A stretch of DNA of 64,000 nucleotides from Syntrophorhabdaceae bacterium (GCA_963665295.1 OY762209.1:3968001-4032000), one strand, 5' to 3'. Shown: positions 1 to 64,000, numbered from the stretch's first letter. Made by a program: numbers and translations. Notes: generated from the sequence alone by a model not told the origin.

Positions 1-801
1 GGTGACAATGTCCATAAGAGGATTGGCTGCCGTATCAGTGAGACGTTTTACAACGCCGCTGACTCTCATGAGGTTACCGAACATGAGCATACCCATAAGG
101 GGCATAACAGCCGGGACCATCAAAGCAATGATGCCGCCGCAGATAAGGGGGAACAGGATAAGTTCGGTTCTGGAACATCTCCGCCCTATTTTCATTCTTA
201 TGAGACGCTCCTTGGGACTTGTCATAGCTCTCATAATCGGTGCCTGGATGATAGGCACCATGGACATGTAGGAATATGCCGCCAGTGTGTTCGCGCTTAG
301 AAGGTGCGGGGCCAACTTAGCGGTAAGATATATCGTTGTGGGACCGTCGGCGCCGCCGATGATACCAACCGAAGCAGCTTCTTTGATCGTGAAGCCCGCG
401 AGGATTGTTCCGGTAAATGTGATGAACACGCCCAACTGAGCCCCGGCCCCTATAAGGAGCATCTTCGGATTGGAAATCATGGGCTCAAAGTCGGTCATAG
501 CACCCAATCCAAGGAATATGAGGCACGGGATTATCTCCCAGAGAATGCCGTACTTATAAAAGAACTGCAACAACTCAGGATGCCCCTCCTGATACCCGAA
601 AAGCGGTGTGTTCGGGAAGTTTACCAGGAAAATTCCAAACCCGATGGGCAGGAGAAGCAGAGGCTCAAAATCCTTGACGATGGCCATATAGAGAAAGAAG
701 CACCCTATTGCCCACATGACGACATGCTGCCAAGTCAACGCGGGAAAACCCGTTGTCTTGAGCGTGCCGATTAGCAAATCCCAAATTTCATTCCAACTCA
801 T
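1..801 (-). CDS. oadB: Na+-translocating decarboxylase beta subunit (OadB/GcdB/MmdB family), 3' end runs off the window
   Basis: Not in the ORF track because it has no stop in the window. Manual translation from ATG 801 (GGAGG upstream) gives MSWNEIWDLL...FEPLLLLPIGFG...AAYSYMSMVPIIQAPIM...GMLMFGNLMRVSGVVKRL, which are family motifs. The substrate (oxaloacetate, glutaconyl-CoA or methylmalonyl-CoA) cannot be determined. Confidence 0.9.
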   Translation of the reverse strand, partial: MSWNEIWDLLIGTLKTTGFPALTWQHVVMWAIGCFFLYMAIVKDFEPLLLLPIGFGIFLVNFPNTPLFGYQEGHPELLQFFYKYGILWEIIPCLIFLGLGAMTDFEPMISNPKMLLIGAGAQLGVFITFTGTILAGFTIKEAASVGIIGGADGPTTIYLTAKLAPHLLSANTLAAYSYMSMVPIIQAPIMRAMTSPKERLIRMKIGRRCSRTELILFPLICGGIIALMVPAVMPLMGMLMFGNLMRVSGVVKRLTDTAANPLMDIVT

Positions 802-961
802 CAATAACCTCCTTCTGCGAGAATTTCGTGAAATATTTCTATTCCCAAGGGCCGCCCTATCCAAGGGCAGGAGGCACCCGGACTCAATCCTCGAACCAAG
901 AGCGTTGGATCTGCGTCGCCCTTGCGATCTTAATGAAAGATTTCACTTGAATTTATTATTT

Positions 962-990
962 ACGATATATTATTCCATAAGCCATGTCAA
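962..990 (-). promoter_or_regulatory. sigma70-type promoter for the decarboxylase beta gene
   Basis: TTGACA-N17-TATCGT on the minus strand in AT-rich intergenic DNA. Confidence 0.55.
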
Positions 991-1165
991 CTTCTTATTT
1001 TCATAATTCGTACACAAATTCACGTCCCATTAACCCTTCGAAGCGGTGCGACACGGTTCGCTCCCGATGCGGCCCGACAGGCCGGCAGCCTTACTCATCC
1101 CTTGTGCCAACCCGATGACGCCATTGAATCGAGCCCGCTTTTGTGTTAAGATCACGCCACAGCAC

Positions 1166-1525
1166 ATGGCTCTCATTCGTTCCATACCCCGGCGTAACCG
1201 CCGTAGACTCATCCGGGACCTATCGATCTTCTGGTGCGTAGTCTTCCTCGTCATCTTCGTATGGAGACACACCGCGATAGTGACGGTGATCCTCATCGCC
1301 TCATATGTTTTGAGGTATCTTTGCTGGCCTGACAACGAGGATCACGTTTTTTACATAGCAGGGGCAATTATCGGTTCCCTCACCGAGATCATTGCCACCA
1401 GGGCCGGCATCTGGAGCTACACTCTCCCCACATTCCTCAATATACCTGTATGGCTCCCCTTTGCGTGGGGATTCGCCGTGGTCCTGATCATCAGAATCGG
1501 CCAGGCTTTTGTAAGAAACCACTGA
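1166..1525 (+). CDS. small integral membrane protein (DUF2878-like)
   Basis: About 4 hydrophobic segments and E...AGIWSY...IPVWLPFAW; ATG 1166 lies just after TTGAAT-N17-TAAGAT. Confidence 0.6.
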   Translation: MALIRSIPRRNRRRLIRDLSIFWCVVFLVIFVWRHTAIVTVILIASYVLRYLCWPDNEDHVFYIAGAIIGSLTEIIATRAGIWSYTLPTFLNIPVWLPFAWGFAVVLIIRIGQAFVRNH

Positions 1526-1651
1526 ACTCCCCGTGGTCACCGGGACGCTCCATTCAACCGGGTCCGGCGCGACTGAGGTTTGCCCATTGTACATAAGATG
1601 GCCCCGGCGCGCCGACGCAGGGGCCATCGAGGATGTCCTCAAAGATACTGC

Positions 1652-2164
1652 TTATTTTGCTTTCTCGATCGGGTACTCAGCCTCGACCCAGGCTTTGATG
1701 CCACCCGGATGACGGTACACGTTTTTGTACCCAAGCTTCACCGCCCACATAGCCCCGTTGTGGCTCCTTGTACACTTAGTGAAACCACAGTAGAATACGA
1801 TAACGCGGTCTTTGTTCGTACCGAGCAGCTTCTCGAAGGCCGCTTTGGTCTTGTCGTCCAGTTTTGTCACTTCGGGTATAGGAAACTCAAAGCTTACCGC
1901 CCCCGGTATGTGCTGTTTCTTATAGCTGTCGGCGAAAGGCATCGTATCGACGACAAGCATGTCCTTCTTCTCATCGACCCATTTCTTCAACTCAGCTGTC
2001 GAGATAATCTGGTAGCCACCCCGCTCCACCTCTTTCGCAAAGGTAACTGCAACCTTCTCCTCGTCAAGCTCCTTAGTTCCCCAGGCAGCCGCGGCACTCA
2101 TGGCAAAACCCAGCACCAGAACCGCAACCGATACAGCGGCAAACAATTTCCCTCTCTTCACCAT
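1652..2164 (-). CDS. exported rhodanese-like domain protein
   Basis: Signal peptide (MVKRGKLFAAVSVAVLVLGFAMSAAAA), HIPGA, FYCGFTKCTRS and GGIKAW motifs; GGAGG before ATG 2164. Confidence 0.85.
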   Translation of the reverse strand: MVKRGKLFAAVSVAVLVLGFAMSAAAAWGTKELDEEKVAVTFAKEVERGGYQIISTAELKKWVDEKKDMLVVDTMPFADSYKKQHIPGAVSFEFPIPEVTKLDDKTKAAFEKLLGTNKDRVIVFYCGFTKCTRSHNGAMWAVKLGYKNVYRHPGGIKAWVEAEYPIEKAK

Positions 2165-2183
2165 CGTCGATCCTCCAATTTCT

Positions 2184-2711
2184 TTATTTGTTCCGAACAG
2201 GCACACCCACACGAGGCCCTATCCACCGGGCAAGGTAGAGAAAGGCCGCCACACCCATCAACCCCAAATCCCGATAAAGAGCTTGTGTGAGATTCTTGAT
2301 ACCTGCGACTTCCTCTGCGCCGAAACATCCGCAGTCAATCTCAAGGTTGTGAAGCACCCCGTACCAGAGAACAAAAACAAATAGTGAAAGGAGCCCTGAT
2401 ATAAGCGCCAGACTTCCCTTGATGTCGAAAACCAATCCTGTCCCCGCCACGGTTTCGATGAGCGGCAGCCCTATAGCCACGAGGGGCAAGAGTTCTTCCG
2501 GCACGAGACCGTATGCGGAGAGGGTCTTCGCGAAAACTTTGGGACTCAGTAATTTTGTAAAGCCACCATAAATGAATGGGATTGCGAGACCCAACCTGAG
2601 GACGATATAGGTCCAGGACAGCAATGATGCCTTCGATACCCTAAGCAGCCTGCCCGGGCCGGAATGGGCCCACTCCCTCTGTCCTTGTAAAGTTGGCATT
2701 CGGTCCTTCAT
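2184..2711 (-). CDS. MauE/DoxX-family membrane protein
   Basis: Hydrophobic helices, FIYGGFTKL, LPLIE, IDCGCFG and RDL motifs; the start may lie further downstream. Confidence 0.8.
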   Translation of the reverse strand: MKDRMPTLQGQREWAHSGPGRLLRVSKASLLSWTYIVLRLGLAIPFIYGGFTKLLSPKVFAKTLSAYGLVPEELLPLVAIGLPLIETVAGTGLVFDIKGSLALISGLLSLFVFVLWYGVLHNLEIDCGCFGAEEVAGIKNLTQALYRDLGLMGVAAFLYLARWIGPRVGVPVRNK

Positions 2712-2793
2712 TGATTGAAAGAAAGATAAATCGTGGTATAGTATAAGTCAAATCGAAATTATCTATTAGAACCAACGCACTTAGAGGCCCGGC

Positions 2794-3816
2794 TTATGGG
2801 AACGCACCAGGGCAGGAGGAGAGACTATGTGCAGCATACTCATTCCGGGACCAGTCAAGCTTCATGACCTCTTCCATAACAGATACGAGGTCTCCCTTGG
2901 TCTCCGCCCGAAAGGCGCTGTCGCGCAACGGTTTTACTCCCGCCAGTCCTCTCGTGTACCAGATGAAGAATTTTCGAAAACTGCTTACCCCCTTCCTTTC
3001 CCCGTAATGTTCTGTTACCAAGGCCAAATGATCCCGCATCACTTCCACAATTTCCCCGGCACTTGGTTTCTTCACCGGGAGTCCCCCCTCAAACAACGAG
3101 CGTAGCTCGCTGAATAGCCATGGGTTTCCCAGGCAGCCCCTGGCTATTGCCACACCGTCGCAGCCCGTGGCGGCAAACATCGCCTGTACCGACTCTATCG
3201 TCATGTTGTCTCCGCTTGCGATAACAGGTATCCGGATCGACTCCTTCACGTCCTTGATCACCCCGTAGTCGACAGTCCCGCTGTAGCCCTGGACCTTCGT
3301 CCTCCCATGGATGAACAGGGCGCTCACGCCCGCGGCCTCGGCGCGAAGAGCCACGTCCCTTGCATTGACGGAATGTTCATCCCAACCCGACCTTATTTTT
3401 ACCGTGACAGGCACAGGAGACCACTCCACCAGGATCTCGAGTATTTCTCCCAACCTGTCCGGCTCTCTGAGCAGCGCCGCCCCCATCCCTTTCCGCGTCA
3501 ATTTCGGCGCCGGACACGCCGCATTAAAATCCAGCAGGTCAAAATCATAGCCATCCAGCATTTCCAAAGCCCTCAGGATGTACGTATCGTCATTGCCCAC
3601 TAATTGCACTCCCAGGGGCCTGTCGATCGGATCCGACGTGAGCATATGTACCGTCCGCCTGTCCCGGTGGCTTAGAGCCCTCGCGTCGATCATTTCAGTG
3701 AAGGCAAGAGGGGCGCCCCGGCTTCGGGTAATAAGTCTGAAGGGAAGATCGCTCACCCCCGCCATGGGTGCGATCATACAGGGAATGGGCAAGGTAAGGT
3801 TACCGATGGCAAGCAC
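2794..3816 (-). CDS. dusB: tRNA-dihydrouridine synthase DusB
   Basis: APMAGVSDLPFR, TEM, DFNAACP, GAALL, VTVKIRSGWD, IHGRT and ARGCLGNPWLF. Confidence 0.9.
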   Translation of the reverse strand: MLAIGNLTLPIPCMIAPMAGVSDLPFRLITRSRGAPLAFTEMIDARALSHRDRRTVHMLTSDPIDRPLGVQLVGNDDTYILRALEMLDGYDFDLLDFNAACPAPKLTRKGMGAALLREPDRLGEILEILVEWSPVPVTVKIRSGWDEHSVNARDVALRAEAAGVSALFIHGRTKVQGYSGTVDYGVIKDVKESIRIPVIASGDNMTIESVQAMFAATGCDGVAIARGCLGNPWLFSELRSLFEGGLPVKKPSAGEIVEVMRDHLALVTEHYGERKGVSSFRKFFIWYTRGLAGVKPLRDSAFRAETKGDLVSVMEEVMKLDWSRNEYAAHSLSSCPGAFP

Positions 3817-3821
3817 CAGTA

Positions 3822-3851
3822 ATTGTAGACTTACGGGTACGTCGGTGTCAA
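3822..3851 (-). promoter_or_regulatory. sigma70 promoter abutting the dusB start (leaderless geometry)
   Basis: TTGACA-N18-TACAAT-N5-GTG. Confidence 0.65.
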
Positions 3852-3953
3852 CTGAACCGCTTTCGCCGGGATGCGGCGTCCGCCGTCCGACGGAACCCTT
3901 CTATAGCGGACTCATTAGAAACATGCATCGCAGAGAGGTGTTTCCGGAATTCC

Positions 3954-3984
3954 GGGTGACCGGTCACGCCCGGACCGGTCACCC
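3954..3984 (-). terminator. stem-loop downstream of the small Pro-rich gene, probable terminator
   Basis: 12-bp perfect inverted repeat GGGTGACCGGTC / GACCGGTCACCC with a 7-nt loop; no clear U tract. Confidence 0.4.
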
Positions 3985-4006
3985 CATGATTGGTGGGAGT
4001 ACTGAC

Positions 4007-4297
4007 TTAATAGGGATATACATATGCGCGAGGCGGGGGCGGGGTATAATAATAAGCCCGCGGAGGAGGAGGGGCGTAGTATGCGGGAGGAGGGGCATAG
4101 TAAGTGCGTGGAGGAGGAGTCATTGCGCTTGCGATAATTCCGCCCAGCACAAGTCCGCCCACCGCTGCCCCTGCAATGGCCCACCCGTTACCACCGTGAT
4201 GGTAATAGCCGCCACGGGCCCAGGCTTCATTCGTCATTGGCGAGATTGCCATGAGGAGCATACCTACAACAGATACTATCACAATGGTTTTCTTCAT
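4007..4297 (-). CDS. small secreted Gly/Pro/Tyr-rich protein
   Basis: Signal peptide ending AWA, glycine-zipper-like AIAGAAVGGLVLGG, YYAPPP repeats; AGGAGG RBS. Confidence 0.8.
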   Translation of the reverse strand: MKKTIVIVSVVGMLLMAISPMTNEAWARGGYYHHGGNGWAIAGAAVGGLVLGGIIASAMTPPPRTYYAPPPAYYAPPPPRAYYYTPPPPRAYVYPY

Positions 4298-4362
4298 ATC
4301 AGCCTCCTGGTCTCATGGGACCTTTGGTCCTCTTTGATTCGCTGCGTCATTGATATTCAGGT

Positions 4363-4378
4363 TGCAAAATGAATGCCA
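4363..4378 (-). promoter_or_regulatory. sigma54 (-24/-12) promoter
   Basis: TGGCATTCATTTTGCA, exact GG-N10-GC spacing, about 65 bp upstream of the 4297 start. Confidence 0.75.
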
Positions 4379-4452
4379 GTCCGGAGAAACAGCCCAAGTA
4401 TGCGAAATTATGCCTGTCGTGCGGAAAATGGTAGTATTTCCTCTTGCCGCCG

Positions 4453-4499
4453 AGGAAAAAATTGTCGAATGGCGCCTCCTCCGCCGACAAGATGGTCGG
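4453..4499. promoter_or_regulatory. paired enhancer (bEBP) sites
   Basis: CCGACAAGATGGTCGG at 4484-4499 and degenerate AGGAAAAAATTGTCGA at 4453-4468, 31 bp apart; same motif as 51711-51756. Confidence 0.6.
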
Positions 4500-4593
4500 T
4501 GATTGAGGGCCGCGCGAAACAACGCATCGGCAGACAAGGGTTATTCTCCTCGCCTGCCGCTAGGGATGATACAACTGTCCGACTTAAGGTGCT

Positions 4594-6030
4594 CTACTTG
4601 TCTATGCCTGCCAGTCGTTTGGCGGCGCGTTTCTTGCTTTCCAAATCGCTTTCACGGAAGATAGTAACCCGATGGGCCTCCGGAGAACCTCCGCCGTGAA
4701 TATCGGATATGATGTCCGCACTTTCAAGGGCCATCTTTTCCACCAGTCTGTACATCTTGACCCGATCTTCCACCGCGACGTTATCCACGGCCTTAAGGTA
4801 CTTCCTCAAGAGGTCGCCGATCTCGGGGTTCTGAAAATCTCTGTCGGAGGGCAGATCGGCCACAAAACCGCCGCACGCGTCTATCATGAGCCTGATGGCT
4901 TCCGAAAGCTCCTTACCTTCATGAATCTTGGAGGCGTTTGCAAGCACCGTATCAATGAAGTAGGTTCCCGAGGGCTGTTTCTTCCCTTCGTAGGAAGATG
5001 CGAGACAGCAACCATAGAGAGTCTCTGCCCTGTGGATCATGTCAATAACCTTTTGTTTCAGATGGGCGGCCTTGGACGTGCCGTTGTACTCCATCAGCGT
5101 GAGGGCCGCGCCGACCATACAATCGATCTTGCCCGACTTGCATCCGCCATGGCTCTGGCGGTGCAGGGACGAGAACTTCACCACAAGATCCTGCGCGAAT
5201 TCTGCTTCACCACACATAAACACCCGCTCCCAGGGTACGAATACGTCATCGAATATGAGGGTCGGGCAATACTTGGAGTAATACACGTTGCCTATGTCGC
5301 AGCCATCCAGCTCTCTCATGTCCAGAGTGGATCTGCCTACCACATGGATCAGACCCTTTGTGTCGGACGGAATGGCGAAGGAGACTGCGTAATCCTTGTC
5401 CGCTTTGCCTAAAGCCCTGCTGGGAAGTACGATGATCTCGTGAGAAGAAAGGGATCCGGTCTGATGCGCCTTTGCGCCGCGGACGACAATTCCGTCGTCA
5501 CGACGTTCCACTACGTGGACGAACATATCGGGATCAGCCTGCTCGTGGGGACTCAGAGAACGATCCCCCTTCACATCGGTTACGCCCGCGTTGCCCGTGA
5601 GGTCGTTTTTCTGCATATGTTTCAGAAATTCGAGAAAGTTCTTGTTGTAGTTCGTACCGTACTTCTGATCTATGTCGTAAGTCACGATAGACAGGCTGGA
5701 CAGGCAATCAAGACCTGTACAACGCTGGTGACATGTGCCCACGAAGTTTGCCATCTTGCGATTTACCTTAACCCGGGCCACCAGGTCTTCTACGCTGGAA
5801 GGCGGCAGATTGAACCGGCTCACCGGCTCATTGATAAGGGGGCTCATCGTCACAAAGAGATCCTTATTTTCTTCCTTTTCCGCCATTTCATATGTAGCTG
5901 CCGTTGCCTCAATTCCTGCACGAAGACGGGGGTTATCCACAATATTCGTGACACGCTCTCCAAACATGTATGCCGTGGGTTTGAGAGCCCGTATCGATTC
6001 GATATACTCCTCTTTTGTTTTTAGACCCAT
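4594..6030 (-). CDS. abfD: 4-hydroxybutyryl-CoA dehydratase / vinylacetyl-CoA isomerase family (FAD, [4Fe-4S])
   Basis: CHQRCTGLD, TDVKGDRS, GAKAHQTG, HRQSHGGCK and HGGGSPEA; the Cys/His cluster ligands distinguish it from HpaB oxygenases. Confidence 0.82.
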   Translation of the reverse strand: MGLKTKEEYIESIRALKPTAYMFGERVTNIVDNPRLRAGIEATAATYEMAEKEENKDLFVTMSPLINEPVSRFNLPPSSVEDLVARVKVNRKMANFVGTCHQRCTGLDCLSSLSIVTYDIDQKYGTNYNKNFLEFLKHMQKNDLTGNAGVTDVKGDRSLSPHEQADPDMFVHVVERRDDGIVVRGAKAHQTGSLSSHEIIVLPSRALGKADKDYAVSFAIPSDTKGLIHVVGRSTLDMRELDGCDIGNVYYSKYCPTLIFDDVFVPWERVFMCGEAEFAQDLVVKFSSLHRQSHGGCKSGKIDCMVGAALTLMEYNGTSKAAHLKQKVIDMIHRAETLYGCCLASSYEGKKQPSGTYFIDTVLANASKIHEGKELSEAIRLMIDACGGFVADLPSDRDFQNPEIGDLLRKYLKAVDNVAVEDRVKMYRLVEKMALESADIISDIHGGGSPEAHRVTIFRESDLESKKRAAKRLAGIDK

Positions 6031-6080
6031 AGTGTCTACCTCCTTCTTCGTTAAATAAGATACATTATGTTACGGGCGAT

Positions 6081-6782
6081 TCAGAATTCCGAACGTTCCT
6101 GTTCCGCCAGCATTTTCTTGACGCTCGACAGGACCTGCACCTTCACGTTGGTGATGTGGTTTTTGACGATTGTCTGGGCTCTTTCCATGCTCCGCAACGC
6201 AACAGCATCGTATATCTCCTGATGCGCCTGATCCGTAGCCGTAAGCGATGCCACGGGAAAGTAGTTGCCGCCATACTTGAGGAACAGCATTTCAAAAACA
6301 TTCTGTAATATGCGGATTTGTGTTGCCTTGCCCGAGAGGGACGCGAGGGTCATATGAAATTCCCTGTTCTTGAAAAGCCGCTCCTTTAAATAGAACTCTC
6401 TCTCCGCGGAAAGATGTGCCTCAAGGGCCGCCTTCAATTCTCCGAGGCCCCTTTTATCAATGCGCTGAATAGTCGCGGACACGAGGGACGGTTCGATAAG
6501 TTCTCTCAACTCATAGAGCTCTTCCATTTCCTTGAGGCTGAAAGGGGCCATCGAATAGCCGCGGTTCGGCTCGTGGTGCACAAACCCCTGGAGTTCCAGC
6601 CACTTGAGGGCCTGAATGATGGGCGTAGGGCTCAGTTGGAGTTTCTCGGCGAGATCGCGATACGCGATCCTTTGACCCGGTACCAGTTCCTTGTTGTAAA
6701 GCATGCGACGGATTCCCTGGTACGCGATCTGGCTGCTGTCTTCCTGTTGTTTTGGGTTATTTTCTGTCTTATGTTCGCTCAT
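6081..6782 (-). CDS. GntR-family (FadR/FCD) transcriptional regulator
   Basis: Winged HTH (LVPGQRI..DLAEKLQLSPTPIIQALKWLELQGFV) and FCD domain (NREFHMTL, AHQEIYDA, NHI). Confidence 0.88.
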   Translation of the reverse strand: MSEHKTENNPKQQEDSSQIAYQGIRRMLYNKELVPGQRIAYRDLAEKLQLSPTPIIQALKWLELQGFVHHEPNRGYSMAPFSLKEMEELYELRELIEPSLVSATIQRIDKRGLGELKAALEAHLSAEREFYLKERLFKNREFHMTLASLSGKATQIRILQNVFEMLFLKYGGNYFPVASLTATDQAHQEIYDAVALRSMERAQTIVKNHITNVKVQVLSSVKKMLAEQERSEF

Positions 6783-6787
6783 GACTA

Positions 6788-6816
6788 ATTGTAGCTCAAT
6801 TAAATTACATTTGCAA
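6788..6816 (-). promoter_or_regulatory. sigma70 promoter abutting the gntR start (leaderless geometry)
   Basis: TTGCAA-N17-TACAAT-N5-ATG. Confidence 0.6.
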
Positions 6817-7032
6817 TTAAATTTTGTGCAATCCATAACTTTTTTTTGGTCCTCCGCGAAGTGTGACAATTTTACAACTAAAATCGCGAAGGCAGGACCC
6901 CTCCCCTAAATGGATATCTTTCTTCCGAAGCCGTTGGGGAATGGCCTTGTGACAATCAGTTGCGTATTTGAGGTCAATTTCTACCCCGCGTATCCTGTAA
7001 TTCACAATACAATTAAATATACGATTTTGTTA

Positions 7033-7061
7033 TTGACATAACTGACAGGCAATTCTATACT
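7033..7061 (+). promoter_or_regulatory. sigma70 promoter for the sucCD-like operon
   Basis: TTGACA-N17-TATACT. Confidence 0.75.
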
Positions 7062-7131
7062 TCACGGGTATTGGGCTCACGCGAAAGGTGTGCGCACCGT
7101 ACAAAACAAATTCAAAGGAACATAAACCATT

Positions 7132-8271
7132 ATGAGACTTCATGAATATGAGGCACTAGACATCTTTGAGGAAGTCGGAATTCCTGTTCCCCGCCGCGGT
7201 GTGGCAGGGACGATGCACGAGGCCCTCCATCTTGCGGGCGAAATAGGATACCCCGTTATGTTGAAGGCCCAGGTGCTTGTCGGCGGCCGCGGACTCGCCG
7301 GGGGCATCAAGACGGCGTCTTCACCGGACGAGCTCAAAGAAATGGCCGACTCTTTGTTCAGCTCCGACATCAAAGGCCTGCCCGTCAACAAGATCCTCGT
7401 CTGCGAGAAGGCGGACGTCGCAAGGGAGCTTTACGTGGGCCTCACAGTGGACGGGTATTCCGGCACCCCGGTGATCGTAGTCAGCACCGAAGGTGGCGTC
7501 AGGATCGAGGAAACAGCAAGAACGTCGCCCCAGAAGATAGCGGCAATTCATATAGACCCCTCTTTCGGCTATTATCCCTATCAGGCACGGAGCCTGCTCA
7601 GGATGCTCGGCCTTAAGCAGCAACTCATTACCGCCTGGACGGACGTGATCGGCCAACTGTACAACGTCGCTGTCCGTTACGAAGCCCTTATCTGCGAGGT
7701 AAACCCCCTCGTTGTCCTTCCCAACGGCGGTCTGCTTGCCGTTGACGCAGTCCTCGAAGTGGACGATTCCGCAGTTTCCAGGGTGCGCAAGCCACTTCCC
7801 GACCGTATCGGCCGCATAGAAAACCCCCTCGAACGGAGAGGTAAGGAGATCGGTGTTACCTACGTTGACCTTGACGGTGATATCGGCATCATATCCTCCG
7901 GCGCCGGACTCGGCATGGCCTCCATGGACATTATCGGAGAAAAGATGAAACCTGCCAACTTTCTGGAAACGGGTGGCGGCATTACCGCTGATCTCCTCTA
8001 CAGATGCATGGAACTCATTATGAGGAAACCAGGCTTGCGAGCCGTATTCATCAACGTTTACGGCGGCATAAATCCTATCCACGAAGGCGCCAAGGGCGTG
8101 ATCCGCTATATGAACGAACATAACGTCAAAATTCCCGTCGTGGCCAAAGCCCTGGGAAATCGTCAGGAAGAAACGTGGGAGATATTCCGCTCCGGCGGAG
8201 TGCACGTGGTCACCGAAGCGGCTACCGAAAAGGCCGTGGATCGTCTTTACCAACTGGTGGGAGGGAACTGA
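7132..8271 (+). CDS. sucC: succinate-CoA ligase-like (ADP-forming acyl-CoA synthetase) beta subunit, divergent paralog
   Basis: MRLHEYEA, KAQVLVGGRGLAGG, STEGGV, EVNPL, YVDLDGDIG, GAGLGMA and ANFLETGGG. Confidence 0.8.
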   Translation: MRLHEYEALDIFEEVGIPVPRRGVAGTMHEALHLAGEIGYPVMLKAQVLVGGRGLAGGIKTASSPDELKEMADSLFSSDIKGLPVNKILVCEKADVARELYVGLTVDGYSGTPVIVVSTEGGVRIEETARTSPQKIAAIHIDPSFGYYPYQARSLLRMLGLKQQLITAWTDVIGQLYNVAVRYEALICEVNPLVVLPNGGLLAVDAVLEVDDSAVSRVRKPLPDRIGRIENPLERRGKEIGVTYVDLDGDIGIISSGAGLGMASMDIIGEKMKPANFLETGGGITADLLYRCMELIMRKPGLRAVFINVYGGINPIHEGAKGVIRYMNEHNVKIPVVAKALGNRQEETWEIFRSGGVHVVTEAATEKAVDRLYQLVGGN

Positions 8272-8350
8272 TGACCGCTATATCCGTCAAACCCGGCTCA
8301 CATCCTTTTGCACATATACTAAATGACAAGAGTTATATAGAGGTTTACTC

Positions 8351-9223
8351 ATGAGCATATTGATCGATGATTCAACCCGCGTTATTGTCCAGGGCATCAC
8401 CGGCCGGATCGGAAGCGCCCAGACCCACTGGATGCTCGATTACGGAACAAAGGTGGTGGGTGGCGTTACACCCGGCAAGGGGGGCTCCACTGTAGAGGGA
8501 GTTCCCGTCTTCGACAGCGTAAGCGAAGCCGTGAGGGAAACGGGAGCCAACGCTTCTGTCTTCTTTGTCCCTGCCGCTTTTGTTCTCGACGCCTTTCTCG
8601 AGACCATCGATGCAGGAATCAAATTGATCGTCATAGTTCCCGAACACATCCCTGTGAGGGATGTGGTGAGAATGCGCAGTTACGCCACTGAAAAGGGAGT
8701 TTTTGCCCTCGGACCCACAACCCCGGGTATCCTTGTTCCCGGGAAGGGTAAAATGGGTATCATGCCCGCATCCCTTTTCGCCCCGGGCCGAGTGGGCATC
8801 ATTTCCAGGAGCGGCACATTATCCTACGAATTCGCCGGCATACTCTCCGAATGCAACGTGGGCCAAAGCACCGTCATCGGCATGGGCGCCGACCCCGTCG
8901 TACTCCGCAACCTGGCAGATATCCTGGAACTTTTCGAGGAAGACGAAGGCACCGATGCGGTTATTATCGTGGGTGAGGTAGGTGGTGAGCAGGAAGAGAA
9001 AGCTGCCGGCTTCATCTCCCGGAAGATGACCAAGCCCGTGGCCGCGTATATCGCGGGGCGCCACTCACCTCAGGGCAAACGCATGGGCCACGCGGGTGCG
9101 ATCGTGCGCGGAACCTCGGGAACCGTTGAAGGCAAACATGAAGCATTGCGCGCCGCCGGGGCGGAAGTCCTCGAAAGTCCGATACACGCCGCCCGGTGGG
9201 CAGAGAAACATAACCTCAAGTAA
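8351..9223 (+). CDS. sucD: succinate-CoA ligase-like alpha subunit
   Basis: VIVQGITG, VGGVTPGKGG, SRSGTLSYE, GEVGG and phospho-His motif RMGHAGA. Confidence 0.85.
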   Translation: MSILIDDSTRVIVQGITGRIGSAQTHWMLDYGTKVVGGVTPGKGGSTVEGVPVFDSVSEAVRETGANASVFFVPAAFVLDAFLETIDAGIKLIVIVPEHIPVRDVVRMRSYATEKGVFALGPTTPGILVPGKGKMGIMPASLFAPGRVGIISRSGTLSYEFAGILSECNVGQSTVIGMGADPVVLRNLADILELFEEDEGTDAVIIVGEVGGEQEEKAAGFISRKMTKPVAAYIAGRHSPQGKRMGHAGAIVRGTSGTVEGKHEALRAAGAEVLESPIHAARWAEKHNLK

Positions 9224-9242
9224 CTCTCCCCTATCAACATCG

Positions 9243-9268
9243 CGGCCGCCCGCTCGCACGGGCGGCCG
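9243..9268 (+). terminator. probable intrinsic terminator after the sucD-like gene
   Basis: 10-bp GC stem CGGCCGCCCG / CGGGCGGCCG followed by an AT-rich tract. Confidence 0.5.
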
Positions 9269-9290
9269 TATAATAATTTCCTCCCACCCA

Positions 9291-9302
9291 ATTGTATACA
9301 AT
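9291..9302. promoter_or_regulatory. palindromic operator upstream of aor (FadR/GntR-type)
   Basis: Perfect palindrome ATTGTATACAAT. Confidence 0.5.
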
Positions 9303-9388
9303 CTTTTGATGCCATAAAGTAGTTTTCACTTGAAATAACAGGCTAATGTGCTATTACTATCTATAGATAACAATACGGGAGGTGCCAT

Positions 9389-11125
9389 ATGGATACCATC
9401 CTTAGAATTGACATGGGAGCGGAAGGCGGTCCGAAAACCACACTCACCGCCCTCGGAAGCTACGCCGGGCTTGGCGGACGCGCCCTCACTTCCACCATCA
9501 TCTGCTCAGAGGTACCTCCCACGTGTCACCCTCTGAGTGACGCCAACAAACTGGTAATAGCCCCCGGACTCCTGAGCGGCACTATCGCCGCCATGTCCGG
9601 TCGTCTTTCCGTGGGCTGCAAAAGCCCTCTTACCGGTGGGATCAAGGAGTCGAACGCCGGCGGACAAGCCGCCCAGGTTCTCGCCCGCTTGGGGTATGCC
9701 GCCGTCGTGCTGGAAGGTATGCCGCCCGGTGATGACCTTTATAAGATCTTCATTAACAAGGACGGTATTACGATCTCCGTAGATAACGACCTTAAGATGC
9801 GGGGAAACTACGATACCGTGGACAGAATGAAAAAAGAGTATGGCCACAAGATCGCCTGTATTTCCATAGGACAGGCAGGCGAGATGAAACTGTGCGCTGC
9901 CTCCATAGCCTGCACGGATATGGAGTTGAGACCTACGAGACATGCGGGTCGGGGCGGAGTGGGCGCGGTTATGGGTTCAAAAAGGGTTAAGGTGATCGTT
10001 CTCGACAATACCGGCACTACCATGCGGCCCCCGAAGGACCCGGACAGGTTCAGGGAGGCAAATAAGGCTTTTGTGGATGGTTTGCGGAAACATCCCGTCA
10101 CGGGCGAAGCTCTGCCTGCTTACGGCACCAATGTGCTCACGAATATTTTGAACGAAGCGGGCGGCTATCCGACCTATAACTTCAAACAGGGCACATTCCC
10201 CGGCGCCGCCGGGATAAGCGGAGAGACCCTCGCGGCCGTGGAGACCGAGCGGGGAGGACCCGCCACCCACGGGTGCCACCGGGGGTGCGTGATCCGGTGT
10301 TCGGGTACGTACCACGATAAGGACGGTCACTACGTGAGCAAGCAGCCGGAGTACGAGACCGTGTGGGCCCATGGCGCCCATTGCGGGATCGATGATCTTG
10401 ACAAGATCGCCATGATGGATTTCCTCGATGACGATACAGGACTCGACACGATAGAGATGGGGGTCACCATCGGCGTCGCCATGGATGCGGGACTTATAAA
10501 GTTCGGCGACGCCGAGGCGGCGGTGGGCCTGATAAAGCAGGTGGGTCAGGGCACTCCCCTCGGCCGTGTCATCGGAAGCGGCGCTGCGGTTACAGGAAGG
10601 GTTTTCGGAGTGGAGAGAGTTCCCGTGGTCAAGGGCCAGGCCTTTCCCGCCTATGACCCCAGGGCCGTTCAGGGAATAGGGGTGACCTATGCCACAAGCC
10701 CCATGGGGGCCGACCACACGGCAGGCTATGCGGTTGCCACGAATATCCTCAAGGTAGGCGGATTTGTCGATCCGCTGCAACCCGCGGGGCAGGTAGAATT
10801 GTCGAGAAACCTTCAGATCGCCACTGCCGCCATAGATTCAACGGGGATGTGCCTCTTTATAGCCTTCGCCGTTCTCGACCAACCGGAGACTTTCCAGGCC
10901 CTTCTTGACATGCTCAATGCGTTCCACGGACTCAACCTGACCGGCGACGACGTGTCGGAACTGGGCAGAAAGATCCTTACTATGGAAAGAGAATTCAATG
11001 TCAGGGCCGGATTCACAAAGGAGCACGACAGGCTTCCGCTCTATTTCAAAACCCAGCCCGTCGCTCCCCACAACGTGACATTCCAGGTAAGTGATGAAGA
11101 TCTTGACAGAGTCTTCAACTGGTGA
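9389..11125 (+). CDS. aor: aldehyde:ferredoxin oxidoreductase (tungstopterin AOR family)
   Basis: KSPLTGGIKESNAGG, AGRGGVGAVMGSKRVK, CHRGCVIRC, PEYET, GLDTIE, AYDPR, MGADH and DSTGMCLF. Confidence 0.93.
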   Translation: MDTILRIDMGAEGGPKTTLTALGSYAGLGGRALTSTIICSEVPPTCHPLSDANKLVIAPGLLSGTIAAMSGRLSVGCKSPLTGGIKESNAGGQAAQVLARLGYAAVVLEGMPPGDDLYKIFINKDGITISVDNDLKMRGNYDTVDRMKKEYGHKIACISIGQAGEMKLCAASIACTDMELRPTRHAGRGGVGAVMGSKRVKVIVLDNTGTTMRPPKDPDRFREANKAFVDGLRKHPVTGEALPAYGTNVLTNILNEAGGYPTYNFKQGTFPGAAGISGETLAAVETERGGPATHGCHRGCVIRCSGTYHDKDGHYVSKQPEYETVWAHGAHCGIDDLDKIAMMDFLDDDTGLDTIEMGVTIGVAMDAGLIKFGDAEAAVGLIKQVGQGTPLGRVIGSGAAVTGRVFGVERVPVVKGQAFPAYDPRAVQGIGVTYATSPMGADHTAGYAVATNILKVGGFVDPLQPAGQVELSRNLQIATAAIDSTGMCLFIAFAVLDQPETFQALLDMLNAFHGLNLTGDDVSELGRKILTMEREFNVRAGFTKEHDRLPLYFKTQPVAPHNVTFQVSDEDLDRVFNW

Positions 11126-11196
11126 CAGACTGCCGCAGCGACACCCGGGGGAGGCCGAAAGACCTTTCCCCCTCCTTGCCGCTTCTTGATACGGAT

Positions 11197-11856
11197 ATGG
11201 CCGGACAGTCCATCTCCCGCGAGACGACTGAAGACGAAGAGAACATTACTACCTTCGTCCTTCCGGAGAACCTTGTCTGTCGTTTACACCCGCTCCTTCA
11301 GGCCGGTTTCTATGTAAAGGTGACGTTGGGAGTGAGCATAGAGGAGCTTCTCTCCGTTCAGTTCGGGTTCGACGAGGGATATATAAGCGGCCGGATCACC
11401 ATCGTGTTTCTCGATCACCGGCCCGTGGATGATATCGGCTCCGCAATTATCGCGGAAGGGTCGTCGATAGGTCTTTCCGCAGCCATGCCCGGACTGGTCG
11501 GCGCCGCCATGAGGCGTCACGGTTTTTACGCAGGCCTGAGGAACAGCATAGCCTATGGGGGAAAGGGGTGTGACCGCACGGAAAAGGAAGGCATGGTCCG
11601 GATAAAACTCTTCAACCTCCTTATACCGGAACTGGGCCCTTTCTTCCTGAACAAAGGCATTTACGTGGCCTCCGACGAATGGAGTGCTTTTCTCTCCCGC
11701 GAGCCCGATTATTTCTTTGAAGAGTTGAAGAAGTTACTTCCCGAAGATGAACCAATACCACTGTCAGCCCTCAGGAAGGCGGCCCGGGAGGTGCGGAGTA
11801 AGTGGGTACGCCTTGCGGTTGCCAAGGCCGCCGGGGGTTTGTCGGGACTTCCATAA
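11197..11856 (+). CDS. hypothetical protein between aor and moaD
   Basis: Intact ORF in operon position; central segment resembles a beta-grasp fold; start is 11122 or 11197. Confidence 0.6.
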   Translation: MAGQSISRETTEDEENITTFVLPENLVCRLHPLLQAGFYVKVTLGVSIEELLSVQFGFDEGYISGRITIVFLDHRPVDDIGSAIIAEGSSIGLSAAMPGLVGAAMRRHGFYAGLRNSIAYGGKGCDRTEKEGMVRIKLFNLLIPELGPFFLNKGIYVASDEWSAFLSREPDYFFEELKKLLPEDEPIPLSALRKAAREVRSKWVRLAVAKAAGGLSGLP

Positions 11857-11869
11857 TCCGGAGGGAGAC

Positions 11870-12094
11870 GTGCGCGTTACCATAAAGCTTTTCGCAACCT
11901 TAAGGCAAGGCATGTTTGACGAGGCAATACGGGACGTGCCGGAAGGGACCACCATCGGTGAGCTTATAGACGGACTCAATCTCGCCGAAGGACACGTGAC
12001 ACTCGTCTTTCTCAACGGACGCCACTCCGGCACCGGCGCTTCCCTGAGCGATGGAGATGTGGTGAGCCTCTTCCCGCCCATAGGGGGCGGATAA
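11870..12094 (+). CDS. moaD: MoaD/ThiS-family sulfur carrier
   Basis: GTG start after GGAGGG; VTIKLFATLR...LNGR...LSDGDVVSLFPPIGGG with C-terminal GG. Confidence 0.85.
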   Translation: MRVTIKLFATLRQGMFDEAIRDVPEGTTIGELIDGLNLAEGHVTLVFLNGRHSGTGASLSDGDVVSLFPPIGGG

Positions 12095-12169
12095 AAACGG
12101 GCCTCCCACTTCCGGCCAAAAAGTCGCGTGTGTTGCGAGAGGTGCATCCCAGGCTGCTGCTTCCGCTTC

Positions 12170-12198
12170 TTGGAATTGCGCCCATTTTCGGTTATACT
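12170..12198 (+). promoter_or_regulatory. sigma70 promoter abutting the HAD gene start (leaderless geometry)
   Basis: TTGGAA-N17-TATACT-N6-GTG. Confidence 0.55.
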
Positions 12199-12204
12199 TC
12201 ATCC

Positions 12205-12852
12205 GTGGCCATAGGACTGATAATTTTTGACCTCGACGGTACCTTGATCGACTCCATAGGGGACATTACACACGCGGTAAACCATGCCTTTCATCCCTGC
12301 GGTATTACCACCCTCCTTCCCGGAGAGGTGGCGGGTATGATCGGCGAGGGCGCTCACAGGCTGATCGAGCGCATCATGGAAAAGTACGATCTCAACGAAG
12401 ACCGGGACTATCTCGTGGAGCGCTATATCCGCCATTACTCCGCCCACCTCACCGATAATACCACCCTCTACCCTCATGCGAAAAAAATGCTCGATGAGCT
12501 GGCCCTGTACAAGAAAGCCCTGCTGTCCAACAAGACCGAGACCCTCGCAAGGAGGATTCTCGACGCCTTCAGCCTGTCCCCATACTTTGACATGGTAGTG
12601 GGTCCGGATACCCTCCCCCACCGGAAGCCGTCACCTCTCCCCATTCTCCATGTCCTTTCCGCCCTTGATATGCCGCCCGGGAAAGCGATCATGGTCGGCG
12701 ACAGTGAAATCGATATCATGGCCGGGAAAGCATCTTCAATAAAAACGGTTGCCGTTACCCACGGCTACGGCAGACAGGGTTTCGAGGCCGAGGCGGATTT
12801 CGTTATCCACGACCTCCGCCGCCTCCCGGATGTGGTAAAAAGTATTCCCTGA
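12205..12852 (+). CDS. HAD-IA hydrolase, phosphoglycolate phosphatase-like
   Basis: FDLDGTLIDS, SNK, KPSP and MVGDSEIDI. Confidence 0.85.
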   Translation: MAIGLIIFDLDGTLIDSIGDITHAVNHAFHPCGITTLLPGEVAGMIGEGAHRLIERIMEKYDLNEDRDYLVERYIRHYSAHLTDNTTLYPHAKKMLDELALYKKALLSNKTETLARRILDAFSLSPYFDMVVGPDTLPHRKPSPLPILHVLSALDMPPGKAIMVGDSEIDIMAGKASSIKTVAVTHGYGRQGFEAEADFVIHDLRRLPDVVKSIP

Positions 12853-12881
12853 CAGACTGGGCCGGTTCGGATGATCCTGTT

Positions 12882-13388
12882 TTACGCTCCCGACCCGGCG
12901 GCAAGCTCCGCAAGGATCTCCTTCATGTGGGCGATGTGAAAGTCGAGGTGATGCTCGGTCATGGCGCGAACAAAGGCTGCAACAGTGGGGTACTCCCCTA
13001 CCGGCGTCTCTTTGAACAAAGGAACATGCGCCTTCCGGGCAAGCTGGTCCTCCGACAGTCCGTCCACAAGGTCCGCGAGCTTTTCATATTCCTTGTTTGC
13101 AGTGGAAAGAAGTTCCCTCAGGGTCATCGACGCCCGTCTGCCCGTAAAGAACGGATTTGCTACCTCGAAATCGAGCGTGGGCGTATCCTGTTTCAGGATC
13201 GTCTCCACCATGGGGATAAGCCCTGCTCCATCGGGACCTGAAATGTGCGAAAGAATCTCTTTCGGGGACCAGCGCCCCGGGGGATTGGTGGAAGCGACCT
13301 TCTCATCAAGCCCTTCACAGAGTCTGTTCAGTTCGGCGATTCTTTGACGTATAATTCCCGATAATTCCATGCCTTCCCGCGTTCCCAT
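12882..13388 (-). CDS. DinB/YfiT-superfamily protein
   Basis: WSPKEILSH and C-terminal HLDFH metal-ligand pattern; AGGAGG RBS. Confidence 0.75.
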   Translation of the reverse strand: MGTREGMELSGIIRQRIAELNRLCEGLDEKVASTNPPGRWSPKEILSHISGPDGAGLIPMVETILKQDTPTLDFEVANPFFTGRRASMTLRELLSTANKEYEKLADLVDGLSEDQLARKAHVPLFKETPVGEYPTVAAFVRAMTEHHLDFHIAHMKEILAELAAGSGA

Positions 13389-13501
13389 AATTGCACTCCT
13401 CCCTTTTCTGGACTTGAGGCATTACGACGGCCACGCGCCTCACATCAAATATATGGCTTGACCGACGACAAATAAGGGGGGGGGTACTGGGGGCTCCGGG
13501 T

Positions 13502-16500
13502 CTACCCGAGAAGGAAATTGAAATCATCGCGGGTTATGGAACTTCCCGCACTCTTTTCCGGACTGTCCATGAGGGCCCTGTAGAGACTCTGCTTTCTCTC
13601 CTTGAGGGCCATCATCTTTTCCTCAACCGTGTGCCTCATGAGGAGCCTCGTCACAATCACCTTATTCTTCTGACCTATCCTGTGAGACCGGTCGGAGGCC
13701 TGGTTTTCCACCGCGGGGTTCCACCAGGGGTCGAGATGAAACACATAGGTTGCCCGGGTAAGATTGAGTCCCTGCCCGCCCGCCTTCAGACTCAGGAGAA
13801 ACACGGAGGGGCCTTCACACCCCTGAAAGCCTTCGACTATCTCTTTCCTTTTCAGCATCGGCGTGGAGCCGTCCAGCCTGAAGATCCGGAAATGCTTGGC
13901 GCGCAACTCTTCTTCAACAACATCGAGAAACGATGTGAACTGTGAAAACACAAGAGAACTGTGAGATTCGCTGCACAATTCATCCAGCTTTTCTCTCAGG
14001 AATTCTACCTTGGGAGATATCTCTTTTTGCGCGGGCACAAGGAGTTCCGGCGTAAGGCATATCTGTCTCAACTTCATGATGGCCGTAAGGGCGACTATGC
14101 GCGCCTGGGACGCAGCCTTGCTGCCATAGGCATTATCAATGGTGGATCTCACCTCTTCCACCGTCTTGTTGTAGAATCTCTTCTGTTTCTCGGTGAGGTC
14201 GAGGTATACATCGCGCTCAACCTTGGGTGGCAACTCCTTCATGATCCTTTCTTTTGTCCTGCGCAGCAGGAAAGGTCTCGTACGTTCGGTGACGGCAGAA
14301 AGAAAGGACGTCATGTCCTGCTTCGCCCGTCCCTGAAACTCCTTATAGTCACCCAGCAAGCCGGGGAGCACGAGGTCCATGATGGAAAAATATTCACCGA
14401 TATGATTCTCAACCGGGGTTCCCGTAAGGGCCACTTTGAAAAGTCCCTTCAGTTGCCTCACGGCGCCCGTGGTCCCCGCAAAGATGTTCTTTATCGTCTG
14501 TGCCTCGTCAAAGATGATCACGTTGAACCGTATGTCCTTCAGTCTCGCGATGTCTCTCCGGACAAGGCCGTAACTCGTGAGCACCACATCGTATCCCTTG
14601 AGGTTCGTGGAGCGGTCCCTTCCCCGGTATACATAGACTTTCAGGCCCGGGCAGAACCGTTCGATCTCCTGTTCCCAGTTAAACACAAGGCTCGGCGGAA
14701 GGACAATCAGGGATGGCGCGGAAGCGGCCGCCGTACGGGTCACCTTTCCCTCCCTGATCGCGGCGAGGAGCGTGAGGGCCTGGATTGTTTTTCCGAGTCC
14801 CATATCGTCTGCCAGACACGCTCCGAAACGGTTCTCGTAAAGGAAAGCAAGCCAGCGATACCCCTCTTGCTGATATCGTCTGAGGTCCCCCTTCAGCCCT
14901 TCAGGGAGCGCCTTTTCTTCGATCCTCTCGAAGCTGGTCAGACGTTCCATAACCGCTTCGTCCTCCGGGGCAAGATGCACTGTAATACCACGCTTCCTGA
15001 GAGAAAGAAACTCAATAATCCTCAGGCGGGGAACCATCACGATCTCACCCGGGACGGCTTTCCCGCGCTTTGAGAGGCCATCGCCGAGAAGGGCAATGGC
15101 CGAGAGAGTCTCCATAACCTTCTCATCAAGGACCTGCATGGTCCCGTCACGATGGAACACCCCTTTCTTCCGGAGGGCCTGTTCCCATAGCCCCCTGTCT
15201 ATCGTCTGACCGTTGCACCGTATCTCCGGCCGTATCTCGAACCAGTCTATGGACCCTTCCCTCGCGTCGAGCTCAAACTCCCATACGGCAGGCTCAACAG
15301 CGTGACCATCGAGAAGGACTTCGATGCCTTCCTCCCGGGCAAGGGTGTTCAGGGCATGGAGACTTCCCAGAAGCTCCTCCTCGCCCACTACCATGGTGGA
15401 ATCGTCGAGAATGACCTTCTCAAAAAGCCTCGGTCCGAAGACCCGGTAGGGGACTGAAAAAAGGAGGAGTTCTCTTTCCCGGTCCGCTGTGGTAAACTGC
15501 CACTTCTTTCCGGTAAACTGAAGCCGCATCTCCTCCACCTTCGATTCAGCGACGGACTCCCGGATCAGCCTACGGGCCAATGTCGCAAATCGTGACTTTC
15601 CGAAGCTGCGCTCGTTGATGGCTTTTTTCAGCGCCTCATCAAGGATTTTGCGGTTCTTCTTCAACGCAAAGGCTTGAAAGAACATGTCGTAGAGAATGGG
15701 CTTCCTTTTCCTGGTGCGAATGGATACGGGTACATGTCCCCACTCCACGGCTCTCACAAGAGTCAGCACCCTTCTCGACGGCGCGAAGGTGCAGTCCTCC
15801 GTCATACATTCAGGCGTTATGACATATTCCTCCCCGCCACTATGACGTCTCGCGATGGAGATCCTGTAGACCGATGCCTCGACCACAGGGGGCGTCATGT
15901 CTTTGCCGTTCGTCTTGAAGGTCACCGAGGGGATTGTCTGCCCGTCCACAGGTTTCTCGAAAGAAAGTTCGAAACCCGTGAAAACCTCCTTCGGGATGAC
16001 GAGGGTCGAACTCCCCTTTTCTCTCACACCTGCGGCGATGTGGGGCCCCCTGAGACAGGCATCCCGTATCACGTTCCACGGCTCCCACCCCTGGCGCTCC
16101 CTCACGTAGCACATCCGGGTCCGTTCCACATCAAAGGCGAAATTGCCGAGAAGGGTGGCGGGGACAGGGTCGTCCGCCATGGAACATCCCTTCTTCACGA
16201 AAACCTCCTCTTTCGACGTATCGAATTCAGTCCACGTATTGCAGGGGACATCGCCACCCCAGTCGATCCTGTGGGAGCGCCTTCCTTCCCTCAACACAAC
16301 CGTGTACTCGTGGCCCCATTTCCGCAAAAATATCGACAGGGGAACCGATACGTCTTCCCTTCCCGAGAATCCGGCGAGGTATGCGAGGCCGGCGGGCAGC
16401 GATTGCGCGTCGACCGGCGCTTCAATCCGCATCCCCTGACTCTCCACGTATGCCTTGAGCCTGCCTTTGACCTCTTCGATAACTACCTGAAAATTTGGTG

Positions 16501-17002
16501 CATGTCCCGTACCCATCGCCCTGAGGTAGGTTTCTCTCGACCGTCGCCGCGGTGCAAGAAAGACTACGTTGCTATGAGAAGGAAGTGCGACCCTTTCCTC
16601 CGAAGAGTTCTTCCACAACCCCGCGAGAAGGCGATCCCTGAGCCCGGGATTCTCCGCGGCCATTCTGAACAGATGCGGTCTGAGAAGGTGGATAACCGTG
16701 AGGAGGGCGCATATCACATGCTCGCATTTATCATCGGAAAGAGAGGTCTCACACATACAACGGGAAATGACATCGGGTCCGTCGAGGAAAATGAGAACGG
16801 GAATAGGTTTCCCGTCCAGCACAATGATCCTCAGTCCCCCCTTCTCCCTGTCCCAGGCAATGTCATCCACGTGCCAACCCGTGTAGAGGCGAAACCCCTT
16901 GACCACCGTCTTCTTTTCAGCGTGATGATACACGCTGTTTGGAGGAAGGGCTATCAGGGCATCGATAAGAAGCTTTTCACGACCGGTTAGTGACATGGGC
17001 AA
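13502..17002 (-). CDS. SWIM zinc finger / SNF2-family helicase-like ATPase
   Basis: CMC...CEH SWIM motif; LADDMGLGKT, DEAQ, LTGTPVEN, LRRTKE, SLKAGGQGLNL and QASDRSHRIGQ. Confidence 0.92.
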   Translation of the reverse strand: MPMSLTGREKLLIDALIALPPNSVYHHAEKKTVVKGFRLYTGWHVDDIAWDREKGGLRIIVLDGKPIPVLIFLDGPDVISRCMCETSLSDDKCEHVICALLTVIHLLRPHLFRMAAENPGLRDRLLAGLWKNSSEERVALPSHSNVVFLAPRRRSRETYLRAMGTGHAPNFQVVIEEVKGRLKAYVESQGMRIEAPVDAQSLPAGLAYLAGFSGREDVSVPLSIFLRKWGHEYTVVLREGRRSHRIDWGGDVPCNTWTEFDTSKEEVFVKKGCSMADDPVPATLLGNFAFDVERTRMCYVRERQGWEPWNVIRDACLRGPHIAAGVREKGSSTLVIPKEVFTGFELSFEKPVDGQTIPSVTFKTNGKDMTPPVVEASVYRISIARRHSGGEEYVITPECMTEDCTFAPSRRVLTLVRAVEWGHVPVSIRTRKRKPILYDMFFQAFALKKNRKILDEALKKAINERSFGKSRFATLARRLIRESVAESKVEEMRLQFTGKKWQFTTADRERELLLFSVPYRVFGPRLFEKVILDDSTMVVGEEELLGSLHALNTLAREEGIEVLLDGHAVEPAVWEFELDAREGSIDWFEIRPEIRCNGQTIDRGLWEQALRKKGVFHRDGTMQVLDEKVMETLSAIALLGDGLSKRGKAVPGEIVMVPRLRIIEFLSLRKRGITVHLAPEDEAVMERLTSFERIEEKALPEGLKGDLRRYQQEGYRWLAFLYENRFGACLADDMGLGKTIQALTLLAAIREGKVTRTAAASAPSLIVLPPSLVFNWEQEIERFCPGLKVYVYRGRDRSTNLKGYDVVLTSYGLVRRDIARLKDIRFNVIIFDEAQTIKNIFAGTTGAVRQLKGLFKVALTGTPVENHIGEYFSIMDLVLPGLLGDYKEFQGRAKQDMTSFLSAVTERTRPFLLRRTKERIMKELPPKVERDVYLDLTEKQKRFYNKTVEEVRSTIDNAYGSKAASQARIVALTAIMKLRQICLTPELLVPAQKEISPKVEFLREKLDELCSESHSSLVFSQFTSFLDVVEEELRAKHFRIFRLDGSTPMLKRKEIVEGFQGCEGPSVFLLSLKAGGQGLNLTRATYVFHLDPWWNPAVENQASDRSHRIGQKNKVIVTRLLMRHTVEEKMMALKERKQSLYRALMDSPEKSAGSSITRDDFNFLLG

Positions 17003-17143
17003 GTTATGGGACAGACAGTTATGTACAACACGTTATATGTAACACATCGGCCCGGCGCATTGCAACTGTCGGGGCCTGGGTCGTCACGCCACAGCTCTGG
17101 ATTCCGGCAGGAAAATGAGATAAGATCTTTTTCGTGACGAGCC

Positions 17144-18709
17144 ATGACTGACCGCAGAATATCCCGTGAGATAAAAGAACTCTCCCTTCTTTTTGAGATC
17201 AGCAAGAAACTGAGTGAGACTCTCGACCTCGAGAGAGTGCTGAAGCCGATTCTCCAGATGATGGCGGAACATATGGAGATGCTCAGGGGAACTCTTACGA
17301 TCCTCAACAGAAAGAGGGGGGAGATCATTATCGAAGAGGCGTACGGCCTCCGGCCCGAAGAACAGGCCAAGGGCAAATATCGCATGGGAGAAGGTATTAC
17401 CGGAAAGGTGATCGACACGGGACAGCCCGCAATTATCCCAAGAATCTCTGATGAACCTCTTTTCCTCGACAGGACCGGTTCCAGGAAAGACCTGAACAAG
17501 AAAGATATCACATTCATCTGCGTTCCCATCAAGATCGGAAGTGAAGTGATAGGCGCCCTTTCCGTCGATCGGCTCTTTAGCGAGAAGATATCTTTCAAAG
17601 AGGATGTTCGACTTCTCACCATCATTGCGTCCACGATCTCCCAGGCGGTGTGGCTCCGTCAGCTCGCGCAGGAGGAACTTGAAAAGGTCCGGGAGGAGAA
17701 CCAGCGTCTCCAGGATGAACTGAAGACCAGGTACAGGCCGAAAGCGATAGTCGGCAACTCCAAGGTGATGCTGAATGTCTACGCCATGATCGACAAGGTG
17801 TGCCGTGCGAACACCACGGTCCTCATTCTCGGCGAGAGCGGCGTCGGCAAGGAAAGAGTGGCCCACGCCATACATTATAATTCGAGCCGGTCTGATAAAC
17901 CATTCGTAAAGATCAATTGCGCCGCCCTGCCGGAATCCCTCATAGAAAGCGAACTTTTCGGCCACGAAAAGGGGTCTTTCACAGGCGCTACCGCTGCCCG
18001 GAAAGGACGGTTCGAGATGGCCGACAAGGGAACGATCTTTCTCGACGAGATCGGAGACCTTCCCCTCTCAGTCCAGACGAAGCTTTTGAGGGTGCTTCAG
18101 GAGAAGGAGTTTGAGCGGGTAGGCGGGAACGCGACGATAAAGGTCAATGTCCGGATCATAACCGCGACAAACAGGAACCTGGACGCCCTCATGAAGGAAG
18201 GGAAGTTCAGAGAAGATCTCTATTACCGTCTGAATATCTTCCCTGTCCTCGTCCCTCCCCTCCGGGAAAGAAAGACGGACATAATGCTGCTTACCGACCA
18301 TTTTATCGAAAAATACAGCAAGGAACATGATAAACAGATCACCCGCATATCGATTCCGGCCACTGATATGCTCATGAATTACCACTGGCCCGGTAACGTG
18401 CGCGAACTGGAGAATTGTATAGAACGGGCGATAATTCTGTGTACCGACGGCGTAATCCAAAGCTATCACCTTCCCCCTAACCTTCAAGGGGCTGAAGCGC
18501 CGGGACACCACGAAAAAGGCGGGACTTTCAAGGAGACCGTCATCAACATGGAGCGTGAGATCATCATTGATGGGCTGAGACGATCTCGTGGTAATATGGC
18601 AAAAGCCGCGAGAGCCCTTGGAATCTCGGAAAGGATGATGGGTTTGAGGGTAGCAAAATACGCAATCGATCCGACCCTGTTCAAAACCCCGACACAGGTC
18701 CCCGAATAA
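17144..18709 (+). CDS. nifA: NifA/AnfA-type sigma54 enhancer-binding activator (GAF-AAA+-HTH)
   Basis: GAF domain, GESGVGKE, ESELFGHEKGSFTGA, FLDEIG, WPGNVRELEN and C-terminal HTH; directly upstream of nifH. Confidence 0.85.
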   Translation: MTDRRISREIKELSLLFEISKKLSETLDLERVLKPILQMMAEHMEMLRGTLTILNRKRGEIIIEEAYGLRPEEQAKGKYRMGEGITGKVIDTGQPAIIPRISDEPLFLDRTGSRKDLNKKDITFICVPIKIGSEVIGALSVDRLFSEKISFKEDVRLLTIIASTISQAVWLRQLAQEELEKVREENQRLQDELKTRYRPKAIVGNSKVMLNVYAMIDKVCRANTTVLILGESGVGKERVAHAIHYNSSRSDKPFVKINCAALPESLIESELFGHEKGSFTGATAARKGRFEMADKGTIFLDEIGDLPLSVQTKLLRVLQEKEFERVGGNATIKVNVRIITATNRNLDALMKEGKFREDLYYRLNIFPVLVPPLRERKTDIMLLTDHFIEKYSKEHDKQITRISIPATDMLMNYHWPGNVRELENCIERAIILCTDGVIQSYHLPPNLQGAEAPGHHEKGGTFKETVINMEREIIIDGLRRSRGNMAKAARALGISERMMGLRVAKYAIDPTLFKTPTQVPE

Positions 18710-18780
18710 TCATGCCCGGCCTGCTCAGCGGGATATCGTAGAGCGCGCGCATATGCCGCTTCCTAGAAGCCAGGGTATTT

Positions 18781-18826
18781 CCTACATTTATGTAGTTTTT
18801 GCCATGACCATCCTACGTTTGGGTAG
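18781..18826. promoter_or_regulatory. paired upstream activator sites for nifH
   Basis: CCTACATTTATGTAG and CCTACGTTTGGGTAG (CTAC-N6-GTAG), 31 bp apart, each followed by TTTT. Confidence 0.65.
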
Positions 18827-18942
18827 TTTTATTCACACTCCGCTCCTGTAGTCACAGATAGCTTCCTCTGATAAACGGGAACCTATATTGAGTGCATGTA
18901 GTTTATTTAATTACCTTTTCCAATCCTCCTGGATCCTCGTAA

Positions 18943-19842
<900 letters not shown>

Positions 19843-19903
19843 ACGCGCAAACCGCTGCCCCGGCTGTTTATGGCGGCTAAAACCGAACAAGGAGGAGCAG
19901 AAT

Positions 19904-20257
19904 ATGTTGATGATTAGAGCGATTGTCAGACCCGAAAAGGTTGATTCCGTTTTGGAACAGCTTATGGTGGAGGGTTTTCCCGCGGTAACGAGGGTGGGCG
20001 TGTCTGGACGAGGCAAGCAGAGGGGAATCAAGATAGGTGATATCACCTATGACGAGATACCCAAAGAACTCCTCATAATGGTGGTGCCCGATTCCGACAA
20101 GGATCTGGTAGTCAAGACCGTCATGGGCGCTGCCCGCACCGGCGATAGGGGCGCATTCGGCGACGGCAAGATATTCATTTCCCCCGTCGACGAGGTCTAT
20201 ACGGTTAGTTCCGGAATCAAGGAAACGGCAACAGGCACCGAGGAGGTTACCCTATGA
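19904..20257 (+). CDS. nifI1: PII-family nitrogenase switch-off regulator NifI1
   Basis: IRAIVRPEK, GRGKQRG, YDEIPK and GAFGDGKIF; located between nifH and nifD. Confidence 0.9.
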   Translation: MLMIRAIVRPEKVDSVLEQLMVEGFPAVTRVGVSGRGKQRGIKIGDITYDEIPKELLIMVVPDSDKDLVVKTVMGAARTGDRGAFGDGKIFISPVDEVYTVSSGIKETATGTEEVTL

Positions 20258-20634
20258 AAGAGGTACTGGCCATTATCAGGATGAACAGGATCAACCAGAC
20301 CAAAAAGAGTCTTGCCGACTCCGGTGTAACGTCCATGCACGCACGGGAATGCCTGGGAAGGGGCAAAGGCCTCGTTGATCTCGAGATACTCAGAGGCGCC
20401 GAGCAGGGCTACGAAGAGGCTATAGCGCAACTCGGCAACACTCAAAGGCTAATCCCGAAGAGGATGATATCCATTGTCGTCCCGGACAAGCTGGCGGCGC
20501 GAACCGTATCGGCAATAATATCAGTCAACCGCACAGGCAAGCCGGGCGACGGAAAGATATTCGTTCTGCCCGTCCATGACGCGGTCCGGATCAGGACCGG
20601 TGAATCAGGGGACGGGACACTCGATGAGGCCTAA
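20254..20634 (+). CDS. nifI2: PII-family regulator NifI2
   Basis: MKEVLAIIRMN, GRGKG, long T-loop, GDGKIFVLP and RIRTGE. Confidence 0.9.
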   Translation: MKEVLAIIRMNRINQTKKSLADSGVTSMHARECLGRGKGLVDLEILRGAEQGYEEAIAQLGNTQRLIPKRMISIVVPDKLAARTVSAIISVNRTGKPGDGKIFVLPVHDAVRIRTGESGDGTLDEA

Positions 20635-20655
20635 GGTTGCGGAAGGAGGAAAACC

Positions 20656-22320
20656 ATGACTACGAAGACTGACGATTCAATAGCAATGAATACGGTTTCA
20701 CCCGTCGATCCCCTGGAGATCCGCGAGGAGATACTCAGAAAATATCCTGCCAAGGTGGCGCGACGCAGGGCAAAACAAATCGTTCTCAACAAATTGGGAG
20801 AGGACGAGACGGTCCCCGAGATTCTCTCAAATACAAGGACTATTCCGGGCATCCTCACCATGAGAGGGTGTGCTTACGCAGGGTGCAAGGGTGTGGTACT
20901 GGGTCCCACACGCGACATTCTCCAGATCACCCACGGCCCGATCGGCTGCGGTTTCTACAGCTGGCTTACCCGTCGTAACCAGACGAGACCCCGGACGGAG
21001 GCAGGCACGAACTTCATGCCCTATGCCCTCTCCACCGATATGCAGGAGGAAGAGATCATATTCGGAGGAGAGAAAAAACTCAAGAAGGCAATCGCGGAAG
21101 CAATCGATCTCTTTCATCCCAAGGCAATAGGCATCTTCTCCACATGCCCGGTGGGGCTCATCGGGGACGATATCCACGCCGTGGCCCGGGATATGGAAGA
21201 GAAATACCCGGAAGTGAACATTTTCGGCTTCAGTTGTGAGGGCTACAAAGGCGTAAGTCAGTCTGCCGGTCACCACATTGCGAACAACAAGGTGTTCACC
21301 GACGTAGTGGGCCAACTCGAATTGCCGAAGGAAGGAAGGTTCCGTCTCAACATTCTCGGCGAGTATAACATCGGCGGCGACGCCTTTGAGATTGAGCGCA
21401 TTGCCGACAGATGCGGCCTGACTATCCACTCCACGTTCAGCGGAAACTCTGAGTATGACGACTTCGCAAGCGCCCACACTGCCGACCTCAATGTACTGAT
21501 GTGCCATCGCTCCATCAACTATATGGCAGAGATGATGGAGAAACGCTATGGCATTCCCTGGTTGAAAATTAACTTTATCGGGGCGGAGGCTTCTGCGAAA
21601 TCGCTTCGCAAGATCTCCACCTACTTCGGAGATCCGGACTTGATCGCGACGACAGAAAAGGTTATCGCCGAGGAAATGGTCGGGGTAGAGAAAGTCCGTA
21701 AAGACGTCAGATCCCGCTGTGAGGGTAAACTGGCCATGCTCTTCGTGGGCGGCTCCAGGGCCCACCACTACCAGGAGCTTTTCACCGAGATCGGTATGAA
21801 AACCATCTCAGCCGGGTACGAATTCGCCCACCGTGATGACTATGAAGGGAGAAAGGTGATCCCCTCCATCGTGGTCGATGCCGATACCCGCAACATCGAA
21901 GAACTGACCGTCGAGGCCGATCCGGTGAGGTACAGGGCAAGAAAGGATGGGACGGAAATTGAAAGACTCGGGAGAGAAGGGATCAGTTTTGGAGACTACC
22001 GGGGCATGATGCCCGAGATGGGCGAAAACACGCTGGTAATCGATGACCTCAACCACCACGAAATGGAAATCCTCATTGACAGATACAAACCCGACGTCTT
22101 CTGCGCAGGTATAAAGGAGAAGTACGTGATCCAGAAGGCAGGAGTGCCTCTCAAACAGCTCCACAGCTACGACTACAGCGGACCTTACGCCGGTTTCAGG
22201 GGCGCAGTCAACTTCTATCGCGAGATCGACCGCATGGTCAACTCAAAGATGTTCCGGTTTGTGAAAGCGCCCTGGCAGGAAAGTCCGGAACTGGCCGGCA
22301 GTTACGCATGGAATAAGTAA
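20656..22320 (+). CDS. nifD: nitrogenase MoFe protein alpha chain (group II, with C-terminal insertion)
   Basis: RGCAYAGCKG, HGPIGC, TCPVG, GVSQSAGHH, CHRSINY, GGSRAHH and LHSYDYSGPY. Confidence 0.97.
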   Translation: MTTKTDDSIAMNTVSPVDPLEIREEILRKYPAKVARRRAKQIVLNKLGEDETVPEILSNTRTIPGILTMRGCAYAGCKGVVLGPTRDILQITHGPIGCGFYSWLTRRNQTRPRTEAGTNFMPYALSTDMQEEEIIFGGEKKLKKAIAEAIDLFHPKAIGIFSTCPVGLIGDDIHAVARDMEEKYPEVNIFGFSCEGYKGVSQSAGHHIANNKVFTDVVGQLELPKEGRFRLNILGEYNIGGDAFEIERIADRCGLTIHSTFSGNSEYDDFASAHTADLNVLMCHRSINYMAEMMEKRYGIPWLKINFIGAEASAKSLRKISTYFGDPDLIATTEKVIAEEMVGVEKVRKDVRSRCEGKLAMLFVGGSRAHHYQELFTEIGMKTISAGYEFAHRDDYEGRKVIPSIVVDADTRNIEELTVEADPVRYRARKDGTEIERLGREGISFGDYRGMMPEMGENTLVIDDLNHHEMEILIDRYKPDVFCAGIKEKYVIQKAGVPLKQLHSYDYSGPYAGFRGAVNFYREIDRMVNSKMFRFVKAPWQESPELAGSYAWNK

Positions 22321-22335
22321 GGAAAGGAGGAGGCT

Positions 22336-23712
22336 ATGCTACTAAGACACACATCCGGGCAACTCACAGAGAGGATGGCGCTGACGGTAAACCCCGCAAA
22401 GACATGCCAGCCCGTGGGCGCTATGTATGCGGCCCTCGGTATCCACAACTGCCTTCCCCACAGTCACGGCTCGCAGGGCTGTTGCGCCTACCATCGCAGC
22501 GCCCTCACAAGGCACTATAAGGACCCTGTCATGGCTACCACAAGTTCCTTCACGGAAGGCGCATCTGTTTTTGGGGGCCAGGCGAACCTCGTCGAGGCAA
22601 TCAATAACGTTTTTACCATCTACAACCCCGACATCATCGCAGTCCACACGACCTGTCTCTCGGAGGTGATAGGCGACGATCTCAAGCAGATCATCAACAA
22701 GGCGATTGCGGACGGAAAGGTCCCTGCGGGTAAAAGGGTAATCCACACAAATACCCCCAGTTTCAAGGGATCCCATGTTACAGGGTTTGCGAACATGACC
22801 CAGAGCATGGTTCAGTATCTCTCCGGGAGCACGGGCAACAAGGTGAACCGGATCAATGTGATCCCCGGGTTTGTGGAACCTTCCGATATGGCGGAGATTA
22901 AAAGGATCCTTCAAGAGATGGAGATAAAATACGTCATGTTTCCCGACACCTCAGGTGTGGTGAACGGCCCCCTGGACGGCAAGTTTCATATGTACCCGAA
23001 GGGCGGCGCCACGATCGAAGATATTATAAGCGCGGGCGACAGCAAATCGACCCTTGCATTGGGCAGACTCGCGTCCACACCCGCGGCAAAGCTCCTCGAT
23101 ACCAAGTGCAAGGTGCCTTTCGAGTCAGCCGGGCTTCCCATCGGTCTCAGGGCGACGGATACGTTTATCGATCTCTTGAGAAGGATGGCGGGAGTGAGTG
23201 TGCCCGACAGCCTTATGCTGGAGAGGGGCCAGGTGGTCGACGTACTCACCGATATGCACCAGTATCTCTACCGGAAGAAAGTAGCCCTTGTGGGGGATCC
23301 CGATCACCTGGTTTCTCTCGTTCAATTTCTCACCGATATCGATATGGAGGTTCTCTATGTAATTACAGGTACTCCGGCGGGGCCGATATTCGAACGGGCC
23401 ATAAGGGAGATGACCGGAGAAAAAACGGTCGTAAAATATGGCCCCACCGCAGATATGTACCTGTTCCATCAACTTGTGAAACAGGAGAAACCGGATCTTA
23501 TCTTCGGCAATACCTATGCGAAATATATCGCCCGCGACGAGGACATACCCCTGATCCGCATGGGGTTCCCTATTTATGATCGTGTGGGGCACCAGTATTT
23601 CCCCATCGTGGGCTATCGCGGGGCGTTGCGGCTTTTTGAAAAGATATTAACGGCCGTGTTTGACAGGCAGGATCGGGATGCCCCGGAAGAAAGCTTTGAG
23701 CTGGTTATGTAG
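22336..23712 (+). CDS. nifK: nitrogenase MoFe protein beta chain
   Basis: NPAKTCQPVGA, HGSQGCCAY, TTCLSEVIGDD, TPSFKGSH and GFPIYDR. Confidence 0.97.
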   Translation: MLLRHTSGQLTERMALTVNPAKTCQPVGAMYAALGIHNCLPHSHGSQGCCAYHRSALTRHYKDPVMATTSSFTEGASVFGGQANLVEAINNVFTIYNPDIIAVHTTCLSEVIGDDLKQIINKAIADGKVPAGKRVIHTNTPSFKGSHVTGFANMTQSMVQYLSGSTGNKVNRINVIPGFVEPSDMAEIKRILQEMEIKYVMFPDTSGVVNGPLDGKFHMYPKGGATIEDIISAGDSKSTLALGRLASTPAAKLLDTKCKVPFESAGLPIGLRATDTFIDLLRRMAGVSVPDSLMLERGQVVDVLTDMHQYLYRKKVALVGDPDHLVSLVQFLTDIDMEVLYVITGTPAGPIFERAIREMTGEKTVVKYGPTADMYLFHQLVKQEKPDLIFGNTYAKYIARDEDIPLIRMGFPIYDRVGHQYFPIVGYRGALRLFEKILTAVFDRQDRDAPEESFELVM

Positions 23713-23744
23713 GCAACGACCCGCCCGCACGGATGGAGGCAGTC

Positions 23745-25148
23745 ATGATAGAAATTCTTGAAGGCAGAAAGAGGCAGATTTACGAGAAAGGAAAGGAAGG
23801 ATTTGACCTTTCCTGCGAGAAACCGAGTCTTGCGGGGTCGGTGAGTCAGCGGGCCTGTGTCTATTGCGGTTCCAGGGTGGTCCTCTACCCCATCGCCGAC
23901 GCCCTTCATCTGGTTCACGGCCCTGTGGGGTGCGCGGCGTATACCTGGGATATCCGCGGATCCCTTTCCTCAGGACCGGAGCTTCACAGACTCAGTTTTT
24001 CAACGGACCTCGGGGAACAGGAAGTGATCTACGGCGGTGAGAAGAAGCTCCGTCAGGCCCTCGATGAGTTGATCACCGCCTATAAGCCCAAGGCTGCATT
24101 CGTCTACGCCACGTGCATCGTCGGCCTCATCGGGGACGATGTCCAGGCAGTCTGCCGCAAAATGGAGGCAAAGTTCGGAATCCCCATCATTCCCGTACAC
24201 TCCGAAGGCTTCAGGGGGTCCAAGAGAGACGGCTACAAGGCCGCCTGCACAGCGCTTTTCACCCTCACAGGCAAGGATGACGCTACGCCGGTTTCCGGGA
24301 AAAGCATCAACATCCTCGGAGACTTCAACCTCGCAGGCGAAACCTGGATCATCAAGGAATATTACCGAAGGATGGGCATCGAGGTTACGTCGTGTATCAC
24401 AGGGGACGGGAGGATCGCCGAGATCGGACGGTCCCACCGCGCCGGCCTCAATGTGGTCCAGTGTTCAGGCTCCATGACACACCTCGCCCACATGATGCAG
24501 GATGCCTACCGCATTCCGTTTAAGAGAGTCTCCTATTTCGGCATTGAGGATACGGCAGATGCCCTCTACAGCGTGGCGCGCCACTTCGGCGGCCGCCAGA
24601 TACTCGCGGATACCGAACGGCTCGTGGTCGCAGAAGTGGGTCGCATCTATCCCGAGGTACAAAAGTACCGCACATCTCTCGAGGGCAGGAAAGCTGCCAT
24701 CTATGTAGGCGGGTCGTTCAAGGCCTTTTCTCTTGTAAAGGCCTTGCGACACCTGGGGATCGATACGGCCATCGTGGGTTCCCAGACGGGTAACCGGGAG
24801 GATTACGAATATTTGAGGGAGATATGCGATGACGGCACGGTCATCGTGGACGACACCAACCCTCTTGAACTCTCACGATTCATGATGGAGAAGAATGTGG
24901 ACCTTCTCATTGGCGGAGTGAAAGAACGCCCCATCGCATATAAGATGGGGATAGCGTTCTGCGATCACAACCATGAGCGCAAACTCGCCCTTGCGGGATT
25001 CGAAGGGATGCTCAATTTCTGTAGGGAGGTATACTCTTCCGTCATGAGTCCCGTATGGGAATTTTCGCCTGCCCGCACGAGACGCGGCGGTGTGGCGTCA
25101 CCAGACCCCGCAGCCTGCCTGCCCGGCCGGGCGCTCAGTCACATGTGA
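23745..25148 (+). CDS. nifE: FeMo-co scaffold NifE
   Basis: AGSVSQRACVYCG, HGPVGC, TCIVGLIGDD and DHNHER; GGAGG before ATG 23745. Confidence 0.93.
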   Translation: MIEILEGRKRQIYEKGKEGFDLSCEKPSLAGSVSQRACVYCGSRVVLYPIADALHLVHGPVGCAAYTWDIRGSLSSGPELHRLSFSTDLGEQEVIYGGEKKLRQALDELITAYKPKAAFVYATCIVGLIGDDVQAVCRKMEAKFGIPIIPVHSEGFRGSKRDGYKAACTALFTLTGKDDATPVSGKSINILGDFNLAGETWIIKEYYRRMGIEVTSCITGDGRIAEIGRSHRAGLNVVQCSGSMTHLAHMMQDAYRIPFKRVSYFGIEDTADALYSVARHFGGRQILADTERLVVAEVGRIYPEVQKYRTSLEGRKAAIYVGGSFKAFSLVKALRHLGIDTAIVGSQTGNREDYEYLREICDDGTVIVDDTNPLELSRFMMEKNVDLLIGGVKERPIAYKMGIAFCDHNHERKLALAGFEGMLNFCREVYSSVMSPVWEFSPARTRRGGVASPDPAACLPGRALSHM

Positions 25149-25197
25149 GACGATGAAACACAACCGAGAGGACTAAAAACGAAAAGAGGGTATAAAA

Positions 25198-26589
25198 ATG
25201 AAAGAGACAGGACAGAAAAATGAATCCCACGCAGCCGGGAAGAACGTCCCGCATTTCATTTCCACACGAAATGCATGCAAGCTATGCGCTCCCCTCGGGG
25301 CAAGCATCGCGTTCAGGGGAATCGCCAACTGCATCCCCCTGATCCACGGCTCCCAGGGTTGTGCAACCTACATACGACGATACGTGATAAGTCATTTCAA
25401 AGAACCCGTCGACATTGCATCCTCCAATTTCAGCGAAACAAGCGCCATCTTCGGGGGAGGCGATAACCTGCGGACGGCCCTCATGAATGTCTCCCGTCAG
25501 TACGCACCGGACGTCATCGGGATCGCAAGCACCTGCCTGTCCGAGACGATGGGCGATGATGTCCGCCTTTACCTCGACCAGTACAAAAAGGAGAAGAAGG
25601 GCGAGGCCGTTCCCGTGCTCATCCATGCGTCGACCCCGAGCTATCGGGGCACACACATGGAAGGATATCATGAAGTAGTGAAAGCGACTGTAGAAGCCCT
25701 CGCCGAGGGCGGTCCCCGCACCGACACCATCAATATTATCCCCGGTTTTCTTTCGCCGGAGGATCTGAGGCACCTCAAGGAAATCATGTCGGATTTCGGT
25801 ATTATCTGCACCATGTTTCCCGACTATTCGGAAACACTGGACGGTGAGTCGTGGTTCGACTATCAGAAACTCTCAGAAGGCGGGACCGCGGTCGAGTCGA
25901 TAAGAGGCATGGGAAGGGCCTCGGCCACTGTCCAACTCGGGAGGAGTCTCGCCGGAGAAAAGAGCGCCGCCGCCTATCTTGAAAATAAGTTCGGTGTACA
26001 CCCCATCGTGGTCGGCCTCCCCATCGGTATCAGGGAGACAGACCTGTTCTTGAACTCTCTCGCGGAGGTGTCGGGCAAAGAGATTCCCTTGAAGTACGAA
26101 AAAGAAAGGGGCAGGCTTATTGATTCCTATATCGACGGCCACAAATACCTCTTCGGAAAACACGCCATCGTCTATGGTGAGATGGATTTTGTCGCTTCCA
26201 TTGCCTCTTTTCTCGATGAGATAGGGGTCATCCCGACCCTCTGCGCCACAGGGGCCCGTACGGGACATTTCGAGGAACTCGTCATGTCCGTCATCAAGCA
26301 CAATCGGGACCACGTTCAGGTTGTGGAAGATACCGACTTCGCGACCATGCTTGACACTTGCATTGACATGAAAACAGACATAGTTATCGGAAGCAGCAAG
26401 GGTTACGCCCTTTCAAGGAAGCTCCACATTCCCCTTGTCCGCATAGGGTTCCCCATACATGACCGGATCGGGGGCCAGCGAATACTCCATACGGGGTACA
26501 GGGGAACCCAACAACTTTTCGACAGGATAGTGAACACCTTCATCGAGTCTGCCCAGAACAACTCCTCGGTGGGCTACAGCTACATATAA
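25198..26589 (+). CDS. nifN: FeMo-co scaffold NifN
   Basis: NACKLCAPLGA, HGSQGCATY, STCLSETMGDD and GFPIHDRIGG. Confidence 0.92.
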   Translation: MKETGQKNESHAAGKNVPHFISTRNACKLCAPLGASIAFRGIANCIPLIHGSQGCATYIRRYVISHFKEPVDIASSNFSETSAIFGGGDNLRTALMNVSRQYAPDVIGIASTCLSETMGDDVRLYLDQYKKEKKGEAVPVLIHASTPSYRGTHMEGYHEVVKATVEALAEGGPRTDTINIIPGFLSPEDLRHLKEIMSDFGIICTMFPDYSETLDGESWFDYQKLSEGGTAVESIRGMGRASATVQLGRSLAGEKSAAAYLENKFGVHPIVVGLPIGIRETDLFLNSLAEVSGKEIPLKYEKERGRLIDSYIDGHKYLFGKHAIVYGEMDFVASIASFLDEIGVIPTLCATGARTGHFEELVMSVIKHNRDHVQVVEDTDFATMLDTCIDMKTDIVIGSSKGYALSRKLHIPLVRIGFPIHDRIGGQRILHTGYRGTQQLFDRIVNTFIESAQNNSSVGYSYI

Positions 26590-26600
26590 GGGAGGAACCC

Positions 26601-27860
26601 ATGATTTATGACGATCATCCATGCTTCTCGACCGGCGCCCGCCACAGGGTAGCGAGAATACACCTGCCTGTGGCGCCCAAATGCAATATGCAATGCAATT
26701 ATTGCAATCGTGATTTTGAATGTGTAAACGAGTCGAGGCCGGGCGTGTCGGGCACGGTTCTTAAACCGGATCAGGCAGCCGACTACCTTGACATGGTGCT
26801 CCAGAAGATAAAGAACATCAGCGTGGTGGGTATTGCAGGACCGGGCGACCCATTTGCCAACCCTCAAGAGACCATCAAAACCCTCCGGCTTGTGAGGGCG
26901 AGACACCCTGGAATGCTCCTCTGCCTCGCAACAAACGGACTTGAGGTCTCACAATACCTCAACGAACTGGAGGACCTGAGGCTCAGCCATGTCACAGTCA
27001 CCGTAAACGCCGTAGACCCCGTCGTGGGACGACGGATATACGCGTGGGCCAGAAAGGACAAAAGGGTCTACCGAGGTGAGGATGCGGCGAAAATAATCCT
27101 CGACAACCAACTGGAAGCCCTCGGCAGGATGAAAGAAATGGACATAACAGTGAAGATCAACACGGTAATCGTACCCGGCATCAATGACGCCCACGTCACC
27201 GATATCGCCCGCCACATGTCGCTCCTGAAGGTGGATATCATGAATTGTATACCCCTCTATCATGTGGCGGGCACCCCCTTTCAAGGGATCGCACCTCTAC
27301 CTCCGGAGAGGCTCGAGGCAGTCAGGCGGGAGGCAGGGACATATGTGCCTCAAATGGGCCATTGCAGTCGTTGTCGCGCCGACGCCGCAGGCATGATCGG
27401 TAAAGCGCAAACCGAGGAGATCAAGGAACTCCTCGCAAAAGCCTCAAAATCCTACATCACCGCCGAAAGGCAGTATGTGGCCGTGGCAAGCATGGAAGGC
27501 ATATTCGTGAACCAGCATCTGGGAGAGGCAGCGTCCCTCTGGATATTCGGGTTGAGTGAGGGCAAGGCTCAATTGCGCGAGCGCCGGCCTACTCCCGCTC
27601 CCGGCGGGGCGGGGAAACGCTGGGCCGAACTTGCGCAATCCATCGAGGATTGCAACACCGTCCTCGCGAGCGGAATCGGTCCCTTTCCTCAGTCAGTCCT
27701 TGAACGGGCGGGGCTCAAGGTCGTGGTGATGGAAGGACTCGCCGGCGAAGGTGTGGAAGCGGTCCTCGCGGGGAAGGAAATCCCGAGGATCCTTCTCAGG
27801 ACCCCGGGCAAATGCGGAATCGGGCTCCAATGTACAGGGAGCGGCATGGGTTGCGGCTAG
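26601..27860 (+). CDS. nifB: NifB radical SAM protein with C-terminal NifX-like domain
   Basis: HPCF, CNMQCNYC, ESRPG, AGPGDP, CSRCRADA and VNQHLG. Confidence 0.95.
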   Translation: MIYDDHPCFSTGARHRVARIHLPVAPKCNMQCNYCNRDFECVNESRPGVSGTVLKPDQAADYLDMVLQKIKNISVVGIAGPGDPFANPQETIKTLRLVRARHPGMLLCLATNGLEVSQYLNELEDLRLSHVTVTVNAVDPVVGRRIYAWARKDKRVYRGEDAAKIILDNQLEALGRMKEMDITVKINTVIVPGINDAHVTDIARHMSLLKVDIMNCIPLYHVAGTPFQGIAPLPPERLEAVRREAGTYVPQMGHCSRCRADAAGMIGKAQTEEIKELLAKASKSYITAERQYVAVASMEGIFVNQHLGEAASLWIFGLSEGKAQLRERRPTPAPGGAGKRWAELAQSIEDCNTVLASGIGPFPQSVLERAGLKVVVMEGLAGEGVEAVLAGKEIPRILLRTPGKCGIGLQCTGSGMGCG

Positions 27861-27896
27861 TCGCGACTCAAATCATCATCCACAAGAGGAGGAAAC

Positions 27897-28205
27897 ATGA
27901 AAAAAGCGGACCACCATATCTTCGTGTGCGGAAGCTTCAGGGCCAACGGCAATCCCCAGGGCGTATGCAACAAGAAAAACTCCCTCCAGCTGCTCCAGTA
28001 TCTCGAACAGGAGCTCGCCGACAGGGGATTGACCAATGTGATTGTATCGAGCACAGGGTGTCTCAAGGTGTGCGACCGGGGCCCCGCCATGATTATCTAT
28101 CCTGAGAACTGGTGGTACGGCGGGCTTGAAAACGAGTCGGCCATTGACGATATACTTGACGCTCTGGAGGACGGGAATCCCGCAGGGAAGTACATAATCG
28201 CATGA
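27897..28205 (+). CDS. thioredoxin-like [2Fe-2S] ferredoxin
   Basis: HIFVC...C...TGCLKVCDRGP..IIYPENWWY. Confidence 0.88.
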   Translation: MKKADHHIFVCGSFRANGNPQGVCNKKNSLQLLQYLEQELADRGLTNVIVSSTGCLKVCDRGPAMIIYPENWWYGGLENESAIDDILDALEDGNPAGKYIIA

Positions 28206-28462
28206 CCTGACTCCCGCCTCATGACCGATCCTTCCGGAGCACTCTTCCCGAGCGCACAGGAAGGATCGGTAACCCCACGGAGAAGAAGGGCGAATTTCTG
28301 AGGCATCACGCTTGCGTCGTCGGCTCCTTTCCCCGGGCGGTCATTCAACGGGAGGAATTCAAGGCCCGGCGGAAGACGTTAGTTGCATAACCCATCGCTA
28401 TATGAGATAATATCATCGTTTCCTGGTTGGTCTTGAAAAACACTACCTTAAAGGAGAGAAAG

Positions 28463-29245
28463 ATGCCTGATTATACCGCTATCGACAATTCATCGGCGTT
28501 GGGCTACATCTTTTACCCTCGTGATTATTCCAGTGCCTGTCCCTTTTTCGCTTTTGACGTGATGGTACCCGCAGGAGACGAGGTTACTCTCTCTTGTCGC
28601 TTTTTTCAGGGTGACCGTGACTGGCCCTGGGTACTTTTGTTCCACGGGAACGGCGAGGTAGTGAGCGACTATGATGAGATTTCCCCTTTTTATTTCAAGC
28701 GAAAAATCAATCTGGTTGTAACGGATTACAGGGGATACGGCAAAAGCGGCGGGACACCGACCATTACGGACATGCTCCGCGACGCCCACACTGTGTACAA
28801 AGCGGTGAAGGAAGAGTTGGGAACGAGGGGCTTGAACAACAAGCTCTGGATAATGGGACGATCTCTCGGCAGCCTTTCCGCCCTGGAACTGGCGAATCAT
28901 TACCAGGAGAATATTCCGGGCATGATAATCGAGAGCGGTTTCCTGAGCATAGTAAGGATACTCCGTCACCTTGATGTGCCCACGGAAGGTGTAGATCTCG
29001 ACAAGATCGACGGGGAATGCGTCGAAATGGCCGGGAAGATCACTCTTCCAATGCTCATTATTCATGGTGAGTATGATAATCTCGTACCCTTCGGTGAGGC
29101 CGAAGACCTTTACGACAAGATAAAGTCCGAAGACAAGAAGCTCCTCATGATCTCTGCGGCCGATCATAACGATGTCATGTTTGTCGGTCTTAACGAGTAT
29201 TTTAAGGCGATCAAGGATTTCGTCGAACGAACCGACAAACAATAA
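28463..29245 (+). CDS. alpha/beta hydrolase
   Basis: FHGNGE, DYRGYGKS, GRSLG, IIHGEYD and DHND. Confidence 0.88.
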   Translation: MPDYTAIDNSSALGYIFYPRDYSSACPFFAFDVMVPAGDEVTLSCRFFQGDRDWPWVLLFHGNGEVVSDYDEISPFYFKRKINLVVTDYRGYGKSGGTPTITDMLRDAHTVYKAVKEELGTRGLNNKLWIMGRSLGSLSALELANHYQENIPGMIIESGFLSIVRILRHLDVPTEGVDLDKIDGECVEMAGKITLPMLIIHGEYDNLVPFGEAEDLYDKIKSEDKKLLMISAADHNDVMFVGLNEYFKAIKDFVERTDKQ

Positions 29246-29380
29246 AACCGGCCGTATAGACCTCCTCCCTCCCCAAACAAATGACAGGGCGGGCGGAACA
29301 GTGCGTATTTAAGGACAGGCGGGCAGTTGCACGGAGACGATGACCCGGGTTGCCACGCCCTGCAGATAAAGGCAGACAGG

Positions 29381-31177
29381 ATGAAATACATTAGAAACTT
29401 CAGCATCATAGCTCACATCGACCATGGCAAATCGACCCTTGCGGACCGGATGATACAGTACGCCCACCTCGTGGATGACCGGCAATTCCGGGACCAGATA
29501 CTCGATACCATGGATATTGAGAGGGAACGGGGGATCACGATCAAGAGCCAGACTATCAATATCCCCTATACAAGTAAATCGGGTGAGGATTTTGACCTGA
29601 ACCTCATCGATACGCCGGGCCATGTGGACTTTTCATATGAAGTGTCAAGGGCCCTTGCCTCCTGTGAAGGAGTGCTTCTTCTTGTTGACGCCTCCCAGGG
29701 GGTCGAGGCTCAAACCCTTGCCAACCTCTATGCGGCCATGGAGCACAACCTTGTCATTATTCCTGTGATTAACAAGATCGATCTCCCCTCCGCCGACATA
29801 GACCGGGTCAAGGAGGAGATCGATCAGGAACTCGGACTCGACCCTGACCTGGCGGTTCTTTGTTCCGCAAAAGAAGGTATAGGTATCCAGGATATATTTG
29901 AAGCAATCGTGACAAAGATACCGCCTCCCACGGGAAAAGTGGACAGGCCTCTTTCCGCCCTGATATTTGATGCTCATTACGATCCTTTCAGGGGGACCAT
30001 CGTAAGTTGCCGGGTCTTTGACGGCGCCATCCGTCCGGGAGAAATGATACGGCTCATGTCGAACAATGCGGCCTACAAAGTAGAAGAGACGGGCATTTTC
30101 AGACTGAAGATGGAGGCGAGAAAGGAACTTTCCGCCGGGTCGGTGGGGTACATTATTGCAGGCATCAAGACCGTGAGCGACACGAGGGTCGGCGACACCA
30201 TTACTCTCGACCAGAACCCTGTATCCGCGCCCCTTCCCGGTTTCAAAGAGATAAAGCCCGTAGTCTTCTCATCGATTTATCCCATCGCGTCGGATGACTA
30301 CCTTTCCCTTGCAGAAGCACTTGAGAAGTATAAACTGAACGATGCGGCCCTGGTTTACCAGAAGGACTCCTCCGCAGCTCTGGGCCAGGGGTTCCGCTGC
30401 GGGTTTCTCGGCCTTCTTCACCTCGAGATCGTTCAGGAAAGGCTCGAAAGGGAGTTCGATCAGTCCATCATTCTCACGTCGCCAAGCGTCCAGTATCGCT
30501 TCCTTCTCACTGACGGAAGCATGGTGACGGTAGATAATCCTCAGTATTATCCGGATCCTACGAAGATACAGAAAGGTGAAGAGCCTTTTATCAGGGCAAG
30601 TATCCTCGTACCGGAGCGATATGTCGGCGTAGTGATGAAGCTCTGTATGGAACGCCGGGGCGTAAATTCCCGTCTCGCCTATCCCAGTCCCGGGAGGGTT
30701 GAAATCACCTTCGACATGCCTCTCGCGGAAGTAGTATTTGACTTTTATGATAAATTGAAGAGCATTACCCAGGGTTACGGCTCTTTCGACTATGAAATCA
30801 TAGACTACCGGGAGAGTAACCTTATCAAGCTGGACATCCTCGTGAACGGCGAGAAGGTTGACGCCCTCTCCATGATTGCGCACAGAGACCGGGCAAGGGA
30901 GCGGGCAGTCAGGGTATGCGACAAGCTGAGAGATGAAATACCGAGGCAACTCTTCAAGATCGCCATTCAGGGGGCTATAGGGGGTAAGATCATCGCCCGG
31001 TCCACTGTCTCGCCATACAGGAAAGATGTGACCGCCAAATGTTACGGCGGAGATATCAGCCGGAAGAGAAAACTCCTTGAGAAGCAAAAGAAGGGCAAAA
31101 GGAGAATGAGTATGGTGGGGAATGTCGAAATACCCCAGAGTGCCTTTATGGCCGCCCTGAAGACCGACGACGAGTGA
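29381..31177 (+). CDS. lepA: elongation factor 4
   Basis: IRNFSIIAHIDHGKSTLADR, DTPGHVDF, GFRCGFLGLLH and KCYGGDISRKRKLLEKQK. Confidence 0.98.
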   Translation: MKYIRNFSIIAHIDHGKSTLADRMIQYAHLVDDRQFRDQILDTMDIERERGITIKSQTINIPYTSKSGEDFDLNLIDTPGHVDFSYEVSRALASCEGVLLLVDASQGVEAQTLANLYAAMEHNLVIIPVINKIDLPSADIDRVKEEIDQELGLDPDLAVLCSAKEGIGIQDIFEAIVTKIPPPTGKVDRPLSALIFDAHYDPFRGTIVSCRVFDGAIRPGEMIRLMSNNAAYKVEETGIFRLKMEARKELSAGSVGYIIAGIKTVSDTRVGDTITLDQNPVSAPLPGFKEIKPVVFSSIYPIASDDYLSLAEALEKYKLNDAALVYQKDSSAALGQGFRCGFLGLLHLEIVQERLEREFDQSIILTSPSVQYRFLLTDGSMVTVDNPQYYPDPTKIQKGEEPFIRASILVPERYVGVVMKLCMERRGVNSRLAYPSPGRVEITFDMPLAEVVFDFYDKLKSITQGYGSFDYEIIDYRESNLIKLDILVNGEKVDALSMIAHRDRARERAVRVCDKLRDEIPRQLFKIAIQGAIGGKIIARSTVSPYRKDVTAKCYGGDISRKRKLLEKQKKGKRRMSMVGNVEIPQSAFMAALKTDDE

Positions 31178-32310
31178 CGGACCGTACCTCGAATCCCAAC
31201 CGCACGCCGGCCGGCCTCTATATCCACGTCCCCTTCTGCAAGACCAAATGTCCCTACTGCGATTTCTACTCCACCACGGACCTTGAGTCCGTCAGCCGAT
31301 GGATCGATGCGCTCTCACGAGAGATGGATTTATACAGAGACCTCTTTTCTTCCTTCGACTCCGTCTATTTCGGCGGGGGCACACCATCTCTTCTCGACGA
31401 GCCGGCCGTCCGGCGTCTGATGGCAACCGTCCTGGACCACTGGCAACTCGATCCCGGCACGGAGATCACCGTGGAGGCAAATCCGGACGACATAACAGAG
31501 GAAAAACTGCTTCTTTACCGGTCCCTGGGTATTGGAAGGCTGAGTGTCGGTGTCCAGTCCTTTAATGACAGGGAGCTTTTATTCCTCAAGAGGCGACATG
31601 ATTCCCGCGGCGCCCGCCGGGCCCTCGATCTCGTCCTATCCTCGGGCTTCGACAACTTCGGCGTTGATTTGATGTACGGCCTGAAAGGCCAGACAAGGTC
31701 GTCCTGGGACAATAGTCTCGCTGAGGCTCTTGCCTTTGAGCCCGCCCACCTTTCGTGTTATCAATTGACCGTGGAAGATCGCACGCCTTTCGGAAAACTC
31801 AGGGCAGAAGGTATTCTGAAACCCCTTGGCGACGAGGCGGGGAGACGATTCTTCCTTGCCACTTCCCACTTTCTTCAGGACAGGGGATTCATTCACTACG
31901 AAATCTCGAACTTCGCAAAAGCGAAGGGCCGTATGTCCCGCCATAACAGGAAGTATTGGGCCCACACCCCATACCTGGGCCTGGGTCCGGCAGCGCACTC
32001 GTTCCTCGATGGAAAAAGGTGGTGGAACCGGCGTTCGGTGAAGGAATATTGCGCCCACCTGGACCAGGGAACGAGACCCGTCGAGGGGAGCGAAACCCTG
32101 ACTCCCCAACAACTGCGATTGGAGAGACTTTACTTCGGTTTCAGAACCAGGGACGGCCTTTCCGTATCCGACCTTGACTGTGACGGTCCCACGGGCCGTC
32201 TTGCCCTTCTGGAAAAGGAGGGCCTCGTAAGGATTGAGGGAGAGAGGGTGGTACCCACGATAGAGGGCTTTCTGGTAGCCGACCGGCTTCCTCTCATGTT
32301 CGCGGACTGA
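31174..32310 (+). CDS. hemW: radical SAM heme chaperone HemW
   Basis: LYIHVPFCKTKCPYCDF, YFGGGTPS, YEISNFA, HNRKYW and YLGLGPAAHS; downstream of lepA. Confidence 0.9.
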   Translation: MTDRTSNPNRTPAGLYIHVPFCKTKCPYCDFYSTTDLESVSRWIDALSREMDLYRDLFSSFDSVYFGGGTPSLLDEPAVRRLMATVLDHWQLDPGTEITVEANPDDITEEKLLLYRSLGIGRLSVGVQSFNDRELLFLKRRHDSRGARRALDLVLSSGFDNFGVDLMYGLKGQTRSSWDNSLAEALAFEPAHLSCYQLTVEDRTPFGKLRAEGILKPLGDEAGRRFFLATSHFLQDRGFIHYEISNFAKAKGRMSRHNRKYWAHTPYLGLGPAAHSFLDGKRWWNRRSVKEYCAHLDQGTRPVEGSETLTPQQLRLERLYFGFRTRDGLSVSDLDCDGPTGRLALLEKEGLVRIEGERVVPTIEGFLVADRLPLMFAD

Positions 32311-32329
32311 CGCCGGTCGCTCCCCGGAA

Positions 32330-32839
32330 TTACCACTCCTTCTTTTTCTTCTTCTTGCCCTTCAGGTCGCTCTGTTCTTCTTTCCTCTGCTCGTAAATAC
32401 CTTCGGTGAGGGTCCCTACTCTCTCACGCCATCTCGGATCGTCCTTATTGCTCTCCAGTTCTTCATAGAAATCCAGAATGGAGTGGTCTATCAACTTATA
32501 GGGGTTCTCCTCCGAGTCGATATCAAAGTAGGCATGCCTCAGTTCATGGCGGATTATCCTCACCTTATCCTGCTTCTCGATTACTTCCCAGCACGTCCTG
32601 TCGAGGGTGATAATATAGTCATATCCTTCGATGGGATCGACCCTGTCGATCGTGAGAAGTCTCAGAAGGTCGTTGGTCTTCATAATCTTGCCCAAGGTGA
32701 TCCTTCCCCCGGAACTTCTCTTTTTCAGGTCGAACAATACCTTGATCTTTGCGTTTTTCAACTCGGGGAAATGCTCGGCCCGGACATCTTTCAACATCTC
32801 CAATACGTCGTCCGTCACCTCTTCATATCTCAATCCCAT
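32330..32839 (-). CDS. putative zincin metallopeptidase of the phage-associated type
   Basis: YDYIITL..W...IIRHELRH...LIDH pattern; Lys-rich C-terminus; AGGAGG RBS. Confidence 0.65.
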   Translation of the reverse strand: MGLRYEEVTDDVLEMLKDVRAEHFPELKNAKIKVLFDLKKRSSGGRITLGKIMKTNDLLRLLTIDRVDPIEGYDYIITLDRTCWEVIEKQDKVRIIRHELRHAYFDIDSEENPYKLIDHSILDFYEELESNKDDPRWRERVGTLTEGIYEQRKEEQSDLKGKKKKKKEW

Positions 32840-32922
32840 ACAAACCTCCTTGATTCGTAACTCCTTTCTATATGGACGGCTGAAGCCTATCACGCCTCAT
32901 GCGGATATTTCAAGAAGATTTG

Positions 32923-32973
32923 GCCCGACTGGGTCCCACACCGGGCCGACACGGATGTGGGACCCAGTCGGGC
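32923..32973. repeat. 18-bp perfect inverted repeat in a divergent intergenic region
   Basis: GCCCGACTGGGTCCCACA-N15-TGTGGGACCCAGTCGGGC. Confidence 0.85.
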
Positions 32974-32975
32974 TC

Positions 32976-33004
32976 TTGATATTATCACCAATATGGTTTA
33001 CTAT
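32976..33004 (+). promoter_or_regulatory. sigma70 promoter for slyD
   Basis: TTGATA-N17-TACTAT. Confidence 0.55.
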
Positions 33005-33061
33005 ATGTGTGATCAAGAAAATATCTACTTTCTTTATCAAATCCACCGAGAAAGGAACATT

Positions 33062-33583
33062 ATGATAATATCAAACCATAAAGCAGTGACAGTTGAGTAC
33101 ACCTTGACCGATGATGCAGGCATAGTCCTCGATACCTCGAAGGGTCGCGAGCCCTTGAACTATATCCACGGCACCGGAGGTCTTCTTCCGGGGTTCGAGT
33201 CCGCCCTGGACGGCAAATCGGCCGAAGACAGTCTTTCTTTTACCCTCGAGCCCAAAGACGGCTACGGAGAACGTAACCCTACCCTTATTTTCAGCCTTCC
33301 GAGGGAAAGGTTCGGTGAAATCGATGATCTCCGGGAGGGCCTGCAGTTTGCCGTTAATGGCCCTTCGGGCGGCATGGTCATGACCGTCATCAAGGTGGGA
33401 GAAAAAGATGTGACCCTCGACGGTAATCACCCGCTCGCAGGTTGTACCCTCCACTTTGACGTGAAGGTACTTGAGGTACGCGACGCGACGGATGAAGAAA
33501 TCCAGGAATCACTCAGCAGCACAGGTTGCGGGTGCGACGCCGGGCCGAGTGAAAACGGATGCGCGGGGTGCTCGGACCACTAG
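33062..33583 (+). CDS. slyD: FKBP-type peptidyl-prolyl isomerase SlyD
   Basis: VEYTL, PLNYIHG, LDGNHPLAG, VRDAT.EEI and Cys-rich tail. Confidence 0.9.
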   Translation: MIISNHKAVTVEYTLTDDAGIVLDTSKGREPLNYIHGTGGLLPGFESALDGKSAEDSLSFTLEPKDGYGERNPTLIFSLPRERFGEIDDLREGLQFAVNGPSGGMVMTVIKVGEKDVTLDGNHPLAGCTLHFDVKVLEVRDATDEEIQESLSSTGCGCDAGPSENGCAGCSDH

Positions 33584-33740
33584 TCTCCCCATAGAGGGAA
33601 CCGGCGCGCCTCAATTTTCATGAAAATATTGCAGTTTTGCAAGGATCACGAAACATCAGGGGAAAGTGCACCCTGAGGAAAGCTTGCCTCAAAGAAGCGT
33701 AACTTTTCAACACAAAACAGGTTTTTAAATAGGGGGACCA

Positions 33741-33959
33741 ATGGTAATCGGTAAGATAAATAGAAGTACCCGTGAGCGCCTCATGGTAACAGTGGAAGAT
33801 GTCAAGGGCAATCAGGTTATCAACGTGGGAGTGTACAAGATCATCAATGACGGCGAACTCTCCCTGACAAGTGAAAACGTTACCTTCGCGCCGGATAAGA
33901 TTGAACTTATAATTGACCTCCTCAGGGAAGCCCAGAAGAAGACCATGCAGCACCCGTGA
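33741..33959 (+). CDS. PC4/YdbC-like small protein, divergent
   Basis: Size and pattern IGKI.RS.RERL.V....KG...I.V..Y....GE...T resemble bacterial PC4 homologs. Confidence 0.55.
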   Translation: MVIGKINRSTRERLMVTVEDVKGNQVINVGVYKIINDGELSLTSENVTFAPDKIELIIDLLREAQKKTMQHP

Positions 33960-33970
33960 ACCACAGAAGC

Positions 33971-33999
33971 TTGAAATAGGGGCAGAATTCAGGTATTAT
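33971..33999 (+). promoter_or_regulatory. sigma70 promoter for the ychF-like gene
   Basis: TTGAAA-N17-TATTAT. Confidence 0.6.
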
Positions 34000-34035
34000 C
34001 TAGTCCGATAAAAAATACCCTCGCGAGGAGCGAAT

Positions 34036-35091
34036 ATGCATATCTCCATAATCGGCACAGCCGGCTCCGGTAAATCAACTCTCTTCCAGGCCTTGAGCGG
34101 TATAAATAACGATAATCCCTCTCATGTCGCATCCTTAGCCACTATCGACGTGCCCGACGAACGACTTGATGCCCTTACTCGTATTTTTGACCCGAAGAAA
34201 ACGGTCTATGCCCGGATTGAACTCTCGGACACGGTACCTATCGGCAAAGATGATCTACGGAACGAAACAATCCAGGCAAAGACGCTGCAGCAGATGCGCC
34301 TGAGCGATGCCTTCCTTCTCATTCTCCCCCACTACCGGGAAGAAGCCGGTGTCGATCCCCTGGCCGACTTCACCCTCATTTTCAGCGAGTTCATCCTGTC
34401 CGACATGTCGCAGATCGAGACACGCCTGGAGCGGATCGCCAAGCAGATGGGAAAGAAGGACAACCTCCTTCTCCAGCAGGAAAAGGAAATGCTTGAAAAG
34501 TGCCTTGACCACCTGAATGAGGAGAAACCTCTTTCCACGCTGGACCTTCTGGACAAGGAGGGAAAGACCTTCCGCGGCTTTCAGTTCATGTCTCAGAAAC
34601 CCATGCTTGTTGTTGTCAACTGTGCGGAAGAGACCCTGGGTGAACTGAATAGAGTGTCGGAGGAGGTACGCGGCAGGCTTCCCGATTACATCCCCAATGT
34701 CGTGGTCTGCGCCAAGCTCGAGGCCGAATTGTCGCTCATGTCTCCCGCCGAGCGGGAGGATTACATGCAGGCCTACGATATCAAGGAAGCGCTGAGGCCT
34801 CGTATTATACGCCTTGCTTATGAGACCCTCGGTCTCATATCCTTTTTCACCGTGGGGGAGGACGAGTGCCGCTCCTGGCCGATCCGGAAAGGGACGACGG
34901 CTCAAGAGGCTGCGGGCACCATACACACGGATTTTTACAACAAGTTCATTCGCGCAGAGACTGTCGGTTACGAGGATTTCATGCAACACGGTGGTTTTGC
35001 GGGATGCAAAAAAGCCGGCCTCTGGCGCCTTGAAGGTAAAACCTACCTGGTCCGGGACGCCGACATCCTTACAATCAGGGCAGGAAACTGA
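34036..35091 (+). CDS. ychF: YchF/Obg-family ATPase paralog with TGS (DUF933) domain
   Basis: GKSTLF, VPDERLD, LGLISFFTVG, AAGTIHTDF, FIRAE and RLEGKTY.V.D; G3 motif degenerate. Confidence 0.78.
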   Translation: MHISIIGTAGSGKSTLFQALSGINNDNPSHVASLATIDVPDERLDALTRIFDPKKTVYARIELSDTVPIGKDDLRNETIQAKTLQQMRLSDAFLLILPHYREEAGVDPLADFTLIFSEFILSDMSQIETRLERIAKQMGKKDNLLLQQEKEMLEKCLDHLNEEKPLSTLDLLDKEGKTFRGFQFMSQKPMLVVVNCAEETLGELNRVSEEVRGRLPDYIPNVVVCAKLEAELSLMSPAEREDYMQAYDIKEALRPRIIRLAYETLGLISFFTVGEDECRSWPIRKGTTAQEAAGTIHTDFYNKFIRAETVGYEDFMQHGGFAGCKKAGLWRLEGKTYLVRDADILTIRAGN

Positions 35092-36361
35092 TACCCACAA
35101 TAAGGGTCTGCCCCGTCACTCCCGCGTGTAAGGTCAGCTTCTCTATCTTTTCCCTGGTCATGGCATCTTCCCCACCCGGATACCTACGGTCCTGTTGATT
35201 CTGCACGAAGGCAACGACTCCCGCCGTATCCATGGCAGCATCGAATGACAGGAGAAGGTTTTTCAGAAACTCTTCTTTTGCCTCCGTAAATCGAGGCGGC
35301 TGGGCCGGCGGTCTGGAGCGCCAGAGAATGCTGACGGATTCTATTTTCTGCGGATCCGGAGAAAGGAGCAATTCAACCTCCGACCCTTTATCCTCTTCGT
35401 CCCGGTAAATGTAAGAAAAACCGGTGCCCCCCGACTTTAAGGGGGCTGAACGTTTGCTCTTCACCTTATACTTTTGATAAAAGAGGCTCTTTTCGAATTC
35501 TGCCACGGTGCGGGGGCCTGCTTCCTTCGCCATGCTTATCTCAGGCGCCCAGAGGTTGCCTGAAATGGTGATCGTTCCCTTTCCCGCAAGGATGCCGTCC
35601 TGCGAAGATGACTCATAGGAAAGTCTCGCGTTGATCTCCGCGCCGTCTCCCGCATCCTGGATGACCCCGGCGCCTCTGATTACATAGGCGTTTCCTTTTA
35701 TGGAGACGTTTTCCGCCTCCCAGCGCCCTCCTTTGATCCTTCCTTCAATGAGTACCTCCTTAAAAGGAAGAGATGCCTTCGGGTCTTCCTTGAAAGCTAT
35801 ACCCCTGAGTTCACCGTCCTTTATCCTCAACGTGAACGTCCCTTTCTCCATGCCCCGGTCGACGAACCTCACATCTTTCGTGATCATCCCGTTCATGGCG
35901 CCACGTATCACCTTAAACCAGGGCAGAGTATTCTCGGGATACTTTGCAAGATCGACCCCGGCAAACCTGATATTGAGGACGGGCGTGCCATTTCCGAAAA
36001 CAGGCAGACCGGCCACATCAATGTTCACCTTCCCTCCGTAAGCAAAGGCGTGGGAGGAGACACGGATGCTTCCTTTTAATAAAGTAAGGGGGTTCCAGAC
36101 AAGTTCCACCTTTTCCATTTCGTAGAAGGGTTTCCCTTCTACGCCTTCATGGGCCACCATGATCTTCGATGCAGAAGCCTTTCCAAAACCCGTTCCAGCG
36201 CCGACAAAGGAAATCCTCGCCCTCCCGCTGACCGCAATATCCTGAAATACAAGCTTGAATGCCTTCTGATAGGGGAAAAAGGCAAAGAGCACAGCGCCCG
36301 TTACGGCGATGGCCCAGACAACCGCCCCGATATACAGTAGATATTTCCTGGATCGTGTCAT
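35075..36361 (-). CDS. gspN: type II secretion protein GspN-like with extra C-terminal domain
   Basis: N-terminal TM ending FFPY, beta-rich body, last gene of the gspF-M run. Confidence 0.65.
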   Translation of the reverse strand: MTRSRKYLLYIGAVVWAIAVTGAVLFAFFPYQKAFKLVFQDIAVSGRARISFVGAGTGFGKASASKIMVAHEGVEGKPFYEMEKVELVWNPLTLLKGSIRVSSHAFAYGGKVNIDVAGLPVFGNGTPVLNIRFAGVDLAKYPENTLPWFKVIRGAMNGMITKDVRFVDRGMEKGTFTLRIKDGELRGIAFKEDPKASLPFKEVLIEGRIKGGRWEAENVSIKGNAYVIRGAGVIQDAGDGAEINARLSYESSSQDGILAGKGTITISGNLWAPEISMAKEAGPRTVAEFEKSLFYQKYKVKSKRSAPLKSGGTGFSYIYRDEEDKGSEVELLLSPDPQKIESVSILWRSRPPAQPPRFTEAKEEFLKNLLLSFDAAMDTAGVVAFVQNQQDRRYPGGEDAMTREKIEKLTLHAGVTGQTLIVGISFLP

Positions 36362-36363
36362 CC

Positions 36364-36867
36364 TTACCTTTCCGTGATAGTTGCAAAAAGATCGATCAAT
36401 TCCTGGTCCTGGGGGAGAGTAAGCTGGAACTTCTTGAAGACCAGCCCCGAGGATTCTACCGCATTAACGAAAGATATAACCTCTCCCAGGGCGGTGCCTG
36501 TAACCTTCACCTCAACCACGGACTCGGCCTTTCCCTTCTTTTCCTTAAGTGTGACCGGCTTAAGGGCATTAAGCGTTCCGCTTACGAAATTTTTCGAGAT
36601 GAGATCTTCCATCAACCCGAGCGAGAGTGGGGCCTCCCCCGTTTTCCTTGCCGAGTCCTTCCGCGCCGCACCCGTATAGAGGAGATATTTGTCCTTAAGT
36701 GCTATAACCCTTCCAAGTTCCAGTTGTTTCAAGGCTATCTTGTGGTCGAACAGTCTCGCATCATTGAAAAAACCGTATCCTCCCCACAGGAAACTCACCA
36801 CCACCAGGGCCGCGAGCCCGTAATACGCCCTTTCCGGAACATAAGTCAGGAGGTCTTTGATGTTCAC
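36364..36867 (-). CDS. gspM: type II secretion protein GspM-like
   Basis: Single N-terminal TM, ferredoxin-like C-terminus (VEVKVTGTALGEVISFV); operon position. Confidence 0.65.
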   Translation of the reverse strand: MNIKDLLTYVPERAYYGLAALVVVSFLWGGYGFFNDARLFDHKIALKQLELGRVIALKDKYLLYTGAARKDSARKTGEAPLSLGLMEDLISKNFVSGTLNALKPVTLKEKKGKAESVVEVKVTGTALGEVISFVNAVESSGLVFKKFQLTLPQDQELIDLFATITER

Positions 36868-38168
36868 AGTTTACCCCTTATCCTGAACTTCACCTGTCGC
36901 GCCCCCGCGAGGTCCACATTCTGGATTTCCGCCTCTTTGACCCCCCTCGCCTGCTCGACTACCCCTTTGATCTTTTCCACAGACGCAAAGGAGACTGTCG
37001 TCCCCGTAATGACAAATTCATCTCCATCATTAACATACTCGCTGATCTTCACATCTATCTGGTTATCGATCTTCGAACTCAGTTCGGCGAGAATCGCAAG
37101 AGGTGATATCCCTTGAGACGCAGGAACACCCGACCGGTCCTTTTCCACTGCTTTGACTTTATCGTCAAACACACGTTCGATATCTTTCGTGGGAGGCGCC
37201 TTGGGGAAGACGGTTCTGTAGATGGCAGTCTCCTGACGGGCCAGGTTCTGTAAGGCCTTCTCCTTCAGAAAAAGGTTGAAATAAGAAGCCCCGAAGAGCG
37301 TGAGGCTGAGGGCAAGCGCACCCGCACAGGCAAAAACGGCCCTCCTGTCAACATGAAAGACGCCGCCGCGGGCGGGGCTGATAAGATTTACCTCTTCTTT
37401 TGCCCCCAGGGCCAACAGCGCAGACCCTACTCCCGACCACGCATGTCCGGGCACGTCATCCCTCCCGAAGTACTCACTCAGCGACGGGGACTCCACCGTG
37501 AGACCGGTTGTCTTCACCAGGTTTGCTCCTACGGTCTTAAGGATGTCGTCATCCCCCATAATATAGGCAGCCTCAGGTGCAAACTCGGGAACACTGAGAT
37601 ATCCGGTCACCGCTTCGAGTATTACCTCTTCATTCCGTGAATGAAAGAACTGCCGCACCCCGAAGGGTTTCCCATTCCTGAAGGCTATGGCCACCGCCAC
37701 CTTGCCTTCCACATGGAGAAAAATAAAGTTTTTCCGGGCGATGAGGTTCAGATATCGCAAGGCATACAACGTAGATAGGCCGTTGAGGGTTACACTCCGT
37801 ATATGGTCTCCCCATTTCAGCCCTTCCACCAGAGAATTCCGGGCCGCCGCAACAAGGACATCACCCTTCCCTTGTTCCTGAAAGTCAAAGGACATCTCCT
37901 CCACGGGGAAAGGGAAAAATTCCTCGAGTTCCTCTCGTATTACGAGCCCTATCTTCCTCCTTCCACTAAAGGGAAACCTGAGCATGACCACGTATCCCGT
38001 GGACGGATCAATAGATACACCCGTGGGCTGGTCCTTGAACAAGGCGCTCAGTTCGTCCGTCGTCGAATCAGGATAGAATTCAATCCCATGAATCCCTTTA
38101 GCATCAGTGACCAGGGAAAGGCCGTACCAGCCCTCTCCGTATTGAAAGATGGAAGCTGATCTCTTCAT
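36864..38168 (-). CDS. gspL: type II secretion protein GspL
   Basis: Actin-like cytoplasmic part (LRFPF..RRKI..VI..ELEE..PFPVEEM.FDF), TM, and PilN-like periplasmic part. Confidence 0.75.
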   Translation of the reverse strand: MKRSASIFQYGEGWYGLSLVTDAKGIHGIEFYPDSTTDELSALFKDQPTGVSIDPSTGYVVMLRFPFSGRRKIGLVIREELEEFFPFPVEEMSFDFQEQGKGDVLVAAARNSLVEGLKWGDHIRSVTLNGLSTLYALRYLNLIARKNFIFLHVEGKVAVAIAFRNGKPFGVRQFFHSRNEEVILEAVTGYLSVPEFAPEAAYIMGDDDILKTVGANLVKTTGLTVESPSLSEYFGRDDVPGHAWSGVGSALLALGAKEEVNLISPARGGVFHVDRRAVFACAGALALSLTLFGASYFNLFLKEKALQNLARQETAIYRTVFPKAPPTKDIERVFDDKVKAVEKDRSGVPASQGISPLAILAELSSKIDNQIDVKISEYVNDGDEFVITGTTVSFASVEKIKGVVEQARGVKEAEIQNVDLAGARQVKFRIRGKL

Positions 38169-39172
38169 CAGGATTCCTTCCATGAAATTACAGTCACCGT
38201 CTTCTTATCTCTTTTCAGAACCGCCGTCACGTCCTTGTCGATCTTCCCCAATTTACACTTGATCCGCACGGAAAAAACAGAAGAATCGACCTTCTGATCC
38301 GCAATCCCCTTAGGAGCCTCCAACCCCATTTCCGACATGCCGGTCACCTCTTCCATGGTCTTGAAAGGCTCCTTTCCTCTCTGGCTGATGATGGCCGCCA
38401 CGATGTTATCGTTTAAGCCCCGATCCCCTCCCCGGGGACCGGGCGGCCCGCCGAGGCCGAGGCCATAGAGCAACTCGAAGGGAGCTGTGTTGAGATTCAG
38501 TTTCCCGTCCGTGGGCGCCACGGTCAGAAACTTCGCAAGTCCCCTTCCCTGGACAAGGTCCTTGTCAAACCCCTTTACCAGCAGCAGTTCTTCCAGGGAA
38601 TCGAGGGGACCGTTCTTGACCGCATAGCCTAATTCTTTGTAGTAGTCCGTCTCAGCGCCCCCGGGGTCGGTCACGGTGTCGTCCGCATCGATCCAATCCA
38701 CAAGGGCCCCCACGATCTCTTCCTTCCCTCCCAGGCGCTTTATGAGATCCTTAAGCTGGGCTTGCACGCCCGCGTCAACCTTGCCGTCTTCCCCGACAAG
38801 CCTGTTCACATTCAATTTTCTATCCTCATCCGTAACGCTGATCTCTACCTTCTCGTCACCTATAGTCAGTGCGGGAATAGTCGCCCATTTGTCCGACAAT
38901 GCATCGTAAGAGTCGTCATCGGCCTTCAGTATGCCCGTGACCGCTTCGATTCCCGAACGGGCCATTCTGACAGCTTGTATTGTATCCCTGAAGTTACCGG
39001 CTTGCAATAGATTTATCTGGGTCTTCGAATAGAAGGCGATCACCACAGGAAACAGCACGGCAATGATAAGGAGAAGCGTAATGAGAATGAACCCTTCCTC
39101 TTCCCCTCGGGCGAATCGGGCGTGGCGGTCCCGGGAAGCCTGCCATACGGACCCACGCCATTCACCCATCAC
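38168..39172 (-). CDS. gspK: minor pseudopilin GspK
   Basis: G/FILITLL cleavage motif, DEDRKLNVN, LVDWIDADD, GAE..YY, KNGPLDSLEEL and LNLNTAP. Confidence 0.9.
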   Translation of the reverse strand: MMGEWRGSVWQASRDRHARFARGEEEGFILITLLLIIAVLFPVVIAFYSKTQINLLQAGNFRDTIQAVRMARSGIEAVTGILKADDDSYDALSDKWATIPALTIGDEKVEISVTDEDRKLNVNRLVGEDGKVDAGVQAQLKDLIKRLGGKEEIVGALVDWIDADDTVTDPGGAETDYYKELGYAVKNGPLDSLEELLLVKGFDKDLVQGRGLAKFLTVAPTDGKLNLNTAPFELLYGLGLGGPPGPRGGDRGLNDNIVAAIISQRGKEPFKTMEEVTGMSEMGLEAPKGIADQKVDSSVFSVRIKCKLGKIDKDVTAVLKRDKKTVTVISWKES

Positions 39173-39783
39173 GATCCTCCGAGCAAGGTTTCTTCAGACA
39201 CGAATGCTTTTGTCTTCCCCTTCCCATCCTTCATATTCACCGTGATCTTCACCTGTCTCGGCAGCTTGCCTTCAGTGCTTTCGCCCCAGGCGTCAAGCCA
39301 GCTTGTCCCGTCGTAATAACTGAGATCGAAACCGGTGATAATCCTCGAAACCTCGAATACCGTACCCGTCTTCTTAAGGTCTGCCTTCAGGTCCCGCGCC
39401 TCCATCCTTATAAAGACCTTATCCCCTTCCAGGGTCTTTATAAGTTCATAGGCTACGCGGCTCAAACCTGTCGGGTTTTTGCCCAGGGCCGTGGAAGTGA
39501 CGAATTCAATCCGGGACGCCGCCTCAGTACCCACTTCGACAATTTCTCCTTTGAGAGGGTACTTCTGGGACGACACGACGCCCCTCAAGTCGTGCTTCAG
39601 GAGTTCCACAAGAATCCTCCCGGTTTCGAGAAGTTCCTGCTCTTCCGACGCGGCGTCAATAGTGCGGTTTATGCCGAAATATGTGGTATAGGCAATCATC
39701 AGGATAAAGGCGGACAGGCCTACGGCCAGCAACAGTTCGAGCAGGGTTACGCCCTTTTCGCCGCCCCTTGCCGGTCCGGCCAT
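39169..39783 (-). CDS. gspJ: minor pseudopilin GspJ
   Basis: Prepilin motif G/VTLLELLLA; W.D.W...LPRQVKI; start uncertain. Confidence 0.82.
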   Translation of the reverse strand: MAGPARGGEKGVTLLELLLAVGLSAFILMIAYTTYFGINRTIDAASEEQELLETGRILVELLKHDLRGVVSSQKYPLKGEIVEVGTEAASRIEFVTSTALGKNPTGLSRVAYELIKTLEGDKVFIRMEARDLKADLKKTGTVFEVSRIITGFDLSYYDGTSWLDAWGESTEGKLPRQVKITVNMKDGKGKTKAFVSEETLLGGS

Positions 39784-39829
39784 ATGCGCATTCTTCCCGT
39801 TATTCACCAACCTTGTGTCCTTCCTTTTT

Positions 39830-40201
39830 TCAGCGCTTTCCCAGATATGTAGCAAGGGACACGGAGCTTCTCCTCTCATCCCAGAATACCTCCATCTCCA
39901 CAATCCGGATGTCTTCAATAGGGGATTCCCGCACAGTCTTCCGGTATCTGTAGCCATTACGGTCATCGGGGTCGACCAGTCCGTCCACCTGCCCTGTTTC
40001 CGGCCACGGTTCCCGCTCCACTTCCTTAAGACGCGCTTCCGCGATCATGGTCGCTTCCGTCAACCTTCTCGCGTGCTCCTCCATCTTCACCCCTGTAGAC
40101 ACCAGTGAAATGAAAGACACCAGGGCAATCCCCGCGATCGCGACAGCGACCGTCACCTCAAGGAGTGTGAGACCGTTCTCTGAGAGATATCTCTTCGACA
40201 T
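39830..40201 (-). CDS. gspI: minor pseudopilin GspI
   Basis: [13 protein letters not shown]; size and position. Confidence 0.82.
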   Translation of the reverse strand: MSKRYLSENGLTLLEVTVAVAIAGIALVSFISLVSTGVKMEEHARRLTEATMIAEARLKEVEREPWPETGQVDGLVDPDDRNGYRYRKTVRESPIEDIRIVEMEVFWDERRSSVSLATYLGKR

Positions 40202-40682
40202 ATGCGTTCTGCGCTTCAACCTTTGCGGTGAGCGGCTGGATCACCACCGAATAATATTGGGTTCTCGATTCAAAGTGGATAATAGTTCTGTCTACCAGAC
40301 CGGAGGGGTAGAAATTCATCGTGCGGGTCCCTCTTATGGCCTTTTCACCGTTTATCACCACGTCTTTCAGTACATATCCTTCAGGCAGATCGAGTTGCTT
40401 CGTGGATTTGAACCCGTCAACAGGATTTATTACGCCGACACTCATCGTGTTGCCCGTAAGATCAAACTGTATGGACTTCACCTGGAAAGCGGAGATCGCG
40501 TCCTCCCTGAGGAGGGCCACTTCGATGGAGAATTTCTCCAGGAAAGATTCCGATCCTTTCTTCGAAAAGGCTCCCCAGTTAACCGCCGCAAACGACACAA
40601 GGACCGACATCAGAAAAACGACCACAAGTAGTTCAAGAAGCGTAAACCCTCTAGTCTTTTTCCAAGTCCGCGCTGGAAACAT
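40158..40682 (-). CDS. gspH: minor pseudopilin GspH
   Basis: [10 protein letters not shown] and FYPSG motif. Confidence 0.82.
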
Positions 40683-41139
40683 CGGCATTCTTCCCTGTCC
40701 CTCCGGGTTCTCCGTCCGCTCCATAGCTTGTAATGACGTAATCCCTGCCCTCCGGTCCCGGCGAGATATAGTAAAAGGGGTTTCCCCACGGGTCCTTGGG
40801 CAGAGTCTTGCTTTCAAGATAACCCCCTTCTCTCCATTTCTTCGGTATCGGATTCATCTCGGGCTTGATTAGGAGCGCCTGAAGGCCCTGTTCGGTGGTC
40901 GGATACGAGCCCGTATCGAGCTTGTAGAGTTTGAGCGCACCTTCAAGGGTTCTCACATCGGTTTTGGCTTTGATACGCCGCGCCTCTTCCGGCCTCTCCA
41001 TGATCCTCGGGATAAGAAGGGTGGCCAGGATGCCGACTATGACAACCACTATCATCAATTCAATGAGCGTAAAGCCCATCTTGCCGTTTAAGGTACTCCT
41101 CGTTTCGCGGTCTGAATACATCGTCATGTAGCGCTTCAT
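40651..41139 (-). CDS. gspG: major pseudopilin GspG
   Basis: [38 protein letters not shown] and SYGADG. Confidence 0.95.
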
Positions 41140-41157
41140 GCCACTCACCTCAGAAAT

Positions 41158-42369
41158 TTATTTTACAAGGATCTTGTTCATTTCAAAAAGAGGAAGAAGG
41201 ACGGACACAAGGACAAAAGAGACCACCACCCCCATGGCCATTATTATCACGGGCTCGACCATGGATGTAAAGGCCGTAATCTTCTGATTGACGTTTACCT
41301 CATAATACTCCGATACACGGGCGAGCATCTCCTCCACATTGCCTCCACTCTCACCCACCGACACCATATCCGCCACGTATGAAGGGAAGACCTCGGTGCT
41401 TCTTATAGCCACAGACAGGTCCGACCCGCCTTCGACCATTTCCGCCATCTTCATGATGTTCTCCGACACAATCACGCTTTTCATGGTCCTGCTCACCACC
41501 ACGATGGACTGAACCATCGTGACACCGCTTCTTAAGAGGGTGGACATAATCCTCGTGAACCTATTGACCAGGATCATAGTGTAAAGGTTACCATAGACCG
41601 GCAGCCTGAGAAGCATTGAATCCCAGGTCCTCCTCCCTTTGGGGCTTCTTTTTATCCATTGAGAGAGTGCAACGCCCCCGGCAATCATGATGACCACCAC
41701 AATAAGCATATAATTATTCACAAAAGCGGCTGTTCCAAGCAGGAGTCGCGTGGGCGTGGGCAACTTCTGGTTCATTCGTTCGAAAATCTTCATCACCATG
41801 GGAACAACCACCACCATGAGAAACATAAGGACTCCCGTTCCCACGGTCGCCATGATTGCGGGATAGATGAGGGCCGTTCGGATCTTTCCCCTGAGTATGG
41901 CCCTGTCTTCAAGCAGGTCGGCCTGGTAGGTGAGAATCGAATCGATAGCTCCGCTTCTTTCCCCCGCCTGAACCGAATAGACGAAAAGCTCGTCAAATAT
42001 CTTCGGATAGGTCTTGAGCGCATCCGAAAGAGAGGCGCCACCTTTCACCTGGTCACGAAGGGAGCCTACGATCTCCTTTTCCTTCTCGCCGTCAAGCTGA
42101 TTCGTAATAATCGCGAGAGCCTGGAACAGGGGGACACCCCCTTTCAGAAGGGAAGACAACTGACGTGCCAACTGTATGGGCAGTTTCTTCCTTACCCCGA
42201 AGGAGAAGAGGATCCTCTTCCTCTCCTGTGTCCTGCCCGTCTCTTTGAGCGACACAAGGTAGAGTCCCTTCTTCTTTATCCCGGCTCTTGCCGAAACTTC
42301 CCCGTCGGCCTCCAGATAGCCCGTCTCGGGCCTGCCGGATTTGTTGAGTGCCTTGTATTTGAATCTCAT
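41158..42369 (-). CDS. gspF: type II secretion inner-membrane platform GspF
   Basis: FKYKAL, RQLSSLLKGGVPL, AGERSG, ALIYP, VGESGG and EP..I. Confidence 0.92.
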   Translation of the reverse strand: MRFKYKALNKSGRPETGYLEADGEVSARAGIKKKGLYLVSLKETGRTQERKRILFSFGVRKKLPIQLARQLSSLLKGGVPLFQALAIITNQLDGEKEKEIVGSLRDQVKGGASLSDALKTYPKIFDELFVYSVQAGERSGAIDSILTYQADLLEDRAILRGKIRTALIYPAIMATVGTGVLMFLMVVVVPMVMKIFERMNQKLPTPTRLLLGTAAFVNNYMLIVVVIMIAGGVALSQWIKRSPKGRRTWDSMLLRLPVYGNLYTMILVNRFTRIMSTLLRSGVTMVQSIVVVSRTMKSVIVSENIMKMAEMVEGGSDLSVAIRSTEVFPSYVADMVSVGESGGNVEEMLARVSEYYEVNVNQKITAFTSMVEPVIIMAMGVVVSFVLVSVLLPLFEMNKILVK

Positions 42370-42538
42370 AGGCTTTATTCGGGTCATAGTATATCACAAA
42401 ACCAGGCCCCTATTCATGAGTGCGTGAAATTACCGGTTATTTTCCCGGGAAATCCCGATAAATTTCTGATAGACTATATCCCATGGCGATACCGTGTCCC
42501 TTTTTACGCCGGACTTTCCACAAGAGAGAAATCCCGGA

Positions 42539-43135
42539 ATGATTCTCAAGGTTAAGGCCCTCAGGCAATATGGGCTGCCGTTTGCCGCTTCCACGTTGTG
42601 CGCCGTGGTCATACCGGCCGTCCTGCTCATGTTGGTCCATTCATCCTTCCTGGCCATTCCCGTGCAGGCGGGAGCCGCATTCAACGCCGTAAAACCCGCG
42701 CCCGCAAAGGATGCCCAGACGAACGGCACGGCAGACTTCAGCATAATCGCGGAAAGGAACCTCTTCCGCGCAAAGCTGAAGGTTGAACTCCCCAAACCCA
42801 AAACGCCTAAGGAACTGGAAGAAGAGGCCCTCACAAACATAATACGCCCGATGATATTGAAAGGGGTGTGGCTCGGGCAGAACAACAACGACATCTTTGC
42901 GGTCATCGACAGGGGTCCCCAGAGGGGCGTTTGGATCTACAGAGTCGGCGACAGCGCGGACAGAGGCCTTGTTGTCTCGGAAATCCAGCAGAATTCCGTT
43001 ATTCTCAAAAAGGATGATTTTGTTGCCTCTCTCAAGCTCTTTGCCAAGGGTTTTCAGAGAGTTCATCCCAAGAGCGGGGAAACCCGCACTGAAGGGTCAG
43101 GCCCGGACAGGCCCCGACCGGACAGGCCACGGTGA
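42539..43135 (+). CDS. gspC: GspC-like protein (TM plus HR domain, no PDZ)
   Basis: N-terminal TM, IAERNLF, LKGV..G...FAVID and YRVGD; upstream of gspD. Confidence 0.7.
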   Translation: MILKVKALRQYGLPFAASTLCAVVIPAVLLMLVHSSFLAIPVQAGAAFNAVKPAPAKDAQTNGTADFSIIAERNLFRAKLKVELPKPKTPKELEEEALTNIIRPMILKGVWLGQNNNDIFAVIDRGPQRGVWIYRVGDSADRGLVVSEIQQNSVILKKDDFVASLKLFAKGFQRVHPKSGETRTEGSGPDRPRPDRPR

Positions 43136-43289
43136 CCGTCCCGAGAACGGCCGCCCTCTCATCGGGACGGCCCATCCAAGCCCTGCCAAAAAGTCATCCG
43201 TAACACAGAGTGGACGGCAATACAAGAAAAAACCGTTTATTAATAAGAGAAATAATGTATAATAACCTCAAATAAGCAGAGGGGAGTAA

Positions 43290-45257
43290 ATGACGTTAAG
43301 GATACAGGCCTGCGTTATCGCATTAGTTTTTCTTCTTTCGTCAACTCTATACGGACAAGAGAAACCACCGCAGCCGCCTGCGCCGCCCACCGCGGGAGAA
43401 AAGGCTCCGGAAACCCAGGAGGGTCAGAAAAAGGCGCAACAGCCCCCTGCCCCACCCACCGCCGCGGAACAGGCTCAGGAACCCTCGCCAGGACAGGAGG
43501 GTCAGGAAACCAAGCGACTTCCCCGGATCAAGAAAACCCCCCAGCCGGATTTGTCCGAACAGCCTCTGCGTTCTTCTCCCATACCTCCAGGTTCGCAGGG
43601 GAGAAGAGAAACCCTCCCTCCGCATAGCGGTCCGGGCGCCCGGATGGTGCGGCCCTTGTCGTCCACACCCTCGTCGAGCGGCCCCATCAGGATGAACTTC
43701 GACAACGTGGAACTCCGTGACCTTATCCGCTTCATGAGCAATGTGATGGGCAAAAACGTTGTCTTTGACGAGAACCTGATCCGGGGAAAAGTGACGGTCC
43801 TTTCCCCCAAGAACCTTACGAAGGACGAGGTATTCAGACTCTTCGTCACTACTATGAACTACTTCGGTTTCGCGGTCGTACCCACACCGGAGGCGATAAA
43901 AGTGGTCAGGCAGACGGATGCCAGGGGGATGGCCCTCGAAAAGCTGGAAAGAAGCTCCCTTTCGGACCTGCCACCCGAAGACAGGTTTATGACCTATGTT
44001 CACAACCTGGAATATCTCGATTCCACCACCATGGTCGGCGTTTTGAAGCCCATGATGTCAAAAGATGCCCATATCGTCGCCATTCCATCCACGAACACGC
44101 TCATTATGATCGATACGGGATCAAACATCCAGCGGATAAAGAGAATCCTCGTTGAAATCGACATCCCCATTTCAAAGCAATTAGGGAGCCTGAGGGTTTA
44201 CAATGTGCAACACACGAACGCGGTGGATCTTGCGAAGACGATTCAGGCCCTTTTGTCCGAAAGCAAGAAAGCGCAGACCCCCAAGGAAAAGATCTTCGTC
44301 ACCTCTTACGCATCCACAAACGCTCTTCTCATCAGCGCGCCTCCGGAAGACATGATGGAGATAGAGCGCATAATCAGCGAGCTTGATACCTTGAGACCAC
44401 AGGTCCTGGTAGAGGCCGCTATTATGGAAGTCACCACCATCAAGGGCGAGCAGTTCGGCGTCGAATGGCTCTCAGGGACCAACGGTCTCGGCTTGGCGGG
44501 TGGATTTGTGAAGAGTGCGGATTCCAACTATATCCCTACGTCCCAGGCCCTTCTCAACGGCACCACAACCAATTCGGCAGTATCTACCGCGATCGGCACC
44601 CTGAGCGGGTTCAACATAGGGGTGCAGGCCGGCAGCATCACGTACAAAGGTGTCACCTATCCTGCCATAAGCGCATTGGTTCGCGCACTCAGCACCCAGG
44701 ACAATGTGAATATCCTTTCCACACCTCAGCTTCTCACCGTGAACAACGAGGAGGCCGAGATCATCGTAGGCGAGAACCGGCCTTACCAGACGAGTTCGAG
44801 ACTCGACGCCTCCGGAAATCCAACCTATTCATACGAATACAAGGATGTGGGTATCAAGCTCAAGATCAAACCCCAGATTAACAAGGACGGTTATGTAAAT
44901 CTCAATATATACCAGGAAGTCTCACAGATCAGCACCAACTCCAATACAGGGGCCCTTGCCCCGACCACGCTCAAGAGGTCGACAAAGACGACGGTCGTGG
45001 TCAAGGATTCTCAGACCGTCGTGATAAGCGGATTGATCAAGGACAATCTGAACGCAAGTTCCCAGGGCATTCCTTTTTTGAGCTCCATACCCATCATAGG
45101 GTATCTCTTCGGGTCAAAGACGAAATCGAACGAGAAGACGAACCTCCTTGTCTTTCTCACGCCCAGGATCATCTATACCGCCGAGCATCTGAACGATGTG
45201 ACAAACATGAAGAAACAGGAGCAGGAACAAATGCTCTTCCAAGGAAAGAAACCATAA
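43290..45257 (+). CDS. gspD: type II secretion secretin GspD
   Basis: Signal peptide, Pro-rich linker, [40 protein letters not shown] and [15 protein letters not shown]. Confidence 0.95.
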
Positions 45258-46780
45258 TGGAGCCTGCTCTGGTCGAGTCTGACCCTCTCAGCCCGATTCC
45301 CACCAATATCGCACGCATACCCTACACCTTCTTCCAGAAGAACGGCATCGTCCCGCTGGGTTGCCGGGAGAACAACTCGGTTCTCGTAGTGGCGGTTCAC
45401 GAGGACGGGGAGAGCAACAAGTCAGATATATTGGGCGTCTACGCCAACATGCAGGTCGAAAAACAGTACGTAACGAAAGAAGAGTTCGAGACACACCTCC
45501 ACAACTTCAAGGAGGAGCAGGGCCGTGAGGTGGTAATAGGTGTGGTCGAAGGGCTTGAAGGCAGCATCTCCGATATCGCCCAGGAAATACCCAATGGTCA
45601 CGACCTTCAGGACGACGCAGCAAATGAGCCGCCCATCATCAAGCTTGTCAATCTGGTCTTCTCCATTGCGATCCAGGATAGGGCGAGCGACATACATATC
45701 CAGCCCCTCGAGCATGAGGTCAGGGTAAGGTTCAGAATAGACGGCCTGCTCTACGACATTTACAGGCTTCCAAAAAGGACTCAGAACGCCGTGGTGTCGA
45801 GGATAAAGGTTATGTCGGGTCTTGATGTGGCTGAAAAGAGGATGCCTCAGGACGGAAGAATCAAGCTGAGAATAACAGGGCGCGAAATCGATGTCAGAGT
45901 TTCGATCATCCCATCCGTATACGGGGAGCAGGTCGTAATGAGACTCCTCGACAAGGGCGCAACGCTTATTACTCTTGAGGAGATCGGTGTAGCGGGATTG
46001 AATAAAACCATATCCTCCCTCATCCAGAGGCCGCAGGGCGTGTTTCTCGTTACCGGTCCCACCGGGAGCGGCAAGACGACAACCCTTTATTCCGCGCTCC
46101 AGCACATCAACACTGCGGAAAAGAATATCCTTACCATCGAAGACCCGGTCGAATACGTGCTCCAGGGTATCGCACAGATGCAGGTAAACCCCAAGATCCA
46201 CCTCGACTTCGCCAAGGCCCTCAGGTCTTTCCTTAGACAGGACCCTGATGTCATCATGGTCGGAGAGATAAGGGATGAAGAGACTGCCCAGATCGCCATC
46301 CAGGCCGCTCTCACCGGCCACCTCGTCTTTTCCACGCTCCATACGAACGACTCTGCAAGCGCCCTCACCCGGCTTATCGATATGGGGGTTGAACCTTATC
46401 TTCTTACTTCATCGATAACAGCGATCCTCGCCCAGCGTCTCGTGAGAAAAATTTGCCCCCTTTGCAGGGAGTCGTACCAGGTATCGGATTTTGAGCAGGA
46501 ACTTCTCCCGGATTACTTCAGGGAGGGACCCAGGCCCCTCTACAAGGGCAAAGGCTGCGATAACTGCCTCAGTACGGGGTTCTCAGGCAGGGTCGGTATC
46601 TTCGAGCTGCTTACCCTCTCTACCCGTATCAGGCAGATGGTGCAGGAGAAGGCGTCGTCAGAGGAAATCAAGGCTCAGGCTATCAAGGAAGGCATGACCA
46701 CCCTCAGACAGGACGGAATAAACAAGGCGTTCCAAGGCGTCACAACCCTCTCCGAGGTCATGAGAGTCTCTATAGAATAG
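45257..46780 (+). CDS. gspE: type II secretion ATPase GspE
   Basis: [59 protein letters not shown] and tetra-Cys motif. Confidence 0.95.
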
Positions 46781-46844
46781 GCGGCCTGGGCGGATAGCCT
46801 CCGCCGATGGGCGTGTATCCTCACCTGTAGCCCGCTGACGTGCT

Positions 46845-47786
46845 TTAACGGTGGGGTTTTATGTAGAACACGTTGTCGCCGAAGTGGTAGCTCTCGATAA
46901 CTCCCGAATGCTCCAGAACGGCAAGACCACTTTTCGCCTTCAGGTATGGCACTCCGGTGATCCTTATAATATCTTCGAGGTTCATGGATCTTCTTTCCAG
47001 TATGTCAAGGACCTTCTCTTCCCACCCCTCTTCCTCGTTCCCTACTTCGACCGCTTTCTCAAAGGAACACACAACCTCACAGTTATCTCCAAGGTAATTG
47101 CACACCTTCTCAAGCTCCGCGGGTTCCATCATCCCCCTTATTTCCACATTGGGCGGTCTCGTTACCGTGTTAAGCTGGACCTTATCTACTCCGATATAAT
47201 GGATAATGTCCTTGAATTTTGCCAGTTCCTCGGGGTCGTCATTCACGTCCCGTACCATCATGATCTCAAGCCATATCCGGCCTCGATAAACGCTCCGGAA
47301 ACTCTTCAGGCCCTCTATCATCACGTCCAGGTCGATAAGAGGGTGCGGTCTGTTGATGTAGTGAAAAATATCCTCACTTGCCGCATCCAGGGATGGCAGG
47401 ACCACGTCGGCGTCCATAAGATCATTGCGCACGTCCTGTCTGAATAAAAGCGACCCGTTTGTAATGACCGCCACAGGTATATTCACCCTCTTCTTGATCT
47501 CCCGGATCATGGTGCCCAAATCGCTATTCAGGGTAGGTTCACCCGAACCGGAAAAAGTCACGAAATCGACGTGCTTCGCCCCCTCTATCTCCCTGATTAC
47601 CTCACCCACCACATCTTCCACCTCAAAGAACCTTCTGCGCTCCACTTCAAGGCACGTGGTCTTACCGATCTGGCAATAGAGGCAATCGAAACTGCAGTAC
47701 TTCGGCAAGATAGTGTCGACGCCCAATGAAAAACCCAATCTTCTCGAAGGGACCGGTCCAAAGACATGCTTGTTCATAGGCAACAT
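46845..47786 (-). CDS. radical SAM Fe-S protein of unknown function
   Basis: FGPVPSRRLG.SLG, CSFDCLYC, FSGSGEPTL and TNGSL. Confidence 0.85.
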   Translation of the reverse strand: MLPMNKHVFGPVPSRRLGFSLGVDTILPKYCSFDCLYCQIGKTTCLEVERRRFFEVEDVVGEVIREIEGAKHVDFVTFSGSGEPTLNSDLGTMIREIKKRVNIPVAVITNGSLLFRQDVRNDLMDADVVLPSLDAASEDIFHYINRPHPLIDLDVMIEGLKSFRSVYRGRIWLEIMMVRDVNDDPEELAKFKDIIHYIGVDKVQLNTVTRPPNVEIRGMMEPAELEKVCNYLGDNCEVVCSFEKAVEVGNEEEGWEEKVLDILERRSMNLEDIIRITGVPYLKAKSGLAVLEHSGVIESYHFGDNVFYIKPHR

Positions 47787-47880
47787 AATAAACGATTATC
47801 AGAAAAAAAGTAAATAGCTTCGCGGTAAGAAGCTTGTTTATATTGACATTTCACCCGCGATATACTAATAATAAACACAC

Positions 47881-47957
47881 GGGCGATTAGCTCAGATGGT
47901 TAGAGCGCTGGTCTCACATACCAGAGGTCGTTGGTTCGAATCCAATATCGCCCACCA
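47881..47957 (+). tRNA. tRNA-Val(CAC)
   Basis: GGGCGAT acceptor stem, CTGGT-CT CAC AT-ACCAG anticodon arm, GGTTCGAATCC T arm, encoded CCA. Confidence 0.95.
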
Positions 47958-47978
47958 TTCAACCTTTCAGGGGGATTA

Positions 47979-48731
47979 ATGTCGGGTCACAGCAAATGGA
48001 GTTCGATTAAGCATAAAAAAGGTGCGGCTGATGCCAAAAGAGGCAAGATTTTTACGAAGTTGATCAGAGAAATAACTACCGCTGCACGTATGGCCGGAGG
48101 AGATCCGGAGTCGAACTCAAGGTTGAGGGTGGCTATCGCCCAGGCGAAATCCGAAAATATGCCCAAAGACAATATTGAAAAGGCCATCAAGAAGGGCACG
48201 AGTTCAGGCGAAGGCGGAGTGAACTACGAGGAACACATCTATGAAGGATACGGCCCCGGAGGCACTGCGGTCCTTGTGGCAGCCCTGACCGACAACAAGA
48301 TGAGAACCACCGCCGAGGTGCGTCACGCCTTTTCAAGGCTTAACGGCAACATGGCAGAAGCAGGGAGCGTTTCATGGCAGTTCAGCAAGAAAGGGCTCAT
48401 TACCTTCGACAGGGCCACCGTGGACGAGGACAGCCTCATGGAGCTCGCTCTCGAGGCGGGCGCGGAGGATATTTCCGATGAGGGCGATGTGGTTGAGGTC
48501 TATACGGACCTTTCAAGTTTTGAAAAAGTGAGAAAGGTCTTTGACGAGAAGGGACTGAAGTACCTCTCCTCGGAAATGGCCATGATTCCCCAGACCACGG
48601 TAAAACTGGAAGGGAGAAACGCGGAAACAATGCTCAAACTCATGGAGACGTTGGAAGACTCCGACGACGTCCAGAACGTATATGCAAATTTCGATATCTC
48701 CGAAGAGGAACTGGAGCGGTTAAGCCAATAG
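47979..48731 (+). CDS. yebC: YebC/PmpR-family protein
   Basis: [26 protein letters not shown] and DDVQNVY.N. Confidence 0.95.
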
Positions 48732-48767
48732 GCTTTCCCCCGGATTCTATTCAGCTGCATCTTTAAG

Positions 48768-49364
48768 TCAGATACCTTTCCTGTTTTCAAACGAGCTTTT
48801 TATCGTAAGGGGGTCGATATAGACGATATCGCCTCCCACCGGAACACCGGATGCGATCCTCGTTATCTTCACGTCCACCTGTTTCAAAAGCTCGCCTATG
48901 TAGTGTGCCGTCGTATTTCCTTCGATATTCGGGTTGGTCGCTATTATCAGTTCCTTTATCCCTTCCCTCTCGATTCGGGCCTTCAGTTCCTTGATCCGTA
49001 CCTCATCGGGACCTATGCCTTCTATGGGGTTGATCACCCCGTGGAGGATATGATAACGGTATACTCCGGGGTTTGCCGACTCCACCACCATCATATGGGA
49101 TGACTCCTCGACCACGCATACCGTGGACTTATCCCTTTTCTCGTCCGCGCATATCCTGCACGGGTCCGAGTCGGTAATGTTAAAGCAGACGCTGCACAAT
49201 CTGATCTTTTCCTTAATGTCCAGAAGGCTCCCCGACAACTCCGAAATGTAGCTTTCCTTGCTGTTCAGCAGGAAGAAGGCAAGCCGCGTTGCGGTCTTCT
49301 TGCCGATACCCGGCAGCCTGCTCAAATTCTCTATAAGACGCTCTATCGGTTCCGGATAGTACAT
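48768..49364 (-). CDS. recR: recombination protein RecR
   Basis: LPGIGKKTA.RLA, CSVC...CRIC zinc finger, ATNPNIEG and TRIASGVPVGG. Confidence 0.95.
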   Translation of the reverse strand: MYYPEPIERLIENLSRLPGIGKKTATRLAFFLLNSKESYISELSGSLLDIKEKIRLCSVCFNITDSDPCRICADEKRDKSTVCVVEESSHMMVVESANPGVYRYHILHGVINPIEGIGPDEVRIKELKARIEREGIKELIIATNPNIEGNTTAHYIGELLKQVDVKITRIASGVPVGGDIVYIDPLTIKSSFENRKGI

Positions 49365-49679
49365 TTACATTCCAAAAGGCAATTGCAGGCCGCCTGTAAT
49401 CTTGGACATCTCTTCCTGAAGCATGTCTTTCGATTTGTTAAGGCCTTCATTTACTGCTGCAATGATAAGGTCTTCAAGCAGTTCTTTGTCCCGCTCTTCC
49501 CATATCTCGTCGGCAATCTTGACGGACAGCACTTCCTGCTTTCCATTCACGACACAGGTTACCATTCCCCCGCCCGACTGTGCCTCAATCGTCTTGTCCG
49601 CCATTTCATCCTGCATCTTTTGGAACTTTTCCTGCATCTTTTTTGCCTGGCTTAAGAGCTGGCCTAACTGTTTTGACAT
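49365..49679 (-). CDS. ybaB: YbaB/EbfC nucleoid-associated protein
   Basis: QAKKMQ, SGGGMV and LEDLIIAAVN; between dnaX and recR. Confidence 0.93.
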   Translation of the reverse strand: MSKQLGQLLSQAKKMQEKFQKMQDEMADKTIEAQSGGGMVTCVVNGKQEVLSVKIADEIWEERDKELLEDLIIAAVNEGLNKSKDMLQEEMSKITGGLQLPFGM

Positions 49680-49689
49680 ATTACCTCCT

Positions 49690-51303
49690 TCATACGTTAA
49701 ATAAGGTTTCCGCTTCCCTTACGAAGTCTTGAAGTCCATTTCTCTTCACTTCGCCTCCGTCCCGGAATACAAGTCCTATTTCCTTTCCAAAGAACTCCCT
49801 CAACAATTGCCTGATCTCTTCCTTCTGACTCGGGTCATCCATAATAGAGGCCGTCTGTTTCTCACTGAACACGACAATGCTGTCCCCTTCCATCTTTACC
49901 ACGAGGTCGCTCAGTATACTTCCGATAAGAGGCTTCTTGCCCTTCAGATACTCTACAAATCCGGCCGCATCCAAACTCCGCGGCGCCGGCGCTCTTTCCG
50001 GTTCCTTTTCCCGAACCGTCGCGCGAACAGCCTCCTCTCCGGAGGAACGGTCCATGGGAGGGGCGTACGTGTCTTTTCTTGCCCTCTCCTCACTCTCGTG
50101 AGCCACAGGTCTGATCTCTTCCGCCGCCATCGGCCGGGTATGCGTTTCATGTCTCGCAAGGTTGTCTATGACCTTCTCCACATCCCTGAGTTTGGACAGG
50201 TTGTAAAGATTAATATAGAAAACCTCCAGCGATACTCTCGGGAAAATGCCCTTCAGCAGGTCTTCCGATTTGAGCATGTAGTGGAGCATATTCTGAATCT
50301 CATAATATTCGAGATTTTCGGACAATTCGAGGACCTTCTTCTGCTCTTCCTCGCCGAGGTACAGGAAAGAAGGCATTCCGTCGCACACCTTTATCATCAG
50401 CATGTTTCTGAGAACGGACACAAGCCCTTTATATATCTGATATATGTCGTTGCCGTCGTTCAAAGCCCTCTCGATTGCCTCGAACCCCATCCTCAGATTT
50501 CCGTCCACAATGGATCGCACAATTCCGTACAACAGGTCTTTTTCAACGATCCCGATTATACCGATCACGTCTTTTTCTGCGATATGTTTGCCGCTGAAGG
50601 CAATAATCTGGTCAAGCAGCGATTCGGCATCTCTCAGTCCGCCATCCGCTTCGGCGGCTATATATTGAAAGACCCCGTCGTCGTAGGTTATGTCTTCGTC
50701 TTGGCAGATACGCTTCAATTGCTCGATAATATCGGCCTCAGGAATCCTTCTGAAGTCAAAACGCTGGCATCTCGACATGATCGTATAGGGGATCTTCTGT
50801 GCTTCCGTGGTGGCAAGGATAAAGATACTGTGGCCGGGAGGCTCTTCGAGGGTTTTCAGAAAGGCATTACGGGCCTCGGTAGTGAGCATGTGCGCTTCGT
50901 CAAGTATATACACCTTATACGTACCCTTCATGGGCATATAACGCACGGTCTCGCGAAGCTCTTTTATATCGTCTATGCCTCTTGCCGAGGCAGCGTCGAT
51001 CTCTATGATATCTACGAAGTTACCATTATCTATGGCTATGCAGTTTTCACACGTATCACAGGGCTCTTCCGTCTCCCGGTTCGTGCAGTTTACGGCTTTT
51101 GCAAGTATGCGGGCCAGGGAAGTTTTCCCCACGCCTCTGGGACCCGTAAACAAATAGGCATGCGGTATTCTGTTGAACTTAATCGAATTCCTGAGGGTAG
51201 TGACTATGTGGGGCTGGCCGATCACATCACCGAACTTCCTAGGCCGCCACCTTCGCGCTATAACGGTATAATTCAACGGAGAGGACCTCGCCTCACATTC
51301 CAC
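49690..51303 (-). CDS. dnaX: DNA polymerase III subunit gamma/tau
   Basis: ARRWRP..F..VIGQ, GPRGVGKT, EIDAAS, DEAHML, LKTLEEPP and SRCQRFDF. Confidence 0.96.
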   Translation of the reverse strand: MECEARSSPLNYTVIARRWRPRKFGDVIGQPHIVTTLRNSIKFNRIPHAYLFTGPRGVGKTSLARILAKAVNCTNRETEEPCDTCENCIAIDNGNFVDIIEIDAASARGIDDIKELRETVRYMPMKGTYKVYILDEAHMLTTEARNAFLKTLEEPPGHSIFILATTEAQKIPYTIMSRCQRFDFRRIPEADIIEQLKRICQDEDITYDDGVFQYIAAEADGGLRDAESLLDQIIAFSGKHIAEKDVIGIIGIVEKDLLYGIVRSIVDGNLRMGFEAIERALNDGNDIYQIYKGLVSVLRNMLMIKVCDGMPSFLYLGEEEQKKVLELSENLEYYEIQNMLHYMLKSEDLLKGIFPRVSLEVFYINLYNLSKLRDVEKVIDNLARHETHTRPMAAEEIRPVAHESEERARKDTYAPPMDRSSGEEAVRATVREKEPERAPAPRSLDAAGFVEYLKGKKPLIGSILSDLVVKMEGDSIVVFSEKQTASIMDDPSQKEEIRQLLREFFGKEIGLVFRDGGEVKRNGLQDFVREAETLFNV

Positions 51304-51385
51304 TTCCGGTATTCAGCAAAATCAAGCCGCTTGTTCCTCACTCTTCATGCTCCATCTTTTGCTTTCCGCCCCGTCAATTATAAAA

Positions 51386-51476
51386 CCAGGCTACCTGCGG
51401 CACACGCGATAGTCACTACCGCTGCTTTCTTCCGAACCTGACGGGGTTTGTAACCTCAACGTTGCGCAGGGCCTGG
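51386..51476 (-). ncRNA. ffs: signal recognition particle RNA (4.5S)
   Basis: Domain IV motif TCAGGTTCGGAAGAAAGCAGC within a long hairpin closed by CCAGGC/GCCTGG; directly upstream of dnaX. Confidence 0.9.
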
Positions 51477-51491
51477 CGTTTTACACAATTA

Positions 51492-51585
51492 TGGCGGAGA
51501 GAGAGGGATTTGAACCCTCGGAACGCGTTTTAGCACGTTCACACGATTTCCAGTCGTGCTCCTTCAGCCGCTCGGACATCTCTCC
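51492..51585 (-). tRNA. tRNA-Ser(GGA)
   Basis: GGAGAGA acceptor stem, CACGA-CT GGA AA-TCGTG anticodon arm, long variable arm, GGTTCAAATCC, CCA end. Confidence 0.95.
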
Positions 51586-51710
51586 GATATTTGTTTTATA
51601 TACCACAGATAGCAAAGCGGACACAAGTAAATCACAACGACATTTTTCGCGCTCCTTCCCTTTCGGTTCATATCCGGCCGCCCATGCGCTCTCACGGGCC
51701 CCCTACCGCA

Positions 51711-51756
51711 CCGACAAATTTGTCGGACCCTTCCGGCCCGGCGACATTTCTGTTAC
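51711..51756. promoter_or_regulatory. paired enhancer (bEBP) sites
   Basis: Perfect palindrome CCGACAAATTTGTCGG at 51711-51726 and GCGACATTTCTGTTAC 30 bp downstream. Confidence 0.65.
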
Positions 51757-51866
51757 GCCGACCTCGACCCGCTCACAAAATCCTTTCCCGCGCCGGCCCT
51801 TTCATATTATAATACCCGTTAGTCTGTATGAAGAGTTAACAGGAGCCAATGACGGCCGGGGGGACA

Positions 51867-51882
51867 TGGCATGTATCTTGCT
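51867..51882 (+). promoter_or_regulatory. sigma54 (-24/-12) promoter
   Basis: TGGCATGTATCTTGCT, exact GG-N10-GC spacing. Confidence 0.78.
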
Positions 51883-52157
51883 CTTTACGTACCTTGATAA
51901 AAGATGAATACGGCAAAGCGATGGACCCACGACCTTCATCGCATTAATCTCATGCGGCGGGTGTGCGCACGGACTCCGGGTCTCGACAGCAGCCATTATT
52001 GGGTGAGATCCATTTTCGCCTGCCGAATATATACACGTGCCGGGCGGGGTATCGGGCAAAGTACCGGAGGAACGGGAGAATATCCCGGAAAATTGCACGG
52101 ATTTACCGCCATATGGACAGGATCCGGGCAATAATAAAGTCAAACATAAGGAGAGAA

Positions 52158-54905
52158 ATGATGAAGAGATGGTTGGTGTTGATGATCTTTTTGTTTCCCG
52201 CGTTCATAGCGGCAGTTGTCCCATCCCTTGCTGCAGACGCGCCTCCCACCGTGGTGGGTCGCGTCTACCATGTTGAAGGTGACCTGCTCCGTTACGTACC
52301 TGCGGAGAACGATTGGGTCGCCGTGGTCAAGGATGCGCCTTTTGGGACAGGTGACACCCTTTTTTCAGGCACCCAGGGCATGGCCGAGTTGATTGTCCCC
52401 AACGGTTCCTGGATCAGGACAGGATACAGCACTCAGGTGCAGTTTATTGCCCTTGACACGGAAGTCTCTGAAGCCGACGTCGCTTCAGGGGTATCCAGGT
52501 TCTACAACAAGGGCGCCAAGACGGTCGTAAAAACCACATGCCCTTTTGGCTACGTTCTTGCCTACCCCGGTTCAACATTCGATTTTTACGTGGGTGAAAA
52601 CTCCGTAGAAGTGATCGCAGTCAAGGGGACGGTCAGTTTCGTTCACTCATCCACTCAGGCAAAGTACGACATTTCAGCCGGATCTCCATCGCTTCTCGCC
52701 GATCAGAGTCAGGTATCATCGGGTGAAGGTGTTGTAGACCCTACCTGGGATCAATGGAACCAGTCCCGTGATGGTTTTTGGGCGGCAAAAGCCAGAGTGC
52801 GGGGCCGCTCCGTCGAATATCTCCCTCCCGCTCTTCGCGACGAGGCGTATGTACTTGAAGAAAACGGAAGATGGGAAACCGTGGTCTACGAAGGCAGGGA
52901 GCGCCGTTTCTGGCGACCCACCGTGGTTGACGCGGGATGGGCGCCCTACACCGCGGGACGTTGGACCGACTGGTACGGAGACCAGACATGGGTTCCCGCC
53001 GAGTCTTTCGGATATGTTACCCACCATTACGGTAACTGGGTGCGTGTGGGCCATAACTGGTACTGGGCACCGCCCGTAGTGGCGGTCAGGGCCGGTTTAC
53101 CGCTCCTCGACATAGGGTTTGCGTGGACTCCCGGGAGAGTGGCCTGGATTCACAGCGGATCGAATGTTGGTTGGGTACCTCTTGCGCCGAATGAGCCTTA
53201 CTATAGTCACCGCCACTGGGGAGGACGTCACGACGTGGTAATAAGCAGTTCAAGACCGGTCCATGTCAACGTCCGGAACTATGCCTATGTAAATCAGGCA
53301 GTGGTCGTCAACCAGACCAATTTCTACAACGTGAATAACTACCGCAATGTCCGTGTTACCAATATAAACCAGACAACCATCGTCAATAACTATACCGCTG
53401 CACCCGTTGTCAACAATACCGTCATAAACAACTACACCACAAACAAACAACGCTACAATTTCACTAACGTGGCAGTCAAGGAAAAGCCGCACAACAGCGT
53501 AATAAACCGAATTCAGCAGAACGAAAAAACCATTCATCAGGGTAAGCCTGTGACCGCCGCCGCACTCCAGCAGGAGGTCAAGAAGGTACGTGAGGGCCAG
53601 CCCAATCGTAACGCAAAGATCGAACAGCCCAAGAGTGCAAACTACATTGTACCCGCCAATCAGGTTAACCGCCCGAAATCGGAAATCAAGCTCCCCCAGA
53701 GAGAAATCAAGGGTGGGAGGCCTGGCGGTCAGCCGGGACAACCAGGTCAGGGACCTTCCGGTAAGCCGGGACAGCCTTCTCAGCCGGGACAGCAAGGTCA
53801 GGGACCTTCCGGTAAGCCGGGGCAGCCTGGTCAGCCAGGGCAGCCGGGACAGGGACCTTCCGGTAAGCCTGGTCAACCTGGTCAGATAACATCTCCGAGA
53901 CCCGGACAACCCGGGCAGCAGGGGCAACCTGTACAGCCGGGGCAGATAACATCTCCAAGGCCAGGACAGCCTTCTCAGCCAGGACAACCGGGACAGCAGG
54001 GTCAGATGGGTCAGCCTCAGAGACCGACTCAACCTGGTCAGATAACATCTCCGAGACCCGGACAACCCGGGCAGCAGGGGCAACCTGTACAGCCGGGGCA
54101 GATAACATCTCCAAGGCCAGGACAGCCTTCTCAGCCAGGACAACCGGGACAGCAAGGTCAGATAACATCTCCAAGACCCGGACAGCCTTCTCAGCCAGGA
54201 CAACCGGGACAGCAGGGTCAGATGGGTCAGCCTCAGAGACCGACTCAACCTGGTCAGATAACATCTCCGAGACCCGGACAACCCGGGCAGCAGGGGCAAC
54301 CTGTACAGCCGGGGCAGATAACATCTCCAAGGCCAGGACAGCCTTCTCAACCGGGGCAACCGGGACAGGTTACACCTCAAAGGCCCGGTCAGCCTGGGCA
54401 GGGACTTTCCGGTCAGCCGGGACAACCTTCTCAGCCGGGCCAAATTACACCTCCGAGACCCGGGCAGCAAGGTCAGATGGGTCAGCCCCAGAGACCGACT
54501 CAACCTGGTCAGCAGGGGCAGATGGGTCAGCCTCAGAGACCGACTCAACCTGGTCAGCAGGGGCAGATGGGAAGAACCGAATCTCCACAACCTGCTCCGA
54601 AGCCACAGCAGGTACAGCAGCCGAAACCAGCTCCACAGCCTGCTCCTCATGTTCAGCCTGCGCCACAGCCGAAACCGGCACCTCAACCGGCACCTAAGCC
54701 TCAACCAGCACCTCAACCTGCTCCGAAGCCTCAACCGGCGCCTCAACCGGCACCTAAGCCACAGCCGGCGCCACAGCCGAAACCGGCACCTCAACCTGCT
54801 CCGAAGCCACAGCAGGTACAGCAGCCGAAACCAGCTCCACAGCCTGCTCCGAAGCCTCAGCAGGCTGCGCCGGCAAAGCCGGGCCAACCCGGCCAGCCCC
54901 ACTGA
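52158..54905 (+). CDS. secreted FecR-like domain / Trp-Tyr-rich (DUF6600-like) protein with long Pro/Gln/Gly repeat tail
   Basis: AAGGAG RBS, signal peptide, GDTLFSG..GMAEL FecR-like start, W.P / W.PY..GRW / THHYGNW / VGWVPLAP block, Asn-rich segment, then PGQ and PQPAPK repeats. Confidence 0.8.
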   Translation: MMKRWLVLMIFLFPAFIAAVVPSLAADAPPTVVGRVYHVEGDLLRYVPAENDWVAVVKDAPFGTGDTLFSGTQGMAELIVPNGSWIRTGYSTQVQFIALDTEVSEADVASGVSRFYNKGAKTVVKTTCPFGYVLAYPGSTFDFYVGENSVEVIAVKGTVSFVHSSTQAKYDISAGSPSLLADQSQVSSGEGVVDPTWDQWNQSRDGFWAAKARVRGRSVEYLPPALRDEAYVLEENGRWETVVYEGRERRFWRPTVVDAGWAPYTAGRWTDWYGDQTWVPAESFGYVTHHYGNWVRVGHNWYWAPPVVAVRAGLPLLDIGFAWTPGRVAWIHSGSNVGWVPLAPNEPYYSHRHWGGRHDVVISSSRPVHVNVRNYAYVNQAVVVNQTNFYNVNNYRNVRVTNINQTTIVNNYTAAPVVNNTVINNYTTNKQRYNFTNVAVKEKPHNSVINRIQQNEKTIHQGKPVTAAALQQEVKKVREGQPNRNAKIEQPKSANYIVPANQVNRPKSEIKLPQREIKGGRPGGQPGQPGQGPSGKPGQPSQPGQQGQGPSGKPGQPGQPGQPGQGPSGKPGQPGQITSPRPGQPGQQGQPVQPGQITSPRPGQPSQPGQPGQQGQMGQPQRPTQPGQITSPRPGQPGQQGQPVQPGQITSPRPGQPSQPGQPGQQGQITSPRPGQPSQPGQPGQQGQMGQPQRPTQPGQITSPRPGQPGQQGQPVQPGQITSPRPGQPSQPGQPGQVTPQRPGQPGQGLSGQPGQPSQPGQITPPRPGQQGQMGQPQRPTQPGQQGQMGQPQRPTQPGQQGQMGRTESPQPAPKPQQVQQPKPAPQPAPHVQPAPQPKPAPQPAPKPQPAPQPAPKPQPAPQPAPKPQPAPQPKPAPQPAPKPQQVQQPKPAPQPAPKPQQAAPAKPGQPGQPH
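53720..54900 (+). repeat. intragenic tandem repeats encoding PGQPGQQGQ / QITSPR / PQPAPK units
   Basis: Near-identical blocks of about 100 bp starting at 53874, 54030 and 54246, plus many shorter codon-phased repeats. Confidence 0.9.
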
Positions 54906-55016
54906 CCAGGGGGCGTGACCGGCGTGCTTACCTCTCAACGGACAAAGCAGCCCGGGTTCGAAGAAACGGGCCCACGTGTTGTCGGCGGGGTTGAGGGGAT
55001 ATCGATTTGACAGTAA

Positions 55017-55051
55017 CCCCGGAGAGCAGGATTGACTCCTGCTCTCCGGGG
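55017..55051 (+). terminator. strong stem-loop after the FecR-like gene
   Basis: 15-bp perfect stem CCCCGGAGAGCAGGA / TCCTGCTCTCCGGGG with 5-nt loop. Confidence 0.55.
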
Positions 55052-55146
55052 GACATTTTCCCCTCGGTCCCGGGTATTTTCACATTCCGCCCCCTTTCTC
55101 ATCCGTTCCCCATTAACCGCTCCGTTGTCCGTTCCTGTTCCGATTA

Positions 55147-55175
55147 TTGACACACTCTTCTTTACCCGATATCCT
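55147..55175 (+). promoter_or_regulatory. sigma70 promoter for the SpeE-like membrane gene
   Basis: TTGACA-N17-TATCCT. Confidence 0.6.
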
Positions 55176-55231
55176 TTCCTAAGGTGGGCAGGGCGGGCTT
55201 TCGTCCGTTCCCCAGCCTATGGGGTGGCCGG

Positions 55232-57535
55232 ATGATGAATAAACGGAATATGTATCTCTTTACTTTCACCCTTCTCGCTATCGGTGTGGGAGGGATTATC
55301 GCCCAGACAGTGCTTCTCAGGGAGTTGCTTGTTGTCTTCGCGGGCAACGAGTTCTCTATCGGCATTATCATCGGATTTTGGGTAATCTGGGAGGCTGCGG
55401 GGGCCTATCTCGGTGGCCTCAAAGAGATGCAGTTGAGGACAGGCATAAGGTCGCTGGCCTGCCTTTCCGTTCTTTTTTCCGTATTTCTTCCCATCTCTAT
55501 CTATGGAGCCCGCACATTCAAAGTTCTCGCCGGCATACCCGTCGAGATAGGTGTCGGGCTCATACCCATCCTCTATACATCTTCCCTGGTACTGCTGCCC
55601 GTCGGGCTCATTCACGGATTCCTCTTCACTCTCGCATGTTCAATATGGGACCGGTTGACCGCCGAAGGGACACGATCCAGTGGAAAGGTTTACTTTTACG
55701 AGATGGTCGGCACTATTGCAGGCGGCATAATCGTGAACTTCCTTCTGGTGCCCCATTACCAGTCCTTTCAAATCGCCCTGTTGGTTGCCTGCTTCACCGC
55801 CGGTTCCTGTATCATTCTTCTCGTTTCTTTCTCCCGCCTGACTGAAAGCCCCGCCCTGGCCTTCAGCGCGGCAGTGATAATCTCCTCCGTTATCCTCCTT
55901 GCAGGAGGCGGCGCGGACCGTCTTCACCGCTTAGCCGTTGAGAGGCAATGGCAAGGCCGAAACGTGGTCTACTATGAAAACTCTGTCTATCAGAATATCG
56001 TGGTGACTCAAAGGGATGACCAATATACGTTTTTTTTGGACGCTCTATCCATTCTGACTGTTCCCGTCCCCGACATCGCCTTTGTGGAGGAATTCGTACA
56101 CTTCCCTATGCTTGTCCACCCCTTCCCGAAGAACGTGCTGGTCCTGGGAGGCGGCGCAGGAGGCGTGATAAACGAAATCCTGAAGCATCCATCAGTAAAA
56201 AGGATAGACTACGTGGAGATCGATCCCGCTTTTCTGAAGACGGTCATGCGGTTCTCGACACCCCTCACCACCCGGGAACTGAGCAATCCTCTCGTCCACC
56301 TCCACTTTCTCGATGGGCGAATGTTTCTCAAACGGGCCCTCCGTGGGTATGATGTTATCCTCCTCGGTGTGCAGCCTCCCCACACTCTTCAGCAAAACAG
56401 GTTCTTTACACAGGAATTTTTCGGGGATGTACAGAAAGCTCTTCGCAAGGGCGGTATTCTCGCCCTTACCATGACAGGGTCTCTTACCTACTACAGCACC
56501 GAATTGAAGGATCTCAATTCCTCCATCCTCGCGTCCCTGAAAGGGGTGTTCCCTCATACCTTCGTGGTCCCGGGCGACTCCAATCTCTTCCTTGCCTCAG
56601 GTTCTCCGACGGTTTCCTCAGTCTCTCCCATCCTTCTCTCCGACCGTCTGAAGACGAGAGACATTGCGACCAGTCTCATAAGCGGCACCCACCTCGCTCA
56701 TCGACTTCAACCGGAGAGAAGAGTATGGTTCTCCTCCCTCCTCGAAGGCCGGACAATTCCCGCAAACCATGATTTTTCACCTAAGGCCCTCTTCTACTAC
56801 ATAGCTTACCAGAATCTCCTCTTCTCTCCGTCCATAAGCCGGCTGTTCACCGCAGCAGAGGCAGTCCGGCCCCTCGGGGCAGCCTCATTCCTCGCCCTTC
56901 TGTTCCTTGCCTCTGCTCTGCTCCGCAGAACGTACTCACGTCTACCCGTCGCCTATGCGATCGGCACCACAGGCTTCACCGCCATGATAATGGAACTGGT
57001 TCTTCTATTCAGCTTCCAGGTGTTTTACGGATACATCTTCTATGAAATCGGTCTCCTTCTCACCCTGTTCATGGCCGGAATGGCAACAGGCGGCATCGTT
57101 GCCTCCGCTCCAGCCTTTCGGAAGGTATCGCCTGTGACATTGCTCACCTTCACCGACCTTTTTCTCGCCATCTTCGCCCTCATTCTTTCTCTCATCTTCC
57201 TTTCCTTCGGTTCCGCCTTCTTGTCGGGTTCCCCCTTGTCCTACCCTATCCTTCTTATTCTTCTTTTCGTCTCAGGTTTCCTGCCCGGCGCAGAGTTCCC
57301 CCTGGCCGCAATGGGGTATGCCCGCACCGTGAACGCGACTGAGGCCCGGACAGGAGACACCGTCGGAAGGACCGTCGGATTTCTCTATGGCGTGGATCTG
57401 GTCGGCGGTTGGATAGGAGGGCTGGTGGGAGGGTTTCTCCTCCTTCCCGTATTGGGACTCACTCAAAGCCTTCTTCTCCTTGTGGTTTTGAAGGCAGGCA
57501 GTCTTCTATTGTTGGCGACTTCTCCAAAAAAATAG
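55232..57535 (+). CDS. polytopic membrane protein with central spermidine-synthase-fold (SAM-binding) domain
   Basis: Two TM bundles flanking YQNIVV, EEFVHFPM..HP.PKNVLVLGGGAGG, VEIDP, DGR.F and FFT.EFF. Confidence 0.85.
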   Translation: MMNKRNMYLFTFTLLAIGVGGIIAQTVLLRELLVVFAGNEFSIGIIIGFWVIWEAAGAYLGGLKEMQLRTGIRSLACLSVLFSVFLPISIYGARTFKVLAGIPVEIGVGLIPILYTSSLVLLPVGLIHGFLFTLACSIWDRLTAEGTRSSGKVYFYEMVGTIAGGIIVNFLLVPHYQSFQIALLVACFTAGSCIILLVSFSRLTESPALAFSAAVIISSVILLAGGGADRLHRLAVERQWQGRNVVYYENSVYQNIVVTQRDDQYTFFLDALSILTVPVPDIAFVEEFVHFPMLVHPFPKNVLVLGGGAGGVINEILKHPSVKRIDYVEIDPAFLKTVMRFSTPLTTRELSNPLVHLHFLDGRMFLKRALRGYDVILLGVQPPHTLQQNRFFTQEFFGDVQKALRKGGILALTMTGSLTYYSTELKDLNSSILASLKGVFPHTFVVPGDSNLFLASGSPTVSSVSPILLSDRLKTRDIATSLISGTHLAHRLQPERRVWFSSLLEGRTIPANHDFSPKALFYYIAYQNLLFSPSISRLFTAAEAVRPLGAASFLALLFLASALLRRTYSRLPVAYAIGTTGFTAMIMELVLLFSFQVFYGYIFYEIGLLLTLFMAGMATGGIVASAPAFRKVSPVTLLTFTDLFLAIFALILSLIFLSFGSAFLSGSPLSYPILLILLFVSGFLPGAEFPLAAMGYARTVNATEARTGDTVGRTVGFLYGVDLVGGWIGGLVGGFLLLPVLGLTQSLLLLVVLKAGSLLLLATSPKK

Positions 57536-57541
57536 TATAAT
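57512..57541 (+). promoter_or_regulatory. possible internal sigma70 promoter for amrS
   Basis: TTGGCG-N18-TATAAT overlapping the upstream stop codon. Confidence 0.4.
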
Positions 57542-57561
57542 TCCCCTAAGGCGGCATACAC

Positions 57562-58674
57562 ATGCTGGGTAGAAGAGATTTCATAAAACTGGCGCTCCTC
57601 GCACCCCTGGCCCTGAAGGTCGACGCAAAAGTCTCCCTTCAGAAAGAAACTCCCCCTCTTCATGAAGCCCTTTACTACGAGAAGGTCGACGAAAAGAAAA
57701 AGGTCGTGGGGTGCCTTCTCTGCCCGAGGGCCTGTTCCATCCAGGACGGTGAGACAGGCTTCTGCCGCGCGAGAAAGAATATCCGGGGCAAGCTTTATTC
57801 CCTCGGATACGCCCAACCCTGTGCCATCCATGTCGACCCGGTGGAGAAGAAGCCCTTCTTCAACGTCCTGCCCCGGACCCTGAGCCTCTCTCTTGCCTGC
57901 GCCGGTTGCAATCTGAGGTGTAAGTTCTGCCAGAACTGGCAGATATCTCAAATCTCCCCCATGGAATCGAACAATTACCACCTTTCCCCGGGGAAACTAG
58001 TGGAGGCCGCAAAATCGAGCGGCTGCAAGAGCATTGCTTACACCTATACGGAACCGACCAATTTCTACGAGTATATGCTCGATACCGCGGTGATAGCCCG
58101 TTCACAGGGTATCCTTAACGTGCAGCACTCCAATGGGTATATCAACCCCGCCCCCCTTAAGGAACTATGCAAATACCTGGACGCTGCCAACATCGACCTC
58201 AAGGGGTTCAGTACCGCCTTCTACAACAAGATGTGCGAAGCGGAACTCGAACCCGTCCTTGAAACTATAAAGACCATGAAGAAATCCGGCGTATGGGTCG
58301 AGATCACGAATCTCGTCATCACCGGCCATAATGACGATCCCCGCATGATCAGCGCAATGTGTGAATGGGTAAAGCAGAATGTGGGGGCAGACGTGCCGGT
58401 TCACTTTTCACGGTTTTTCCCCATGTACAAGCTGACAGGAATCCAACCTACCCCTCTTCCGTCGCTGGAGCGGGCCCGCGAATGCGGGTTAAAGGCAGGC
58501 CTTCAGTTCGTCTATATCGGAAACGCACCCGGTAACCCGGGGGAAAACACCTATTGCCCGAAATGCAGGAAGGTTCTCGTCAGAAGATCAGGCTACAACA
58601 TACTCGATCTACATATAAGAAGCGGGAAATGCAGGTACTGTGGGGAAAAGATAGGAGGCCTATGGACGGCATGA
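57562..58674 (+). CDS. amrS: AmmeMemoRadiSAM system radical SAM enzyme with N-terminal Tat signal
   Basis: CLLCPRAC, DPVEKKP, GCNLRCKFCQNWQISQ, AYTYTEP, ANIDLK, HFSRFFP, YIGN and CPKC..CRYC; begins MLGRRDFIK. Confidence 0.92.
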   Translation: MLGRRDFIKLALLAPLALKVDAKVSLQKETPPLHEALYYEKVDEKKKVVGCLLCPRACSIQDGETGFCRARKNIRGKLYSLGYAQPCAIHVDPVEKKPFFNVLPRTLSLSLACAGCNLRCKFCQNWQISQISPMESNNYHLSPGKLVEAAKSSGCKSIAYTYTEPTNFYEYMLDTAVIARSQGILNVQHSNGYINPAPLKELCKYLDAANIDLKGFSTAFYNKMCEAELEPVLETIKTMKKSGVWVEITNLVITGHNDDPRMISAMCEWVKQNVGADVPVHFSRFFPMYKLTGIQPTPLPSLERARECGLKAGLQFVYIGNAPGNPGENTYCPKCRKVLVRRSGYNILDLHIRSGKCRYCGEKIGGLWTA

Positions 58675-60158
58675 CAAAATTCGCGACACCTTGTCTCAGG
58701 AGATCGGCCTTGGCCACCGCCATGGTCCTGATTCTGGCGCTGCACTTCCCGTTGACCGCAGCGCCCCAAAACACCACGACAACTGTGCGAAAAGCGTCTT
58801 TTGCGGGCTCCTTTTATCCGGCGGATAGAGCTACCCTCGACAAGAACGTTTCCGGCTATCTGAAGGCCGCCGAATCGAAGGGCAATCGCACTCCTGCCCC
58901 TATCATCGGCATCATTGCTCCCCATGCGGGATATCAGTACTCGGGAGGCGTTGCCGGGTCCGCATACAGTGCGTTGAAGGGCGGAGAGTACAAGACAGTC
59001 ATACTCCTGGGACCGAGCCACCAGACATGGTTCAAGGGTGTATCTGTCGACCTCCAAAGTGGATGGGAAACACCTCTCGGCATAGTCCCCGTGGACCACG
59101 AGACGGCGCGGACCCTCCTGGAGAGATGCAAATTCGCCAAACCCTACACCCCTGCCTTTCAACGCGAACATTCTCTTGAGGTCCAACTCCCCTTCCTCCA
59201 AAAGACCCTCGGAAAGTTCAAGATAGTGCCCCTCGCCACGGGGTCCATGGATGACGACGACTACGCGGCCCTCGCCTCGGTCCTCGCCTCCCTCGTGAAG
59301 GATCACCCCCGGAAGATTCTGATCGTGGCTTCCTCCGACATGTCCCACTATCACCCTTATGACCTCGCAAAGACCATGGACCGTCTTGCCCTCGCCGACA
59401 TGGAATCTCTTGATGTTCCCAAATTGACAGGCGATATACGGAAAGGGAAATGTGAACTCTGCGGGCTGCAGGCTGTGGTCACTCTTATCTCGGTTGCCCG
59501 GAGCCTCGGTGCCGAAGCTCATATTCTCAGTTACGCGAATTCGGGCGATGTGACGGGAGATAGAGACAGGGTTGTCGGATACGGGGCGATAGCCTTTTCC
59601 CTCCGGGAGGGAGACCACGGCCTCGACAAAAGAGAACAGGGGGTGCTCCTCAGTGTGGCCCGCAAGGCAGTTGAGGCGTCCGTCCTTGGGAAGCGCCTGC
59701 CACAACCGGACATAAAGGATTCGAAGCTGCAGGAGAAACGGGGTGCCTTTGTCACCCTTAGAAAGAAGGGTGACCTCAGGGGATGTGTGGGTTACGTGGC
59801 GCCCGTCCGCCCTTTATACGAAGCCGTATCCGAGATGGCCATGGCGGCATCGAGCCGGGACACTCGTTTTCGCCCGGTCTCCAGGGAGGAATTGAAGGAC
59901 ATCCATATAGAGATATCGGTGTTGAGCCCCATGAAGCCGGTTACCGACCCGACGGAAATCGAAGTGGGACGCCATGGTCTGTACATCACGCGGGGTGGGT
60001 TTTCGGGCCTCCTCCTCCCGCAGGTTGCCTCCGAGTATAGCTGGAACCGGGACGAGTTTTTAAGGCAGACGTGCATTAAAGCAGGACTCCCATCCAATTC
60101 CTGGAAAGAGAAAGGCACAAACGTCTACAGCTTCTCCGCGCAGATATTTTCCGAGTAG
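58671..60158 (+). CDS. amrB: fused AmmeMemoRadiSAM protein B (MEMO1) and protein A (AMMECR1) with signal peptide
   Basis: AGSFYP, PHAGYQYSG, GPSH, EHSLEVQLPFLQ and SSDMSHY; then GAFVTL, LRGCVG, IEISVLS, LLLPQVA and C.KAG; ATGA overlap with amrS. Confidence 0.92.
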   Translation: MTKFATPCLRRSALATAMVLILALHFPLTAAPQNTTTTVRKASFAGSFYPADRATLDKNVSGYLKAAESKGNRTPAPIIGIIAPHAGYQYSGGVAGSAYSALKGGEYKTVILLGPSHQTWFKGVSVDLQSGWETPLGIVPVDHETARTLLERCKFAKPYTPAFQREHSLEVQLPFLQKTLGKFKIVPLATGSMDDDDYAALASVLASLVKDHPRKILIVASSDMSHYHPYDLAKTMDRLALADMESLDVPKLTGDIRKGKCELCGLQAVVTLISVARSLGAEAHILSYANSGDVTGDRDRVVGYGAIAFSLREGDHGLDKREQGVLLSVARKAVEASVLGKRLPQPDIKDSKLQEKRGAFVTLRKKGDLRGCVGYVAPVRPLYEAVSEMAMAASSRDTRFRPVSREELKDIHIEISVLSPMKPVTDPTEIEVGRHGLYITRGGFSGLLLPQVASEYSWNRDEFLRQTCIKAGLPSNSWKEKGTNVYSFSAQIFSE

Positions 60159-60429
60159 GTCCCGGAGGACTCGGCCGAAGGCGCCGGGACGCCCTCTTTA
60201 CCGGGAGGTCCGGGCGCCCTGCCCCCTTCCGAAAGGTCCGCCAGTTCCGAAAGATAGACGCACAGATGAAGCCTCTCGTAAAGAGGCTCGTCGGGGTTAT
60301 ACCTTACCCACCCTTCCGGTATCGCTTCTCCGCCTGTTGACGACGCTCCGTCTTCCATTTTAATATGATACGTGCGCAAGGCCACTTTGTCAAACCCGGT
60401 TCAGGCCTTGCAATGGGAGAGACCAGGTC

Positions 60430-61374
60430 ATGGAGAAAGTGAAGATCGGGATCAGCAGGTGCCTGCTCGGTGAAAAGGTCCGCTACAACGGGGAGCGCAA
60501 ACAGGATTATTTTCTTACCGAAACCATGGGGCCTTATGTTGACTGGCGTCCTGTCTGTCCTGAGGTGGAGTGCGGTCTCGGTGTACCCAGGGAGGCTATG
60601 CACCTCGTGGGCAACCCCGCGGCTCCGAGCTTGAAAACCCTTTATACCAATGTGGACCACACGGACCGCATGATGAAATGGGTGGGGACCGGACTGCGGG
60701 ATCTCAGGGACGCCGGACTATGCGGTTTTATCTTCAAGAGCAGGTCTCCGAGTTCGGGGATGCGCGGCGTGAAGATCCACACATCCCCCGGTAGGGCTCC
60801 GGCAAAAGGTGCAGGGATTTTTGCCGCAGCTTTTATGCGCCGTTATCCTCTTATCCCCGTTGAGGATGAGGAACGGCTCCACAACCCCTCGCTGAGGGGT
60901 AACTTCATTACGAGGGTTTTCACGTTGAAACGATGGAGAGAGCTACTTGCCCGCGACACCTCACTCAAAGGGCTGATGGAATTCCACGGCGCCCACAAGT
61001 ACCTTATCCTTTCCCACAGCCGCGCTCACTCCACGGCTCTTGGCCGTCTCCTTGCAACGCCAGGCAATTCCACGACGGATATCCAGGACAAATATATAAC
61101 CACGTTGATGGAAGGCCTTCGCCTCATTTCCACGGCCGGAAAGAATACGGATGCTCTGCTGCACATGGTGGGCTATTTCAAGAAACAACTCTCCCACGAC
61201 GAAAAAGAAGAATTGCTGGAGGCCGTCGCGGACTACCGTAAGGGCATTATGCCCCTTGCCGTGCCCCTCGTTCTTCTCCGTCATTACGTCCTTAAACACA
61301 AGGAACAATATCTCTCCAAACAGGTCTATCTCTATCCTAACCCCGCGGAATTCATGTTGACAAACCACCCATGA
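60430..61374 (+). CDS. DUF523/DUF1722 (YbgA, thiouracil desulfidase-like) protein
   Basis: GISRCLLGEKVRYNG, CPEVECGLGVPRE, KSRSPSSG, FH..HKY, H..GYFKK and YL..Q.YL.P. Confidence 0.88.
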   Translation: MEKVKIGISRCLLGEKVRYNGERKQDYFLTETMGPYVDWRPVCPEVECGLGVPREAMHLVGNPAAPSLKTLYTNVDHTDRMMKWVGTGLRDLRDAGLCGFIFKSRSPSSGMRGVKIHTSPGRAPAKGAGIFAAAFMRRYPLIPVEDEERLHNPSLRGNFITRVFTLKRWRELLARDTSLKGLMEFHGAHKYLILSHSRAHSTALGRLLATPGNSTTDIQDKYITTLMEGLRLISTAGKNTDALLHMVGYFKKQLSHDEKEELLEAVADYRKGIMPLAVPLVLLRHYVLKHKEQYLSKQVYLYPNPAEFMLTNHP

Positions 61375-61462
61375 CCGAAGGGACGAGTGAGAATGACCGC
61401 ATTGTCTTACTACTACATGATACCTCCGGCCGACGGCTGGAAGTATCTCAGGAAGGTGTATT

Positions 61463-61993
61463 TTGATCGATCTTTTACGCGCAAGGAGAAGTGTACGGAA
61501 GTACGAGGGTCGGCCCGTTGACGCAAGGTCTCTCGAGATCATAAAGGAGGCCCTGCTTCGCTCTCCGTCCGGCAGGAGCATCAACCCCTGGACGTTTATC
61601 TTTGTGGACGACCCCGGCCTTCTCTCACGCCTCGCAGAGGCAAAAGAACAGGGCTCCCGTTTCCTTGAACACGCTGCCCTCGGTATTGTAGTCTGCGGGG
61701 ATGAAACAAAGACCGACGTGTGGGTCGAGGACTGCTCCATTGCCTCCATTGTGGCGCACCTTGTCACACACTCGCTGGGGCTTGGAAGTTGCTGGATCCA
61801 GATCAGAAACAGGTTTCATTCCCCGGACAAGACCTCGGAAGAGTACGTGCAGGAACTCCTCGGCATCCCGAAAAATGTGAAGGTCGAATCGATCATCAGC
61901 ATCGGGTACCCTGCGGAGGCCAAAACTCCCCTTCCCGCTGAGAAATTGGATTACGGAAAGATAAGACACAACCGGTATGGGGAGACCCCGTAA
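61463..61993 (+). CDS. nitroreductase-family protein
   Basis: RRSVRKY, SPSGR..NPW.F, EDCSIA, LGLGSCW and IGYP. Confidence 0.9.
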   Translation: MIDLLRARRSVRKYEGRPVDARSLEIIKEALLRSPSGRSINPWTFIFVDDPGLLSRLAEAKEQGSRFLEHAALGIVVCGDETKTDVWVEDCSIASIVAHLVTHSLGLGSCWIQIRNRFHSPDKTSEEYVQELLGIPKNVKVESIISIGYPAEAKTPLPAEKLDYGKIRHNRYGETP

Positions 61994-62023
61994 CCCTCTG
62001 ACGGAAAACGCAAACAGGCCCGG

Positions 62024-63340
62024 CTACTGCCCCGTCCCGCCCGCTCCGGCCGCCCGGGCCCCAGCGTTCTTGCCTTGGGCCCGGGCGGCCGTGTCGATAG
62101 CCTGATGCGCCAGATCTATGGACTGACCCAGGGTGCCCAGGGCCTGAACGGGGTTATGGAAACCCATTCCGTTCTCGGCGGCTACAAAATCCCAGTACCA
62201 TTGAGCTTTTCTTACAAGCTCCCTTGCCGCCTCAAGCTGGGCCCGGTCCGCCGTCCCTCTCGATGCCGCCCTGCCTATGGCCTCATGGGCTTTTGCCACA
62301 AGCTGCCCTGCCGTCCGCTGCAAAAGCCAGGTTGTGTCCTGCGTGGCCTTAACCCGTCCGGACAGCCATTCAGGGCTCTGTTCGTGACACGGACGGCATG
62401 ATGCTTCCATGGTCCTCATGGGGCTCGTGACCCAATGGGAGCTATATTTTCGGTTTCCTTCCTTCATGGAAGGCATATGGCAGTCCGCGCAGGAGACGCC
62501 TGCCGTGCCATGGGTCCCCGTACTCCACGTCTCGAAGTCGGGATGCTGGGCCTTCAGCATATTTGCCTTGGAATCGGGATGCTCCCAATCCCGGGTGAAA
62601 CCTCCGGGACTGGGAGCATAGTACGCATAGGTCTGATCAGGCCGGAGCCCCCTGTCCCACGGGAATATCACGCGGGACGTGCCGGGCTCGAAATAATACT
62701 CCGAATGGCACTGACCGCACACATAACTCCTCATCTCCTGCCGGGATGCCTTTTTCACGTCAACACCCCTCCGATGCATCGCTTCAATAAAAGCAGGATT
62801 GATGACCCTGAGGCTCATGGTCGCAGGATCATGGCAGTTGGCGCAGGTGATGGTCTGTTTCATTTTCGGAAATAACTCACCTATGGGTGTTTTCGCATAT
62901 GACCAGCCCTTGTCCCGGTAAATATCAATGAGATTGGCCGTCTTGCAGGTCATGCAAGCCCCCGGGCTCGCCATGGTAATCCTTTTGGTCTCCTTGATGT
63001 CTTCAAGAGCGTAGGGATGGCCCCTGTCTTCGCTATAATCTTTACTGAAGGGCATTCCTCTGAAGTTTGTGAGAATCTCGGGTTCCTTCGTGGAGTGCTG
63101 AAATTTGATGCTCCCGCCGTAGCCCGTTGGCGATGGCGCCATCTCCAGGTTCTTCTTGTAGCTCTCGTACTGAAGGGGATAGAGCTTCCCCCAGTACGCG
63201 GGGTCGTATTCTCCCGCCGGTATCGCGGGAGGTTTGATATCCGACGCGGGTTTCTGCGCGATGACTTTCACCACAAAAAGGCTGAGTAAGAAAAAGACCG
63301 GTACAAGGGCTGCCACGAGTGGTTTTGTTCTCCCCTTCAT
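62024..63340 (-). CDS. nrfA: pentaheme cytochrome c nitrite reductase (ammonia-forming)
   Basis: CMTCK plus four CxxCH motifs, DRGH, KAQHP and AENGMGFHNP; N-terminal hydrophobic leader; AGGAGG RBS. Confidence 0.93.
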   Translation of the reverse strand: MKGRTKPLVAALVPVFFLLSLFVVKVIAQKPASDIKPPAIPAGEYDPAYWGKLYPLQYESYKKNLEMAPSPTGYGGSIKFQHSTKEPEILTNFRGMPFSKDYSEDRGHPYALEDIKETKRITMASPGACMTCKTANLIDIYRDKGWSYAKTPIGELFPKMKQTITCANCHDPATMSLRVINPAFIEAMHRRGVDVKKASRQEMRSYVCGQCHSEYYFEPGTSRVIFPWDRGLRPDQTYAYYAPSPGGFTRDWEHPDSKANMLKAQHPDFETWSTGTHGTAGVSCADCHMPSMKEGNRKYSSHWVTSPMRTMEASCRPCHEQSPEWLSGRVKATQDTTWLLQRTAGQLVAKAHEAIGRAASRGTADRAQLEAARELVRKAQWYWDFVAAENGMGFHNPVQALGTLGQSIDLAHQAIDTAARAQGKNAGARAAGAGGTGQ

Positions 63341-63507
63341 CGTCTTACCTCCTTTTTCACTGAAACGCCCCGTTCCGCGGACCAGGTGGCGGCGGTCCGC
63401 CCGGCGCGTCACAATCTTCGCATCCATCCCGCACGATTGCAGCAGACCGTTTCTACCGCCCTATGGTAATTGTATGTCCGGCCTCGCCTTTCTGCAACCT
63501 GCACCCT

Positions 63508-64000
63508 TCAGGGAATCCGGTATGCACCTCCTTCTTCCATGACGAGCCCTTCTTTCATCATCCGTCCGAGTATGTCCCGCACCCTTTCAGGTTCGGCCCC
63601 GGCCCGTTCCGTAATAACCTTCTCAGGGACGTGCGCGCCTTCAAGAAGGAGCCGCAATACGGCCCCCCTTATTCGCCTGTCCGACCCCTTGAAGGACGTC
63701 TGCTTTCGATAGTGCGCACTCCTTCTGTTGGCATTACCTCCGCTTTTTCCGAGCATGGAGCCATAGTCCATGAGGGCGTAGTACCATCGGCGGGGATCAT
63801 TCCTGTCGAGGGTCTGTCCCACCAGAGGGGCAATGTCTTTGTCGCTCACGGCTTCCCCTTCACCGAAGAAGTGATCGATAAACACGCGCCTGATATTCGT
63901 CTCTATGAAGACCGTGGGCATGCCGAAAGCGAAGGTCGCCACGGAACACGCTGTCGCCTTTCCTATCCCCGGAAGCCCCGCCAATTCTTCCACCGACTCG
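63508..64000 (-). CDS. mutY: A/G-specific adenine glycosylase (MutY-like, short form), 5' end off window
   Basis: LPGIGKATA HhH motif, ETNIRRV, ALMDYG and QTSFKGSDRRIRG. Confidence 0.8.
   Translation of the reverse strand, partial: ESVEELAGLPGIGKATACSVATFAFGMPTVFIETNIRRVFIDHFFGEGEAVSDKDIAPLVGQTLDRNDPRRWYYALMDYGSMLGKSGGNANRRSAHYRKQTSFKGSDRRIRGAVLRLLLEGAHVPEKVITERAGAEPERVRDILGRMMKEGLVMEEGGAYRIP

Follow-up and report, generated by a model that had tools for sequence, protein, structure and literature searches.

A putative envelope-located AmmeMemoRadiSAM module with a membrane protein that may supply SAM

A 64,000-nucleotide stretch of DNA from a Syntrophorhabdaceae bacterium (the window) carries three genes that are, on balance, probably best explained as an envelope copy of the AmmeMemoRadiSAM module. 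In this copy a radical SAM enzyme, AmrS, would be exported by Tat and a fused AmrB-A protein by Sec, and an MFS carrier would export SAM, which its degenerate outer domain would hand over. More tentatively, and with somewhat less than even confidence, we suggest that this 14-TM MFS/SpeE-fold protein is specialised in exporting SAM and acts as the dock at which radical SAM enzymes are loaded, permitting their chemistry outside the cytoplasm for at least two families (AmrS and PflX-like) across many anaerobic phyla and an archaeon, the enzymes entering either Tat-folded or by Sec with a CcdA-like protein, and some of them bearing a c-type heme. Radical SAM enzymes require SAM and low-potential electrons. 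Both are cytoplasmic, and the synthesis of SAM and reductant in that compartment is why the enzymes are generally placed there. An envelope location had been proposed as a possibility in a preliminary description of this DNA, and several indirect lines from sequence and structural models now support it.

Results

Gene organization

The three genes had been described as co-oriented and close-packed, and the same 26-bp gap and ATGA overlap were recovered here (Table 1); the database annotation of the gene 1 product gives 766 aa. The hairpin downstream of the DUF6600 gene is likely a terminator that parts that gene from the module, and thus a boundary element outside the system. At the other end, RNA folding did not support a terminator 3' of amrB-A (z -0.07). 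Neither the DUF6600 gene upstream nor the DUF523/DUF1722 and nitroreductase genes downstream recur in related loci, and all were therefore rejected as parts of the module.

Table 1. Features of the module and its surroundings, in window coordinates
Feature	Position	Strand	Details
Membrane-protein gene (gene 1)	55232-57535	+	767 aa counted from the first of two tandem ATGs
amrS	57562-58674	+	370 aa; 26-bp gap after gene 1
amrB-A	58671-60158	+	495 aa; ATGA overlap with amrS
Hairpin (likely terminator)	55011..55051	+	15-bp perfect stem, 3' of upstream DUF6600 gene; RNA fold -34.4 kcal/mol, z -5.1
Sigma70-like promoter candidate for the membrane gene	55147..55175	+	TTGACA-17-TATCCT; consensus scan, 10/12
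Internal promoter candidate for amrS-amrBA	57512..57541	+	Consensus scan; overlaps the membrane-gene stop codon

A caveat of the preliminary description, that amrS may have its own promoter, gained substance: the site was found by consensus scan, and its -10 element, TAGTATAAT, is conserved: 12 of 17 relatives have it no more than 70 nt ahead of amrS. In three of these 12, the membrane gene is 304, 1252 and 4725 nt away, and among relatives this gene is frequently found at another genomic place than amrS. Conservation of the element suggests that amrS is likely served by its own promoter, so a single operon for the three genes is not established.

A degenerate SpeE-fold domain on a predicted MFS carrier

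The gene 1 product matches PF01564 at residues 286-447, and its SpeE-fold domain matches 1uir in predicted structure (Foldseek E 4.7e-13; Z 30.3, rmsd 3.1, 291 aligned). When the spermidine-synthase motif positions were assigned via alignment to B. subtilis SpeE, the Asp of GGGDG proved to be replaced by Ala (A309) in 114/145 rows, and the catalytic Asp of the DSxxP loop by Gly (G379) in 116/145 and by Asn in 17/145. Following SpeE/putrescine methyltransferase logic, the D-to-A change in GGGDG would let SAM itself in. The adenosyl-binding residues are kept (E329 in 144 of the 145 rows, D361 in 145/145), and E286, N389 and R390 near the SAM pocket are invariant.

Scores against the equivalog models TIGR00417, PRK00811 and PRK03612 lie under the cut-offs (109.5 vs 249.55, 118.9 vs 260 and 166.7 vs 472, respectively). 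NF037959 gives 41.6 for the window protein against a cut-off of 40 and 68.6 for one homolog, and is absent from another homolog's matches. Databases label membrane proteins of this type spermidine or spermine synthase, and ESM Atlas returned PF01564 clusters only, with automatic names; we reject a true spermidine synthase identity because both catalytic-site aspartates are lost and the scores fall below the equivalog cut-offs. The lipid N-methyltransferase OlsG was also dropped as an analogue, since PMC12971839 places it with the phospholipid N-methyltransferases.

The AF2 model built on the 145-row alignment (pLDDT 93.7, pTM 0.94) was the only one used, the single-sequence fold having a pLDDT of 39.7. 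It predicts 14 TM helices, of which TM1-6 and TM9-14 would form an MFS fold; two extra helices would bear the SpeE-fold domain (about residues 225-545) on the outer face, outside the cytoplasm. K/R counts (positive-inside) follow an alternating pattern in each half, and by them too the domain lies outside. Over the whole chain, the predicted model matches VMAT2 (Z 26.4, rmsd 3.9, 353 aligned) and SotB (Z 24.8, rmsd 4.0, 354 aligned); Z exceeds 19 for dozens of MFS chains. The two halves are homologous by profile comparison (98.6%, E 7e-16), and plain BLAST of one half against the other returned no significant match. Conserved acidic residues sit in symmetric helices of the carrier cavity (E31/E588 and E157/D722); the MFS fold alone does not name the solute, and a polyamine would fit an acidic cavity too. 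The predicted 14-TM architecture, together with the PF01564 and SpeE-fold matches, bears out the earlier reading of a polytopic membrane protein with a SAM-binding fold.

The membrane gene tracks leader-bearing radical SAM enzymes

Among 60 relatives, the membrane gene was present in all 37 genomes with a leader-clade AmrS and in 5 of the 23 others. It lies within 5 kb of the leader-clade AmrS on one contig in 35/37 genomes, and was near none of the 20 leaderless AmrS loci examined. In three of the five membrane-gene genomes without a leader-clade AmrS, there is a radical SAM enzyme with a twin-arginine leader that belongs to another, PflX-like family; this family shares about 23-25% identity with AmrS. 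Across phyla, 70 of 75 genomes with a leader-bearing AmrS hold the membrane gene. From the other gene's side, 47 of 80 metagenome loci with the membrane gene have an AmrS-like (32) or PflX-like (15) neighbour; 43 of these neighbours have a leader by our scoring, the other 4 being truncated or fragments. The proposed association of Tat-positive AmrS with the membrane gene thus held from both genes' sides. Since the PflX-like loci yielded no amrB-A, what the membrane protein appears to track is export of a radical SAM enzyme rather than the substrate of the Amr system.

There are exceptions. One genome that is 99% complete (G006) has a twin-arginine PflX-like enzyme without the membrane gene. 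Two others (G003 and G005) have the membrane gene, and neither an AmrS nor a PflX-like partner was found in them; another exported partner may lie among their 104 radical SAM matches. At one locus (L071) the membrane gene adjoins an AmrS without an in-frame leader.

A predicted AmrS-membrane protein complex

Complex prediction, which the preliminary description had suggested, docked AmrS on the outer domain of the membrane protein with a score of 0.84, the best of three controls (the leaderless paralog not among them) scoring 0.00. Of 157 solved complexes 116 attain the score mark, as do 2 of 215 mismatched pairs, figures that apply roughly to our prediction, made with its own alignments. The runs share at least 82% of contacts, with a partner pLDDT of at least 92. 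In the model, the mouth of the AmrS active site is contacted by the E286 region at the SAM-pocket rim and by the loop S417-Y420. The loop docks at the peptide-binding place of PFL-activase, so part of the passing score may reflect likeness to that solved family. A search for a clade-specific interface found one of the 28 leader-vs-leaderless AmrS positions among the 36 interface residues; the predicted interface is not specific to the leader-bearing clade.

The earlier account had offered two roles for the membrane protein, supplying or sensing SAM, or handling a lipid or periplasmic substrate. SAM supply is now favoured, and a specific lipid or other substrate less so, because the membrane gene also partners a radical SAM family that lacks amrB-A. 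The main competing explanation sees the outer domain as a working enzyme in the envelope, a methyl or 3-amino-3-carboxypropyl transferase that uses SAM, fed by its own MFS part and acting on a lipid or periplasmic substrate in a pathway shared with AmrS and AmrB-A. The SpeE fold is wholly retained, the changed GGGDG would by the methyltransferase logic admit SAM, and the three invariant residues by the pocket could make a new active site. However, both acceptor-side aspartates are gone, the gene has partners from two radical SAM families, one of them without amrB-A, and AmrS covers the pocket rim in the model; we therefore regard an active transferase as unlikely.

Alternatively, the membrane protein may mainly clear or sense products (5'-deoxyadenosine, methionine, MTA, SAH) or plug AmrS to regulate it, with SAM arriving otherwise. 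E329 and D361 read the adenosine part, which is common to the products, the S417-Y420 loop would reach into the active-site mouth of AmrS, and an unrelated carrier exchanges SAM and SAH (PMC3104491). Yet such a role would leave the supply of SAM unexplained, no other transporter recurs among the neighbours, and it would merge with SAM export and handover if the carrier were an antiporter. As a separate explanation we find it decidedly improbable.

Both enzymes carry putative export leaders

AmrS matches PF04055 and TIGR04337 (358.1 bits vs a cut-off of 220). Its CxxxCxxC (C116/C120/C123) is invariant in 114 rows, and it bears extra Cys motifs at the N- and C-terminal ends. Leaders were scored throughout with motif and hydropathy scripts. 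The AmrS N-terminus reads G-R-R-D-F-I-K, followed by a short hydrophobic stretch, and was judged against the Tat consensus Z-R-R-x-hydrophobic-hydrophobic as stated in PMC13673990; the residue preceding the RR pair is G, versus S/T. A strict RRxF[LI] within the first 45 residues occurs in 87 of 114 aligned AmrS homologs, and a relaxed twin-arginine motif in 102/114; among this genome's 2682 long frames, 24 have the strict form. The genome of the window AmrS (G000) has two TatC matches. The Tat motif previously noted for the radical SAM enzyme is therefore present, as RRDFI, and conserved across homologs, which suggests that AmrS is likely exported by Tat.

In AmrB-A, PF01875 and PF01871 domains are fused in one protein, with TIGR04336 at 278.8 vs 26 bits and TIGR04335 at 189.2 vs 99 bits. 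The Memo part is conserved (H85, H117 and C264 in 54/55 rows, D223 and H226 in 55/55), as is the LRGCxG cysteine of the AMMECR1 part (C372, 55/55 rows); these residues would serve as ligands or as nucleophile. A single N-terminal hydrophobic stretch spans residues 13-31, and such a region is present in 54 of the 55 rows (the window protein and 54 homologs). Its RR pair departs from the Tat consensus, and the leader is likely Sec-type. Both domains and the conserved leader agree with the MEMO1-AMMECR1 fusion with a signal peptide described before. The same genome holds a separate, leaderless Amr set (C1:5263113-5264126 and 4521326-4522752). In a quick tree, 25 of 26 leaderless AmrS form their own branch (support 99); the root is unsure, so leader-bearing AmrS may have arisen more than once.

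Across phyla, AmrS changes from one leader type to the other, Tat or Sec, at least 4-6 times on the tree. TatC is present in 31 of 32 twin-arginine genomes and also in 11 of 43 Sec-type genomes; it was not found in 33 genomes, 32 of which carry a Sec-type leader, and these absences come from small MAGs whose completeness is not stated. Of the 43 Sec-type loci, 31 hold a CcdA/DsbD-like gene with conserved Cys, vs none of the 32 Tat-type loci. Since kin are not independent, Fisher values, which take no account of kinship, were set aside and phylogeny-aware pair tests were run, both of them non-significant and underpowered: Sec leader against the CcdA-like gene gave 4 pairs, none opposite on average (p 0.25), and Sec leader against absence of TatC gave 2 pairs (p 1). 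Several Tat leaders are followed by a lipobox-like Cys, and both metagenome AmrS with a CxxCH insert (n=2) adjoin cytochrome c maturation genes (ResB/CcsA).

These observations bear on the possibility that the leaders are inward-facing membrane tethers or relics and that the module works at the cytoplasmic face, as the canonical system does. SAM and low-potential electrons are cytoplasmic, the window's Tat leader is short, and in the periplasm-linked HXS system the radical SAM enzyme has no signal, a cytoplasmic site of action being proposed for it (PMC13128918). Against this stand the excess of the strict motif over background, the repeated Tat/Sec switches, the lipobox-like Cys, the CxxCH inserts beside ResB/CcsA genes and the predicted outward topology of the docking domain, and we consider non-export very improbable.

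The closest solved relative of AmrS is PFL-activating enzyme (3c8f, 3cb8; E 2.5e-11). AmrS as a glycyl-radical enzyme activase was nevertheless rejected: its PFLA activase score is 43.6 vs a cut-off of 231.75, the docked loop has no conserved Gly, and no glycyl-radical partner gene recurs among amrS neighbours. That AmrS instead modifies the membrane protein's own loop as its substrate is hardly credible, for although this kinship, the loop's modelled position in the active-site mouth and the retention of Y420 in 26/31 diverse rows would fit, the residue that faces the active site, 419, is variable (N, D, A, S or T) but not Gly, G416 is kept in 12/31 rows only, and the transporter and SAM pocket would be left unexplained.

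Discussion

In the envelope module that we favour, the genome's single, leaderless MetK would make SAM inside the cytoplasm, and the carrier cavity with its four conserved acidic residues would export the SAM cation, perhaps swapping it for spent adenosyl products. The outer domain would bind SAM, not decarboxylated SAM, and pass it to docked AmrS. Reduction of AmrS would follow a lineage-dependent route; no electron donor gene was found within the module of this window. In Tat lineages the radical SAM enzyme would cross already folded. In Sec lineages it would cross unfolded, and a CcdA-like pipe for thiol reductant may allow cluster assembly outside; in some lineages the enzyme's own c-type heme may serve electron entry. 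AmrS, together with the metal site of the Memo part and the cysteine of AMMECR1, would then act on a substrate in the envelope. This is the weakest step; the substrate seems likelier to be a small molecule, a lipid or an exported protein than a nucleic-acid base.

To our knowledge, the Memo/AMMECR1/radical-SAM module has no known reaction, and its human members are linked to disease. Burroughs and colleagues are said to have linked Memo to base and isoprenoid modification. An envelope copy with the same catalytic residues would argue that the module need not act on a nucleic acid. If the proposal is true, radical SAM chemistry would gain a new compartment through exported enzymes that are furnished with SAM of their own, and membrane proteins of a class whose present annotation is spermidine synthase would receive their first function. 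An exported copy beside an intact cytoplasmic copy would also make possible a clean comparison of periplasm and lipids. A literature search, whose coverage excluded Burroughs et al. 2019 and its supplements, which may list this gene context, returned no account of AmmeMemoRadiSAM enzymes being exported and none of a SAM exporter of the MFS type.

Comparison with known systems

Like MFS carriers (top fold matches VMAT2, SotB, FLVCR and NarK), the membrane protein is predicted to have 6+6 helices, homologous halves and symmetric acidic residues; unlike them, it carries a 320-residue SAM-binding-fold insert via two extra helices, at an identity of 11-14%. With SpeE and the fused MFS/spermidine synthases (NF037959, PRK03612) it shares the SpeE fold. 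It differs from them in having lost the dcSAM-selecting and catalytic Asp, in scoring far below the SpeE equivalog cut-offs and in having two full MFS halves and a tie to exported radical SAM enzymes. The Chlamydia SAM/SAH transporter CTL843 (PMC3104491) sets a precedent for a bacterial carrier that swaps SAM for spent product.

PFL-activating enzyme, unlike AmrS as proposed here, is cytoplasmic and acts on a Gly of a glycyl-radical enzyme. The HXS anti-phage system resembles the present one in tying a radical SAM enzyme to a periplasmic function; there the signal peptide lies on the substrate HxsA only (PMC13128918), whereas here the enzyme itself bears a signal. Among the closest systems is AmmeMemoRadiSam (TIGR04335 AmrA, TIGR04336 AmrB, TIGR04337 AmrS; eukaryotic AMMECR1 and MEMO1): all three components score above cut-offs and the window proteins keep the conserved Cys, His and Asp residues. 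The window's module departs from the canonical form in that both polypeptides carry leaders, B and A are fused and a predicted 14-TM partner is added.

Organization of the module and predicted fold of its membrane protein

The layout given in the preliminary description, three tightly spaced genes on one strand, proved correct: the membrane gene is followed after a 26-bp gap by amrS, encoding a radical SAM enzyme, which overlaps by an ATGA the fused amrB-A gene for Memo (AmrB) and AMMECR1 (AmrA). Far from the window set, the genome has a second amrS and, apart from it, an amrB, amrA pair, all without leaders; the window set is therefore an extra copy. The closest named relatives are Syntrophorhabdaceae, so that the host would probably be an anaerobe belonging to this family. 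Window 52158-54905 encodes a secreted protein of the DUF6600 family whose Pro/Gln/Gly repeat tail is very long, followed by a strong 15-bp hairpin; in relatives, this gene shows no link to the module. A tRNA-like gene, called by eye, starts at window 51491-51580, between dnaX and the DUF6600 gene.

Coordinates of the module genes and of recurrent features in related loci
Feature	Location	Strand	Description
Gene 1, membrane gene	55232-57535	+	Spermidine-synthase domain flanked by two hydrophobic blocks
Gene 2, amrS	57562-58674	+	TIGR04337, 358 vs cut-off 220 bits
Gene 3, amrB-A	58671-60158	+	AmrB and AmrA fused, each above cut-off
PflX-like enzyme beside membrane gene, without amrB-A	L084:8935-10080, L085:5094-6209, L086:5053-6138, L145:3772-4848, L168:8304-9389 and 14 other metagenome loci		Tat or Sec leaders
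DsbD_2/CcdA-like gene	L053:10439-11161, L009:2540-3175 and 30 other genome loci; L212, L220		GPCxxxC and PC motifs
AmrS with CxxCH insert	L090:5439-6746 to L097; L204:6749-8845; L227:1520-2794		Insert after Tat leader
Tat-signal DUF362 / NapH-like membrane polyferredoxin	L165:3409-5892, L218:5462-6535, L225:11110-14267, L174:7727-8929, L212:4659-5438		Near module

A confident model of the membrane protein built from 145 aligned rows (pLDDT 93.7, pTM 0.94) predicts a soluble domain surrounded by 14 membrane helices. Over the whole chain, the predicted helices match the MFS carriers VMAT2 (Z 26.4, rmsd 3.9, 353 aligned) and SotB (Z 24.8, rmsd 4.0, 354 aligned), and the predicted soluble domain matches SpeE (Z 30.3, rmsd 3.1, 291 aligned). 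Helices 1-6 and the last six are homologous (98.6%, E 7e-16), with conserved acidic residues at equivalent places in the two halves (E31/E588, Y154-E157/Y719-D722). Mean K/R per loop alternates in the C-terminal half (2.8, 0.1, 3.7, 1.2, 2.8, 0.2, 2.2) and is 0.2 and 2.6 in the two loops preceding the soluble domain, the first four loops being less clear; the patterns of both halves therefore orient that domain outward.

Relative to B. subtilis SpeE, the GGGDG aspartate is replaced by A in 114 of the 145 rows and the catalytic aspartate by G or N in 133, and E329 and D361 are kept in 144 and 145 rows, respectively. With both aspartates lost, the protein is not a spermidine synthase; from established SpeE chemistry, the domain would be expected to bind SAM or another adenosyl compound related to it, with no catalysis on polyamines. 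That this domain is an active transferase at the outer face is doubtful, and is the best surviving alternative to SAM export and hand-off to an exported radical SAM enzyme, the reading that we somewhat favor. The window's genome also encodes, at C1:4339047-4340687, another and shorter membrane protein that contains a SpeE-like domain and differs in domain order; relatives without the module have a comparable gene (about 520 aa).

The membrane gene accompanies leader-bearing radical SAM enzymes of two families

Co-occurrence with the membrane gene, proposed earlier as a test for Tat-positive AmrS, was upheld for leader-bearing AmrS across 60 relatives. Leader-type AmrS was present in 37 (26 matched across the leader, two split or broken, and nine of a longer type, whose leader was read directly in eight and inferred in one). 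The membrane gene is present in every one of the 37 (in 35 on the same contig, within 5 kb), vs 5 of the 23 relatives lacking leader-type AmrS; these counts, like those below, contain kin and cannot be taken as independent. Of the five, G018, G039 and G042 encode a radical SAM enzyme with a twin-arginine leader that belongs to a distant family and shares about 23-25% identity with AmrS; we take the family to be PflX-like, and no name for it was found in NCBIfam. The gene for this enzyme is next to the membrane gene in G039, G042 and a second locus of G044. In genomes G003 and G005 the membrane gene is present and neither an AmrS-type nor a PflX-like partner was found; G006 has a PflX-like enzyme and no membrane gene, and G037 and G046 retain module remnants only. 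The decayed modules (L125:6519-8117 in G046; L126:6019-7901 in G037) have signal-bearing amrB-A alone or beside a 57-residue membrane-gene remnant, amrS being gone. No membrane gene was found near leaderless AmrS at 20 loci with flanks of up to 4 kb (20 of roughly twice as many matches).

A wider set of 80 genome loci, chosen by AmrS similarity, spans Syntrophorhabdaceae, Geobacter, Bacteroidales, Ignavibacteria, Omnitrophota, Elusimicrobia, Zixibacteria and one archaeon. Leaders, classed by motif, hydropathy and eye, were of twin-arginine type in 32, Sec-type hydrophobic in 43, absent in 3 and cut at contig ends in 2. The locus itself contains the membrane gene in 34 cases, and 38 of the 46 others have it at another place in the genome (two as fragments). 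Of the 75 cases with a leader, 70 are thus accompanied by the membrane gene, and the five without it are MAGs of 0.8-1.2 Mb. Conversely, 47 of 80 metagenome loci of the membrane gene had an AmrS-like (32) or PflX-like (15) neighbor, classed by script as twin-arginine-like (41), hydrophobic (2) or cut (4), with RRxF in all 15 PflX-like enzymes. Many of the other 33 have short flanks, and about a dozen with long flanks showed housekeeping neighbors only. In four further genomes (L145-L148) the membrane gene is paired with a PflX-like enzyme bearing a Sec-type leader. In several PflX-like enzymes, a lipobox-like Cys closes the Tat leader.

That the membrane gene tracks two families of exported radical SAM enzymes, of which one lacks amrB-A, is the strongest discriminator between the explanations. 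A membrane protein serving product clearance or regulation is improbable.

Export leaders and indirect signs of envelope location

The predicted leaders of AmrS and AmrB-A are real sequence features. A strict RRxF[LI] (Tat consensus as in PMC13673990) lies near the N-terminus of 87/114 aligned AmrS vs 24/2682 long frames of the window's genome, and AmrB-A has a hydrophobic N-region in 54/55 rows, with His/Asp/Cys residues kept. In a quick tree of AmrS cores with leaders removed and an uncertain root, 25 of 26 leaderless AmrS fall on one branch (support 99), and Tat and Sec types are mixed across the other side, with 4 to 6 switches. One AmrS adjoining the membrane gene (L071:6806-7783) has a shortened N-terminus and no in-frame leader, possibly a split enzyme or an exception. 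In two Bacteroidota/Ignavibacteria loci, the neighborhood of the module includes another Memo-like gene, divergent in sequence, whose product has a signal-like N-terminus (L068:606-1685, L075:13280-14434).

TatC was found in 31/32 genomes with twin-arginine AmrS vs 11/43 with Sec-type AmrS, genome completeness not being given. A membrane gene of DsbD_2/CcdA-like type, its cysteines conserved, occurs at 31/43 Sec-type vs 0/32 Tat-type loci, and beside both anchor-type AmrS (L212, L220); AmrS exported unfolded would need its cysteines held reduced outside. One weak match to DsbD_2 is present elsewhere in the window's genome. Independent-pair tests, which are underpowered, gave p 0.25 (4 pairs) for Sec leaders with the DsbD_2/CcdA-like gene and p 1 (2 pairs) for Sec leaders with absence of TatC.

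Nine in-frame leader-bearing AmrS contain a CxxCH insert, and the two from metagenomes (L204, L227) adjoin ResB, L227 also CcsA. Attachment of c-type heme takes place outside the cytoplasm; the insert and these neighbors suggest that a radical SAM enzyme may carry such a heme. Genes for NapH-like polyferredoxins and for DUF362 proteins with a Tat signal, candidate electron routes, recur in some module loci, and none lies in the window. The single MetK of the window's genome has no leader. Taken alone, an envelope location is highly probable; a system facing the cytoplasm is very unlikely.

Predicted docking of AmrS

Folding the outer domain (222-548) together with AmrS (30-370) gave a complex score of 0.84, vs 0.00 for the best of three controls, the leaderless paralog not being among them. 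This mark was attained by 116/157 solved complexes and 2/215 mismatched pairs, a calibration that holds only roughly with our own alignments. Runs share at least 82% of contacts, with partner pLDDT of at least 92. Loop S417-Y420 is predicted to contact AmrS C87-H90, A112, Q127-I128 and Y162, adjoining the cluster motif, and the E286 region to contact P323. The model supports binding of AmrS to the outer domain, and the likeness of AmrS to the PFL-activase family may contribute to the score. Only 1 of 28 clade-separating AmrS positions falls within the predicted 36-residue interface, which is thus not particular to the exported clade. That the loop near the cluster motif is itself the AmrS substrate is scarcely credible.

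Transcription of amrS

The caution that amrS may have its own promoter was justified: both the window and 12/17 relatives have TAGTATAAT at most 70 nt upstream of amrS, and in three of these relatives the end of the membrane gene is 304 to 4725 nt away from amrS. As judged from these sites, amrS-amrBA is likely served by its own promoter; its bond with the membrane gene is one of co-retention. At L003, L001 and L098 the -10 element is just 6-8 nt ahead of the amrS start codon, and the mRNA would therefore be leaderless there.

Proposed mechanism and relation to known systems

In SAM export and hand-off, which we hold to be slightly better than an even prospect, the MFS carrier part would transport SAM outward, the catalytically degenerate SpeE-fold domain would hold it, and the docked radical SAM enzyme would receive it from this domain; AmrS, Memo and AMMECR1 might then act on some envelope substrate.

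No description of the system was found in the literature, an earlier mention in the Memo-family literature being possible; PMC7159879 touches on Memo-Ammecr1 systems in passing. The leader-bearing module is a real, conserved form of the known but unexplained AmmeMemoRadiSam system: its enzymes belong to the same families and, unlike the canonical form, bear leaders. In its predicted model the membrane protein, possibly a new kind of transporter, shares the folds of both MFS carriers and SpeE but fails the catalytic features of SpeE.
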